A DNA stretch of 64,000 nt from Cyanophora paradoxa CCMP329 (GCA_004431415.1 QPMI01000261.1:1-64000); one strand, 5' to 3'; counted from the first letter of the stretch, positions 1-64,000 are shown. The notes: generated from the letters alone by a model not told the origin. Translations and numbers: made by a program.

Positions 1-866
1 CCGTCGAACTGCCCCAGCGCGATGTACTGCCCGTCGTTCGTCCAGCTGCCGCCCGATCTCGGCTGGCGGCTGCGCTGTGCGCAGCGGGGAGGCGGCGCAC
101 CTGCAGCAGAGAATCCTGGAAAGAACCTTGTGCTTCGCCACCGACTTCTGCTCGGGCGACCACAGACCTGGCGCGCGCGGGGGGGGCGTGAGCGCACTTG
201 GCGGCGGGCGGCGGGTCTGCAGCCGCACCGAAGTCCGACGCGGTGACACTGGCGAGCTGCTGCGTGACGGGGTTGTACGAGAGGGCCTGCGGCGCGGGAG
301 CCCTCAGTGGCGGCGCCGCGCAGGCGCGTCGCGACGCGGGGACCTGGATCGAGTCGTTGTGGCTGTACTTAAGGATACCCTCCGCCTTGCTCGTCCAGAT
401 GATGATCGTCTTGTCCGCACTGCGCGCCCCCTGAGCTCTGGGCCGAAGGCAGAGGGTAGAGTGGCGGCGCACCCTCCGGAGGCAAAGCGCTTGCCATCGC
501 GCGAGTATGCCACGCAGTACACGGTGTCTTTGTGGCCTACGAAAGCCGCCTTCCTACCAAGCGCGGCCGCGGGCACGAGTCGGACGAGAGGCACCTTTGA
601 GAGAGTGTAGCAAGTCGCCGTCGATGGCATCGTATACCAGCACGCGGTTGCCGACAGCCGCGACAAGCTGCGTGCCATCTGCGACCAGCTCAGACCGGCC
701 GCCGGGGGACACGCTGGCCCAGCAAACGCACCGGGGCGGAATGCAATGTCGTACACGATACTCTTCACACCATCCCGGTCCGGCTGCGCGGGAGTTCAGG
801 CTAAGTCCCTCTTCCTGGTGCGCATCGACGCACGACTTTGTCCGACCAGGCGATGACAGCCCGCAT
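1..866 (-). CDS. IFT122: Intraflagellar transport protein 122 (IFT-A, WD40), 5' part; continues beyond the window's left edge
   Basis: Spliced translation MRAVIAWSDKV|PDRDGVKSIVYDIAFRP|DGTQLVAAVGNRVLVYDAIDGDLLHSLK..|HKDTVYCVAYSRDGKRFASGG|ADKTIIIWTSKAEGILKYSHNDSIQ...LWSPEQKSVAKHK...WTNDGQYIALGQFDG matches the conserved IFT122 N-terminus; ATG at 866. Confidence 0.95.
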
Positions 867-1313
867 CTCCCGCCCACTTCGAAGAAGCTGCTGTTCTAGG
901 ACGAGCGCACGGGGCGCTTCAAGTCCGTTCCTCTAGCTTCAGCTGCGACGCTGCGCTACTTCGCTTCGCGTTGTGTCTTCAGCAGCTGCGCGGCGCCCGA
1001 ACGCAGCCGCTGCTGGCCAGCCGCCCCGCACTCCGGCTCACGAGCGTTGCGAGACAGGAAGATACTCTATGGTGCGAGCAGTCAGCGCGGCGCGTGGCCG
1101 CTACGGCGCAGCCATGGGCATTTTGAACCAGGAGCGCACCAGGCCGAACCAATTGAGAACGCCTTGCAACCCTTTGGGTAGTCGGAGCAAAAGATGCTCT
1201 GCTCCTGGGCCTGTGGTCTCGCTTCGGCTCCCGGTTTGCCGAGTGCTCGTACCCCTCCTGCCCGGGTACGAGCACTCGCGAAGTCGCGCGCCATCCGCAC
1301 CGCGACAAGAAGA

Positions 1314-4300
1314 ATGGGGAGCGACGACGAGCGCGAGGAGAACGAGAAGGGGCAGGAGGAGGAAGGTGCGCCAGCCGCCCGCGTCGATGCCTAGGGTGCT
1401 TTGTGCACATTCGCATTCGCGGGGAGGCCGCCGTGGGGCGCCCCGGAAGTCATCGCAGCGCGCAATCAGGGCGCCGCGAAGGGCTTTTGCGGCCTTCATC
1501 ACACGACTCGGTCGCAGAAGCCGAGGCCGAGGACTCCGACGAGGAGGAGGATGAGGAGGAGGACGAGGAGGAGGATAGGAGAAAGAGAAAGAAGCGGTGC
1601 GCCACGCGCGCCGCGGCGGCCTGCGAGACGCTCAGGCTATGGTGGCGAGCAGCAAGGCGGGCGGCGCGTCCCAGTTCCTCGAGCTCGAAGCCGAGGTCGA
1701 CGACGACGACGAAGACGACGACGAGGGAGAAGATATCGTGAACGGTCTGCGTTCGGCGTTCGCGCCCATGGCCTGCGTCGCGCCAACCGCCCGCGACGCA
1801 GAGCTCTTTGACGATGAGACGCAACCCGTGCACGAGCCGGCGCTGCGGCCGCGCGTCCCGCACTTCGAGGTGGAGGGTCAGACGGAGGAGGAGTTGGAGG
1901 CGAAGCTCAAGGAGCGATATGCGGGGGTGAGCGGGGGTGGGAGGGCGGGGCGCGGGGCGGGGGCGAGCCCGGGCGCAGATGCAGGGCGACGAGTACGACT
2001 ACGACGAGGAGACGCCGGACGAGGTGAACCGCCTCGAGGACCTCCCTTCCGTAAAGGACCCCAAGCTCTACCTCATCCCCTGCAAGGCGCCCCCGCCCGC
2101 CCGCCCCGCGCCGCCCCGGGGCCGACGCGCGGTGCAGAACGGCCACGAGCGCGAGGCGGTCGTCTCGCTCATGCAGAAGTACTTCGACCTGCTCGGCACC
2201 GAGCAGGCCCTCCTCGTGCGCTTCCCGCAAAGCGGGCGGGCGGGGCGGGGCGGGGGGGCGAGGGGGCGGGGCGGGCAGATCAAGTCGGCGCTGGCGTGCG
2301 ACCACCTGAAGGGCTACATCTACGTCGAGGCGGAGAAGCAGGACCACGTCGCCGCCGTCCGCCGCCCCCGCCCTCCCCGTCGCCCCGTCGCCCCCCCCGA
2401 CCCCCGCCCCGCAGGCCGTCCGCGGCCTGCGCCTGCTCCAGCACTACAAGATCACCCTCGTCCCCATCCGCGAAATGCCCGAGGCGAGGAGGCGGCCGCC
2501 GGCGCGCGGCGGGGCCGGCGGCTGACGCGGGGCGGGCAGGTGCTGACGATCCAGCGGAAGGAGGCGGCGGTGAAGAAGAGCGACTGGGTGCGGGTGAAGC
2601 GGGGGGTGTACGGGGGGGACCTGGGCCAGGTGGTGAGCGTGGACGAGACGAAGAACACGTGCACCGTGCGCCTCGTGCCCCGCATCGACATGGCCAAGGT
2701 CCAGGGCCTCCGCGACAAGGACGAGGCGCGCCTCCCCCGCCCCGCACGCGCCCCCGCCCCTCAGGCCGCGCAGCGGGACGCGGCGGGGCGGAAGCGCGTG
2801 CGGAACAACCGGCCCCCGGCGAAGCTTTTCAACGAGGAGGACATCACGTGCGCGGGGCGCTGCGCGGGGCGGGGCGGGGCGGGGCGGGCGCCGACGGCGG
2901 GGCAGGCGGGCCGGGGGCCAGGTGGAGCGGCGGAAGGACCCCGAGACGGGCGAGTTCATGTACTCGTTCGAGGGGCAGCGCTTCAAGGAAGGCTACCTCC
3001 TCAAGAGCATCTCCCTCCGCGGCCTCGTCCGCCCCGCCCCGCCCCGCCCCGCCCCGCCCCGCCCCGCGAGTCGGGCCGGGCCGAATGGAGGGCAGGACAC
3101 GAGCAACGTGACGCCGACGCTGGACGAGCTGGCGCGCTTCCAGTCGAAGAAGCGGGGCCAGGACGACGACGACGAGGGCGGCTTCGGGCGGCTGAGCCTG
3201 GAGCCCGGGACGAACCTGAAGCGCAAGGTCGAGTTCGTGAAGGGGGACACCGTGCGGGTGAGCGAGGGGGACCTGATCGACCTGCTCGGCACTGTCGAGG
3301 CCGTCGACGGCGACATGGTCTCCATCAAGCCCAAGCACGAGGAGCTCACCGTGCGGCCCCGCCCCGCCCCGCCCCGCCCCGCCCCGCCCCACCCCGCGAG
3401 GGGGGCCGACGCGGCGCCGCAGGAGCTCCTCACCTTCCCCAAGAGCCAGCTCTCCAAGTACTTCGAGCCCGGCGCGCACGTCAAGGCCCGCCCCGCCGCG
3501 CACCGCCCCGCCGGGGCGGCGTGGGGTGACGGGGAGGGGCGGGGCAGGTGATCGCGGGGATGTACGAGCGGGAGACGGGCATGATCGTGGACGTCAAGGG
3601 GAACACCGTCGTCATCCTCTCGGACGTGACGAAGGAGGAGCTCAAGGTGCTCGCGACGGACATCCAGGAGGCCTCCGAGGTCTCCTCGGGCCGCGAGACC
3701 ATCGGCAACTACGCCCTCTTCGACCTCGTCCAGCTCGAGTGCGCCCCGCCCCGCCCCCCTTCCCGCCCCGCCCCGCCGCGCCGGCGCGAGCGGCCGCAGC
3801 TCGCACCTGGTCGGGTGCATCGTCAAGGTCGAGCGCGACTCGGTCCGCGCCCTCGACAACAACGGCGTCCTCCAGGCCCGCCGCCTCCCTGCCCCCGCGC
3901 CCGCGCCGCAGCCCTGAGGCCCCGGCGCAGACGGTGCGCCTGCAGCAGATCCGGGGCAAGCGCAACTCGAAGACGGTGCGCTGCGGGGCGGCTGCGGGGC
4001 GGGGCGGGCGGGGGCCGACGGGGGCGGGCAGGCGGTGGCGCTGGACTTCAGCCAGAACACGATGACGGTGGGGGACGTTGTGCGCATCCGGGACGGGCCG
4101 ATGAAGGAGCGGCAGGGGACCGTCCTGCACCTCTTCCGCGCCTTTGCCTTCCTCCAGTGCAGCGAGGTCATCGAGAACGGCGGCGTCGTCGCCGTCCGCT
4201 CCCGCTCCTGCATCCTCCTCGGCGGCGCCAAGGGCCCCCGCCAGGGCCCCGGCGCTCCCATGGTCCCCGCCCCGCCCCGCCCGGGCCCCCTCGCCCTCCG

Positions 4301-6109
4301 AGCTGACGCGCCGCGCACGGCAGTCGTTCCTGCCGACGGCCTCGCCGCGGATGTCTCCCATGCACACCCCGCAGGCCCGCTCGCCGAGCCTCGCCCAGAT
4401 CCGCGCCACGCCCGGCGCCCAGGTCCCCGCCCCGCCGGCCCCGCCCCAGCGAGGGCTCACCGTGCCGCTCAGGGGGCGTACCGAGGCGGGGGCCAGCACG
4501 GGCGGCGTGACAACCTCATCGGGAAGACGGTGCAGATCCGGGGCGGGGTGTACAAGGGGTACATCGGGATCGTGAAGGAGGCGACGGACACGCACGGGCG
4601 CGTGGAGCTCCACTCCAAGTGCAAGACCGTCTCCGTCGAGCGCCGCCTTCTCATGGAGGTCGGGTGCGCCGCCCCCCGGCCCCCGCCCCCGCCCGCCCCC
4701 GACCCGCCGCCGCAGCGCCGACGGCGGCATGCTTCGCGGCGACAGCGGCTTCGGCTCCCGCCCCAGGTCCTGCCCCATTCGCCACTCCCTTGCCCCCTCT
4801 TCTCACGCCCTCCCCGCAGCTCTTCGTGGGACGGCGGCCGGACCCCGATGCACGATGCCCACGGTGCCCTCGCCGGCCCCGCCGGCCCGGCGCGCCCGCG
4901 CCGCTCACGGCCCCGCAGCGACGCCGATGCACGACGGGATGCGGACGCCGATGCACGACGGGATGCGCACGCCGATGCACGACGTGCGGCCCCTGCGCCG
5001 CGCGCCGCGCGCGCGCGCCGACGGGGGCGCAGGGGATGCGGACGCCGATGCACGAGGGGATGCGGACGCCGATGCGGGACTACATGCAGACGCCGATGCG
5101 GGACGACAGGGACTGGCACGCCCCGCAGACCCCCATGCGCACCGACACCTGGAGCGACGGGCCCGCCTCGGCCTTCGGACCCGGCGGCGGGGGCGCGCCC
5201 CAGACGCCGGGCGCGGCGGCGAACAACCCGTTCAGCCCGTCGCCCTTCGACGTGCAGAGCCCCGCCCCGCAGACATTCGCCGTGGTGCGCGCCACGCGAG
5301 CCGGCCCCGCGCCCGGCTCCTCGAACGCGGGGCGCAGCCGTCGCCGGCGAACAGCTACGGGGTGCCGCACGCGCAGACGCCCTCCTTCGAGCAGGGCTCG
5401 CCGGCCGTCACCCCCGCCGCCTCCTTCTCGGACCGGGGAACGCCGCAGGACCCCACGACGCCCTACGCCGGTGCGCCCCGCCGCCCCGCGCCCCGCGCCC
5501 GCCCTCCCGACGGGGCGGCAGGGACGCCGAACACGCCGAACATGGCGTACGCGTCGCCGTACGGGGCCACGCCGGCGACGCCCGCGACGCCTGCGGGGGC
5601 CGGGGTGGTGGACGGGCCGGACCCCTTCGCGGTGGGCGAGCCGGAGGCGGAGGGGGCGGCGCTGGCGGAGGAGATCGTGGTGAAGGTGCGGGCGGGGTAC
5701 GGCGGGGGCACGCACGACGAGCTGCTCGGGACGGTCGTCGAGCTCCGCGCCGACGGCGGCGCCACCGTCTCCATGCACGCCTCCGGGGCCACCGTGCGCG
5801 CCGCCCGCCCCGCCCGCCCCGCCCCGCCGCCGCCCCGGCGAGCCGCGGCAGATCTCGGTGGCGCGGGGCGGCCTGCTGGTGGAGCCGCCGCGGAAGAAGG
5901 ACCGGGTGAAGATTCTGCGGGGCGACCTGCGGGGCGCCACGGGGGCCCTCATCGGTATCGACTCGGCGGACGGCATCGTCAAGATGGACGAGAACAGCGA
6001 CATCAAGGCCCGCCCGCCGCCCCCGCCACGCCCGCACCCCTCACCCGCCCCGCAGATCCTCGACATGAAGATCCTCGGCCGCCTCCCGGACACCGCCGCC
6101 CGCAAGTAG
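1314..6109 (+). CDS. SPT5: Transcription elongation factor SPT5 (multi-exon)
   Basis: Acidic N-terminus (MGSDDEREE..., QFLELEAEVDDDDEDDDEGED), NGN domain (LPSVKDPKLYLIPCK, KGYIYVEAEKQ), several KOW motifs (WVRVKRGVYGGDLGQV, FVKGDTVRVSEGDL, LIGKTVQIRGGVYKGYIGIVK), TPMHD repeats and a C-terminal KOW (KKDRVKILRGDLRGATGALIGIDSADGIVK); TAG ends at 6109. Confidence 0.96.
4842..5103 (+). repeat. Coding tandem repeat: SPT5 CTR, 24-bp unit encoding GMRTPMHD, interrupted by two introns
   Basis: acgccgatgcacgacgggatgcgg repeated with variants; about seven TPM(H/R)(D/E) units. Confidence 0.9.
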
Positions 6110-6570
6110 CCGCCCCCTAGAGCGCGACCTGTGCGTTTGCCGGCGCCTATGTCCCAATTGCAAGCACCACATCGCGCTAGATTAATTTACGAGCTCGAAG
6201 CTTAAGCTGCACGTGCAGTTACTGTATGCATATGACACACGCGTACGTGCACTCAGATAGGAGCGTGGGGGAGCGGAAACCGCAAGGGATTGGGGCTCGG
6301 GGGGTAGAGGGAGCTCGGGCGAGCAGGCCTATGCCCCAGGCGACCCAGGGAGAGCCCCGAGTTAGCTCGCGTTAGCTACAGCTTGAATAATCCGATCTGG
6401 GGTGCTTTCTGAGCCCCCAGCCGCCCGCGCGCAGCTGCAGCCAGTGTCACTAGCGCGGCGCCCTTGAGCAGCGCGGCAGCCACTGACCGGCGTGCACGTT
6501 GTCGCGGGGCCGGCGCACTTCAGCAGCGTGCGGCCGCTGGCCGGTTGGTTGGCCGGCGGGGCCGTTAGCT

Positions 6571-9500
6571 ATGGCCAAGGTCCATGTGGCGTTCACACCC
6601 AGCGTGGTAGATGCTGCCCCTCCAGATCTATCCCGCGCGGTTTCGCGGGCCCAGGTCAGCGCGGCTCCTTCCCCCGATGCCAGGGGCCCTGCAGCTGATG
6701 CGCGTGCGCCGGATGCGCAGTCGCGCGCTACCTCGCGGCAGAGCTCGCGGGCCGGCACAGACACGGAGGGCGCCGATGCGGAGGATGCGGCACGCGTCAG
6801 CAAGCGCCGCCTCCGCTCCAAGACGATCAGTGCGCTAGCGCTAATAACATCGCCATGCGGTATTCGCTGAACGGCGCGAGCGCTCGCAGGCGTCAAGGGG
6901 CGCGACGCGGTGGGCAAGTGGGGTGAGCCTTTGCTTCGCCTCGGGCTGCAGCTGCGCGTGCGCGGGGCCTCACGGGGAGGCGCGGCAGGGGCCATCAAGG
7001 ACGCGGTGAAGTTCGCGAAGACGCTGAAGGCCCTCTCAAGCAAGGAAGCGACGTCCTTCAACGACCGCTTCAAAGTCGCCTGGCGCCTCCAGAACCCCGA
7101 GGCCGCCGCCGAGGTCCGCGCCCGGCGGCCCCCGCCGCCGGCCCCGGCCAGCCTCGGAGACCTGACGGGGGCCGGCGGGGCGCAGGAGCTGCCGCTGATG
7201 TGGACGCTGCGGAAGCAGCTGCGCTACACGAACACGCTCATCCTAATCCTCGCACTGCTCGGCCTCCTGCTCATGGTCGCGGTCCGCGCGGCGCCCGCCC
7301 CCGCCCCCTGCGCCGGACGCGAAGCGGCGCGCAGGACGTGGAGCTCTCGCGCTACGTCGACGGCAACAGCGACGCGCTCGCCTCCTCGCAGGCCCGCGCC
7401 CCGCCGCCGCGCGCCGCGCGCCGCCGAGGCGCCGCGCAGGCGCTGAAGGTCGGCGTGAGCGCGTCGACGGCGGCGGCGCTGGCGCTGCTGGTGCGCTCGT
7501 ACCTGCTGGAGCTGCAGATCGACAAGTGCCGGGGGCGGGCGATCCGGGAGGACACGCTCTGGTCGAAAAAGAGGCTGCTCGCCCGCCTCGCCCTCGAGCT
7601 CGCGCTGCTCGGCTACCACGTCCCCCCCTTCGTCGCCCTCCACTTCTTCGAGAGGAGCGCCGCCGAGGCCGTCGCCGCCCCGGGGGCCGCCCGCGGGGGC
7701 GCCGCCGGGGCGGCCTTCGAGCGGGGTGTGGACTGGCTGGGGGCGCTGATGTTCGTGCGGCTCTACCGCGTGCTCCCCGTGGTGCGCGACTGGACGTGGC
7801 GGAGCGCGGCGGCGCACCTCTACTCCGCCCTCAACAGCGTCGACCTCGACGTCCCCTTCACCATCCGCACGCACCTCCACTACCGGCCCCTCCGCGTCAT
7901 CGTCCCGCTGCTGGCCGTCCTCGAGACCGTCGGGGGCTACCTCCTGTGGGTGGTCGAGCGGGACGACCCCTCCTCCGAGGTCGCCACCTTCCACGACGCC
8001 CTCTGGGCCCGCCCCACGCCCCGCCCCGCCCCCCTCCTGCCCCCGCTCACGCCGTCCCCGCAGCTCACCTTCGTCTCCCTCACGACGGTCAGCAGCGCGC
8101 GGGGCGCGCCGGCTGCGAGCTGTAGCCCGACGGGGCGCGCAGGTGGGGTTCGGGGACCGCGTGCCGGCGACCTTCGAGGGGCGCGCCGTCATCGTCCTCG
8201 TCATCTTCTGCGGCCTCACGATGACCGCGATATACACTGCGGTGGTATTTGACTCGCTCACCCTCTCCTACGTGGAGCGCCTGTTCGTGCGGAAGGTCGT
8301 GCGCGACATCTCCCGCATCGACACCCAGCACGCCGCCGCCCGCACCATCCAGCGCCTCTGGCGCGTCCACGCCGCCCGCCGCGCCCAGCTCGCCAGGGAG
8401 CGCACCCGGCGCCTCTTCGCGCCGGACCCCGACGAGTGCGGCCGCCGGCCCCGGCCCCGGCCCCGGCCCGGCGCCGTGGACGAGCTCGAGGGCGGTCGCG
8501 TGCAGGGCGGCGGTGGCGGAGCGGCCGGCGGAGCGCGCGTCGGCGGCCACGCGCGTCGTTGCGGCGGCGCGCACCGTCGCACAGCAGCTCACCGTCCGCC
8601 CGCCACCGCCCCGCCTCGCCCCGCCGGCGCCTGAGCGGGGGGGCAGGGCGCGGGGCACCGCTGCAGCCGGCGGCCGTCGCGAGGCGCATGGAGCGCTCGC
8701 GCGGGCAGCTCCGCATCCAGGCCCGCGCCCTGCTCCGCCCGCCGTGCGCCCCGCTCGTGCCCCGGCGCTGAGGGCGGGGGCGGCAGTTCGAGCGCGTGCT
8801 CGTGCACTGGCGCTCCGCGCGGCGGCGCGCCCTCGAGCTCGGCGCGCCCCCGGCCCGCCCCCGCCGGGGCGGGGCTCGCTGACGGGGGCGGCAGTGCGGC
8901 ACGATGAGGACGCGACGCTGACGCTCTACACGATGAACGAGGCCATGACCCAGTGGACCTCGGAGGCGCCCCGGGTCACCCCGGCCCGCCGTGGCCCGCC
9001 TGACGCCCCCGCAGTTCCGCGCTTCCATCGGCGAGGTCCTCGCCCGCCTGGGGCGCCCCCGGGCCCCGCCGCCCCGCCCCGGCCCTCAGGCGCCCCGCCG
9101 CCCCACCCGAGTCGGCGAGCGCGCCCCGGCCCCGGCCGCCGTCGACTTCACGCGAAGGCGCGCCTGCCGGCCCCCGCACCCCTGCCCGCGCGAGCGGCCG
9201 GGGGCGCAGGGACGCCGACGCTCTCTCCTTCCTCGAGCCGCCGCCCTCCCCGGCGCGACCGCCAGCGGCCACCCCGCTCGCACCCGCCTCGCGCCCCTCG
9301 CCGGTGAGTGCTCCGCGCCGGCCTCGCCGCGCTCCCCGACCGCGCGCAGCCGGTCTCGCCGATGGCGGGCCCCCTCGCCGGCCGCCTGGTTGCGCACCTC
9401 AACCCCAGTGCGCCTGCTCCCCGACCCTGCCCCTCCCACGCCCCGCCCCACCTCACGGCCCGCCAGCGGTGGCCTACGCCGCAGACGCCCTCGCCGCCGG

Positions 9501-10107
9501 CGTTGGGGGCGCCGTATCGCCCAGCCCCCGCGGGCCCCCGCGGCAGCGCCGGCGTCGCCGGCGTGGGAGCCGCGCTCCGTGCGGGGGCCCGAGCGAGGGG
9601 CCGGGAGGCGGCGGGGGCCGCCGGGGCGGCGCGCGCCGGAGCGCCCTCGCTGGTGGTGGTGGACACCTCGTCGCCGGGGCCGCCGCCGCCGCCCCGCCGC
9701 CGGCGGCGGCCCGCCGAGCCGCCCCGGCGCCACTCCCTCCCGTCCTCCCCGCCACCGCCGCCACCGCCGCACCCGTCGAGCTCGAACGCGGGGCCGCCGT
9801 CGCGAGTGCCCCGGTGGGGCCACTCGAGGGGCGGCACCCGCCCGAGCCGGAGCCGCTCTTTCTACCGCCGGTGGCGCCGGCCGGGGAAGGCAGCGGGCCC
9901 GGGGCCGCGGGCCTGGAAAAGCTGCTGCAGGAAATACGGCGGGCGGCGGAGGCGGCGGAGCGGGCGGCGACGGAGGCGGCGGGGGCGCGGGCGGCGCTCG
10001 CCGGCCTCGAGCAGCGCGTCGGGGCGCTCGAGAAGGCCCTCGGATCCCCCCGGAGCGGCGCCGGCGCCTACGCACCGCCCCTCCTCTCCATGACGCCCCT
10101 CCACTAG
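6571..10107 (+). CDS. Small-conductance Ca2+-activated (SK/KCNN-like) 6TM potassium channel
   Basis: TM segments; S4-like LMFVRLYRV; YSALNSVDLDVPFTIRT (compare SK IGALNKINFNTRFVMKT); pore ALW|LTFVSLTT|VGFGDRVP; post-S6 LTLSYVERLF...QHAAARTIQRLWR (CaM-binding-like); C-terminal coiled coil LEKLLQEIRR...LEQRVGALEKAL. Exon structure at 8450-9800 is uncertain. Confidence 0.85.
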
Positions 10108-10374
10108 CCCAGACGCCCGACCGGCGACCCCACTCCCCAGCTTCCTCCCCAGCACCTCCCGCCTCCCTCGTTCCCCTCTCTCTCGCTTCTTTCGAGGGTG
10201 TACTCGCCCGCACGCCACATCTGGTCTGGGCGGTACATATGCAAGCGGGCAAAGCGGGGAGGGTTCTTGGGGGGAGTCAGCAGGTTCGGTGGGAGCTAGG
10301 TGCGGACAGTGTGTGGGGGGGGCTGGGCAGGGTTCGCGATCGGGCGGGGCGGCGGGGCGGCGGCTTCAAAGTGG

Positions 10375-12628
10375 CTACCCGTCGGTGGGCTGCGTGGCCT
10401 CGACAGCGAAGGCGGGGCAGAGGGTGACGAGCACGAAGAGAGTGTCTCCGCTGGCGACCTCGGCGATCTGCCGGTACTCCACCACGTTGTCCCAGCCCCA
10501 GCCTGCGCCCTCGCCGTCGCCAGGGGCGGGGCCGGGGAGGGGCGGGGCGAGACGCGCCGTACTTGTTGAGGTCGGTGCGGGCGAGGCGCGGGTCCTCCTT
10601 GAGCGCGAAGTCGGCGCTCCCCTCGCGGCACGGCCACTGCCCCCGCGGCGCCCGCGAGAGCGGGATCGCGATCGAGAACTTGAACTTGCTGCGCCCCCAT
10701 GAGCACCGCTCGCGGCGGCGCGGGGCCGGCGGCGGCACCGGAACAGCTGATCGTCGCAGTACCTGCGGGGTTGGTGAGGACACGCGGCGCGGGAGGGGGC
10801 CGGGGCGGCGGCGGGCGCACTCGGGCTTCTCGACGGGGGCGGCAAGGCCGGGGGGTGGCCTGGAGGCGGAGATGCGGTGGATGTGCACGCTGATCGTGCT
10901 CCGCTCCTCCCCGCTCTTCCTCGACACCCGCACCTGCATCGCTCCGTCAGGTGCGCCTCGCCCACGCGGAGGCAAAGCGCGGGGCGGGCCTTGGTCTGCG
11001 GGGGGCGTAAGGCGGGGAGGGCGGGCATGCGAGGGGGCGCTGCACCTGCCAGAAGTTGCCGAAGGCGAGGAAGGGGTCGCTGAACACGTCCTGCGCCCCG
11101 CCTCGGCGCACGCGCGGGGCGGCGCGGCGCGGGGCGCACCCGCTCCGAGGCGGCGCCGGGCTCGGGGTCGCCGAGCCGCGAGGCGCGGAAGGGGACGCAG
11201 GTTCTGAAGAAGAAGCGCTCGAGGTTCTCGCCCTCGAGGCCCGGGGCCGCCCCCGCCGGCCGCGTCAGGTTCAGGCGGATGAAGTCGCGGCCCCAGTTGT
11301 GCCTGCGCGCCCCATCGGCGGCGGCGCGGGCGGCGGGGGCGGCGCGGGGCCGGCGTACTCGTCGAGGGCGGCGAGGCGCGGGTACTTCCGGCGGGTGCGC
11401 AGCAGCTCCTCAAACGAGAAGCTCGCGAACTGGACGCTCCCCATGAGCTCCTCCCAGAGGCGCCCGAGGCCCGGCTCCGGCGCGGCGGAGGAGGAGGAGG
11501 AGGCCCGCGGGAGTGGACCCTCCGCGGCCTCCCGTCCGTCGGGCGTCTCTGGCCGCGTCCGGGGGCGCTTGGCGGCGGGGCCTCGCGCCGAGTCCGGCGT
11601 CTCCGCCGTCTGCGAGGGACCCGCGGGGGGCGGCGTGCACGGCCCCGCCCCAGCCTCCTCCTCTGCGGCCTCCTCCGCCTCGGCGGAGAGGCGGCGGATG
11701 CGGCGGGAGGGACCGGCGGCGGCCGCGCTCTCCGCCTCGGCGAGCTTCGCATGGAGGGACTCGAGGAACTGGAAGCGCGCGTACTCCGTCCCCGGCACGC
11801 AGAAGCACCGGTCCGTAAGCACGTCCCGGATCAAATCGAGGTCCCCGCAGGAGAGCAGGATCTCCGGATGCGCGTGGGCCGTCCGCAGCAGCACCGACTT
11901 GCAGCTGCCGCGAAGTCATTGGAGCGGGGGCATGGTTGGGCGGTCCGCAGCCGAGCGTACGCGGCCAACACGGCATCGTCTCCAGGCAAAATTCGCGTCC
12001 GGAAGAACGGCAGGGCTATTGCCAGGTTCTCGAGCGCTGATTCGCACGAAGACGATAGGCTCTTCAAGATGTACCTCTCGACGTGACCGCGCAGGCGCTC
12101 AAGCTGAATTGCTGTGAGCGGCGCTGGCGCAGGAAAGCGGGAGGCGCGAAGAAACCCCGAAGAAAGAGGCTGCTTGGAAGACCTCCATGGCGAGAGAAAC
12201 CGAATCGAGTGCAGGTGTGAAGCCGTACAAATGTTTTCTGAGAGCGCTTCAGACCGCGGATTCCGAAACGAAGCCAAGACGCACAGAGAGATCTCAACGG
12301 CGTGCGCGGCCAGCTCAGGCACGTCGACTCTCACATCGTGCATAAATTCACAACGCTGAACATCGCGGTTCCAGTTTTCGCTGAACAGCGACCTAAAGTA
12401 CTCGCTGCCGCATTCGAGGATGATACGATGCAGCCGCAAGCGCAGCTGGAAGCGCATACATCAGCCAAAAGCGGGTACTTAACACGTAGATAAGGGACGC
12501 GCCTGTCCTGAGTCTGTCACCAGCTGCAGCACAACGTCGCTCGTTCGCTCGTTGCACCAAGCTTTCTTGAGGTGCGCGCTGAACTCTGGGAACTCATTCG
12601 CTGGCCGTGCGGTCTCATCCTCCTCCAT
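10375..12628 (-). CDS. BTB/POZ (plus BACK-like) protein with a possible C-terminal MATH-like domain
   Basis: FPEFSAHLKKAWCNERTSDVVLQL|LRLRLHRIILECGSEYFRSLFSENW (BTB); VLTDRCFCVPGTEYARFQFL and LMGSVQFASFSFEEL (BACK-like); ISVHIHR, KFKFSIA and GWGWDNVV resemble a MATH/TRAF beta-sandwich. Confidence 0.75.
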
Positions 12629-12796
12629 TTTCAGAGCTTTGGGCTCCGTCACTGAGCTGAGCCTGCTGCTAGCAGGCTGAGCTGCTGTCAGCCTCTGTCA
12701 GGCTGCTCAGCCGCTGCTGGGCAGCTGGCCCTGATCTGGGGAGGGGGGGTACGCGGAGGCATCGAAGGCCCGATTTCTTGAGTGGCCGAGACGACA

Positions 12797-15037
12797 ATGT
12801 CCAGCGACCTGGCCTACGTCTCCGGCTTCGTCCCGACAGCGGCGGCGCGCATGGGTTCCATCGCGACCCAGCGCGTCGTCCGCGCGGCGGCGGGTCCGTC
12901 CACGGCCCGCCTGGCCCGTGCCGGCGTACGCACGCAGCTGGCTTCTCTCTCGGCGGTTGAGAGCGTGGAGTCTCGCCGTTTCGAGGTCGCCCGCCGCGTG
13001 CACGCCTCGGCTGTGGCCCCGGCAGTGCGGCGGACCGTCCAGGCTGTCTCCGCCGCGCCTGCCAAGTCCAAGGGCGGCGAGGGTGAGCGGGAATGTTCGT
13101 TCGTGCTCGTACGGCGAAAATCGTTCATGCGGCGCTGCGTGCAGATGCCCCAGAGGTTGAGGCCCGGCCGATTAAAGCGTTCATCAACTACAAGTACATC
13201 CGCGACAACCTGCAGCTGGTGAAGGACACGATCAAGAAGCGTGCCGCGGTCGCCGATGCGGACAAGGTCCGGCGACCCCGCGAGCTAGGAACGTACGGCA
13301 TAATATGACAAGAGCGCGCGCGCGCGCGCGCGCACCTGGCAGGTCGTCGCGTTGTACGACCAGTTCTCGAAGCTGGATAAGGAGGTCGATGCCCTTCGCC
13401 AGAAGCGTAACGAGAACGCCGCGGCGCTGAAGGCTCGGGATCCCCGCTCGCCCAGGCCGGTTCGCCGCTGAGCTAGGCGGGGCAGGGCAAGGTGGAGGCG
13501 GAGAAGCGGGCGGCGCTGGTGGAGGAGGGCAAGCGGCTGAAGACGGAGCTGGCGGGGATGGAGGAGCGGCTGACGGCGCTCGAGGTGGAGCTGCAGCGCG
13601 AGGCGCTGCGCATCCCCAACGACCTGCACCCCGACGCCCCCGTCGGCCCCGAGGACGCGGCCGTCCAGATCAAGCTCGTCCGCCCGCCCCGGCCCCGGCA
13701 CCGCGCCGCGCCCCGGGCCGACGCGGAGCGCAGGTGGGCGAGAAGCCGACCTTCTCGTTCCCCGTGAAGGACCACACGGAGATTGGCGAGCGCCTGGGCC
13801 TCATCGACTTCGAGTCCGGCGCCAAGGCCCGCCCCGCCGGCCCGCCGGCCGGCCTTCCCCGCCAACGCAGCGCGCGCGCGCAGGTGGCCGGCCAGAAGTT
13901 CTACTACCTGACCAACGGCGCCGCCCTCCTCGAGCTCGGCCTCGTCAACTGGGCCATGCAGAAGCTCGCCGCCCGCGTCCGCCCCGCCCCGCCCCGCCCG
14001 CGTCGGCGCGGGGGGCGAGGCGGGGGCGGGGCGCAGGGCTTCACGCCGATCCTCACGCCGGACCTGGTGCGGTCGCACGTGGTGGAGGGGTGCGGCTTCC
14101 AGCCGCGCGGGGAGAACACGCAGGTGTACAGCGTCGCCGGCATGGACCTCTGCCTCATCGGCACCGCCGAGATCTCCGTGCGCCCCGCCCCCGCCCTCGC
14201 CGCGGCGCCCGGGCCGACGGAGTGGGGCGGGGCCAGATCGGCGGCTTCCTCGCCAACGAGACCTTCCCCCGCGAGAAGCTGCCCCTCAAGGTCCCCCCGC
14301 CCCGCCCCCCCGCCCCCCGGCCCGCCCCTGACCGGCCCCAGTACGCCGGCTTCTCCCACTGCTTCCGCACCGAGGCCGGCGCCGCTGGCTCCGCCTCCAA
14401 GTGCGCCCCCCGCCCCGGCGCGCCCCGCGGGAGCCAACGGCGGGGGCGGCAGGGGCCTGTACCGGGTGCACCAGTTCAGCAAGGTGGAGATGTTCGCGGT
14501 GACGACGCCGGAGGAGAGCGAGGCGATGCACGCGGAGCTGCGCGAGATCGAGGAGGAGATCTTCACCGAGCTCGGCCTCCACTTCCAGTGCGCCCGCACC
14601 CGCCGACCCCGCCGGCCGGGCCCCGGGGCCGGCGCGAGGGGCGGCGCAGGGTGCTGGACATGGCGACGGAGGACCTCGGGGCGCCGGCGTACCGCAAGTT
14701 CGACGTCGAGGCCTGGATGCCCGGCATGGAGCGCTACGGCGAGGTCCGCCCCCGCCCCCCGCCCCCCGCCCCCCGCCGCGCCGGCCCGACGCGCGCCCAG
14801 ATCTCGAGCACGTCGAACTGCACGGACTACCAGAGCCGGCGGCTGAACATCCGGTACAAGGACGAGAGCGGGCAGAACCGGTTCGCGCACACGCTGAACG
14901 GGACGGCGATCGCGGTGCCGCGCATCATCGTCTCCATCCTGGAGAACTTCCAGCAGGAGGACGGCTCCGTCATCGTGCCCCCGGTCCTCCGCCCCTTCAT
15001 CGGCGGCATCGAGCGCCTCACCCCGCCCGCCAAGTGA
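12797..15037 (+). CDS. serS: Seryl-tRNA synthetase, organellar (bacterial type) with N-terminal transit peptide
   Basis: [111 protein letters not shown]; Ala/Arg/Ser-rich presequence [18 protein letters not shown]. Confidence 0.96.
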
Positions 15038-15250
15038 CCCGCCCGCCCCCGCCCCCTCCCTGCACCCCCGCCCCCGTCAGCCGCCCCCCGCATCGCCCCT
15101 CTCCACCAGGCCCCATCCTAGATGTACCGCCCCTCGTGCTCGTGTGTTTAAGATCAACCATGTTCGGTTGCTGCCGCCAAGGCGCTCGTGCGGGCATGCG
15201 AGCTTGATTGAAAGAGAGGAGAGGGCGGTGCCGGCGGGCGGGGCGGCGCC

Positions 15251-17364
15251 TCAGTGCTCCTCGTCGTGGCTGTGGTCGTCGACCGAGAGGGCCCCGAACC
15301 GGTTCACGGGCCCCCGCGTCGCCTCCGCCCCCGCCGCCTCCTTCCCTGTCGCCCCGCCCCGCCCCGCCGGCTTGGCCGCCCCACCAGCAGCACCCGAGGC
15401 TACTGCGGGGGCGCTTGGGCCGCCGCGGGCAGCGCCGCGGCCCGCCTTGTCGGCGGCCGGGCCGCTCGCACCGCTCGCGCCGCCTCGCGCAGGCGGGCCG
15501 CGGGAGCGGTCATCGCGGTCACCGCCACGGCCGGCGCCGGGGGCCCCGCGGCCGCTACCGGGCCGGCCGCCGCGGTCGGCAGCGCCGCCACGGGGCGCCG
15601 GGGCGGGGCCGGAGCGCCAGGAGGGGGCGTCCGAGGGGCGCGGCGCCGAGTCCTTCGGAGAGGAGGCCGGGGCGGGGCCGGGCGGCGCCGAGGAGGATGC
15701 GGAGACGGGGGCGAGCTCTGCCGGCGTCTCCGGCCTGCCGCGCAGCGTCGGCCGCTCGCTGCGCGCACGGCGTGGGGCCGGGGGCGAGGTGCGCACTTGG
15801 GGGCCGGCGAGGGCTCCTTCTCGCCCCCGTCCTTCTTCTCCTTCTCCTTCTCCTTCTCCTCCTTCTTCTTCGCGGCATCCTTCCTGGCCGCCTGCTCCGC
15901 CCGCTCCGCTCGGATCTTCGCCTCCGCCTGGGTGGCGCGTCAAAGCGCGCAGCGGGGGCCAGGCGAGGTCGGGGCGCACCCTCTCCTCCGCCTCGCGCTG
16001 CTTGTCCACGTTCATGGGGCGGGCGCCGCCGAAGGGATCCACCTGCCGCACCCCCTCAGCGCCTCGCCGCGCCCGCGCGACTGGACCGAAGACCGGACCT
16101 TGGGTTTGCTGGGCTTCGGGGCCGACTCGGCAGGGAGAGGGCTCGCAGCCTTGTCTGCAGCCGCGCCGGCGATCAACAGCGGCCGACAGAAGAGGAGGGA
16201 CAGGCCCGCGAACCGCTGCCCGACCCTGCCCGCGCCTGCTCATCACGGCTCGAAGGGGTGCGAACGTCGCCGTAAGAGCCCTCGCTGCGGCGTCTCGTCA
16301 GGACGACCAGGGAATGAAACGTACTCGTGACCGACCGGCGGGGGGGAGGGCCGTCATCGCGCCTGTGCAAGACGCAGGTCAGAGAGAGGAGAGAGAGAGA
16401 GCTCGGTTAGTGAACGCACGAGCGACCGAAGCCGTAGCCGCTGCGGCGCTCCTCGCGAGGACCACCCCTCTTGTCAAAGCTGCCGCCACCGCGGGATGCA
16501 CCAGGCCGGACCTCGGCAATGTCGACGTGCACACGCATTCCAGCGTAAGTCTGATTGGAGTTTAGCCGGCGTCGAAGAAGAGGAGAACAAGAGAAAGCAC
16601 TTCGCCGTCGAAACCAAGCGCGTTCCTCAGACCATCAGCAGTGGAGAATTCAATGAAAACTCCCTTCACATTTCCAGTGTCATGATGCTTCGTAATACGC
16701 ACTTCTTCGATCTGGCCACACTGCGAGCGCGTCAAGAGTTGCGTTGCAAATTGGAGAGAGGTTCGGCCCAGAACGAACGCTGCCAAACATCTTCTCTCTT
16801 ATTTCAGCCTCCGAAATGTCCCTCGGGAGATTGCTGCGAAGAGGGGCCGCCGTCAATAACAACACGAGATGAGCGCTCGAGCGCGCGTACTTCACGAATG
16901 CCGTGTACGGCGACGAGGTCGGAAAGGGGAGTCGTCGGCGATCATCACGCGGTGGCTCGCGGCTCCGAGGCGGTTCGTACTCGCGCCGCGGGGGCTCGTA
17001 ATCACGCCCACCAGCAGGACGGTCGCGCACATCCCGAGCCGGTGGGCGACGCTCCGGCGCCGCCCCATGCTGCTCTGGATGCTCGTCGATCGGCGGATGC
17101 GCCGCCTCTGTGCGCGACCGATAAGGTCGACTGATACTGGCACTTACGCCGGTGTGCGGACCCTTCGCGAGGTCGCCAGTGAGCTGAAAGCCCGTCGAAC
17201 CAAAGTCTTCGTCTGAGAATGTGCGTCAGCACAGGTGACGAAGGGGCCCGCTGCAGTGCGGCGCACCTTCCTCGGTTGCATCGGCCCAGGACTTGCTAGT
17301 CGCTGCGACGCGAGTCAGTGCGGGGCTGATCAGTCAGAGAGGCAGAGTGCTGACTGCGCTGCAT
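15251..17364 (-). CDS. eIF4B-like RRM translation initiation factor
   Basis: N-terminal KSWADATEEDEDF; RRM FPTSSPYTAFVK|NLPRDISEAEI...IEEVRI...KGVFIEFSTADGLRNAL; DR-rich middle; DPFGGARP motif; C-terminus NRFGALSVDD. Start codon approximate. Confidence 0.82.
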
Positions 17365-17539
17365 TGTGAACTCGATGCCGCTTGCGGCTTGCCGCCACGA
17401 GGGGTACAGTGGTCGCGCCTGTTCAGCGTACCCGCTTATCTCGACAAAGTCCTTTCTTAGACAGCCTTCTCACTTCACGCCCGGCAGCCCCAGCGCGCCA
17501 CCTAGGCCCGGACAGCATTCAGGGAATCGTCCGTGGCAA

Positions 17540-19188
17540 ATGGGCTCGTGCGCAGGCAAGGGCAGCTCCAGTCCCCGTCAGCCACAAGCAAACGCGAAGG
17601 CGGGCAAGACCGAGAACGGCCAGGCTTCATCAGGACCTGTCGGAGGGCAGAAGGGGGCCGTAGTCCGCGGTGCCCGGCGTCTTACAATCGCTGGGACTTC
17701 GGGGGATGCAGAGGCAGCTGCTGGTTCGACCCATGCCCTTCCCTTCGGCTTGCAATTATACTTACTCGACACTGCTACGATCGCAGCGGCAGCCGCTGCT
17801 GTCGTCGCGGACAAAGATGACCGGATTGACGATAGCGCTCCGACCTCCCAAGGGGGGCTCGGCCCCCAGGGGGCTGGAGCAGACGGGGAGAACGGGACAG
17901 CATCTGCGGCGGATGCGCAAGGTGGACCCACCGGGACCGTGGAGCTCAGAATCGGCAGCTGCTCCATAGCTGGCTACGAACCCATGAACCCGTTCAAACA
18001 GAACCAAGATATCTTCTGCATAAACGACTCGTTCGGACAGGACCCTGCCTGCTGGTTCATCGGCGTGTTCGATGGGTGCGCCCCCGCATGCCATGAGCCT
18101 CCCCTGGCCGGACTTGCGAACGTACGCGCGCATGCGTTGCTAACTGTTTTCTCTCGTTTCGTGTAGTCACGGATTCGCCGGGCGGGAAGCTTCTCACTAC
18201 GTAAAGGACAAGCTGCCAGCAGTGATCGACAAGGACCGCGCTGGCCTGCGGGCGGCACCAGAGAAGACGCTCACGAACGCCTTCATTAAGACGAACAAGG
18301 CCCTGCGGGCTAGCAAGGTCGACGTGACGTACTCGGGGACCACGGCGATAACTTGCTTCCTCAACGGGCTCAAGCTGTGGGTCTGCAACACGGGCGACTC
18401 GCGGGCGGTTCTCGGGTGCATGGAGGGGGATGTTGCGCGTGCGTACGACCTCTCGGACGATCACAAGCCGGATCGCACGGACGAGTACGAGCGGATCATC
18501 GCCTGCAAGGGGCGCGTTGAGCCCGTGCGCGACCTCAGCGACGAGACCTACGGCCCGAACCGCGTCTGGCTGCGCGATGAGAACCTGCCCGGCCTTGCTA
18601 TGTCGAGATCGTTCGGCGACGTCGTCGCGCACACGGTCGGCGTCATCTGCGAGCCCGAGATCACCCTGAAGGTCCGCCTGCCGAGCCCATGAGCGCCCCG
18701 CGCCGTCCTCACGCCCCCGCCTCCCAGATCTTAGATCCTCGCGACAAGTTTATGATCCTCGCGTCGGACGGCGTGTGGGAGTTCATGAGCAGCCAGGTCA
18801 GCGTGCCCTTGAGCTGGCGTCACCGGCATTCCGAGTGCGCCTCACGCTGGCGCAGGACGCCGTGGATGTTGTCGCCAAGTACGACAACCCGCAAGACGCT
18901 GCCGACGGCCTGTGCCGCGAGGCGTATTCGCGGTGGGAGGCCGAGGGCGAGGGTGAGGCGGCCCATCCTCGTTCGACCTGTCTCTGGAGGGGTACTCAGC
19001 TGTCCCTCGCAGGCGTCGCCGACGACACGACCTGCGTAGTGGTATTCTTCAAGGTCAACGGCGACGCGAGCGCGGCCCCGCACCCGATCGAGGTCCGACC
19101 TTCGACTTCGTCACGCCTTCGATCCCCCTCGTCTCTGACCTCGGGTCCCTCGCAGTTCCGCCGCTCGCAGCCCCGGAAGTGGTCTTAA
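17540..19188 (+). CDS. Protein phosphatase 2C (PPM family), likely N-myristoylated/palmitoylated
   Basis: MGSC start; KQNQD, FIGVFDG|HG, SGTTA, NTGDSRAVLG, DLSDDHKP, PGLAMSRSFGD, MILASDGVWEF, DDTTCVVV. Confidence 0.95.
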
Positions 19189-19784
19189 GCAGCGGATGCC
19201 TTTTTAGTACCGTTTCCATTGGCTATTCTGTGCCTTTCGTCGCCTCGCCTTCCTCTCCGTGCCTTTCCTCGCCTCGCTCAGGCGCTCCGTAGTATTCGAG
19301 GAGGACTTTGATTCCCCCTCTTTTCGCAATTACTCGCGAACATCTCTGTTCTTTGTTTAGCCTTCGGTGCAGATTGTCTAGGTATGTCATATTCATAAAT
19401 TACACCAACAGTTGCAAAATGCATTTTGACGCGACACGCGATGTCAGCTCGCTGTTCTGACTAGCCGTGTTAACGGTGCGTATACGTAGGCAAAATTGCA
19501 TTTCAGACACGACCAACGACATCTGGACTAGCCCTAGCTATAGCTATAGTAGCTGTTTGCAATTGGCTAGCAGTGGGCCGCCGGTCGAATCGTAAGGGCT
19601 CAGTCAGATAGGCAAGTGACGTCGAAAATCGAAATCGAATACCGAAGCTCGAGATCGAAACCTAGGTCTACCTGCTCTACGGGCTTAAGATCAAAAGATC
19701 AAGGTGCGGGCCGTGCCCGGAGGCTCGCCCGTTCCCGCCACGTACGGACTGGCCGCTAAGGGAGAGGAACGCGATAGTGATGCC

Positions 19785-22700
19785 ATGCAGGATCATATGC
19801 ATGCTGTGCTGAGCGGTGCTACGTATACGTCGCGCGCGGTATACATGCGTACCCGGCCGCGGCCGCCCATTTCAGACTGCAGAAGCGACTTTCCGCGAGC
19901 GTGATTCAGTGATGTTTTCTGTGTGCTGGAGCGGTTTCTCGGCCGACGCTCGTGCAGCGCTCGAGCAGTTCAGCGCGCCTACATCTTCAAACCGAGCGAG
20001 CGATATCGATGCACTGCGCTGCTTCCCGTCCGAGGCCTCCGCGCCTTTCCTGAGTTACGCGCGCCGGCACCTCACCACGGCTGTAAATGCGATTTTGCAG
20101 GACCGCGCCGGTCTCCTCGACTTTGCCACGTACGTCTTGAAAACTCGTATATACGTAACTTCATGAATGCGCTCGGAATGCAGGATGCGGCAGGGCGCTG
20201 CGCATGCGCCGGTTGTCACGCAGAACGCGGTCGACCTCTTGATCAGCAGAGCCATCTGGACCATGCTGGAGCCGCAAGACGACACCGGCGTCGTTGCCGC
20301 GGGCGGCTTCCACGCGCCTCGGCGCCCGCTCGACCTGCAGCTCCCTCCGCCGCTCGTCCAGGCACGAGCATGCATCGTCCTCCTCAACGCGCTCGCGCTC
20401 ATGCACGCGGGGCGTTGGTAGGACCTGATCACGTTCTCGCTCTCCTCCTACCGGGCCCTCGACAAGTGCACGCCGGCCCCTCCTGAGCTCGAGGGCGGCG
20501 CGCCGCTGCGCAACTGCAGCCCCGCGCGTTACATTGGGCGGCAGGCGTGCGGCGCAGGCGGGGGAGGCGGCGGGGGCGGAGGTGAGGCGGGAGCTGCAGG
20601 AGGCGGCGAGCGGGGTGCTGGGGGCCCTCTCGCGGGACCCGCGGCACTTCGTGGCGGCCACGTCAACCGTCCTGCGCGAGATCTCCACCCGCCTCGACTC
20701 CACCCCCAGCCGCATCGAGGCCGCGCCCTACGCCCGCGCCCTCTCCCGCCTCGCCCTCGCCGTCCGCCCCGCCCCGCCCCGCCGCCCGCCGCGCCCCCGC
20801 CGACCCCGACGCCCCGCCCCAGGAGGCCCCCCCGGCGAGCTGCTTGACCTTCATGCAGGCGCCGCCCCCCGCCCCGCCCCGCTCTGCCGCAGCTCGCGCT
20901 GAGGCGAGGGGACGAAGGAGCTCTGGGGCGTCTTCCGCAAGTCGAAGAAGGAGGAGCTCAAGCACGCCCTGTGGGAGGTGCCCCGCCCCAGCCGCCGCCC
21001 CCTCCGCGGGCGACGCCGGCGCAGGCGACGGCAGGGGCCCTGAGCGGGGTGGACGGGGCTGCGATCGAGGACGCGTGGCCGGAGCGCGAGCGGGCCGCCT
21101 GGTTCGCCCTCATCGAGGGCTCCTCCCGCTCCGACGGCTACTGGCCCAAGGCCCGCCCCGCTGCCCCCGCCGCGGGGCCCGCGGGCGTCCGACGGGGGCG
21201 GGGCAGGTGGCGGGGTGGGGCCGGAAGGGGAAGCACACGGGGGCTGCGCTGGCGCTGCAGGTCGCCCTCCTGGGCGCCTCCTCGCGGGCCTTCTTCGCGA
21301 GGCACGCCTGGCCCTTCGCCACCGACGTCCTCTTCCGCGCCGTCCGGGCCCGCCCCGCCCGCCCCCCGCGCCCCGCCCGAAGCGCCGCCCCGGGTGACGC
21401 TGCGCAGGAGCGGGCGCTGCGGGGGGCGGCGCTCGCGGCGCTCGCGGCCTTCCTGCGGCTGCGCTGGCTGGTGCGGGGCGCCCCGAGGGCGGCGGGGGAC
21501 TCCAAGAGGAGCTCGCGGCGGTCGCAGGAGCCGCCTTCGCGCTGCGGCCTCGCGGGGCCCCCGACGCGCCCCTCCCCTCCCCGGGGCCCGAGCTGCCGCC
21601 CCCCATCGACCCCGCCACGGTGCCGTCCGCCGCCGGGCAGGGGCGAGGGGGAGGGGGCCGAGGGCGGGGCGCAGGAGAGCCTGGTGGCGGTGCTTGAGGC
21701 GATGGCGGGGCGGCGGCTGGACTACCCGATGGTCCACGTCCTCCCCCAGCTCTTCTCCTCCGACGAGACCCTCTCCGAGTGCCCGCCCCCGCCCCTCCCC
21801 CATGCCCCCCCGCCCCGGCCCCTCACCCGCCCCAGCGCCCTCGTCGTCGGCCTCACCGCCTTCGTCCGCATCGCCGAGCGCCTCCACCCGCCGGCCCCGG
21901 CCCCGCCGCCCCGCGGGGACCCCACGGGGGAGTGCTGCCCTACCTGCCGACGGTGGCGGCGTCGCTCGCCGCGCTCCTCGCCCGCTGCGACGCCGCCGTC
22001 GGCCACGCCCTCCTCTTCCCGCCGCCCCGCCCGGGCCCGCTCCGCCCCGCGCCTCGCCCGGGCGGCCGCCGGGCGGCGCCGCACGAGCGGCCGTTCCGGC
22101 TGACGTCGCTGGCGGCAGGGCTGGCCGTGCTGCCCGCCTGCCCGTCCTCATGCCGCCCTCCGGCCTCTGCGCCTCCTCGCCCGCTGCTGCCTCCACTCCG
22201 ACCCGCACCTGCGCGCCGAGGCGGCCGCCGCCCTCGCCCGCATCGTCGCCGTCGCCCCGCCGCTGCGCCCGGCCGCCGCCGCCGCCCTCGCCGCCCTGGC
22301 CGCATCCATCCACGAGGTGCCGCCGCCGCCCCGGGGCCCCGAGGCGGGTGAGGCCGCCCCTGGGGCGGTCTCGTGCTCGGCGGTGCTGCGGGCCGCCCTC
22401 GCCCGCCTCGCCGCCCTCCTCGAGCTCTGGGCCGCCGCCGCCTCCGCCCGCCCGCCCTCCAGCCGGCCCCCGCCCCGCCCTCGCCACCTCCTCCCCGCCG
22501 GCCGCCTCCCCGGCGAGGCCGGTGCGCCGGCATCGCCGCCGCCGCGCCGGGTCCCCCGCTCACGGGCCGCAGCGGACGTTGCTTCGGACGGGGCGTGCCC
22601 GCGGGAGCTGGAGCCTGCCCCCTGGAGGCGGCGGCGCTGCTCGGCCTGTGCTCGCCGGTGCCGGGCGTCCGCCGGGCCGCCCTGCGCCTCCTGCGCGCCC

Positions 22701-25700
22701 TCGAGGCGCTCGAGGCGGCCCTCGGGCGGCCGCGCCGCCTCTCCGCGCTGCGGCTGCTCGAGGAGACGGGCGGGGACGCGCTGCGGCGGGCCCGAGCCGA
22801 GGGCGGCCTCGCCCCGAGTCCGACGCCTTCGAGGGGCTCCTCCTCGCCGCCGCCGCCCCACGAGCTCGTGCCCGCCCCGCCCCCGCCCTCTGCCCGCCGC
22901 GCGCCCACGCGGGGCGCAGGCCCTCTACTCGCGGACCCTCGCGCATCTCGGGCGCTCCCTCGCCGCCCTCTGCCCGCCTCCGCCGCCCTCGCCTGGGCGC
23001 AGGCCTCGGAGCGCGTCCAGCGGCTCGCCCCGCCCTCCTCGGCCCCCGCCTGCCGGCCTCCTCCCTCCCCCGCCCCTCCGGGGCCCAGGGCGCCCCGGGC
23101 CGGGACGCCGCGGGGCAGCGTGGCGGAGGAGGCGGAGGAGGCGCTGCAGGCGCCCTCCGGCGCGCCCCACTCGGACTTCGCCGCGCACGCGTGGCGCCTC
23201 CTTGCCTCCTTCGCCTGCGCCGCAGCCGCCGCCGCCCCGGGGCCGGCCCCGGCGCCGCACCTCACCCTGGGCGGCCTGGCGCCCCGCCCCGCCATCGTCC
23301 GCTCCTCCTCGCTGCCCGGCGACAGCCCCGCCACCGCCGTTGCCTCTGCCCCGGGGCCCCCGCCGCGCCGTCCCCCGTCCCTCTGAGTGCCGCCCCTCTC
23401 CCGCTTGCTTTGCGGGCGCTGAGCGGCGCCGGCAGGCCCGGGCTGGAGCGGGTCGGGTCGGGGAGCCCGCCGCGGGGGTGCACAGGCGGGCCGCCACGCT
23501 CGCCGGCCCCGCGGCGCTGGCGGCGGCGCAGGCGGTGGCGCCGGGGCCGCTGGCGGGGGCGCCCCCGTGCGGGCCCTCGTGCGCGCCGTCCTCTCCGTCC
23601 TCCGCAGCGAGGCCGAGGCGGCGCGCTCGGCGGCGGCGGCGGCGGCCGGCGGGTGCGCTCCGGCGGCGTACGGGGCGCTGGCGGCGGAGGCGGCGGGGCA
23701 CGAGGCGGAGGCCTTCGGGGACGCCGAGCGGGGCCGGCGGCGGCAGCGGGAGACGGCCCGCTCCCTCCTCGCCACCCTCTACGCCGCCCTCGCCGCCGCC
23801 CTCCCCGCGGCGCCCTCGCCGCCTGCCCCGCCCTCGCCCGCCGCCTCCGGGCCTTCCTCGCCGGCGCCCTCCGCTGCCTCGAGCGCCCGCCGGCCGCCCT
23901 GCCGGCCCCCGACGCCCTCTGCCTGCCCCGCCGGGGCCCCACCGCCGCCTCCACCAGCGCCTCCTCGCCTGCACCCCCTGGGTCCTCTACCAGGCGCCCC
24001 CGCCCTTGCCCGCCCCGCGCCGGCCCCGTGACCCCGCCGCCAGCTGCGCCGGGCCGTCGCCTGCGTCGCCCGCTGCCTCGCCCTCGCGCGTGCCCTCCCC
24101 GCCCGCCCCACGCCCTCACCGCCGGCAGGAGGACGGGGCCGCCGGGCGGGCGCACGCGGCCCTGCTGCCGCAGGAGCGGCTCGCGCTCTTCCACTGGGCG
24201 GCTTCGTGGACCGAGTGCGGGCCCGGGGCGGCGGCCGTGCGCGCCGAGGACCAGCGCCGCCTCGCCGCCTACCTCGCCCGGTGCCCCCCCCCCCCCCCCC
24301 CCCGCGACGGGCGGCAGGACGCCGCGGGAGGCGGCGGAGGCGGCGGCCGTCTCCGCGGCGGCGCGCGCCGGCGTGCCGACGGCCGCCGCGGCCGCCCTCG
24401 CCGCCCTCCTCGAGGGGGCCCTCCTCTTCCCGCCCCCGGCGCCCCCGACGCCCTCTTCGCCTGGTCCGCCCCCGCGCCACGTCGCTCGCGCCGCGCGACT
24501 CGGCGCGCGGCGCAGGGCGGAGGAGGCGCTGCAGTCGGCCCGGGCGCCGGCCTCCGCCCGCACGCGGTCGCCGCCCTCGCCCACTTCCTCGCCGCCTGCC
24601 CGGCCGCCCTGCCCTCGCCGCCGGCCCGCCCCGCCCGCCGGCCCCGCGCCGGGCGCTGAGGGGCGCCAGACGCGTTTTTCACGGCGCGCTCGGGGCGGCC
24701 CCCGACGGGGAGGCCCTCGCCGCAGGCCACGCCGCCGCCATCGCCGCGGTCCGCCCCGGCCCCTGCCCGGGCCCTCCGTGGCGGCTTGGAAGGCGACGGG
24801 GCGGCAGGCGGTGGAGGGGCGGGGGTCGGGGGCCCCCGACGGGGCGCTCCCGAGGCGACGCTGCTCGTGCGCCCCGCAGCGCGCCCCGCCCCCGCGCGCC
24901 CCCCTGAGGCCTCCGCAGGCCCTCGCCCTCGCCGCCCTCGCCGACCCCGCTCCCGCCGTCCGCGCCCCCGGCCCCGCCCTCCTCCGCGCCGCCCGCCGCC
25001 TCTCGCCCGGGAGGTGCGCCGCCTGCTCGGCGGGCACGCGGGGGCGCTCACGGGGCGCAGGGTGCCCGGGCGGCGGCGCTGGAGCTGCACGAGGCGGCGC
25101 GGGCGGCGGCGCGGGCGGCGGCGGCGGAGGCGGCGGCGGAGGGCCGCAGGTGGCGGGGCCCCTCTGCGAGGAGCTGCTCCTCCGCCGCCTGCCGCAGGCC
25201 GCCCCGCCCCTCCGGCCCCTCCTCCTCGAGCTCCTCCCCCCCTGCCTCGCCGCCCTCCCCCGGGTCCGGGCCCCACTGGGCGGCGGCGGGGCGCTGGCGG
25301 GGCGGCGGGCGCTTCGGGGCGGAGGCGCCGGCGCTCTTCGAGGCGTGCTGGGCGGCCCTCGCCGGCCCCGCCCGTGCCCCGCCCGCCCCCGCCCGCCCCG
25401 CCCTCACCGCCCCTGCAGCGAGCGCGCGCGCGCCCTCCTCGAGTTCCTCCTCGCGCGCCCGGCCCCGCCCTCGCCGCCCGCGCCGCCGCCCGCGCCGCGG
25501 CGCTGGCGGCGCCGGCGGAGGCGGCGGAGGCGCTGGCGGGGAGCTCTCCCTCGTCGCCGCCCCGCGCCCCGCCCTCGAGGCCGCCCTCGGTCCCCCGGCC
25601 CGCCCCCGCCCCGCCCTCCGCGTGACCGCACGCCCGCTCAGTCGGCCGCTCGCTGGCGGGGGCCCCGAGGAGGGCCCCGTCGCGCTGCTCGTGCCGCTCG

Positions 25701-27451
25701 CCGACCGGGCGGCACTCGCGGGGCGGCCGCGGGGCTGCCGGCGGGCGCCCTCCCCGTCTCCCGCGCCGACGTCGCCCTCCTCGTGCGCCGCCGCCGGCCG
25801 GCGCCGGCGCCGGCGCCGGCGCTGAGGGGCGGCAGCTGCTGGCGGACGCGGTGGCGGCGGGGCGGAGCTGCGGGCGCACCTCCCGCCGCCCTCCACGCCG
25901 CCGTCCTCGCCCTCGCCGACCCGCGCCCCGCCGCCCGCACCCCCGCCCGCCGCCTCCTCGCCGCCCTCCTCGAGGCCGCCCCGCCCCCGCAGGCCCGCCA
26001 CGCCCCGCCGCCCCGCCGCCGCCGCCGACGCCGGCGCAGAGGCGGAGGCGGGCGGCAGGGCGGGAGCTGGCGGCGGGGTGCGGGCGGGGCGCTACGACGG
26101 GGCGCAGCTCTTCGCGGAGGGCCCCTGGCGCTCCCGAGGGCGCCGCGGGGCTCCCGCCCTCTGCGCCCCGCCGGGGCGCCTCGGGTCCTCGTCGCGCGCC
26201 TCCTGCGGGCGCTCGGGGCCGGCCTGGGCGGCCGCTGGGCGCACGAGGCGCTCCTCTGGGCCACCGCATGCCCCGACCCGCTGCTCGCCGCCCGCGCCCA
26301 CGCCCTCCTGCGGGCGCTGCGCCCGCCCCCTCGGTCGCCGCGTGCGGGCGCCTGCTGGCGGCCCTCGCCGCGCGCCGCCCTCCACGGCCCCGCCTTCCTC
26401 GACCCCCTCCGCTCCTCCTCGTGCCCCGCCCGCCCCGTCCCGCCGAGCGCGCCTCGGGCCGAGGCGGGGCGGCAGGCGGTGCTGGAGCACGCGCCCGGGG
26501 GCAGCTGGTCCTCTACCCGCAGCTCTTCTGGGCCCCCGCCGCCCTCCTCCACGCCGCCCCGCCCCGACCCCTCCTCCCGCCGCCGCCCTCGCCGCCCTCG
26601 CCCGCTGGCTCGCCGCCGTCGGCCGGCCCTCGCGACGGCGCTGCGGGTGGCGTGGGGCACGGCACCCCGGCTCGAGCCGCCCTTCGCCGGCCTCCTCCCC
26701 GCCGCCTCCCGCGTGCGCCCCGCCGCCCCCCGCCCCCCGCCCCCAGGGGCGAGGCGGCGGGGCGCAGGCGGTGGGGGAGGGAGGACGGAGGGGCCGGCGC
26801 TGGAGCTGCTGGGCGGCCTGGCCCCGCTGCTGGCGGCCGCCGAGGGGGACCCCGCCCTCGCCCGCCTCCTCGACCCCGGCCCCGCCCGCCTGCCCCTCCT
26901 CCTCGCCGCCCTCCTCCCCTGGCTCGCCGCCGCCCCCACGCCCGCCCGCCGCCCCCAGCGGCGCGCCGCGGCGTCCTCGCGCAGGCCTTCGCCGCCGCGG
27001 GGCACGCCGCCCTCGCGCGCGCCCTCGAGGCCTATCCGCTCGCCGGCCCTGATGCCTTCCTCCCCGCCTCGTGCGCCCCGGCTCCGGGCCGGCTGCAGCG
27101 GCCCTCGGCGCCCTGGCGAGCGGGGCGGGGCAGGCGGCGGAGCTGGCGGGCGCCTTCTTTCCGGCGCTCGAGGGGGAGGTCTTCGCGGCCCTCGCCCGGC
27201 CCCTCCGCGCCCCCTCCCGCTCCGGCCCGCCCCCGCCCGCCTCCCGCCGGCCCGGCCCGGCCCTCCGGGGCGGGGTGACGGGGCGCAGGGCTGGGGCGCT
27301 GCGGGCGCTGCGGGCGCTGGTGCCGCACGCGGAGCTGCGGGCCGGGCGGCGGGGCCCCTCGCCCACCCGCCCTCGCCGCCCCGCTCTTCGCCCTCGCCGC
27401 CGCCGCCGCGCGGGAGCCGCCGCTGCGCCCCGACGCCCTCGCCTTCCTCGA

Positions 27452-27482
<31 letters not shown>

Positions 27483-28336
27483 CCGCGCCCGAGCCCGAGC
27501 CCCGCCCGTGCCCCGCCCGCTCCCCGCCCCGCCCCTCCCCTGCAACTTTCTTGCAGAGCGCCGCGGGAGCACGCGGGGCGGCCATCGGCGGGGCCCTCCC
27601 TCGGGCGCCCCCTTCACGCCCGACGCCGACGCCGCCGCGGCCGGCCTGGTGGGCGTCCCCTTGCGCCCCCATGCTCCGCCCCGCCGCCTGACGCGCGCCG
27701 CAGTCGCTGGCCCGTGCGGAGGCGATGCTGCGCGCCGCTGCCGCCGCCTACCCGCCCGAGGAGGCCGCCCCGCCCGCCGGCCGCCCGGCGGCGCCGCGCC
27801 CCCGACGGTGGCCTGGCGGCCGCGGCGGCGGGGCTCGGAGGGGGCGGCCCGCTGGCCCTCGCCGTCGCCGCCGCCCTCCACTCGCGCGCCGCCGCGACCC
27901 TCGCCGCGCGGCCCGCCTCGCGGCCCGCCGCCCGCTTCCCCACCGCGCCGGCCTCCCCGCCGCCCCGACGCCCCTCTCGCCCCGACCCCGCGTCGCAGCG
28001 CGGGGCGCCCGCCCGTCGCCCCGGCGCGCGGGCGGCCGCCGGGTCGCCGGGGGCGGGGAGGCCGGCGGGGGCGCAGAGCGTGCGGCGGCGCCCGTCGGGG
28101 CAGCGGGCCTCCTCGAGCCCGCCGGCGGGGGCGGGGCGCGGGGCGTCGGCGCCGGCCCCGCGGCCGCCGCGCCGCTGACGCCGGCGACGCCACCGACACG
28201 GGGGGCGCGGCCCGGGGTGGAGGAGGAGGAGGACTGGGACGCAGACTTGGGCCTCGAGGCGCCCCGCATCGCCCTCCGCCTCCCGCCCCCGGCCCCCGGC
28301 CCCCGCGCCCCCGGCCCCGACCCCGACTTCTCCTGA
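19785..28336 (+). CDS. Furry/Tao3/MOR2/PAG1-like cell morphogenesis scaffold (HEAT-like); apparent frameshifts in GC homopolymers
   Basis: Segments match Furry-family motifs: EAASGVLGALSR, SLVAVLEAMAGRRLDYPMVHVLPQLFSSDETLSE|ALVVGLTAF (MOR2-PAG1 N-terminal), RWAHEALLWATACPDPLLAARAHALLRALRP, LVLYPQLFW and PPFAGLLP (C-terminal). Ends EEEEDWDADLGL...DFS*. Start and internal exons approximate. Confidence 0.8.
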
Positions 28337-28753
28337 GCGCCGCCAGCCCTCGACGCGGCCCAGCCGCCAGCGCTGCCGTCGCACGAGGGCCGGCCAGAAA
28401 ACCCCTAGGCAGCGCCCTGAAAGGTCACTTTTCTCAAATTAATCAACAAATCCTACGAGCGAGTCTCTATCCTGGAGGCACTAGGAGAACAAAGAGCGAA
28501 AGAGCAGGTCCCTGGAGCAGAGGAGCTTCCGTCAGGGGTGCCCCGGGGGCGGGGGCGGGGGCGCGGAGACGGCAGGAGGCGCTCTTCGCTTCCTGCCGCC
28601 GCGCCTCGAGCGCTGCTGCCGGGGGTGCGCGGTTCGGTTGCCGCCCGTCTCGCGGCCTCCCGCGCCGGCCTCGGAGTGGCTCTCGCGCCGCGCCCGGTGC
28701 GCGCCGTGGCGGACAGCCACGGAGCGCAAGGCGCGGCGCGAGAGCTCCGCTAT

Positions 28754-30831
28754 TCAGACGGCGGCGCTCGTCCTGCTCTCGTCCGCCTCCTCGTCCGCCC
28801 GCTTGCTCACGGGCTTCGTGCTCACCACGTAGTCCAACCGGTTCGTGAACAGCTGCATCGTGTGCGCGTACACCTGCCCCCGCCCTGCGTCAGCGCCGCC
28901 CCGCGCGGCGCCGGCGGGGCAGGGCGGGGCGGGGCGGGGCGGGGCGGGGCGGGGCGGGGCGGGGCGGGGCGGGGCGCGCCTGCGGGACGAAGACGAACAT
29001 CATGCCGGAGGGGAGGAGGGTCGTCCAGTCGATCCGCTGGCTCCACGTCCGGTACGCCTTCGAGCCCGTGGGCGTGTTCTGCACCGCCCACGCGTGGTAC
29101 CGCTCGTAGCAGATCGCGATGACGATCGTCGGGATGACGCAGCCGTTGCGGATCCACTCGCCGACGCGCAGGCACGCCAGCACGAACGGGTCCGTCACGG
29201 GGATGAAGAAGAGGAAGATAACGAGCAGCGTCATGTGCGCCAGCATCAGGTGCATCTGCCGCCCGCCGTCGGCCGGCGCGGCGGCGCGCGGGGGCGGCGG
29301 GGCGGCGGGCGGCACCTCGAAGAGGCGGTGGAAGAGGCCGCAGAGGATCATGAAGGGGGGCTTGACCTTGCGCACGAGGGTCTGCTCGAGGCAGTAGGCG
29401 ATGTCGAGGGAGCCCCAGAGGTGCCGCTTCGCCTGCGTGAAGCGCTGCACGAACGTGTTCACGTACGACGTCCCCGTGACGTTGCAGCACGACGCCGGGC
29501 TGAAGATCGGCTTCACGATCAGCTTCCCCTGCGTCGCGAAGAAGCACTTGAGGTACATGTGCAGGTCCTGCGCGCCGTGTCAGCGGCGGGGGCACAAAGG
29601 AAGGGCGGAGGGGGGCGCACCTCGCCCATAGCCTCCGGACCGGAGTCCCAGAAGCCCACGAAGCGAGCCAGGTCGAGGCTCACGGAGTAGGCCGAGCAGG
29701 GGAACTTGAAGGGCGAGTTCGACGAGAGGTTCGACTGCACGCAGATGCTCCACATGATGTCCGCCAGCCGGTTGATCGCCGGCACCTCCTGCGCGCGCCC
29801 CGGCACTGCCCTCAGCTTCGCGCCCCGTGGGCGGCCAACAGAAGCGGCGCACGTGGCTGTTGCGATCGAAGATCACGGGGGGCGCGAACATCATCTTCTC
29901 GCGCTCCTCCGGGGTGGCGACGCAGAAGTGGTAGGTCACCGCCGCAAAGTAAGCCTCGCCGAACATGATGTCCTGCGAGCGCGCCCGTGAGCCCTCCTCC
30001 AGCAAAGAACGGAAAAGGAAGCCAGCGCACAGCATCGAGGACCGTGACAACCACGTTGCTGCCCTGGAAGCCTTTGGAGGCCTGGCGGACGGCCCAGGAG
30101 ACGTTGGAGGACTTGCCGCGCGCCTCACCAGGGAGGCCGGCGGGGTGCAGGGTGAAAATGATCTCGCGGAACGTGTCCTGGTACAGCTTGATAAGCTGCG
30201 ACGCCTTCTCGAACGCGCCCTGCTCCGCCTCCTCCATGGCAAGCACGATCGAGTACGACTGCCGCGAGCGCGAGTGCGACGCCAGGCAATCCAGCGTCTC
30301 CCGAAGAGTCTCAATCTCTTCCTTGTAGTTCGGGATGACGATCATGTGTTGCACGTCTTCGAAGTCCATGTCCCGGACGTGGCCCTTCTCCTTAGCCTGG
30401 ATGTAGCGGCCGTGCCAGTCCAGCTTCGCATGGCTGATGACTGCCCGATAACTGTGGAAGTAGCCATACGCCATGCGGATGTTGCAAATCGCCAGGCAGA
30501 CGTGGTTGAACATGAAGACAAACGAGAAGATGTAAGGGAAGTGGCTCGGGCCCCAGATCGCTGCACGACGCGGCGTCAGCGCCACGATTAGAGACATTCG
30601 CACGCTAATTAGCATTGAAGGAGTGAACTAAGGGTCTAGACTGTGGGTTCCGCGGCGGGAAAGGCCTCCATGAGTCAGCCGTTGTTCCCGCCGCATGCAA
30701 GCAACGAAGCGCGAACGCAGCGGCGGGGCGTCCGCGGCAAACTCACCAAACGGCAGAAGACTCCATAACAACGTGCCGTGAACACGCTGAAGGAGCCCCT
30801 TCGCCCAGGTGTTGGTTGTGGCAGGAAGCAT
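28754..30831 (-). CDS. Membrane-bound GT2-family glycosyltransferase
   Basis: HMIVIPNYKEEIETLRETLD, HPAGLPGEARGKSSNV, VTVLDA|D (DxD), FWDSGPEAMGE|DLHMYLKCFF, QAKRHLWG (QxxRW-type motif variant); flanking TM helices; TGA at 28754. Confidence 0.9.
28916..28975. repeat. (GGGGC)n microsatellite, about 12 units, inside the last GT2 intron
   Basis: ggggc agggc followed by ten perfect ggggc units; a similar (GCCCC)n run occurs in SPT5 introns (e.g. 3031-3065). Confidence 0.9.
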
Positions 30832-31103
30832 GGATGCGCGCTGCGGCGGGGCGTAAGGGCGCGCGACATCAGCTCCAACCACACACTAAACGCTGCTCCA
30901 GGGCTCAAGAAGCGCACCTTCTATGTTACCGCCCTTTCACCGCCGTGCCTACAGAGCCTGATCCGGCTCTTGCCTTCTCCTACTCTCCTTCTCTATTAGC
31001 CACTCACGCTCGGGGCGGAGGGCGGAGACGCTCGGGCCTGAGGCCGCTGGTCGAAAGTTTTTAGGTGTGTATCCCCCTCAATCGCATCCCCCCCTCCCGT
31101 AAG

Positions 31104-31985
31104 ATGGCCTCCTTCGTCACGCACGTCCCAGCAGCGACCGCCCGGCGTTCCGCGGACGTTGGATTCACGTCCGCGCACTCTCAGCATCGCCTTGCGCCGT
31201 CAGCGCGGCTGGCTCCCGCCCATCGCATCTTGGAGGGCTCCAGCGCTAGCTGGAGATCAACGCGCGTCTTCCGGGCGAAGCACTCAGATGACTCGACCAG
31301 GAGACACGACTGGGGCTTCGTCCCGATCGCCGCGGTCACGGTGATCGTACCGGAAGGTGGGTGGGGCCAGCTGGCCGGCCGATCAACGTAACCGGGTGGC
31401 GCAGGTTTCCCAAAGAGCGATGCATTAATAGCTAAGGTGATCGAGTCTATCAAATTCAACAAGGACGGGCTCGTCCCGGCCATAGCGCAGCAGCACGACA
31501 CCGGCGAGGTGCGCCCTGTGCGCTGACGGAGAACATCCGTGAGCCTGACTCCGCGGAAGGTGCTCATGATGGCCTGGATGAACGCCAAATCGGTCGAGGA
31601 GAGCCTGAAGAAGGGCCGCGTCTGCTACTGGTCCCGCTCGCGGAGCAACTTCTGGCGCAAGGGGGAGTCGTCGGGGCAGGTGCGCCTCCTCGCCGGCGGC
31701 GGCCTCGCGCGGGGCCGAGGCAGCGGGGTAGGTGCAGTACCTGAAGGACCTGCGGGTGGACTGCGACGGGGACACGCTCCTCCTCTCCGTCGATCAGGCG
31801 CGCGCCAGCCCGCCGGGCCGGCCGGGCGGGGGGCGGGGTGGGGGCTCAGGGGCGGGGCGCAGGTGGGTGTGGCGTGCCACACGGGGCGGCGCTCGTGCTT
31901 CTACCTGGGGATCGACGGCGAGGGCTTCGGCGCCGTCGAGCCCGTCGTCGTCGAGCCCGACCAGCTCTACGGCAAGCACGACTAG
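31104..31985 (+). CDS. hisI: Phosphoribosyl-AMP cyclohydrolase, monofunctional, with plastid transit peptide
   Basis: [20 protein letters not shown]|VLMMAWMN...YWSRSR...WRKGESSGQ|[19 protein letters not shown]|[14 protein letters not shown]; stop follows immediately (DQLYGKHD*), so no HisE domain; presequence [16 protein letters not shown]. Confidence 0.95.
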
Positions 31986-32455
31986 CCTCCGCGGCTGAGC
32001 CCGGCCCTCCATTCGCGCGATCTGCTGTAGCCAGTCAAAAGCGCTAGCTGGCTAGTTGATATCGCTTGTCCCGTCAGAATGCTCGACGTCGACTAGCCCG
32101 CCCGGCCCCGCGCCCCCGCCCCTCGCGATTGCGCTGCTCGCACCTCAAGTCACTGAGCTCGAGTGTGCATGTATAGGTATGGCGGATCGCAGATGACACG
32201 TGCGCGCATGCTGTATTACGTATACGTAGCGCACATGCACGTACAGCCCTGCGCGCGCGCGCGTTCAAGGGCCCCGGGCCCGACTCGGCGAGATCCAGAG
32301 CGGCCCTTGCAATCGCAGGAGCCGCGCCCCGATGCGCAAACGCGCTGTACATGCCCCGACAATAAATTAGCAACAATAACTGATACGCTGACTACGCTGA
32401 TCGAAACAGGGACTAGGACTAGAGGGCCCAGATCAAGAGGAGCAGAGAGGGCGGA

Positions 32456-33608
32456 CTAGTGGGCGCAGCGGCCGGGGGCGGGGAGGGCGCCCGAGGTGTG
32501 GCGGGGCCGGATGTCGGCGCGGGCGTCGGAGACGTCGACGAAGCCGGCGGCGGGGGCGACGGCGGGGAGGGCGCCCTCCTCCGACTTGCCGCCGCCCCGC
32601 GACCCCGACGCCGACATCTCCACGTCGCCGCCGTGCGTCTCCTCGTCGTGGAGGCAGTCCTCCTCGCCCACCCGCCCGCACCGCAGGATCCCCAGAACGG
32701 GGTACACCCGCTTCATGATCACTGCGCGCGCCGCGGCTCAGCCCTCGAGGCGGGGGCGTCCGCGCGAGGGCCCCGGCGGCGCGCGCGTGCGCGGGCACAC
32801 CGGCGTGCCCGACGATCGTGCCGGCGATGATGGCTAGGAAGAGCCCCACGTTGAAGGTCATCGCGATGAGCCTGGCAATGGAGAGCCGGTCAGCCGCCGA
32901 ATTCGAAGCTTGATCATGATTGTTTCGTTGTACTAAATCGTGCTGTCTGGTTCAACGGCTTCTATCTCCCTATTGCGGGCAAGCGCATCTGACATCGATA
33001 CGCACATGACCATCAAATCGATTCCGACGTGGCAGCCGTGAAGGACGGAACAGGCACAGAGCGTTAGACAGCTGCAGCCCTTAGCACACGAGCGCTCAAT
33101 CTGCCGCTTGTAGGCGCCTGTGGAGAATCAGCGTACAATCATACACAGAGCTGTGGTCTCCCAGGAGCATACGCACCGAGCGCTTGAGCTATCACAACGA
33201 TAGAAAATGTGAACACCAGAGCGCCGAAGAAGGACGCGGAAGACTTAGTTGTGAAGCCTTTAAATAGCACGGTCACCTGTGCCAAGGTTCGGCAGGCTGC
33301 GGGGAACGGAAAGCGCATGTGCTACGCACGGAATTTGACAAGATGAACGCCGCCGCGCTGTGATCCATCGAGCTTCCTGTCGTCGTTGACATCGAGTGGT
33401 CGTGTGGGGAACTTGCATCAGTTCCGGCCGAGGTGCTCGGGGCGCCCGTGCTGCCAGCGGATGTCGTGTTGACGTGGGCGCTGGTTCCGGCCGCCGCCGA
33501 TGAGGCACTGGTTCCGCTTAACGCATCATCGTGCACTTCTCCGTTGTGTGCAAGGGCCGGGAGCGCCAGCGCGACGACGACGGCGAGGGCCACGAGCGCG
33601 AACCTCAT
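32456..33608 (-). CDS. Ctr-family copper transporter with signal peptide
   Basis: Signal peptide MRFALVALAVVVALALPALA; His/Met ectodomain (HDHSM, SMDHS); TM1 FFGALVFTFSIVVIAQ; TM2 MxxxM in LMVMLIAMTFN followed by GLFLAIIAGTIVG (GxxxG); Cys-rich loop SCAKGCSCLTLCAC. Confidence 0.88.
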
Positions 33609-33942
33609 GGCCAACTGCAAAACGTCCAAAGCCGGTTCCCCGACGCTCGCTTTCCCGACGCCGCACGCCGCGCGCGACGGGTAGCTCAGAGCCGCGCGGC
33701 GCTCAGACCGCGCTCTTCTAATGGGGGTAGGAGCTGCTTTTTTGCGTCACCAGTGTACCCCGCGGTTGTGCCTCATCATCCGTAGCTACAGTGCGCCGGG
33801 CTGCCGATCAGCCGTAGCTAGTTTCCGATCGCTCTAGCCCGTTGATTCAGCGGTAACAGGGCCCGAGCGACTTTGCGCGCGAGCGCGGATTAATACTTTC
33901 CAGCCGCGCGATGGACATGCCGATGATAGCGAGTCCTGGCGC

Positions 33943-36647
33943 ATGTGCGTATGTGCCTCAGCGCGCCCCAACCGCGCCCCTCCCCTCCCCCTCCTTTCCC
34001 CGCGCCGTGCGCATCGGCGGATCGGCGCGCCCGTGACCTCTATGGGCGTGGGCGCGCGGGTAGCCGCACCAGAGGGGTCTATAATTACCTGTTCGTCTAG
34101 TGCGCAGGGTGCATTGCTGATTTCTCCCGCACCCGCAGTCGTCGCGATACATAGCACAAGTCACTTCGAGCCGCTCGATCAACCGCTTCCTTCAGAGAGC
34201 TTTCGTCGCCCCGAACCTCCCCCAGAGACTCCATCCGCGCCATCCCCTGCGCCCGCCACACCGGCGGAGCTCAAGGTAAAGATCAAGCAGATCCACGCAG
34301 ACCCTACCATCTCAGCGCAAGAAAAAGTGCCGGTTTCCCCGCGCTCTCACGCTCACGCGCGCTGAGACTGCACCAGGCACGCAAAGTGCAGATGCTTATG
34401 GCGGGGAAGTGGATGCTCAAGAATGGTGCCTCGCCGCATGCGCCTTTCCTGAATTCTACCGTAAAGCGGATGCACGTGCGCCAGACTATTCGGGATATGA
34501 AAGCCCGGGCACGCCGACCCCAGGCGCGTTCTTTTTTTCCTTTTTCCAGCAACGTAGTTGCGGTTTTCTAGAAGCTCGGTCTGACGCAGACTGCAACGGC
34601 AGGGAGCCCGCGAAGGAGAGCGGACAGCGCGGCCTCGCAGTCGGAGGGGGCGGGGGCGGGGGCGGGGGAGGAGGAGGCGATAACGGAGGAGGAGCGGGCG
34701 GCGACGTACCACACGAGCGGCAACCTCGGGTGCTCGCACTACAGGAGGAACTGCAAGCTGCGCGCCAAGTGCTGCGGCAAGATCTTCTCCTGCCGCTTCT
34801 GCCACGGTCAGCCCGCTCTTCCTCCCCCCGCTCCCCCGCCCCGCCCGACGCGGCTGCGGGGGCCAGACGAGGCGACGGGCCACGCGATGGACCGGTGCGG
34901 GGCGGCGCCGGCCGGCCCTCCCCCCCGGGCGGCGGCCCACGGGGCGGGGCGGGGCGACAGGTACGCCACGGAGGAGATGCTGTGCATGCACTGCAAGACC
35001 CTCCAGCCCATCGCCGCCACGTGCCGCAGGTCCCGCCTCCCCCGCCCCGCCCCGCCCCCGCCTCTGCCTCACCCCGCGCCCCCCCAGCTCCAAGTGCAAG
35101 GGGAAGCAGATGGCGAAATGTGCGCGAATCCTTCCCCCCGCGCCTGCCCCTCCCTCTGACGCGGGGGGCGCTCAGACTACTGCGAGACATGTGCGCGCGG
35201 CCCCGCGCTTCCGAGGGGGGCCCGGGTGGGATGTTGCGGGGTGCTTGCTCCGGTTTCCAACCCACACATCGATCCGGGGCGGTCTCTCGCGTGGCCGCCT
35301 CGGGGGAAACGGTGGGGAGAGCGCCTCGCTGCTCCTACTATGGCCACCGCGCCTCCGATCGCGCGAGCCTCCACGCGGCGAGGAGATCCCCCGCCCCCCG
35401 CCCCCGGCCCCCTTCCCGTCTCCACTCTAGCGCTAGCGCCGCCGCGTGTTCCCCGGGCCTCGCCGGCGGGGCGGGGTGCTGAGAGGCCTCGCGGGGCAGG
35501 CAAGTTCCTGGACGACGACCCCGAGAAGGAGATCTACCACTGCGAGCACTGCAACAGCGCGCCCCGCCCCGCTCCGCCCCGCCCCGCTCGCCAGCCCCGG
35601 CTCACGCGCCCCGCCCGCGCAGTCTGCCGCATCGGGAAGGGACTCGGCATCGACTACTTCCACTGCAACAAGTGGTGCGGGCGGGGCGTGGGGCGGGGCG
35701 GGTGCGCGATGGGTCAAGGCTGAGGTGCGGGACGCAGCAACGCGTGCATGAGCACGTCACTGAGGAACCACCGCTGCGTCGAGCGCTCCCTCGAGAGCGA
35801 CTGCGCGCCCGCCCCCCGCCCTCCCAGCCGGCGGGGCGCTGAGGGCGGGGCAGGCCCGATCTGCCACCACTACATGTTCACGAGCACGACGCCGGTGATG
35901 TTCCTGGCGTGCGGGCACTGCATGCACGTCGCCTGCTTCGAGCAGTACACCATGACCAACTACGTCTGCCCCATCTGCTCAAAGTCCCTCGTCCGCCCCG
36001 CCCCGCCCCGCCGCGCGCCGCGGCGCCTCAGGCTGGTGGGGCAGGGGGACATGAGCGCGTACTTCGCGCGGCTGGACGAGCACCTCGCCCAGGAGCAGAT
36101 GCCCGACGAGTACTCCGACATGCGCAGGTCCCCCCCGCCCCCGCCCCTCCCCGCCCCGCCCCCCGCCACCACGCTCTGGCCCCGTCCCTCGTTCCCAACC
36201 CACACATCGATCCGGGGCGGTCTCTCGCGTGGCCGCCTCGGGGGAAACGGTGGGGAGAGCGCCTCGCTGCTCCTACTATGGCTACCGCGCCTCCGATCGC
36301 GCGAGCCTCCACGCGGCGAGGAGATCCCCCGACCCACGCCCCCCGCCCCGCCACTCTCTTCCCGCCTTTCCCCTCCCCCGCTCTCTTCCCGCCTCCCTCC
36401 TCCTCGGCCTCGCGGGATTGGCGGGGCGTGACGCGGGGGCGGCGGCAGCAACATCTTCTGCAGCGACTGCGAGCAGAAATCGACGGCCAAGTTCCACTTC
36501 ATGTGCGCGGGGCCGGCGCGTGGGGCGGCTCGGGGGGCGGTGGCGGGGCGCCTCAGGCGGGGCGGGCGCAGGTACCACAAGTGCGTGCACTGCGGCTCCT
36601 ACAACACCAAGGTCCTCGGCCACCTCAACGCCCGCGTTGGCTCCTGA
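33943..36647 (+). CDS. CHY zinc finger-CTCHY-RING-zinc ribbon E3 ligase (Pirh2/RCHY1-like; resembles the BRUTUS/HRZ C-terminal half)
   Basis: GCSHYRRNCKLRAKCCGKIFSCRFCH|D, YYCETCKF, YHCEHCN|ICRIGKGLGIDYFHCNKC, CPICHHYMFTS...CGHCMHVACF...CPICSKSL, FCSDC...YHKCVHCGSYNT. Start uncertain (33911-34042). Confidence 0.93.
35253..35393 (+). ncRNA. Intronic structured element, copy 1 (candidate ncRNA, cis-regulatory RNA or MITE)
   Basis: 141 nt inside the 309-nt intron 35191-35499; 139/141 identical to 36191-36331; folds into a long interrupted hairpin. The repeat is certain; RNA function is inferred. Confidence 0.55.
36191..36331 (+). ncRNA. Intronic structured element, copy 2
   Basis: 141 nt inside the 321-nt intron 36128-36448; differs from copy 1 at two positions; flanks unrelated. 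Confidence 0.55.
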
Positions 36648-36849
36648 ACCCCCGCCCCTAGCGCCTCAAGCCCCCCCGCTCCCCACCTCCCCCCTTCCCA
36701 ACTTCTCCTGTATTTACACCTCCCCGTCTCTTTTCTTCCATGCAGTAAGTTCGATTTCTCGTAGGTGGGTCTGGTATACTAATCCAGCATTAGCTGTTGC
36801 CCTGCAACGATGTATCTTGGCACTCATGATCCATGTATTAGTTTAAGCT

Positions 36850-38330
36850 ACAGCAGCCTTTTCGCTACATAGGGCAAGGTTCCAGGACGGGCCACCGGGT
36901 ATGTAGCCTAGTTTAGTGTACGTAGCCTAGTAGGTTCACACGATCGTCCAAAGGATCGATCAACCAGGCAAATCATCTCTGATCATGATCATGATCACCG
37001 CTGTGTCAGTGTTTCACTGAGTCATGTCCGTGACTTCAAGTAATGCAAGCCTTGAAAAATCACATGAGCTCGAGAATATGAATTTTCAAAAAGTTCCCGG
37101 AAACGTGCCAGGTTGCCAAGTGGGCAACTTGCCATTGCAATTGGCAGGCCGCTGACCCGCGCTGGGCCTCAAAAGTTCGAATACTCATGATCAGACTCTG
37201 AGAATGGAATCCGATCATGATCATGTTCAGTCTCTGGGGGGTGCGATGAATCGGGATCATGGAATCCGATCAGAATCCGAATCAGTATGATCATTGAATC
37301 GAACATGAACAGGTGCCTGCAGTCCGACGGTCACTGAGCCTCCGAGGGCTCGGATCCGGATCGGAGTGCCAGGACCCGGGAAACGTATACGAACTTTGAA
37401 GCCTTGAAGAGAGCCCCGGGTCGCGTGCACGTGCGGGGGCCGGACATTTATAATTACATGGCCTTTCAAAAGTGTGCCATGCCATGATGAGTGAGGATTG
37501 CCAACTGGCAATTGCAATTAGAACCGTTGAACGTTGACCGTTGCAATTGATCATGATCATGAACCTTGCAATTGTGAACCCGGCGAACCCAATTGGAACC
37601 TTGCCTTGATCATGAAGCTCAGCGCTAGCGGCTGTGACTCATTGGATCAGTCGGACGTGACCTGGTGAACTTGAGATCCGACCGTCGGACGGTCAATTCA
37701 AGTTTTCTGAACTTCGGAATAGTCTCTGGGGGGGTGCGGGGGGGCCCGGCCGCGGGGCGGAGCTGCTTGTTGGACGTGAACTTCAGTGATCATGAACCTT
37801 CGAACCGTTGCCAGCAATTGCAAGTTGAACCTTGCCAGGCTTCTAACTTAGTAAGTTGACCCGCTGGCCAGTTGGGTCAAGTTTAATTTAATTTTAAATT
37901 TGTACATGTGCATGCGCACGTGCCCTTCATGATCAGCTCTTTCATGCCCACTGCCTCCGCGACATCCACCGCGCCCTCCAGACCTATTTCCGGACCTGGT
38001 TCCCGCAACTGCCAAATTTCTGAGAAATACCGGAAATCGCCCCATCTAGGCTTCAGACGGGCCGGACGTTAGGCCCCATTTTCCCGCGCGAGAGCTGCAG
38101 CCCGCGGCCGGATAGTTTAATTCGTGCCCTAAACCATTGGTCATGAATCATTGAATCTTCGATCATCTTGTGGGCGACTCAGTGACTCGCGCGCGATCGG
38201 CGATGCGAGGGACCCACGGGCCACGACTGGCCCGGGTGAAAAAATGTTCAGCGGTGAAAAACTGCAGGTTTGGATTCCACTAGATCGGTACTAGGCATGA
38301 TCATGACATGATGGTTCAACGAACCGCTGT
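36850..38330. other. Low-GC, palindrome- and micro-repeat-rich intergenic block between convergent genes
   Basis: At least ten TGATCA, recurrent TCATGA, CAATTG and GAACC(G)TT motifs, and two copies of AGTCTCTGGGGGG(G)TGCG (37229, 37721); no credible ORF. Confidence 0.7.
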
Positions 38331-38418
38331 CTACTGACTGTTGTACATGTGGTTTCTGTGTGGGCACTGACATGCTTGAAGAAATGCTGCGGCGCAGCGT
38401 GCGCGGGCCGCCCGGCGG

Positions 38419-41400
38419 CTATGTGCGCGTTTTCTTCGCCTGTGACCCGCGATCCGCCTCCCGCTCCGCCCGCCCGATGCCCCCGTCAACCCCGGCCGCC
38501 GCCCCGCCCGGCGCCCGCTTCCCCCCCCCGCCGCCGCCGCCGCCGTCCTCGCCGCCGTCAGCGACGGCGGCGGCGCCGATGGCGGCCGGGCGGGGGTGCA
38601 GGAGGGCGCGAGGGCGCCGTCCGCCGAGGCGGGGTCGCCGCCGGCGCGGCGGGGCGTGGCGGGCCCCGCGGGGCCGGGCTCCTCGGGGCGGCTGCGGGAG
38701 GGCCCCGGCTGGGGCTCCCCCGTGGCGGAGGCGGGGGGCCGGGGGGCGACGTCGGGGGAGCGGTCGGCGGGGATGGCGTGCTGCTTGAGGATCTCGGGGG
38801 TGCTGGCGCGCGCGGCGGCCGCCTCGAGGACGATGACCTTGTCGTTCTCCAGCCGGAACGTCGCGTACTCCGCCTCGCACCCCTCGCACATCGACGCCAG
38901 CTCCCGCAGGTTCCTGCCCCCCGCCTCAGCCCCCCCGAGGCCCCGCCCCGCCCCCCCGCCCCGCCCACCGGATCTTCTTCCCGTTGAACTCGACGACCTG
39001 GACGTTGGCGCTGCGCGGGGCGCTCGGGGCTCGGGGCTCGGGGCGGGGCGGGACGGGGCGGGGCGGACAAGGCGAGCTGGTAGCCGATGTTGACGTTGGC
39101 GGCGAGGACCTGGCTGAGGAGCACCACCTGCTCCTCCACCTCGCTCAGCATCCCTGCGCCCCCGCCAGTCAGCGCCGCGTGGGGTGGGGTGGCGGGGCGG
39201 GGGGCGGGGCGGGGCGGGCCGTCGAGGGCGATGTTGCAGAGCTTGACGGGGGCCTTGGTCTCCCAGTCCTTCCCGTACTCGTTGCGCAGGTACGGCTGCG
39301 ACAGCGGCACGAACACCTGCCCCCGCCCCTGAGCCCCCGCCCCCTCGCTCCCCGGCCCCGCCGCCCGCACCAGGCCGGCGAAGATGTCTGGGGGTGCGGG
39401 GGTGAGGGGCGGGGGGCGGCGGGCGGGGGGCCGGGGGGCGGACAGTAGGAGGGGAGCTGGTCGTAGAGGTGGACGGGGACGAGCTGCCGCACGAGGTCCA
39501 CCATCACCGAGACCTCGAGCACCTGCCCGCCCCCCCGCTCGCCCCGCCTCGCCCCGGGGCCGGGGCGGGGCCGGGGGCGCGGGGGCGGGCCTGGCCGTCG
39601 CGGAGGAGGGTGAGGTGGCAGGAGTCGGAGATGAACTTCTGCGAGGTCAGGTACCGGAAGGCGATCCGCTCCCCCTTCCGGAACGGGATCGTCCCGTCGT
39701 TCGCCACCTCCACCCCTGCGGTGCGCGCTCGCCCGCGCTCCCCGCCCCGCGGCGGGCGGCGGGGGCGCGCCGTCGATGCGGAGGAGGACGTCGCCCTTGC
39801 GCAGGACCCGAGTCGCCGGCGCCAGCGGCTGCACCTTCGACACGTACACCCCCGTCTGCAGCCCCGTCGGAGCACGCGGGGCGGCGCCCGGCGAGGCGGG
39901 GCGGGGCGGGCGCACCATGCCGGGGGGCATCTGCAGGGAGCGGCGGAACTGCTCGTTCTCGAGGGCCTGCCCTGCGGGGCGCGTCGCCTCCCCGGGGGGC
40001 GCGGGGCGGGGCGGGGGGGCGGACAGTAGAAGCCGATGCTGCAGAGGCCGGTGTAGCGGCCTGCGGCGGCTGTGAGGGGGGGCGGGGCGCCCGGGGCCCC
40101 CTCTTGAGACGTTCTACGAGAAACTCGAATTCATGATCACCGTGGACGGCGATGTCCTTGAGGAAGTGCTCGATGACGGGCACCGGGATGATATCTGCCG
40201 CCCCCGCGTCACACGAGCCCAGGCGCCCCGCGCGGACCCGAGCTGACGCGCACATCCGATGTTGTCTGCACGCGGAGGGGGCGGGGGTGAGGGCGGGGTT
40301 GAGGGGGCGGGGGCGGGGGTGCGGGGCGGGACCGGCGTCGGCGAGGGTCTCGAAAGCGACGCCGATGACCTTGCCGTTTCGGAAGGCAGGCCCGCCGCTG
40401 TTCCCCGCGTTGATCGCCGCGTCGATCTGGATCGCCAGCAGCGACGACGCCGCGTGGCTGTACGTCTGGATCTCCACCCGGCTCACCACCCCGCCTGGCC
40501 CCGGCCCCGTCACCGCCCTGCTCCGTCCCCTGCCCTCCACCGGCTCCCGCGCTGCCCCGCAGCCCCCGCACCCGTCACGCTGATGTTGTCCCTGCGAGGA
40601 GGACGCGTGTCAGCGCGCTTCGGCGCAGGTGGCGGCTAGGCGCGTCTCAGTGCTGAGCGCACCCGCCGGTGGGATCTACGGGGGGCGGGGCGTCAGGGGC
40701 GGCGGGGTTGGGGGCGGGCGGGGGCCGCACAGCCGACGACGATGACGCTCTCCTGCAGGTTCTGGGGCCGGTGGGGTGAGGCGCGGAGAGGGGGTAGGGG
40801 CGGGCGGCGGGGGGGAGGGCGGGGGGGCGGGCCACGCACCGGGACGCCCCCGAACTCGAGAGGGATGACTCGGTGCCTGGCGCGGGGTGAGCGGGTGAGG
40901 GGGGTTGGGGGCGGGGCGGGGCGGGCCAGAAGTGGTCGGTGTCGACGGTGAGGATGGCGAGGTCGAGCTCGTGGCCGACGGCGAGCACCCGCGCCGTCAC
41001 CTTCTCCGGCGACCCGTGCTTCCGCACCAGCACCGACGTCTGCCCCGCACCTCACGCCCCGCCCCCGCCCCGCCCCCGCCCCCGCCACCCGCACCTGGTT
41101 CGCGATTCCGTGCGCTGCCGGCCGGCGCCCGGCGGTGAGCACGCGGGGGAGCGGGCTGCCGCGCTCGAGGGGGAAATAATACCGTTTGTGATGATCCTCC
41201 GCCCGCTGATGACGAAGCCGCTAGCTGTTGTCTTCATTTGCCTGAGGCGCCGGTCAGAATTCAAGATACGTACGTGCTGCGCACCGAGCCCTTGCACCGT
41301 TTCTGCACGAAGTATGAGAACAGCGCCCTTAAGAGTGCCGGTTTCGCACGGCACGAACCATTTGCCAAGGCATGGAGTAGTTCGGACTCGTCACCACGCA

Positions 41401-41925
41401 GAAAACCTGCACACACACGCGCGCGTCAGCGCTGCTTCGAGCCCCGCTGTGCAGAAACCCTGACCTTCACTATCGATTCCAGTGGAAGGTCGTCCAGAAG
41501 CGTTCTGCTGCAAGGACAAGTGCGTCAGAATGCAGTCCATGGTCAACACAAGATACGTCAGGAAGGAAGCAGAATAAAGAGCTGTACTCGCGCTTGCGCG
41601 ACTCACTTCCCATCTCCAAGGATCAGCTGGGGCGGAGCGTGATGCTGCGCAGTCTGCACGCGACAAGACATCACCGCGTTAGCTTCCATAACACTTGGTT
41701 CGCGGAGCAAAATCCCTGCGAACCGCAGTGGGGCTGACGCTCATGGGGTCGCCCTGTCTCCGGCTATGCGCCTACGAACGGTCATCAAGCGCTGCAACGA
41801 AGGATGCCGCGAACGACTGCCCCCTCCCGAGGTGCTCGAAAGCCGCGTGCTTCGGGATGTTCCGTGCGCGCCCTAACCGCGTTCTGGGCGCGTACACGCA
41901 CCAGCGTGTCATTATCGACCTCCAT
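38419..41925 (-). CDS. Deg/HtrA serine protease with PDZ domains (plant DEG2/9/10 type)
   Basis: [22 protein letters not shown]|[28 protein letters not shown] (catalytic H, D, S); PDZ regions [20 protein letters not shown]|[19 protein letters not shown]. The 3' end is ambiguous (38419 with one frameshift, or 38331). Confidence 0.93.
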
Positions 41926-42193
41926 GCGAGCTAGGCTCGCCGAAGGACTCGGGTGGGGCCTCGCCTCTGCCTCGCTCGCGGAGCTGCTGAAAAGAAAACC
42001 CCTCACCGGAGTCGAGCCTTCAATTCGGGGGTCGGGGGGGATAGGGGGGGGGGTCAATCCCGAACTATACTTCTCTACCCAGGGATACCCGCTCGGCCCG
42101 ACGAGTCTCGGTCGGCGTGGTTGTTCTCCGTCTTCAGCACAGCTATTCGGCCTTTGCTAGCTATTCGGCATTTGCTGGCATAGCTAGATACAG

Positions 42194-43114
42194 ATGCCAG
42201 ACCCGCGACTGCAGCTGCAGCTCGCTCACTATGCGTCGCAGCTTGCGCAGCTCAATCCGGCCGCCGCACAAAACTCGACGTTCTTACAGGGCTTTTCGGC
42301 TGGTTTGTTCGCGGCGCTGCAGCACGCAATGAAGCAAAATGTCGATTCCAGCGGGGCAGCGCACAGCGTTGCGCTGCGCGTCCAGGAGGAGCTCAGGCAT
42401 TTATCTGACACGCGGCTACGCCCCCTGGAGCTTCGTGTAAACGAGCTGCAGGGCGCCCTGCGTGCGTTCAAATGTCGATATAGATGCCAGAACGCACGTT
42501 CGCTCACTCTCTCTCAGACGAGCTGCTGCGGGCGACGGAAAGAGACGCGAGCGCGTTTCGCGAGTCGAGCGCGCGGCTGGAGCGGCTGGAGCGCGAGCGG
42601 CTGGAGTCGAGCACAGCCTTTGGTTTCATCCGCTGGGCCTGTTTAGCCAGCTGCCGCGCCGCCGCCACCGCCGTCTCAGGCCTTGTTAGCCAGCTGCCAG
42701 CCTTCCTTGAGCCCCGCCCCGGCGCTCTCGCCCGCGCCTCCCGCATCCTCTGCGCCCTCCTCGTCGTCGAGGCCGTGGACCGGTGCGCGGCCTGCGCCCA
42801 CGCGCGGCGCCGGGCGACGGGGCGGGTGCAGGGGTGCGGGGCGGGTGGCGGTGGCGGGGCGGGCGGTGCGGGTGCAGGTGCGGCTGGCGCGGCTCGTGCT
42901 CTTCTGGCTCGTCGTGTGCGAGCTGCTGCGCGGGGCCGAGCTCCTCCGCGGCGCCGCGTGGCGCCTCCTCCCCGCGAGCCCGCGCCCCGCCCCCGACAGC
43001 GCCCGCTCCCTCCTCTCCGCCGCCCCCTCATCCCCCGGCGCCCCCCGCACGCCCTCCCCCGCCCCCTCCCGCGGCCGCGGCAAGCCCGGCGCCCGCCGCA
43101 GCTGCCCCCGATGA
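42194..43114 (+). CDS. Hypothetical coiled-coil protein with C-terminal hydrophobic segments
   Basis: Spliceable frames: MPDPRLQLQLAHY...LRPLELRVNELQ|DELLRATER...RLERLERERLE; hydrophobic ILCALLVVEAV and LARLVLFWLVVCELL. No family recognised. Confidence 0.6.
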
Positions 43115-43267
43115 CACCCTCTCCGTCCCTCGAGGCTCGCTCCGCGCCAAGCGTCCAATAGCCGCGAGACTGGGGATTCGAATACTGTGCGTCCGGCGGG
43201 GCGAGTATCGTGCGCGGGCACAGGAGGGGGCGGGGGGAGGGGGGCGGAGAGGGGCGGGGGCGGGGCG

Positions 43268-45014
43268 CTAGCGGGGGAGGAGGGCGGCGATGGCGGGGAA
43301 GTCGACGTCGGGGGAGGGGGCCCAGCCTTCCCAGAGGCGGCGCCCGGGCCCCGGGAGCTGGCGGATGAAGGCGACGTTCTGCGCGAAGTAGCCGGCCTCC
43401 GCCCAGTCCACCATCTCCTCCGCGCTGTGCGGCCCGAACGTCTCGGGGTTCTCCGCGCTGCCCCAACGGAACTCGAACCTCGGCAGCGCCTCCCCCGCCC
43501 CCGGCCCCGCCCCTGCCCCCGCCGGGGAGGCGGCGGGGGTGGGCGGCGCCGCCGACGGGGGCGGAGGCATGGGGTACGCGGGCCCGGGCTGCTTCGCGGG
43601 GGGGACTCTGAGGTCGACGTGGCCCTGGGGGCGGTCGGCGGGGTGGGGGAGGCGGGGGCGCGGCGCGGCTGCGGATCAAGCGCGGACCTCGTCCCCGAGG
43701 GCGACGCTGATGACGCGCGCCCCGCCGGCCTGCGGCGGCGCCATCTGCCGCATCGTCCCGTCCTCCGTCGCGTCGTCTGCGCCGCGCCGGGCGCCTCAGG
43801 CGGGGCGGGGGGGCGGGGCGGGGCCGGGGCGGCGGGGCACCGGTGGCGGTGGGGTCCTCGTCCACGAGGCCCCCCGGCGGCGCCGTCATCGTCTGCCCCC
43901 GCCCTCAGCCGGCGCCGCGCGGCGGGGCCGGCGGGGGCAGTCGCGCGCACGCTGTCGGAGCGGGCGAGCTGGCGGGCCGCGGGTCAGGAGGCGGGGGAGG
44001 AGTCGGGGAGGGGAGCGGGGTGGGACCTGGTTGAGGGGGTGGTCGGCCGGCTGGTCCCAGAGGCGGGAGTAGGTGCCGAGCTGGGACTGCACGTGGGGTC
44101 CTCGAGGTTCTGCGGAGGCCGGTGAGGGCGGGGGCCGGGGCGGGGAGCCGGGGCGGGGGCGCGCCTCAAGGAAGCGGGGCCCGAGGGAGGCGAGCTTCTG
44201 CGCGAACGCCGGATCCATCGTGAACGCCACCTGCCCGCCCCCGCATTCAGCCGCGCGCCCCGCCCCGCCCGGCCCCGCTCCGCCCACCTTGCAGTGCAGC
44301 TTTGTGATCAGCTGCGCGGCCGTCAGCGCCGGCGCGGGCGGGGGGGGGGGGGGTGGGGGGGGGGGGAGGGGGGCGGGTCCGGGGGCGGGGCGCCTTGTCG
44401 GAGTTCTCGGGCTTGAGGGGGAACCAGGTGTCGATGGCGCGCTTCTCGAGGACCATCTTGGCGAAGAAGCAGATGACGGAGCCGAGCACCTTGTGCTTCT
44501 TCTTCGACCCGTTCACCACGTCCAGCCGCAGCGCCTGCGCCCCGCCTCGCACCGGCGCGCCCCCGCCGCAGCCGCGCGGCCGGCGCAGCGCACGGGGTCC
44601 ATGTCCTCCGTCACCTTGACCTCGAACTTCTCGCCCCAGCGCGGGGCCTTCTCCTTGCACACTTGCGTCTTCATCGAGGGGAGATTCGCCAGCGAGAGCC
44701 GGATGTACGGGTACACGCGCGATCCCAACCAGCTCTTCTTGATCTGGGAGACCCGGGGGGAGCGCGGGGGGATCTCTCAATCCAGGCGGCGGTCCGCATG
44801 GGGAGGAGGAAAGCGGACCTTCTCGCACTCGAGAACCTCCACGTGCAGGGTGCCAGCCACATGCACCTGGTGGGGAGGCGGGGAAGAATAAACGCGATGC
44901 GGCCAACCGCTGCCGCCGCGCCGCCGCCGGACGCTGGAGGCGGATGACCTGGTGAGGGAGGATGAACGCGGTGCGGCCCGCCGGCGTGGCGCGCGGAATC
45001 TCTGGCGCGTCCAT
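43268..45014 (-). CDS. C2 domain + GYF domain protein
   Basis: C2: GTLHVEVLECEK|IKK...YPYIRLSL...KTQVCKEKAPRWGEKFEVKV...LRLDVVN...VLGSV...DTWFPL; C-terminal GYF: FEFRWGSAENPETFGPHSAEEMVDWAEAGYF. Confidence 0.78.
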
Positions 45015-45665
45015 GCTGCCTTCGCCGACGTGCGAGCAGCTGTTTTACGAATTTTAGCGCGCCTGAACCTGGACGGGTTGGGTGAGTTGGGCGAGTTGTT
45101 GTGAATTCCACCCGGCGGCTGCTTAGCTAGTCACCGCCTGCCGATCGCAGCACCTCAAAAGCGAATCGAGGAGAGCGCACGAGTTCCAACGCCGCGTTCG
45201 TCCCGGAGTTCGCGCTCTTCGCTCTAGCTTCGTCGTGCAGTCTTATAAGAGCGTAGTGCGCTGGTGCAAACCAGCGTGCGAAGCTTAAGATCTAGAGGGT
45301 TAAACGCGTAACACCCTGCGAGCTCGCTGGCCGGCGGTTTACCGGAACTCCGACTGTATCACGGGGGCAGCGTACCCCGGGACGCGCTGCGCGGCCTGCG
45401 CCGCCTGCGCGGCGGTCTGCGCCACGCCGACAGACGTGCGCGTGCTTACGTTAGATGCTGTTCGAAGACGTCGACCACCGCGCGCAAAGGCCGTGCCACC
45501 CATAGCGCTAGCTAGCTATCTCTGTTCACGTGCACACTGTGACAGCGTCGACATCGTTGCGTGTGCGTGTATGTAGTGGTAGCGTGTCACAGGCCGTGTT
45601 TGTTCAATGCAAGCTATGCGAGTAGGAGTATTCGTGGGGGCCGGGCGCGTACGCGTGTGCCCAGC

Positions 45666-47247
45666 TCAGCTCGGCCTGCGGGCACGCTCGATGAAGACGG
45701 TCGGGGAAGAGAGGACGCCAGCCTTCTCCAGCGGCATCGTCCGGTCCGCGAACACCCGCCTGCAGAGCCCCGCCCGCGCCCGGTGAGGCGCGCCCCCGCC
45801 CCGCGTGCCTGGGCAAGTGCGCACCGAGGGACCTTGGCGATGAGCACGAAGTCGCTCTGCTTGTACCCGTATGCCTGCGGGACGCGGGGTCAGGCGGGGC
45901 GGGCGTGCGGGCGGGCGGCGGGGCGGGCGGGCCTCGGTGAAGTCGTAGAGGGCCTGCACGGGGTCCTGCCGCTGGAAGCGCCGCTGCAGCCGCCGGCCGT
46001 CCGGGCACTGGAACACGATCGCAATGTTCCCCGTCCCCGCCGGCGGCTCCGGAGGCGGCCCCGCGGGGACGGCCGCGCCGCGGCCGAGGGCGCGAAGCGT
46101 TGCAGAGGCGGGCGGGGCGAGGGGGAGGGAGGTGATGGGGCCGTGGGCCGGGGGCAGCGCGGAGGACGGCTTCCACTTCATCCCCCGCGCCTCCACCGCC
46201 AGCGAGCTGCTCGCCGGCCGCCCCGGCAGCGTCGCCCCCGCCGCCGGGCCCAGCTGCACGCTGAACGTCGGGGCCAGCGGGCCGCCGCCGGCCGGCGCAG
46301 TCCGGAGCAGCGCGCTCGCGGGGGCGGCGGCGGCGGCGGCCTGGAGGTGCAGCTGCTGCATGCGCTGCTCGAGGGGCGCGCCGGCGACGGCGGCGTGCGG
46401 GCTGCCGTTGGCCTCCGGCGCGCGCGGCGAGGCGTGCGTGTCCGGCATCAGGCGCCGCCGCTCCTGCTCCCAGCGCCGCAGCTGCCGCACGAAACCAAAC
46501 TGCGCCCCTTTCAGAGGCGGCCCCCGATCCGCGCGGCGGAGGGGCGCGGCGCGGAGGGGCGCGGCGGGGGAACGGACGTTGGGGTTCACTGCGGGGGCGC
46601 GGGGGTCGGCGGGGGCGGGGGGCGGGGCGGGGTGCGGGGCGGGGCACCGATGGGGCGGGCGCGGCGGAGGCGGGAGAGGGCGGCGTCGAAGCCCTCGTCG
46701 AAGTGGCGCATGAGGTAGGCGAGGACGGCGGTGGCGCTGCGGGAGATGCCGGCCTGGCAGTGCACGAGGACGCCCCCCGCGGCGCGCCCGCCCTCGATGA
46801 AGTGGCACATGTCCGGGAACTTGGAGTACAGCTCCTCGCTCGGCAGGTCCAGGATCGGGATCACCTTGTGGTGCATCCCCTTCCCGTACGAGAGCGCCCG
46901 CCCCTCCGTGCACACCGACAGCACGTCTGCGCCCCTCCCGACCCTCAGCGCCCCGCCCCTCCGCTCCGGGGGGGAGGGCCGGCGCAACGGGTGACTCCGG
47001 CCCTCCGCAGGCTCTCCCGGTCCTGCGCGGCATAGCCGACGGTCAAGCGGGCAGAGGCCTGGGCCAATCTGCGCGGGCAGCCGACCTGAGCAGCATAGAA
47101 GCTGCGCCGGCTGTCAGAAAAGCGGAGCGGTGCGCCGGCGCGGGCAGAGATTCACCTTCCGATGTGCAGGCCTGGAGCCACCGTGTTCGCAAAGCGCGGG
47201 GTGTTCGTCAGGCCGCTCGGGATGGGCCCAGCACCGTACGGCGCCAT
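45666..47247 (-). CDS. Dual-specificity phosphatase fused to a C-terminal UBX domain
   Basis: DUSP: VAPGLHIG, ILDLPSEEL, VLVHCQAGISRSATAVLAYLM, RPI|VNPN|FGFVRQL; UBX: IAIVFQCPDGRRLQRRFQRQDPVQALYDF...FVLIAKVPR|RVF...PLEKAGV. Confidence 0.87.
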
Positions 47248-47309
47248 GACTGAGCTAGCTGGACGCTGGAAGTTGCCGAAAGGCGCGGGGGAAACGCCTC
47301 CCAGCACCA

Positions 47310-49212
47310 ATGCCAGCTCAGGCGGCGCGACCAGGCGTGGTACGAGGCAGCAGGCTGGCTCAACAGTGAGAGTACAGCTCTATATCACTGGACTCAGTGT
47401 GACTGGTCCGTAGCTCTGCCGCGACTAAGCGAATCGAGCCGTTCGAGAAAGGCACCCGGAACGCGGAGGGGTTGCAGCCGACGATGCGCGGCACTAGCTA
47501 AGATGGCGAGAAGCTACTGCAGGCGGGCAGCTCGGACGCGCTCTAACCGCCGCTACCGCTCCAGGCGTTCCTTGCAGCCCGGGTACGCGTGTCTGCAGAA
47601 AAAAAAGCGCGGGAATCGTGCCCGGCCGCTGCTCGCCCGGCCCCTCTCACCTTCCGATACGCCCCAGCTAGAAGACACCGTGCAGCCCCGTGCAGCCAAG
47701 CCGGCTGCGGCAGAGAACAAGAAGCGATCCAGGCTAGATCGAGAGAAATTTGAAGTACGACGCGAGGAACAGCAGCACGCGGCGGCGGAATGAGCTTCTT
47801 CTCGCGCGGCGCCCTCGACGGCGTGGGCCGCGAGCGTCGGGTGCGGGCTGCTCGCCGACGTAGGGAGCCGGATCTAACACCGCACCCCAGGAAAGCGCTG
47901 CAATATCTATACAGGCACGATGGCGCGGCCACACAGCGCGGCGGCGTCTCGAGGCGCTGAACGGAGTCGTTGCCTTCATGCAGGCGTGCCCTCCCCTTTC
48001 TGGAGCATGCAGCTTGGCTTGGACGGCTGATTGCATCTCTTGTAGGCGCTGTATCGCGGTCGGCTTCGCCGACGAGCCTTCTTGCGGCACCTGCGGACGA
48101 TCAAGGAGTTCAGACAAGCGCAACAGAAGCAGATGCTGATTGAACGGAGGAGAAAGAAGTGCGACCGCGCTACTTGGCTGGCGTATGGGCTCGCTGACAG
48201 GTGGGCGACAGGCGGCAGGCGGAGCTGGAGAAGCTGCAGAGCGCGGCGCCGGGCGAGATCCCCAAGTTCGTCAACGCGGACGACGCCGCGGCAAAGAAGA
48301 TCCAGGCCCGCGCCTGCCGCCGCCGCTTCCCCCCTCCGCACCTCATCTGTGCCAGCAGGCCGTGTGGAGGAGGCGAAGGGCGAGGCTGCTCTTCCAGCGG
48401 GACCCGCGCACGCGGGAGCAGGTCAGCGCCGGTCCTGCGTCCCCTGCAGGGCGCCGGCGATGGGGCGGCAGCACGGTGCGGCGGCCGTGATCCAGCGGTC
48501 GTTCCGGTGGTGGCGGCGGGGCCGGCGGAACGCGCTGGCGGCCTCGCGGCGGGCGGAGCAGGTGAAGAACTCGATGGCGACGATCGACCAGCTCCTCTCC
48601 AACGTCAAGAACAAGCTCTCCCCCGAGCGGTGCCGCCGCGGCGCGCGCCCTGCCGGCGGTACAACCAGGCTTACGGGGCGGCAGGGTGAAGGAGCTGCAG
48701 AAGACGATCCTGCAGCGGCGGCGCGAGTTCGTGCTCGCCTCTCCCGAGGAGCTCGCCGAGGCACGCCCCGCCCCGCCCGCCCCACCCCGCCCCGGCGGCC
48801 GCGCGCCGAGGGCGGGGCAGCTCCAGGGGCGGGTGGAGGAGGGCCTGCGCCGCTGGGCGCCGCTGCGGGCGGTGCGGGAGGCCGTCGCGGGGCGCCGCGA
48901 GGCGCTCCTGCGCGACACTGCCGCCTCTTCGACCGCCTCTCCCGTCCGCTCCGCCCGCCCCGCCCGACCGCCTCTGCAGCCGCCGACGGCGCCGCAGAGC
49001 CGCTGCGGCCGGCGTCGCTGGGGAGGCGGGGCGGAGGGGTGCCCGAGGGGGCGCCCCCGCGCCGGCGGCGGACCGGCTCGCAGAGGCCCGCCGCCTGCAC
49101 CAGCGCGCCTGCCTCATGGCGCAGCCGGGCCAGGTGCACACCGCCTCGCCCCCGCCGCCGGCCCGCCCCGCTGACCCCCCACCAGGCCTGGCGCCGCTTC
49201 CTTGACGAGTGA
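47310..49212 (+). CDS. IQCB1: IQ-motif protein, IQCB1/NPHP5-like (ciliary transition zone)
   Basis: AAISIQARWRGHTARRRLEALNGVVAFMQ|ALYRG, LEKLQSAAPGEIPKF, AAAKKIQ|AVWRR, AAAVIQRSFR, LSPER|VKELQKTI, RREALLRD and terminal AWRRFLDE follow the order of motifs in the IQCB1 C-terminal half. Start inferred. Confidence 0.75.
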
Positions 49213-49419
49213 GGCGGCATCCCGCTCCCTCTTGCCCCACCTGCTCGCCCCTCCCGCCCCCTCTTCCGTTGCCCCCGCCGGCCCGCCCTTCCGCTGCCCC
49301 AGCCGCTCTCGCCCCTCCGCGCCCCTCCTCTGGCCTCAGAGCCCCTCAGAGCCCCTCCTTTGCACCCTCGCTCCTGTCCCCGGCATCCGTCTCGCATTCT
49401 CTAGATCTCCATTCGGACG

Positions 49420-50607
49420 TCAGGGGGCGGGGCGGCCCTCGGCGGGGAAGATGTGGGGCAGCGCCCGCGGCAGGTCCTCTGCGGCGGCGTCACGGGGCGC
49501 GGAGGCTGCGCGGCGCCCGGGGGGGCACCGATGGCGGCGAGCGTGCAGTCGGCGTCGCGCGGGTCGTGGCGCGCGTGCCCGACAAGGAGCGCGCGCAGCC
49601 CGGCGGCTCGCGCGCCACGCGTGTTCGCGGCGGAGTCGTCGACGAGGGCGACGGCGTCAGGGTCGCGGAGGCCGGCCTCGCGGAGGGCGCGCGTGTACGC
49701 CTCGCGCGCCGGCTTCACGTGCCAGCCCAGCCGCTCCGCGTCGATCACCCCGCGACGGCCGCCGCGGGAAGGCCGACCCGCTCCAGCACCCGCGCCGCGT
49801 GCTGCCGCCCCGCGCCCCGCCCCCGTCGCCCCGGCGGGGCGGGGCGGGGCGGGCGGCGCGGGTACCTCGGCGTGGGCGTTGGTGAGTACGTAGAGGGGCA
49901 CGGCGGCGCGCTGCAGGGCCCGCCGCGTCTCCGGCGCCAGCGGCGGGATCCTCTCGTACGGCAGCCCGTCGTAGACGAACCGCTGCCGCCGCGTGCCGCG
50001 GGGTGAGAGCCCGCTGGGGGGGCGGGGTGACCCCGCGCACGAGGTAGAGCTACGCCGCCCCTGGATACGCTACGAGGAAGTCGGCCTTGGGATACACGCA
50101 CGAGGAAGTCGGCCTTGTCGGGCGGGGCGTACGCGACCTCGCCCCGCAGCCGCTCCGGCACCACCCCGGCCACCAGCCCCGCCAGCGTCATCCCGTGCAC
50201 CCGGACCGCCTCCTCCATCACCTCTGCGCCCGCCCCTCGAGCTCGCACGCGCGCCCAGGGCGCGGGCCGGTGCAGCACCGCGCGCGGCGTGGCTGGGGAT
50301 CCCCATGCGCTCCCGCATGTACTGGAGTATGCGCTCCGTCTGCCAACTCCAAATGCCCGCCGATCTGCACGCAGCAGTTCATTCCGCGGCCGCCGCAGCT
50401 CAGCCGCAGTTTAGCTCCTGACCGCGGATACAGCGTGTCGTCGACGTCGAGCAGCAGCGCCTCCAGCTTCACGCCGGCGAGCACGCAGACCAAGGGCTGC
50501 GGCCCAGATGCCTGGCGCTCGCGGGACGCCGGCGCGCGAGAGAGCAGCGAGCTTTGCAGGTAGAAGTAGAGCAGGACGGCGAGCACGCCGAACACCTCGC
50601 GCCTCAT
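49420..50607 (-). CDS. HAD-superfamily hydrolase (SDT1/pyrimidine 5'-nucleotidase-like) with N-terminal hydrophobic leader
   Basis: LLLDVDDTLYP (motif I), HGMTLAGL, YVLTNA (motif II), KPAREAY (motif III), LVDDSAANTRGARAAGL (motif IV). Confidence 0.88.
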
Positions 50608-50873
50608 CCCGCAAGCCGCACTTCAATTTGGCGGCCAGCTGCAGGCCGCCTCAGCTTTGCGCCCCGCGAATTCGATTGATCTTTAGCTTCGACCTGACGC
50701 GCTTGCTGGCCGCTTAATTGCTGGCGCCCGCGCTTGCTGCGGCATCGACTCCCGAAGGGATGGTTTTCATGCGCTAGCTGTGTACGTAGCAACGTTAACC
50801 GGCGCCGCGGCCGCGCGCAACATGCGTACTATGATATTTCGTGCTCGAACTAGGCCTAGACTGCGAGCTCGAG

Positions 50874-52288
50874 CTAGTCTGCGGGGCCCCGGTCTGCGGA
50901 CCCGCCGGAGGAGGCGTGGGCGAGGAAGAAGCGATAGAACTCGGGGTCCTCGTAGGTCGCCGTCCAGCTGTCGTGGTCCGCCTGCGCCTCCGCGATCAGC
51001 CGCCGGAGCTGCAGCGACAGCCGCGCGCGTGCACATTCATGCGCACACGCATGTGCATATGCACTCGCGACCGTCGGACCGCACGCGCATACGCGCCTAG
51101 ATCTCACGAATCCCTCGCGAATGCATCTAGATTTAGGTCTAGGTCCAGCGGGGGTCAGCGCGCCTGGGGGTAGAGGGTTGTGCGGAGGACGGGAGCGCCG
51201 GCGGCCTGCAGGGCGGCGATGAGGGCCTTTGAGTACTCCGCAGGGATGATCTCATCCTGCGCCGTTGGGGCGCGTCATTAGCTGCAGCCCCCGTGCGCGT
51301 TGCTTGCAGCGCCTGCAACTCGGCGAGGGCCGGGGGTCCCGCGCCCACCTGCTCCCCATGGATGACCCACGTCGGGATGTGCTTGATCTGCGGCGGCTGC
51401 TCAGGGCCCCGCGCGTTGAATGGGGCGGGAAGGGGCGCGCGGCACGGGCGACGGCGGAGGCGTTGCGCTCGGGGGCGCCGGCGCAGACGGGGGCGAGAGC
51501 GGCGAAGCGGTCGGGCAGGCGCTGCGCGAGGGCGAGCGCCCCGAAGCCACCCATCGACATTCCCGTGCTGCCGGGCCGCGGCCCACGTCGGCCACGCCGG
51601 CGGCCGGCGCGGCGGGGGCGGGGGCGGGGGCGGGGGCGCACAGGTAGACGCGGGCGGGGTCCAGGGGCAGGGCGGCGAGGGCGGCGGAGAGGTACTCCGC
51701 GAGGGCCTCCGCCTCCCGGCCCCAGTCCGTCCTCCACGGGCACTGCGCGGGCGACGGCGTCGGGGCGCGCGCGCGCGCGCGGCGACAGGCGATGTTGGGT
51801 ACCTGCGGGGCGAGCACGGCGAAGGGAAAATTGGTGAAGGGGAAGGGATCACGCTCCAGTACTTCGGGAAGCCCGACCTACCGGCCGCGCGTGTGGGTCA
51901 GATCAGACTTAGCTGGACTAGGCCTAGGCCTCGCGCGCCGTGCGGGGCCGTCGGACAGACCTTGACGAGGTCGCGCGGCTTGTCTCCCGACTCGCCCCTT
52001 CCGTGCAGAAAGAGGATCGTAGGAATAAGCCCGCTGGCCGTGGCGCCGGCGCCGCTTGGCGTGTACACGAGACCGTTCAGCTTTCCGAAGCGCCTCTCCT
52101 TCCATCGCGAATCCGCAGCGCTCACGTGGGGAAGAACCGCCGGCCTCTCGTCAAGCGGGGTTAAGTTCAGGACGCGGAAGTCGAATTGCGGGTGCTCCGC
52201 TCCAAGGGCGATCTCAATTTCGTCCTGTGAGAGGATTCAGCGCGCTATCTCCGGAGCGTCATGTACGCACCGCCTGCGCGGCCCGCAT
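50874..52288 (-). CDS. Alpha/beta hydrolase (esterase/predicted peptidase of bacterial type)
   Basis: PTILFLHGRGESG, FAVLAPQ|CP, DPARVYL|TGMSMGGFG (GxSxG), PDRFAALAPVCAG, IPTWVIHGEQ|DEIIP, LYPQ|ADHDSW. Start at 52288, or up to 52539 if the upstream TM segment is used. Confidence 0.88.
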
Positions 52289-52537
52289 GGTGCTCTTACC
52301 GACTTGGTTCGACCAGCTCAGGATCGCAGCGACGAGCAGAACGCCTGCAACGAGAGCCAAGAACTTCCGAGAAACATTCCAGTCCTGCCCCAGCTCGACA
52401 AGACAATGACGGTATGACGGCGTACCCACAAAAACGCGGCTTGGTACGGTGACAGCACCGAAGCGCTCGAGAATCGCTCGGCTTGCAAGCAAACAACGGA
52501 AAAACCACAGCGGAGCGCGTCCGGAGGGGGCGTAGAC

Positions 52538-55500
52538 ATGTGGCGGGCCAGCTCGCGGCTGGCCGCGCTGGCCGTGGGTCTGGCTGCCCTCGCGGCGATT
52601 GCGAGCGCTTCAAAGCCACCTGGTGCGCTCTGGACGCTCGCCGTGGACTCCCTGGGCTAAACTGGGCGACCAGGGTCGCGGTACTACGTGCGCCAGGGCG
52701 GGTTCTTGAACCTGGACTACGGGCCCTGCCTCCCGTGCATGCTCTCCGCGTTCCTTGTCGCCGAGGTGCGCTCGGTCGCGGGAGCGGCGTCGCGTCCGGC
52801 GCTGACGGCGCTGCAGGAGGGCGTCGTGGAGATGCTCGTGCTGGACGCGGCGAACTACGAGGCCTTCACGCGGAGGGAGCCCTACAAGGCCCTCGTCGAG
52901 GCGAGCGTCGGCGCGCAGGGCGACCCGCCCTACCGGTCCGCGCGCCCGCGCGCCCCGCGTGTGCGGCGGGGCACAAAGCAGGCGGCAGGTTCCTGCCGCA
53001 GACGGCGGTGCGGCTGCAGGAGAACGAGCGGCTGCACGTGGTGCTCTCGGCGCGGCGCTCGCCGCCGGGCGCGCCCTTCGCCAGCGTCTTCTTCGTGCAC
53101 CATGTCTTCACGTCTGGTGCGGGCGGGCGGCGCGACGCCGGCCGCCGGCGGCCCGACGCGCCCTCGCAGAGCGGTCGCAGAGCACGACGATCACACCGGG
53201 GCAGGGCAGCTCGATCGCCATCTCGCCCTTCCCGTGCCCCTGCACGGCGCGCCGGGCGGGGGGCTGCGGGGCGCGCTGGGGCGGGGCCGGGGGGCGAGGG
53301 CCGGGGGGGCGCAGGTGGTGTACGAGGTGGCGACGGGGGACCCGGGGCGGCAGCTCGTCTCCGTCATCGTCCTCGACGAGAGCAACTACGCCGCCCTCAA
53401 GGCCGGCCGCCCCGCCCCGCGCCCCGCGCCCCGCCGGGGGCGAGGGGGCGGCAGGAGGGGCGCCCGTACGCGACGTACACGGCGCTGAGCCAGCCGAACG
53501 GGGTCGGGGCGGCGAGCGTGGGGCCCGCCATCCTCGAGGAGACCAACCGCACCCGCATCCACCTCATCATGGCCAACGCCCAGGCGCCCCCGCCCCGCCC
53601 CGCCCGCCCCCCCGGCCCCTCACGCCCCCCAGGCGGCCCCCATCACCCTCGCCTACACCGCCACCGTCACCGGCACCGGTGCCGGCCGCCTCCCCCGCCG
53701 CCGCCCCGGGCCGACGGCGGCGCAGGCCGCCCCGTCGTCTACGTCGCCGGCGAGGCCGCGACGGCGGGGGCTCGGTGCGAGGCGGCCGCGACGGGGCGGC
53801 CGCAGCGGGGTGACGGGGCCTGCACGGGCGCAGATCAACCTGCTGGGGAAGTTTTTGGGCCCCGCGAACAGCGCCCCCGAGGTCACCCTCGGCGGCCGCC
53901 CCTGCGCCGACGCCAAGGCCCGCCCCCCTGCTCTCCCCGCCGCCGCCCCCGCCGGGGTGCGAGGCGGGGCCGGCGGTAGGTGGTGCTCGAGAGCTACGTG
54001 GTCAGCTGCACCGTCCCGCCCGGCGCCGGGCACCACCTCCGTGCGCCCCGCGGACACCCGGCGGCGGGCGGGCGGGGCGCGGCCGACGGGCGCAGCGGTG
54101 GCGGTGCGGGCGGCGACGGGCCAGGAGAGCGCGCCGGGCGAGGCGACCTTCTCCTACGCCGCCCCGTCGTCGCCTCCGCCACCTCCGCCCGCCCGCCGGC
54201 GGGCCCGTCACCGTCCGCCCGCCCCGCCCCGCCCCGCCCCGGGCCGGGCCGGAACGGCGGCGAGGGAGGGGGCGGGCAGGTGCGGGGAGAGAATTTCGGG
54301 GAGGTGGGCACGCCGGTGGCCGTCTGGATCGCGGGGGCGCCCTGCACCGGCGCCGCCGTCGCCGTCCCCACACCGCCATCACCTGCACGGTGCGGCCGCC
54401 CGCCCGCCCCACCGGGCCCCCGGGGCCTCTGCGAGGCCGGCAGGCGGGGGCGGGGCGCGGGGCGGGCTGGACGTGCTGGTGCGGGTGGCGGGGCGCCTCT
54501 CGGAGGCCTCCGGCGCCGCCAAGTTCGCCTACTCCGACGCCCGCCCCTCGCCGCCCTCTCCTCCGCCCTCCGCCCCGCCCCGCCCCGCCTCTGCCGGCCC
54601 CGCGGGGCCTCGGGCACCCCCGGCCGGCCGCTCCCGCCGGCTGCGGAGCAGGCGAGCGGGTGCCGCCCAACGCGGCGGTCGCCCGCGCCGAGCACGCCGC
54701 CGCCGTGCGCCCCGTCCGCCGCCTCGCCCGCGCGCGCCGAGGCGCTCGCAGGACGGGCTCGAGTGCGCGGGCTCGGCGTGCCTGCCGCGCGCCAGGCTCG
54801 CCTGGCTCGCCTCTCTCGCCCTCGCCGCCCCGCCGACGAGGCCCCGCGCGCCGCCCCGCCGCCCCGGCCCTACCGCGGCGGCGTGCGCGGCGGCGGGCGG
54901 GCGCGGCGGCGGGCCGTACGTGAGCTTCGTGCTCGCGGCGCCGGCGGGGGCGGCCGGGGCGGCGCGCCTCCAGCTCTTCGTCGACGCGACGGCGGCGCTG
55001 TGCAGCCGGTGCGCGGGCGGGGCGCGGGGCGGAGCTTTGGTGCGGGACCGACGGGGGTGCAGGACGGGCCTGGAGGCGGAGCTGGTGGTGGTGGAGGGGC
55101 CCCCGCGGGGGGCGAGGGCCGCGCGGCCGACGGGGTGCGCTGGGGGGCCACCAACGCCACCCTCCTCCCGACGCGCCTCCTCTCCGTCCCCGAGGAGGCC
55201 CTCCCCCGTGCGCCCCACGCGCCCCTCCACCCGCTGCCCGGCCCTGGGGCGACGGCGGGCAGGGGCGGGGGGCGGGGAGGCGCGCTGGGCGGCGCTGGTG
55301 AACGCCGGCGTGCGGCGGGCGCGCGGCGAGTTCGTCTTCGTCACCAACCACGTGCGCCGCCGCCGGCGCGGGGCGGGGCGGGCGGGCGGGCGGGCGGGCG
55401 AGCGGGCGGGCGGGGCGCAGGACGTGGTGCTCTCGGAGGCGCTGGCGGCGGCGCTCGCGACGCGCGCCCTCCGCCCCGACGCCGTCTACCTCGCCCGCTC

Positions 55501-56147
55501 CTTCGCCGCCCGCGCCCTCCTCCCCGTCCCCGCCCGCACCCCCGCCCCGCCCGCCCCGCCCCGGCTCACGAAGGCGCGCGCGCAGCCGGGGATGCCGCTG
55601 GAGGAGCTGCTGCGGGCGTGCATGGACGGCGGCGTCGCGGCGCCGGCGCCCCACCTCGGCGTCCCGCGCGAGCAGTGGCGCGCGGCGGCGGCGCGCGCGG
55701 CGGCGCTGCACGGGCCGGCGCTCGACGTGTCGGACCCCGCCGACGTGCTCGTCGACCAGCCGCAGGACGGCCTCCTCCTCCACCGCACCGCCTGGTGCGC
55801 CCCCGCGCCCCCACCGCCCGCGCCCCGCCCTCACCACGCCCCGCAGGTGCCTGCTGCGGGGGTGCCGGAGGGGCGGCGGCGGGGAGCGCGCAGGAGCGGG
55901 GGCGGCGGTGGTGGCGATGGCCGTGGCGCGCGGCCTCCGCCCCGTGCTCTTCAACGCCCCCGCCGCCCTCTTCCGCCTCGCGCCCGCCCCGGGGGCCCCC
56001 GGGAGCCCCGAGGCGGCCTTCCCTCCGCGGGTGCACATCCCGGGCCCCGAGGCGCTGCACGCCGCCCGCACGCGGCCCTTCGCCCTCGCCAACCCCGACC
56101 CCTGGGGGCTCCCCTCCCACCCCGCCCTCCGCGAGACCCCCGCCTAG
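52538..56147 (+). CDS. Secreted multidomain protein: duplicated beta module, two IPT/TIG domains, degenerate GT-A-like domain
   Basis: Signal peptide MWRASSRLAALAVGLAALAAIASA; repeat VEMLVLDAANYEAF / VSVIVLDESNYAAL; IPT-like VTLGGRPC..VSCTVPPGAG..FSY and VRGENFG..VWIAGAPC..FAY; C-terminal YVSFVL, ELVVVE, NAGVRRARGEFVFVTNH|DVVLS. Confidence 0.7.
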
Positions 56148-56267
56148 CTGCACGCCCGCCCACTCGCCTCCACGCCGAAGCTCTCGTGCCCTCTTCCGTC
56201 CTCCATTCTAGGTGGAAAGGACCCCTGCCGCAGTGCAGCCTGGAGCCCTGCATTACGGCGGGCGCGG

Positions 56268-56340
56268 CTGAGGGGGGGAAACTGAGGGGGGGGGGGGGGG
56301 GGGGCGGAAGCTGAGGGGGGGGGGAGCTGAGGGGGGCGAG
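56268..56340. repeat. Four CTGA-(G)6-19 units, G-quadruplex-capable
   Basis: ctgagggggggaaa ctgaggg...g cggaag ctgaggg...ga gctgagggggg seen directly; run lengths may be unreliable. Confidence 0.75.
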
Positions 56341-56538
56341 GGAAGACGCGGAGCTCGTTGCTTGCTTGCTACTGAGTTAGCCGCTGAGCAGTCCGCAGCT
56401 AATTCGCACGCTGGGCCAGTGGTGCCCCCTTCATCAACGGGCTGGAAGCATCCTCCAGAGCCGTGGAATCAGTAGTGTAGTAATTCGTAGCGCGATGAGC
56501 TTAGCCACAGCATTAAGCGAATAGCCGAGCCGGGCGCA

Positions 56539-57287
56539 ATGGGCGGATGCGCTTCTCAACCCCGTGTGAATCAGGAGCCCCTCAGCGTCCCACAAGCCCC
56601 CAGACCGGCACCGCAGCAGCTAGAGACGCCGTCCCAGCCTGCAGAACCTCCTCCAGCGATTCTGCCGTCCCAGCCTGCAGAACCTCCTCCTGCAGAAGAG
56701 CCTCCTGGATTGGCAGGAACGGAGCCCGTCTCCGACGCTGTGATCGAGACTCGGGCGCCAGAGCCGCAGAAAGAGATTTTCAATGAAGAGCTCGTTGCAA
56801 TTCTCCGTAAGGAGGAAGCGAGGACTCCCCTGGAATGGGCCCGCGTGCGCGCTCAGGCGCAGCGATCCTCCGCGACCCGTGCGGTGCGCGGCGCGCGCCC
56901 GCTGCGAGAGGATGCGCTTTATTGACCGCGCTGCAGCGACTGTGGGAGGAGATCGTCTCGTGGGAGTGCCGGTCGACGCTGAGGGGCCCGGGAAGCAACG
57001 GGGCGACCATGCAGAGCGCCGCCTTCGCCGCGCGCCTGCTGAAGGAGGGTCCGCCCCTGCCGCCCCCGCGCTCGCCCCGCCCGGGCATCCCTCTGATCCG
57101 CATGCCAGCCGGCGAAACGGATGTGGACAAGCGGTGGCAGAAGCTGCAGCGGGAGGCGCCGGCGCCGTTGGACGTGGGCGGGGCGGGGCCCCGGCGGGGC
57201 ATGAGCGGCGGCGAGGCGGCGGCGGCGGCGGCGGCGGGCGGGGCGATCCTCGGCGTCCTCTCGGCCTTGTCCTTCGCCAGCACATAG
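56539..57287 (+). CDS. Hypothetical N-myristoylated Pro-rich protein
   Basis: MGGCAS acylation motif; duplicated PSQPAEPPPA; one GT-AG intron joins TPLEWAR|RLWEEIVSW in frame; hydrophobic C-terminus. Confidence 0.65.
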
Positions 57288-58455
57288 CTCCGCCACCGCC
57301 ACGCGCAGCGTGGCCCCCACTCGCCAGCCCTCCTAGCCGGCGCCCTGTGCCCACAGACGATACGTATACTATACTGCCTTCCCAGTATATTTCCTTTAGT
57401 TTTCAGTTCAGACTATCATTCAGTTTTCCAATCGATATCGAGAGATCTAGATCTAGACTCTCCGAGCTCGCCGAGTCGAGGCTCGCGCGCGCTCGCCGAG
57501 TCGCGTGCAAGTGGGCTCCAGCCGGCCCGGGCGGACGCGCCCCAGGCCTAGCTATAGGCTAGGCCTGCGCATGCAAGCGCAGACTGCAGCTGCTGCCTGA
57601 TCGCGCGCCGCCGGGCCAGCGCTAGCACTGCGCTTAAAGCTTCCACTAGCTATAGCTATAGCTATAGCTATATATAGCTAGCCGCTGAGCGCGCGCTAGA
57701 TCGGTGCTCGGTGCGGTGCATCGGCGGGGGTAGATACTGCTGAGGGACACGGCGCCCACGTGTTGTCGTGCCCTCAGCCCTGGCAGCCGCGGCGCCGGCG
57801 CCGCGGCCCGGCGGCCGGGCGCGCGTTTGCAATTGATCATCGGATCAGATGATCATGAAGCTTTAAGCCGGCGGTGAGTTCGGGTTGATTGGGGCCGAGT
57901 TCGAATTCGCGATCGATCACCGGTACCTGCGCATGCAGACTGCAGTTGCCAGTTTCGGGGTACAGTCGCTTCTGGAAAGGCACCCAAAGTTCTGGCGGGT
58001 TCTTCCGTTCTGCCGCACCAGCAAGCCAGCAAGCCCTGCAATCGGAGTTCTAGATCTCAACATCTAGATAGTCTCTCGGCCGCCTTAGCTTCCCGCCGGA
58101 GACACTCAAAAGGCCGGTGGCGACAAATCATCGCCAGCAAGCAGGTCCGCTCATTCGTGTTGATCGCCGGGCAGCAGAGTGTGGGAATGACCAACTAAAC
58201 CGGCTGGGAGTCCCCGCGGCGGCCATTTGGACGGTCTAGACGTTGATCGGCCTCCCCAACGAACTATCATAGTGGGTCTCGCACATCGGAAAGAGATCAG
58301 CGGCGTGAAATGCTCTAGATGTGGGTTGGATTAGCACCTAAAGACGACCTGAGCCGGCGACGGCGGCCTGGGCCGGCACCTTGATCGAACGCTCGCTGAG
58401 CCGTCGTCATCCGACGCAGGTCGTCCAGACCTCCCAGCGAGTTTTTACTCGCATC

Positions 58456-59299
58456 ATGGACATTGAACAAACCTTTGGGTGCGTCTTGCGCAGTCCCGCG
58501 CAGCCGGCGTTTCGCGTGATAACTGAATGTACCTGGTCGCATCTCCAGCCGTCGGCGCGCATCTCCGGAACCCTTTGATCGGCCGACTTCCCGAGATGTC
58601 TTGAGTAGTCGTGTGCGCTCTCGCAGTGCCTCTTACCCCGACGAGACGAAATCGAGGGTCCGCAAAGTTTGCCCGCCATCCGATCACTTCTGACATGGGT
58701 CCTCAGACGCCCTCACCGACGTTCACAACCTTTGGTCCTGGCGTGGATGAGGATGAAGGCATCCCGAGTAAAGCTCGGCGCACGGCGCAGACACCCAGTC
58801 CACTATCCTTCGCCTCGAACTTCGGCCATCGCACGGACGAGGCGGATTCTGATGCGGACAATCACGATTCGGAGCGTTCCTGCGATCATTGCGGTGAGCT
58901 GTTCGGGGCTGACCGCGCCAGCACCACTTTCGCAGCGCCCGTTTGACCGCCGTCGCCGCAGGGTCCAAGCACACCTCGCAGTGGCGCAAGGGGCCCAACG
59001 GCGCGAACACGCTTTGCAACGCGTGCGGTCTGCACTGGAGCAGATCGCAGAAGCGGGGCGGGCGGAGTCAGACGCGGAACGTGACGCCGCCGGCGAAGCC
59101 CGCGGCGGTGCGCCCCGCGGCGCTCACGCCGGCCGCCACGGAGGTCTCCGCCTCGCCCATCGCCTTTCCCGCGACGGCGGCGCGGCCTGCATCGCCCCTT
59201 CCCGCCGGCTTCTCGATCCTCCTCGCCGCCGCCGCCCGCGTCGACGGCGGCTTCGACTCGGCTTCTTTCATTCGCACCCAGCGATCCATCCTTGCCTAA
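58456..59299 (+). CDS. GATA zinc-finger transcription factor (C-X2-C-X18-C-X2-C)
   Basis: CDHCG|SKHTSQWRKGPNGANTLCNACGLHW after splicing. Start approximate. Confidence 0.9.
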
Positions 59300-59612
59300 T
59301 ATAAGCAGATGCGATCGACAGTATGCAGGAGCCATCCTGCTTGCCAGCAGTTGTTCATGTGATTTTCAGTCAGCGTACCTTTCTGCTTTGCAACTCCAGC
59401 AGTGAAATTATTTACCCTTTCTCATGCCCTTTCGTGTTTGTTGCTCCCCGTTTATTATGCTAGGCTCTTTGTATGGCGTTCGTCATGTGACGGCTGGACG
59501 AGCCACAGTCAGCCCTTTAAGCAGTGCACAATCTTTGTGTGAATATCGTATCATAGCAGCTACCTGTTTGTCACCTACCCAGAGTCCCCCTGTACTAATA
59601 TACGCTTTGCTT

Positions 59613-62450
59613 CTATATTGGTTTGAAGTCGTCGCCTTCGGGCGCCTCTGCATTCGCTTCGGGGGCGACCTTGGGGCCGCCGCCGCCTTCCCGCGGGAGG
59701 GGCTCCGGGGCCCGCGAGAGCCACTTGGGCTGCCCGGGGGGCTTCGGAGGGTCCGCCCAGCCCTCCTTGGGGGTCGGCGGAAGCCAGAAGCGGCCGGCCG
59801 GCTGCGCGGGGTGAGGCTGGGCGGGGCGGGCGGGGCGGGGCGGGCGGGGCGGGCCTTGGGGGCACTGATGGCCTGCACGCCGCTCTGCTCGACGAAAAGG
59901 CCGCCGGCCGGGGGCGCCACCCCCACCCCGGGGTCCTTCTCCGACACCTGCCGCCCCGTTGCCCCCGCGCCGCTCCGCGGCGCCCCGCCCCCGCACGCAC
60001 CCAGGGGCCGACGGGCCGCTTCTCGGCCTCGGCGAGGGGCGCGTCGCCCTTGCCGTCGCTCGCGAGGGTGCGGGGGGCGTCGGCGACGCGGGAGGGGCGG
60101 AACCAGCGGGCGCTGAGGGGGCAGCAGGCGACGAGGGCGAGGGCGGCGGCGGCGACGACCAGCACGACGCCCCGCCGAAGAACCCGGCTGCACCCGGTCC
60201 GCTGCCGCCCCCCCCCCCCCCCGCTCGCCCCGGCCCCCGCCTCGCAGCGCGCCGCCGGCGGGCCGGGCCGCGCACCAGTGAGTGTGTAGTTGACGGGGAT
60301 GGTGAAGTAGGTGCGCGCCTCGGTCGCCACGCTCAGGTTCACCTGAGGCGGCTTCGTGGGAGGCGGCGGGGCGGCGGGGGCGGCGGGGCGGACGGCGACG
60401 GGCTGGTAGGGTGTCTGGGGGAAGAAGGGGTCCGCGAGGCGGGGGTAGTGCCTGCTGAGCTCCGCGGCGTCGGGGGTCACGCACTGCACGAAGTTCTCCC
60501 GCCCCACGCTCCTGATCCCCGTCACCTGCGCCCCGCCGCGTCCCTCCCTGCCCGGCCCCGCCCCCGCGAGGCGGCGCTCGCCTTGCCCTCCACCGTGAAG
60601 TTGAGCTCCGACTCGGGCGCCCGCCCCGAGATGCGGCACGTCAGGTTCAGCTTCGCGAACTGCGCCCGACCCGCCCGTAAGCGTCGCCACGCCGGGGCGC
60701 GGCGGGGCGGGCGCCTGGTTGGGGCTGGGGACGCTGTAGCCGCCCACAAGGACCTCGACGCTGCCGCGGATGCCGCCCTTGCGCGGCGCCATCCCCTCGA
60801 AGAGGTCTGCGCCCCCGCCTCGGCCCCCGCCCCGCGGCGCGCGAGCGCGGGGGGCGCGCACAGCCGGGGCGGGTGATCTGGTAGAGGAGCTGGGCGGAGG
60901 TGGTGACCTTGCGCTTGCGGAACCAGTTCACGGTGTCGTACTCGATCGACTCGAACTGGATGTTCGCCCCCGAGTCCGGCCCCGGGTCGATTGAGTTGAC
61001 CAGCAGCGTCCCTGGCGGGGCCTCGGCGCCGCCCCGCACCCCGCCTGCCCCGCGGCCGGCGGCGCACCGTCGCCGGCGTAGAAGGAGGTGCGGAACGGGT
61101 GCACGTACCTGCGCCCCGCGTCGGCAGCCGGGGCGGGGCGGGGCGGCGCGGGGCGCGGGGCGGGGCGGGGCGGGGCCGGGGGCGGACTCGAGGTCCTGCT
61201 CGAGGTAGCGCTGGCGGCGGCCGGTGTCGGCGTCGTAGGCGACCACCTGCGGGCGGCCCACCGACGTGTCGTACCCTGCCGGGCCCCCCGCGTCGCCGGG
61301 GCGCGGGGCGCGGGGGCGCGGGGGCGCGGGGGCACCGAGGGCGACGACGCGGGAGCGCTCGGGGTCGAAGTTGAGGGAGGTGACGCGGGCGGGGACCGCC
61401 ACGAAGCGCGCCGTCCCGTTCTCCACCGCCACGCTCACCAGCAGGTTCTCCCCCGAGCTCCCGTTGTACATCGTGCAGTAGTACACCGCCGTCGCCGGGT
61501 TCAGCGCCGCTGCCCGCCCCGTCAGCCGCGCGGCGCGGGGCGCGGGGCGGGGCCGGCGCACAGGGCCCCGGGACGATGGCGAGCTCGGGGGGGAAGATGT
61601 ACTTCGCCGTTGCCTGCGCCAGGTCGATCTGCGCCCCGCCCCGTCGCGCGCGCCGCAGCCCGGCGCGGCGCGGCGCGGGCCGGGCCTCGAAGGCGATGAG
61701 GGCGGAGCGGTCGGTTGGGAGGGCGGGCTGGGAGCTGTCGGCGCCGCCGCCGTCAGTGGTGAGGGTGGAGACGACGGTGCCGACGGCGGCGGAGATCCAT
61801 CGGGAGGCGAGGCCGTAGATGGTGCGCCGCTCCTCGTGGTACTCCCAGTTCGAGCGCAGGTACGGCACCCGCTGCTCCGTCCACGTCCCGTCCCTGCGCC
61901 CCGCTCGCCCCGGCCCCGGCCCCGCCCCGCGCCCCGCACCGGATGTCCACCACCCGGATGAAGCCCTGCGGCGCGCCGCTCGGCGCGGGGCTTGGGGGGC
62001 GGGGGCGGGGGCGGGGCGGGCCTGGGGCGTCTGGTAGAGGAACTGGACGCGCTCCGTGTCGAAGGCGGTGCAGCCGTGGACGATCGGCTGGTTCATCGCC
62101 TCGTCCAGGTTCGTCAGCGGCACAACCTCCCCGCTATCGTGCACCGCCACCCACCACGTGCTGCCCCCGTCCCTCAGCTCCAGCCCCGGCGGAGGCCACG
62201 GTGCGGCCCTAGGCGCGCGCTTGCCTGCCCCTCAGCTTGGCGATGCCGTACGTGATGCTTGCCATGTCCGGCGTAGGCGTTGGCTCTGCAGGCGACTTAG
62301 GGCGCACTTAGAGCTAGGGCGGGTGCCGCCACCTTGCGCGTGGCCGTAGCTCCAAAGCAGACATGAGGCAAGTAGCATCCACTTAACTATGGAGGCGTGC
62401 CGCTGCACAGTCCAGCAAGCCCGTCCCACAGGGGGCAGCGGCCTTGCCAT
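59613..62450 (-). CDS. Type I membrane protein with beta-propeller-like and IPT-like ectodomain
   Basis: Hydrophobic leader (WMLLASCLLWSYGHAQ); blade-like repeats (TAFDTERVQFLY, WEYHEERRTIYGL, ALNPATAVYY, LNFDPERSRVVAL); IPT-like MAPRKGGIRGSVEVLVGG..LTCR..VQCVTP; TM GVVLVVAAAALALVACC; Pro-rich tail. Confidence 0.65.
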
Positions 62451-62731
62451 GCTGGCTCCGCTTGACGCAGGAGTCCTGGAGCCAGCAAGTTTGTTTTCAG
62501 CCCTTGCCGCCTCATATAGAGCGTGAAAGCGCTACGCCATCGCCGCCGTGGCACCGCAGCCGGCCCTGCGGCAGTTGCTCAAGCTTTTGGTACTGTTGAA
62601 GCGTAGGTAAATCTCTATACGTAAATAAGGAGCTCGCGGCGCTCGCAAGCGGAGGACGGCTGCAGGGTGCTGATGAGCCGTACCCAGGCAACTTTGTCGT
62701 ACCCAAACCGAGGTTGCGGATCGAAGAGCGA

Positions 62732-64000
62732 ATGAGTGCCGCAGACGTTGCGAGTCCCGCAGAGGGCGCCGATGTGGCGGTGCGCACGCGCTTCTCTCCC
62801 CTTCCAGGCGCGCCGCGAATTGCTGACAAACTTCGCCCATCCAAAGCCGCCGTCGCGGTATTTCAACCGCAAGCGCCGCGGATCTGTTAGTGCCGAATGC
62901 GATACTGCGAACCCGGAGGATGCGTTGCCCAAGCGCGTGTTTCCGAAGACAGAAGAGGAGAAGGTTTGTGACCCGCTCGGGCTTCTTTCGGGTGCTGGCG
63001 GTGTGTTTCGACGCTAATTACACATTTCTCGTTTCTCAGCGCCGGATAGAGAAGTCCATCGCCAACAATATCCTGTTCTCGCACTTGGACGACGCGCAGC
63101 GGAAAGAAGTGTTCGAGGCCATGTTCGAGGCCGCTAAGAAGGCGGGCGAGGTCGTTATCAAGCAGGGTTCGCACCGCGCGGCTGCTGGGTGCAAGCCCGC
63201 TGTTCTTATGTGGGGGAACTTCCCGACCCGCGTAGGCGATGAGGGCGACAACTTCTACCTTGTTGATAGCGGCACCTTCGATGTTTATGTGAAGAAGGAG
63301 GACAAGGATGCGCTGGTTCTCACTCTCCAGGATGGCGGCAGCTTCGGTGAACTCGCGCTCATGTACAACTGTCCACGCGCTGCCACCGTGAAGGTTTGTC
63401 GCTCTCCGTGGAGTACGACATGGTCTTCACCTGCGGTTTGCAGGCACGCACCGACGGCAAGCTCTGGGCAATGGACCGTGCTACGTTCCGGCGGATTCTT
63501 ATGGACACGACCAGCCGCAAGCGGAAGCAGTACGAGGACTTCCTTAAGAACGTGCCTCTTCTTGGTTCGCCGGAGATCCAGCTACTCAAGCCTCGTGTTG
63601 ATCTGCTGCTGACATGCTTTGCTGCGCAGCTTCTATGGACTTCTACGAGCGTTGCACGATCGCGGATGCTTTGATGCCGGTCACTTTCAAGAAGGGCGAG
63701 ACGGTTATCAACCAGGGCGACATTGGTGATGTGTTCTACATCATCGAGGAGGTGCGTGGGTTGCGGGTGCTAAGCTGAGGCCCTCTGGCACGTTCATTTC
63801 AAGGGAAATCTCTAATATACGACGGGCTGCAGGGCGATGCCGTTGCGAAGAAGGCACCCGCGGAAGGCGGCCCCGCCGTCGAGGTGATGCGCTTGAAGAA
63901 GGGTGCAGACCCCCCGCCCCTACCGACGAGCGCCAGCGCGTGACTGTCCGCGCCGCCAGGTGACTACTTCGGAGAGCTGTCGCTCCTTACCGATAAGCCT
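62732..64000 (+). CDS. cAMP-dependent protein kinase regulatory subunit (runs off the window's right edge)
   Basis: Inhibitor site RKRRGSVSAE; FPKTEEE; ILFSHLD; VIKQ|GDEGDNFY; cNMP-A GSFGELALMYNCPRAATV; LWAMDRATFRRIL; cNMP-B begins (DYFGELSLL). Confidence 0.95.

Follow-up and report, generated by a model that had tools for sequence, protein, structure and literature searches.

A Predicted Two-hairpin Box H/ACA-type Guide RNA with AGA Boxes in Two Introns of a Cyanophora paradoxa E3-Ligase Gene

Introduction

Two-hairpin box H/ACA snoRNAs are known from yeast, plants, vertebrates, and Ostreococcus and are recognized by a hairpin-hinge-hairpin-tail layout of about 120–160 nt, by a bipartite pocket in each hairpin, the top of which lies about 14 nt (13–16 nt) from a box, by the sequence ANANNA in the hinge, and by a terminal ACA or one of the variants AUA, AAA, and AGA; AGA is listed among the variants of the ACA box (PMC7991803). 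In the guide RNAs of trypanosomes, AGA is the rule, at a distance of 13–16 nt from the target as compared with 14–16 nt for an H or ACA box, and the single-hairpin AGA guides are 57–91 nt long (PMC2613932); an AGA tail is the defining feature of the single-hairpin guides of trypanosomes (PMC6698659). A literature search found no paper on glaucophyte snoRNAs.

The element described here is present twice in a 64-kb stretch of DNA from the glaucophyte Cyanophora paradoxa (the window, 64,000 nucleotides), in two introns of a gene for a Pirh2/RCHY1-like E3 ligase. An initial annotation, made from the sequence alone, regarded it as an undescribed intron-encoded RNA or a splicing-control switch. The present analysis supports a structured RNA encoded on the sense strand of the introns, but its architecture corresponds to that of the two-hairpin H/ACA guide RNAs, so that the class is not an undescribed one, and the model that best accounts for the predicted structure is that each host intron probably carries one two-hairpin box H/ACA-type snoRNA.

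Results

The coordinates of the host gene, its two relevant introns, and the parts of both copies of the element are collected in Table I. Direct comparison of positions 35253–35393 and 36191–36331 confirms the duplication in the same orientation that had been noted previously: the two blocks form a direct repeat of 141 nt, identical at 139 of the 141 positions, with differences at element positions 4 (T/C) and 93 (C/T). This pair is the sole long repeat found in the window, where the 17-mer at the 5' end of the element has no third match at up to 3 mismatches, and exact-pattern scans of metagenome and viral contigs for the element gave 0 matches. The edges of the conserved block are only a few bases away from the ends predicted for the RNA.

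Table I. Positions of the host gene, the host introns, and the predicted RNA features in the window
Feature	Position	Strand	Remarks
Host gene: CHY zinc finger + RING + zinc ribbon, Pirh2/RCHY1-like E3 ligase, tig00001094_g6984	33911..36648	+	Based on open frame, domains, and exon search
Host intron A, 9th of 15	35191..35499	+	GT-AG, 309 nt; branch-like CTGAG at 35479
Host intron B, 14th of 15	36128..36448	+	GT-AG, 321 nt; branch-like GTGAC at 36428
Copy 1, predicted 137-nt H/ACA-type guide RNA	35253..35389	+	Conserved block extends to 35393
Copy 1, predicted hairpin 1	35261..35316	+	Lower stem 35261-35265/35312-35316
Copy 1, predicted hairpin 1 pocket, 7x7	35266-35272/35305-35311	+	
Copy 1, predicted hairpin 1 upper stem, 12 bp	35273-35284/35293-35304	+	8-nt loop, GU at its end
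Copy 1, hinge box AGAGCG, H-box position	35318..35323	+	13 nt below hairpin-1 upper stem
Copy 1, predicted hairpin 2	35324..35383	+	9-bp lower stem 35324-35332/35375-35383
Copy 1, predicted hairpin 2 pocket, 9x5	35333-35341/35370-35374	+	Upper stem and loop 35342-35369
Copy 1, terminal AGA, ACA position	35384..35386	+	14 nt below hairpin-2 upper stem; predicted 3' end 35389
Copy 2, predicted 137-nt guide RNA	36191..36327	+	Conserved block extends to 36331
Copy 2, predicted hairpin 1	36199..36254	+	Pocket 36204-36210/36243-36249
Copy 2, hinge box AGAGCG	36256..36261	+	
Copy 2, predicted hairpin 2	36262..36321	+	Pocket 36271-36279/36308-36312
Copy 2, terminal AGA	36322..36324	+	Predicted 3' end 36327

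When folding energies are compared with those of shuffled sequences, the sense strand gives z scores of −2.5/−2.1 and the antisense strand scores of about 0. For positions 1–137, the cut being 3 nt past the terminal AGA, the unconstrained minimum-energy fold of both copies consists of two pocket hairpins, with a probability of 0.97 for the lower stem of hairpin 1 and pockets that are 86–99% unpaired. In element numbering, the AGA boxes are at 66 and 132, the lower stem of hairpin 1 is formed by 9–13 and 60–64 and its pocket by 14–20 and 53–59, and the pocket of hairpin 2 is formed by 81–89 and 118–122. The variant at position 93 (T at 36283) provides one extra upper-stem pair in hairpin 2 of copy 2, and position 4 is outside the pockets. 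The two-hairpin fold has an energy of −69.2 kcal/mol, as compared with −52.4 kcal/mol for the end-to-end series of nested stems initially drawn by hand and −64.7 kcal/mol when only its outer stem is enforced, and the hand-drawn fold is therefore not favored. Folding of the entire 141-nt block, or of the element within its intron, gives minimum-energy structures in which pocket 1 is shut or the boxes are paired. In the free 137-nt RNA, the unpaired fraction of the hinge AGA is only about 35%. Six bases at the start of each copy (35253–35258 and 36191–36196) complement the 3' strand of pocket 1, so that this pocket can be closed as long as the RNA is untrimmed; both variants preserve this pairing. 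Given these competing pairings of the 5' end and of the boxes, formation of the active fold would depend on the RNA being trimmed and bound by protein.

Both copies, each with a predicted length of 137 nt, fold in the order hairpin, hinge, hairpin, and tail, with pocket tops 13 and 14 nt from the boxes and an AGA immediately after hairpin 2. The length, the layout, the bipartite pocket in each hairpin, the position of the boxes 13–14 nt below the upper stems, the sense-strand intronic location, and the occurrence of paralogous copies in introns of one gene are all shared with the two-hairpin H/ACA snoRNAs. The element differs from them in its hinge, AGAGCG, which contains an ANA but is without the final A of ANANNA, in a tail that has AGA in place of a strict ACA, in matching no Rfam family, and in that neither of its candidate target uridines is a known site of pseudouridylation. 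Since the fold, the spacing, and the terminal box agree with the class and the hinge does not, the element is referred to as a variant rather than a plain member. The statement in the initial annotation that H/ACA boxes are absent is thus correct for the strict consensus sequences, but two AGA boxes are present at exactly the positions of H and ACA. A detector that requires, twice, a pocket 12–15 nt above any ANA box was passed by both copies but by 0 of 2000 dinucleotide shuffles and neither of the 2 antisense strands; when the window was scanned on both strands, a single hairpin hit was obtained at 25 of 2700 ANA sites (<1%), and the only double hits were the two copies. It should be kept in mind that the detector was built, from textbook thresholds, after the element had been seen, and these figures therefore overstate the case somewhat.

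The AGA boxes also invite comparison with the guides of trypanosomes and Euglena (PMC2613932, PMC6698659), with which the element shares an AGA directly after the hairpin, the 13–16-nt rule, and the sizes of pockets and stems. It differs from these in having two hairpins joined by a 6-nt hinge within one block and in being located in a glaucophyte intron and not in a polycistronic cluster. Each copy could, in principle, represent two tandem single-hairpin AGA guides of this type, which would be separated by cleavage and would function independently; there is one AGA box per hairpin, the boxes are 66 nt apart, each half folds into a pocket hairpin when taken alone, and the sizes are within the 57–91-nt range (PMC2613932). 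However, hairpin 2 begins just 3 nt after the first AGA, without room for a processing spacer, and the linker is identical in both copies, so that separate guides appear very improbable. The H/ACA scaRNAs have the fold and the intronic origin in common with the element, but neither apical loop contains the UGAG CAB box, CGAG being present in stems only, and there is no convincing match to U1, U2, U5, or U6 of other eukaryotes.

Other classes of RNA received no support. Scans with Rfam at three scales yielded chance hits only and no family, the TPP riboswitch included, at the gathering threshold, and a motif scan bore out the reported absence of a C/D box, a TPP core, and an IRE loop and found no hammerhead core; the element has no C box RUGAUGA and no D box CUGA, an Sm site and a Pol III terminator are absent in the same type of scan, and a tRNA/tmRNA scan detected none. 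A short stretch resembles the P3/L3 core of HDV-like ribozymes, such as the intronic CPEB3 ribozyme. A descriptor for these ribozymes, consisting of the nested double pseudoknot P1-P2-P3-P1.1-P4 with the J4/2 cytosine, gave 0 hits on the sense strand of the two introns, and within the element it had no hit on the sense or the antisense strand; this candidate was rejected.

The high identity of two sequences over a short distance could reflect an error of assembly, and the contigs of a DNA run from 2024 (X14), which may itself be one of the sources of the assembly, bear on this directly. The repeat is assembled there as a single collapsed contig of 137 nt (36195–36331); other contigs run into it from both 5' flanks, ending at 35286 and 36224, and leave it into both 3' flanks, starting at 35364 and 36302. 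RNA contigs, in addition, connect copy 2 with its own flanks. The depth of the collapsed contig, 100.7, corresponds to two copies of about 59 each after merging of the variant bubble, and neighboring GC-rich contigs have depths of 51–69. In the bin 36168–36261, two contigs explain all of the depth; the bin 35228–35321 has a small excess, for which a short chance match is possible. An assembly error as the origin of the second copy is largely refuted by these DNA and RNA contigs, and its likelihood is negligible.

The same contigs are relevant to the possibility that the repeat represents a recently inserted, non-autonomous mobile element, or a local duplication that has no function. The identity of 98.6% and the sharp edges are as would be anticipated for an insertion of this kind, and a MITE had been the main alternative in the initial annotation, but only two copies are apparent, with neither a terminal inverted repeat nor a shared target-site duplication. 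The X14 assembly has one collapsed 137-nt unit with two entries, two exits, and the depth of two copies; among the pieces listed at 80% likeness there is no further long match, the next-longest of those listed being about 53 nt of low-complexity intron, and the contig graph and depth fit two copies at this level of likeness. Both copies also have the same orientation and the same offset in their introns, the element starting 62 nt (intron A) and 63 nt (intron B) downstream of the 5' splice site, and the fold is strand-specific and has H/ACA geometry. This explanation is accordingly rated as quite improbable. The flanks of the two copies, previously described as unrelated, are so on the 5' side, but on the 3' side their alignment is slightly better than that of block-shuffled controls (2–8/1000). 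The matching 5' offsets and this trace of similarity in the 3' flanks suggest that the duplication was probably one of the intron together with its RNA.

The host gene model was searched exon by exon, giving a match of 100% to C. paradoxa tig00001094_g6984.t1 and one of 89% from the glaucophyte Gloeochaete, and has one open frame across the gene. Gloeochaete was the only other glaucophyte in which a homologue was found, as a transcript that does not contain the element; two further protein searches gave either no hits or hits mainly to proteins of oomycetes and other non-glaucophytes. The sizes of the two enlarged introns are as initially reported, and 12 of the remaining 13 introns are 50–79 nt long, but the first intron (33945–34138) is also long at 194 nt, so that length alone is not peculiar to the two host introns; the detector found no H/ACA geometry in this first intron. 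It contains a TATA-like sequence, TATAAT, at 34080, and an alternative start is possible. Three of the 15 introns are of the GC-AG type (34524–34602, 35557–35622, and 35803–35853), and a micro-exon of 15 nt (35176–35190), the joint of which is confirmed by an RNA contig, directly precedes intron A. A Ctr copper-transporter-like gene is located at approximately 32450–33630 on the minus strand, head to head with the E3-ligase gene and with about 300 nt between the start codons; its assignment is weak (Pfam Ctr E 6e-4, below the cut-off), and its N terminus contains His/Met. On the other side, the intergenic region 36900–37900 has many short palindromes (TGATCA, CAATTG, ATCGAT, TCATGA) and in this respect differs from the surrounding GC-rich genes.

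In three probable RNA runs, from three studies, mRNA contigs skip both host introns. The public model tig00001094_g6984.t1 (P0001, 498 amino acids) translates parts of both introns, including part of the element, as protein, although these contigs show both introns to be spliced out. Each of the three runs also has a separate contig over intron B and copy 2 (to 36474, 36459, and 36423), and none of them has an unspliced contig for intron A. Because the strand and the ends of an RNA are not evident from contigs, and weak branches can be lost in assembly, these data establish only that intron B occurs unspliced. The unspliced RNA is the sole pointer, among the tests made, to the cis-acting switch proposed in the initial annotation, in which alternative folds of the pre-mRNA would control the splicing of the E3-ligase introns. 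Such a switch would be in keeping with alternative folds that lie within about 5 kcal/mol, with the stop at 36429 that retention of intron B would introduce, retention of intron A leaving the frame open, and with the copper-transporter-like gene upstream. Nevertheless, it leaves unexplained why each of the two pockets lies at the H/ACA distance from an AGA box; intron A contains the same element, yet has no unspliced contig; and the branch motif of intron B, GTGAC, is weaker than the CTGAC, CTCAC, or CTGAG of most introns of the gene. Furthermore, the distance of the element from the 5' splice site exceeds 60 nt, its distance from the branch motif is about 90–100 nt, and known aptamer cores are absent. 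Copy-to-copy pairing is possible in silico, and no exon-skipping joints are listed in the RNA runs. In human cells, transcripts that retain H/ACA-bearing introns are known (10.1101/2021.01.21.427585), and a switch is therefore not needed to account for unspliced RNA over intron B; it is considered improbable.

Candidate targets of the predicted guide RNA were sought in 1198 conserved uridine contexts of eukaryotic rDNA loci from metagenomes, none of them from Cyanophora, with 12 high-GC loci left out. In the rRNA of these other eukaryotes, the candidate for pocket 1 is U2868 of the large subunit (yeast numbering), in the peptidyl-transferase region, with 3 + 6 or 3 + 7 Watson-Crick pairs: the 5' strand of the pocket is an exact 7-nt complement of a conserved peptidyl-transferase stretch, and 3 pairs are formed on the other side. 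In yeast, position 2868 is situated between pseudouridine 2865 and m5C2870. For pocket 2, the candidate is U1442 of the yeast large subunit, between Cm1437 and Am1449, with 3 + 7 pairs including one G-U. Shuffled pockets equal these matches to non-Cyanophora rRNA with p values of 0.08–0.17 for each and 0.03–0.04 jointly, or 0.13–0.25 with looser registers. Neither U2868 nor U1442 is listed as a pseudouridine for Arabidopsis, human, or yeast, or in the corresponding rows for Euglena and Leishmania, in which the position next to U1442 (yeast 1443) is modified. As the matches are weak relative to shuffles and the sites are not listed pseudouridines, an rRNA target is suggested rather than demonstrated, and the proposal that at least one of the two candidate pairs (pocket 1 with U2868 and pocket 2 with U1442) is right is put forward tentatively, as a possibility somewhat short of an even expectation.

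Two other placements on rRNA were considered. With pocket 1 on the conserved pseudouridine at yeast 966, the 3' strand complements the preceding bases but the 5' strand is unpaired, and this site, which was not a hit in the scan, was rejected; a 6 + 3 match seven bases before yeast U960 requires an rRNA variant that is present in 5 of the loci. Nothing convincing as a target was found among the U1, U2, U5, U6, 5S, 5.8S, and SRP RNAs of other eukaryotes, the U2 sequences scored being only from loci in marine-invertebrate symbiont assemblies. Bacterial assemblies from such symbionts (L120, L127, L132, L134, and L149) contain eukaryotic U2-U1-5S tandem repeats, which are host contamination, and in L134 the genes for U1, U2, U5, U6, and SRP RNA are within 2.1 kb.

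Discussion

If the element is a two-hairpin H/ACA-type guide RNA, as its predicted structure suggests, the established H/ACA pathway indicates how it would be made and act. The guide RNA would be transcribed within the E3-ligase pre-mRNA, Cbf5, Nop10, Nhp2, and Gar1 would bind at the two AGA boxes, and trimming of the spliced intron would release an RNA of about 137 nt. The pockets of this RNA would then pair on both sides of a uridine in a stable RNA, for which large-subunit rRNA is the most likely candidate, and the uridine would be converted to pseudouridine. The most likely origin of the second copy is an old duplication, within the gene, of the intron or its snoRNA, after which selection and/or gene conversion may have kept the RNA nearly identical as the flanks drifted. 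A more specific proposal is that a guide with two AGA boxes, bridging the H/ACA and trypanosome forms, installs pseudouridine at U2868 and that its assembly may slow the splicing of the host intron; we consider this combination unlikely.

Without a new pseudouridine, the locus would represent another intronic snoRNA pair with a layout that is familiar from plants, algae, and animals. If pocket 1 does direct the modification of U2868, two bases before m5C2870, the catalytic center of the ribosome would gain a new site of pseudouridylation. A guide RNA with AGA at both boxes would extend the known box variation that is tolerated by the Cbf5 complex, and the AGA-boxed element illustrates why Rfam and consensus searches overlook such RNAs.
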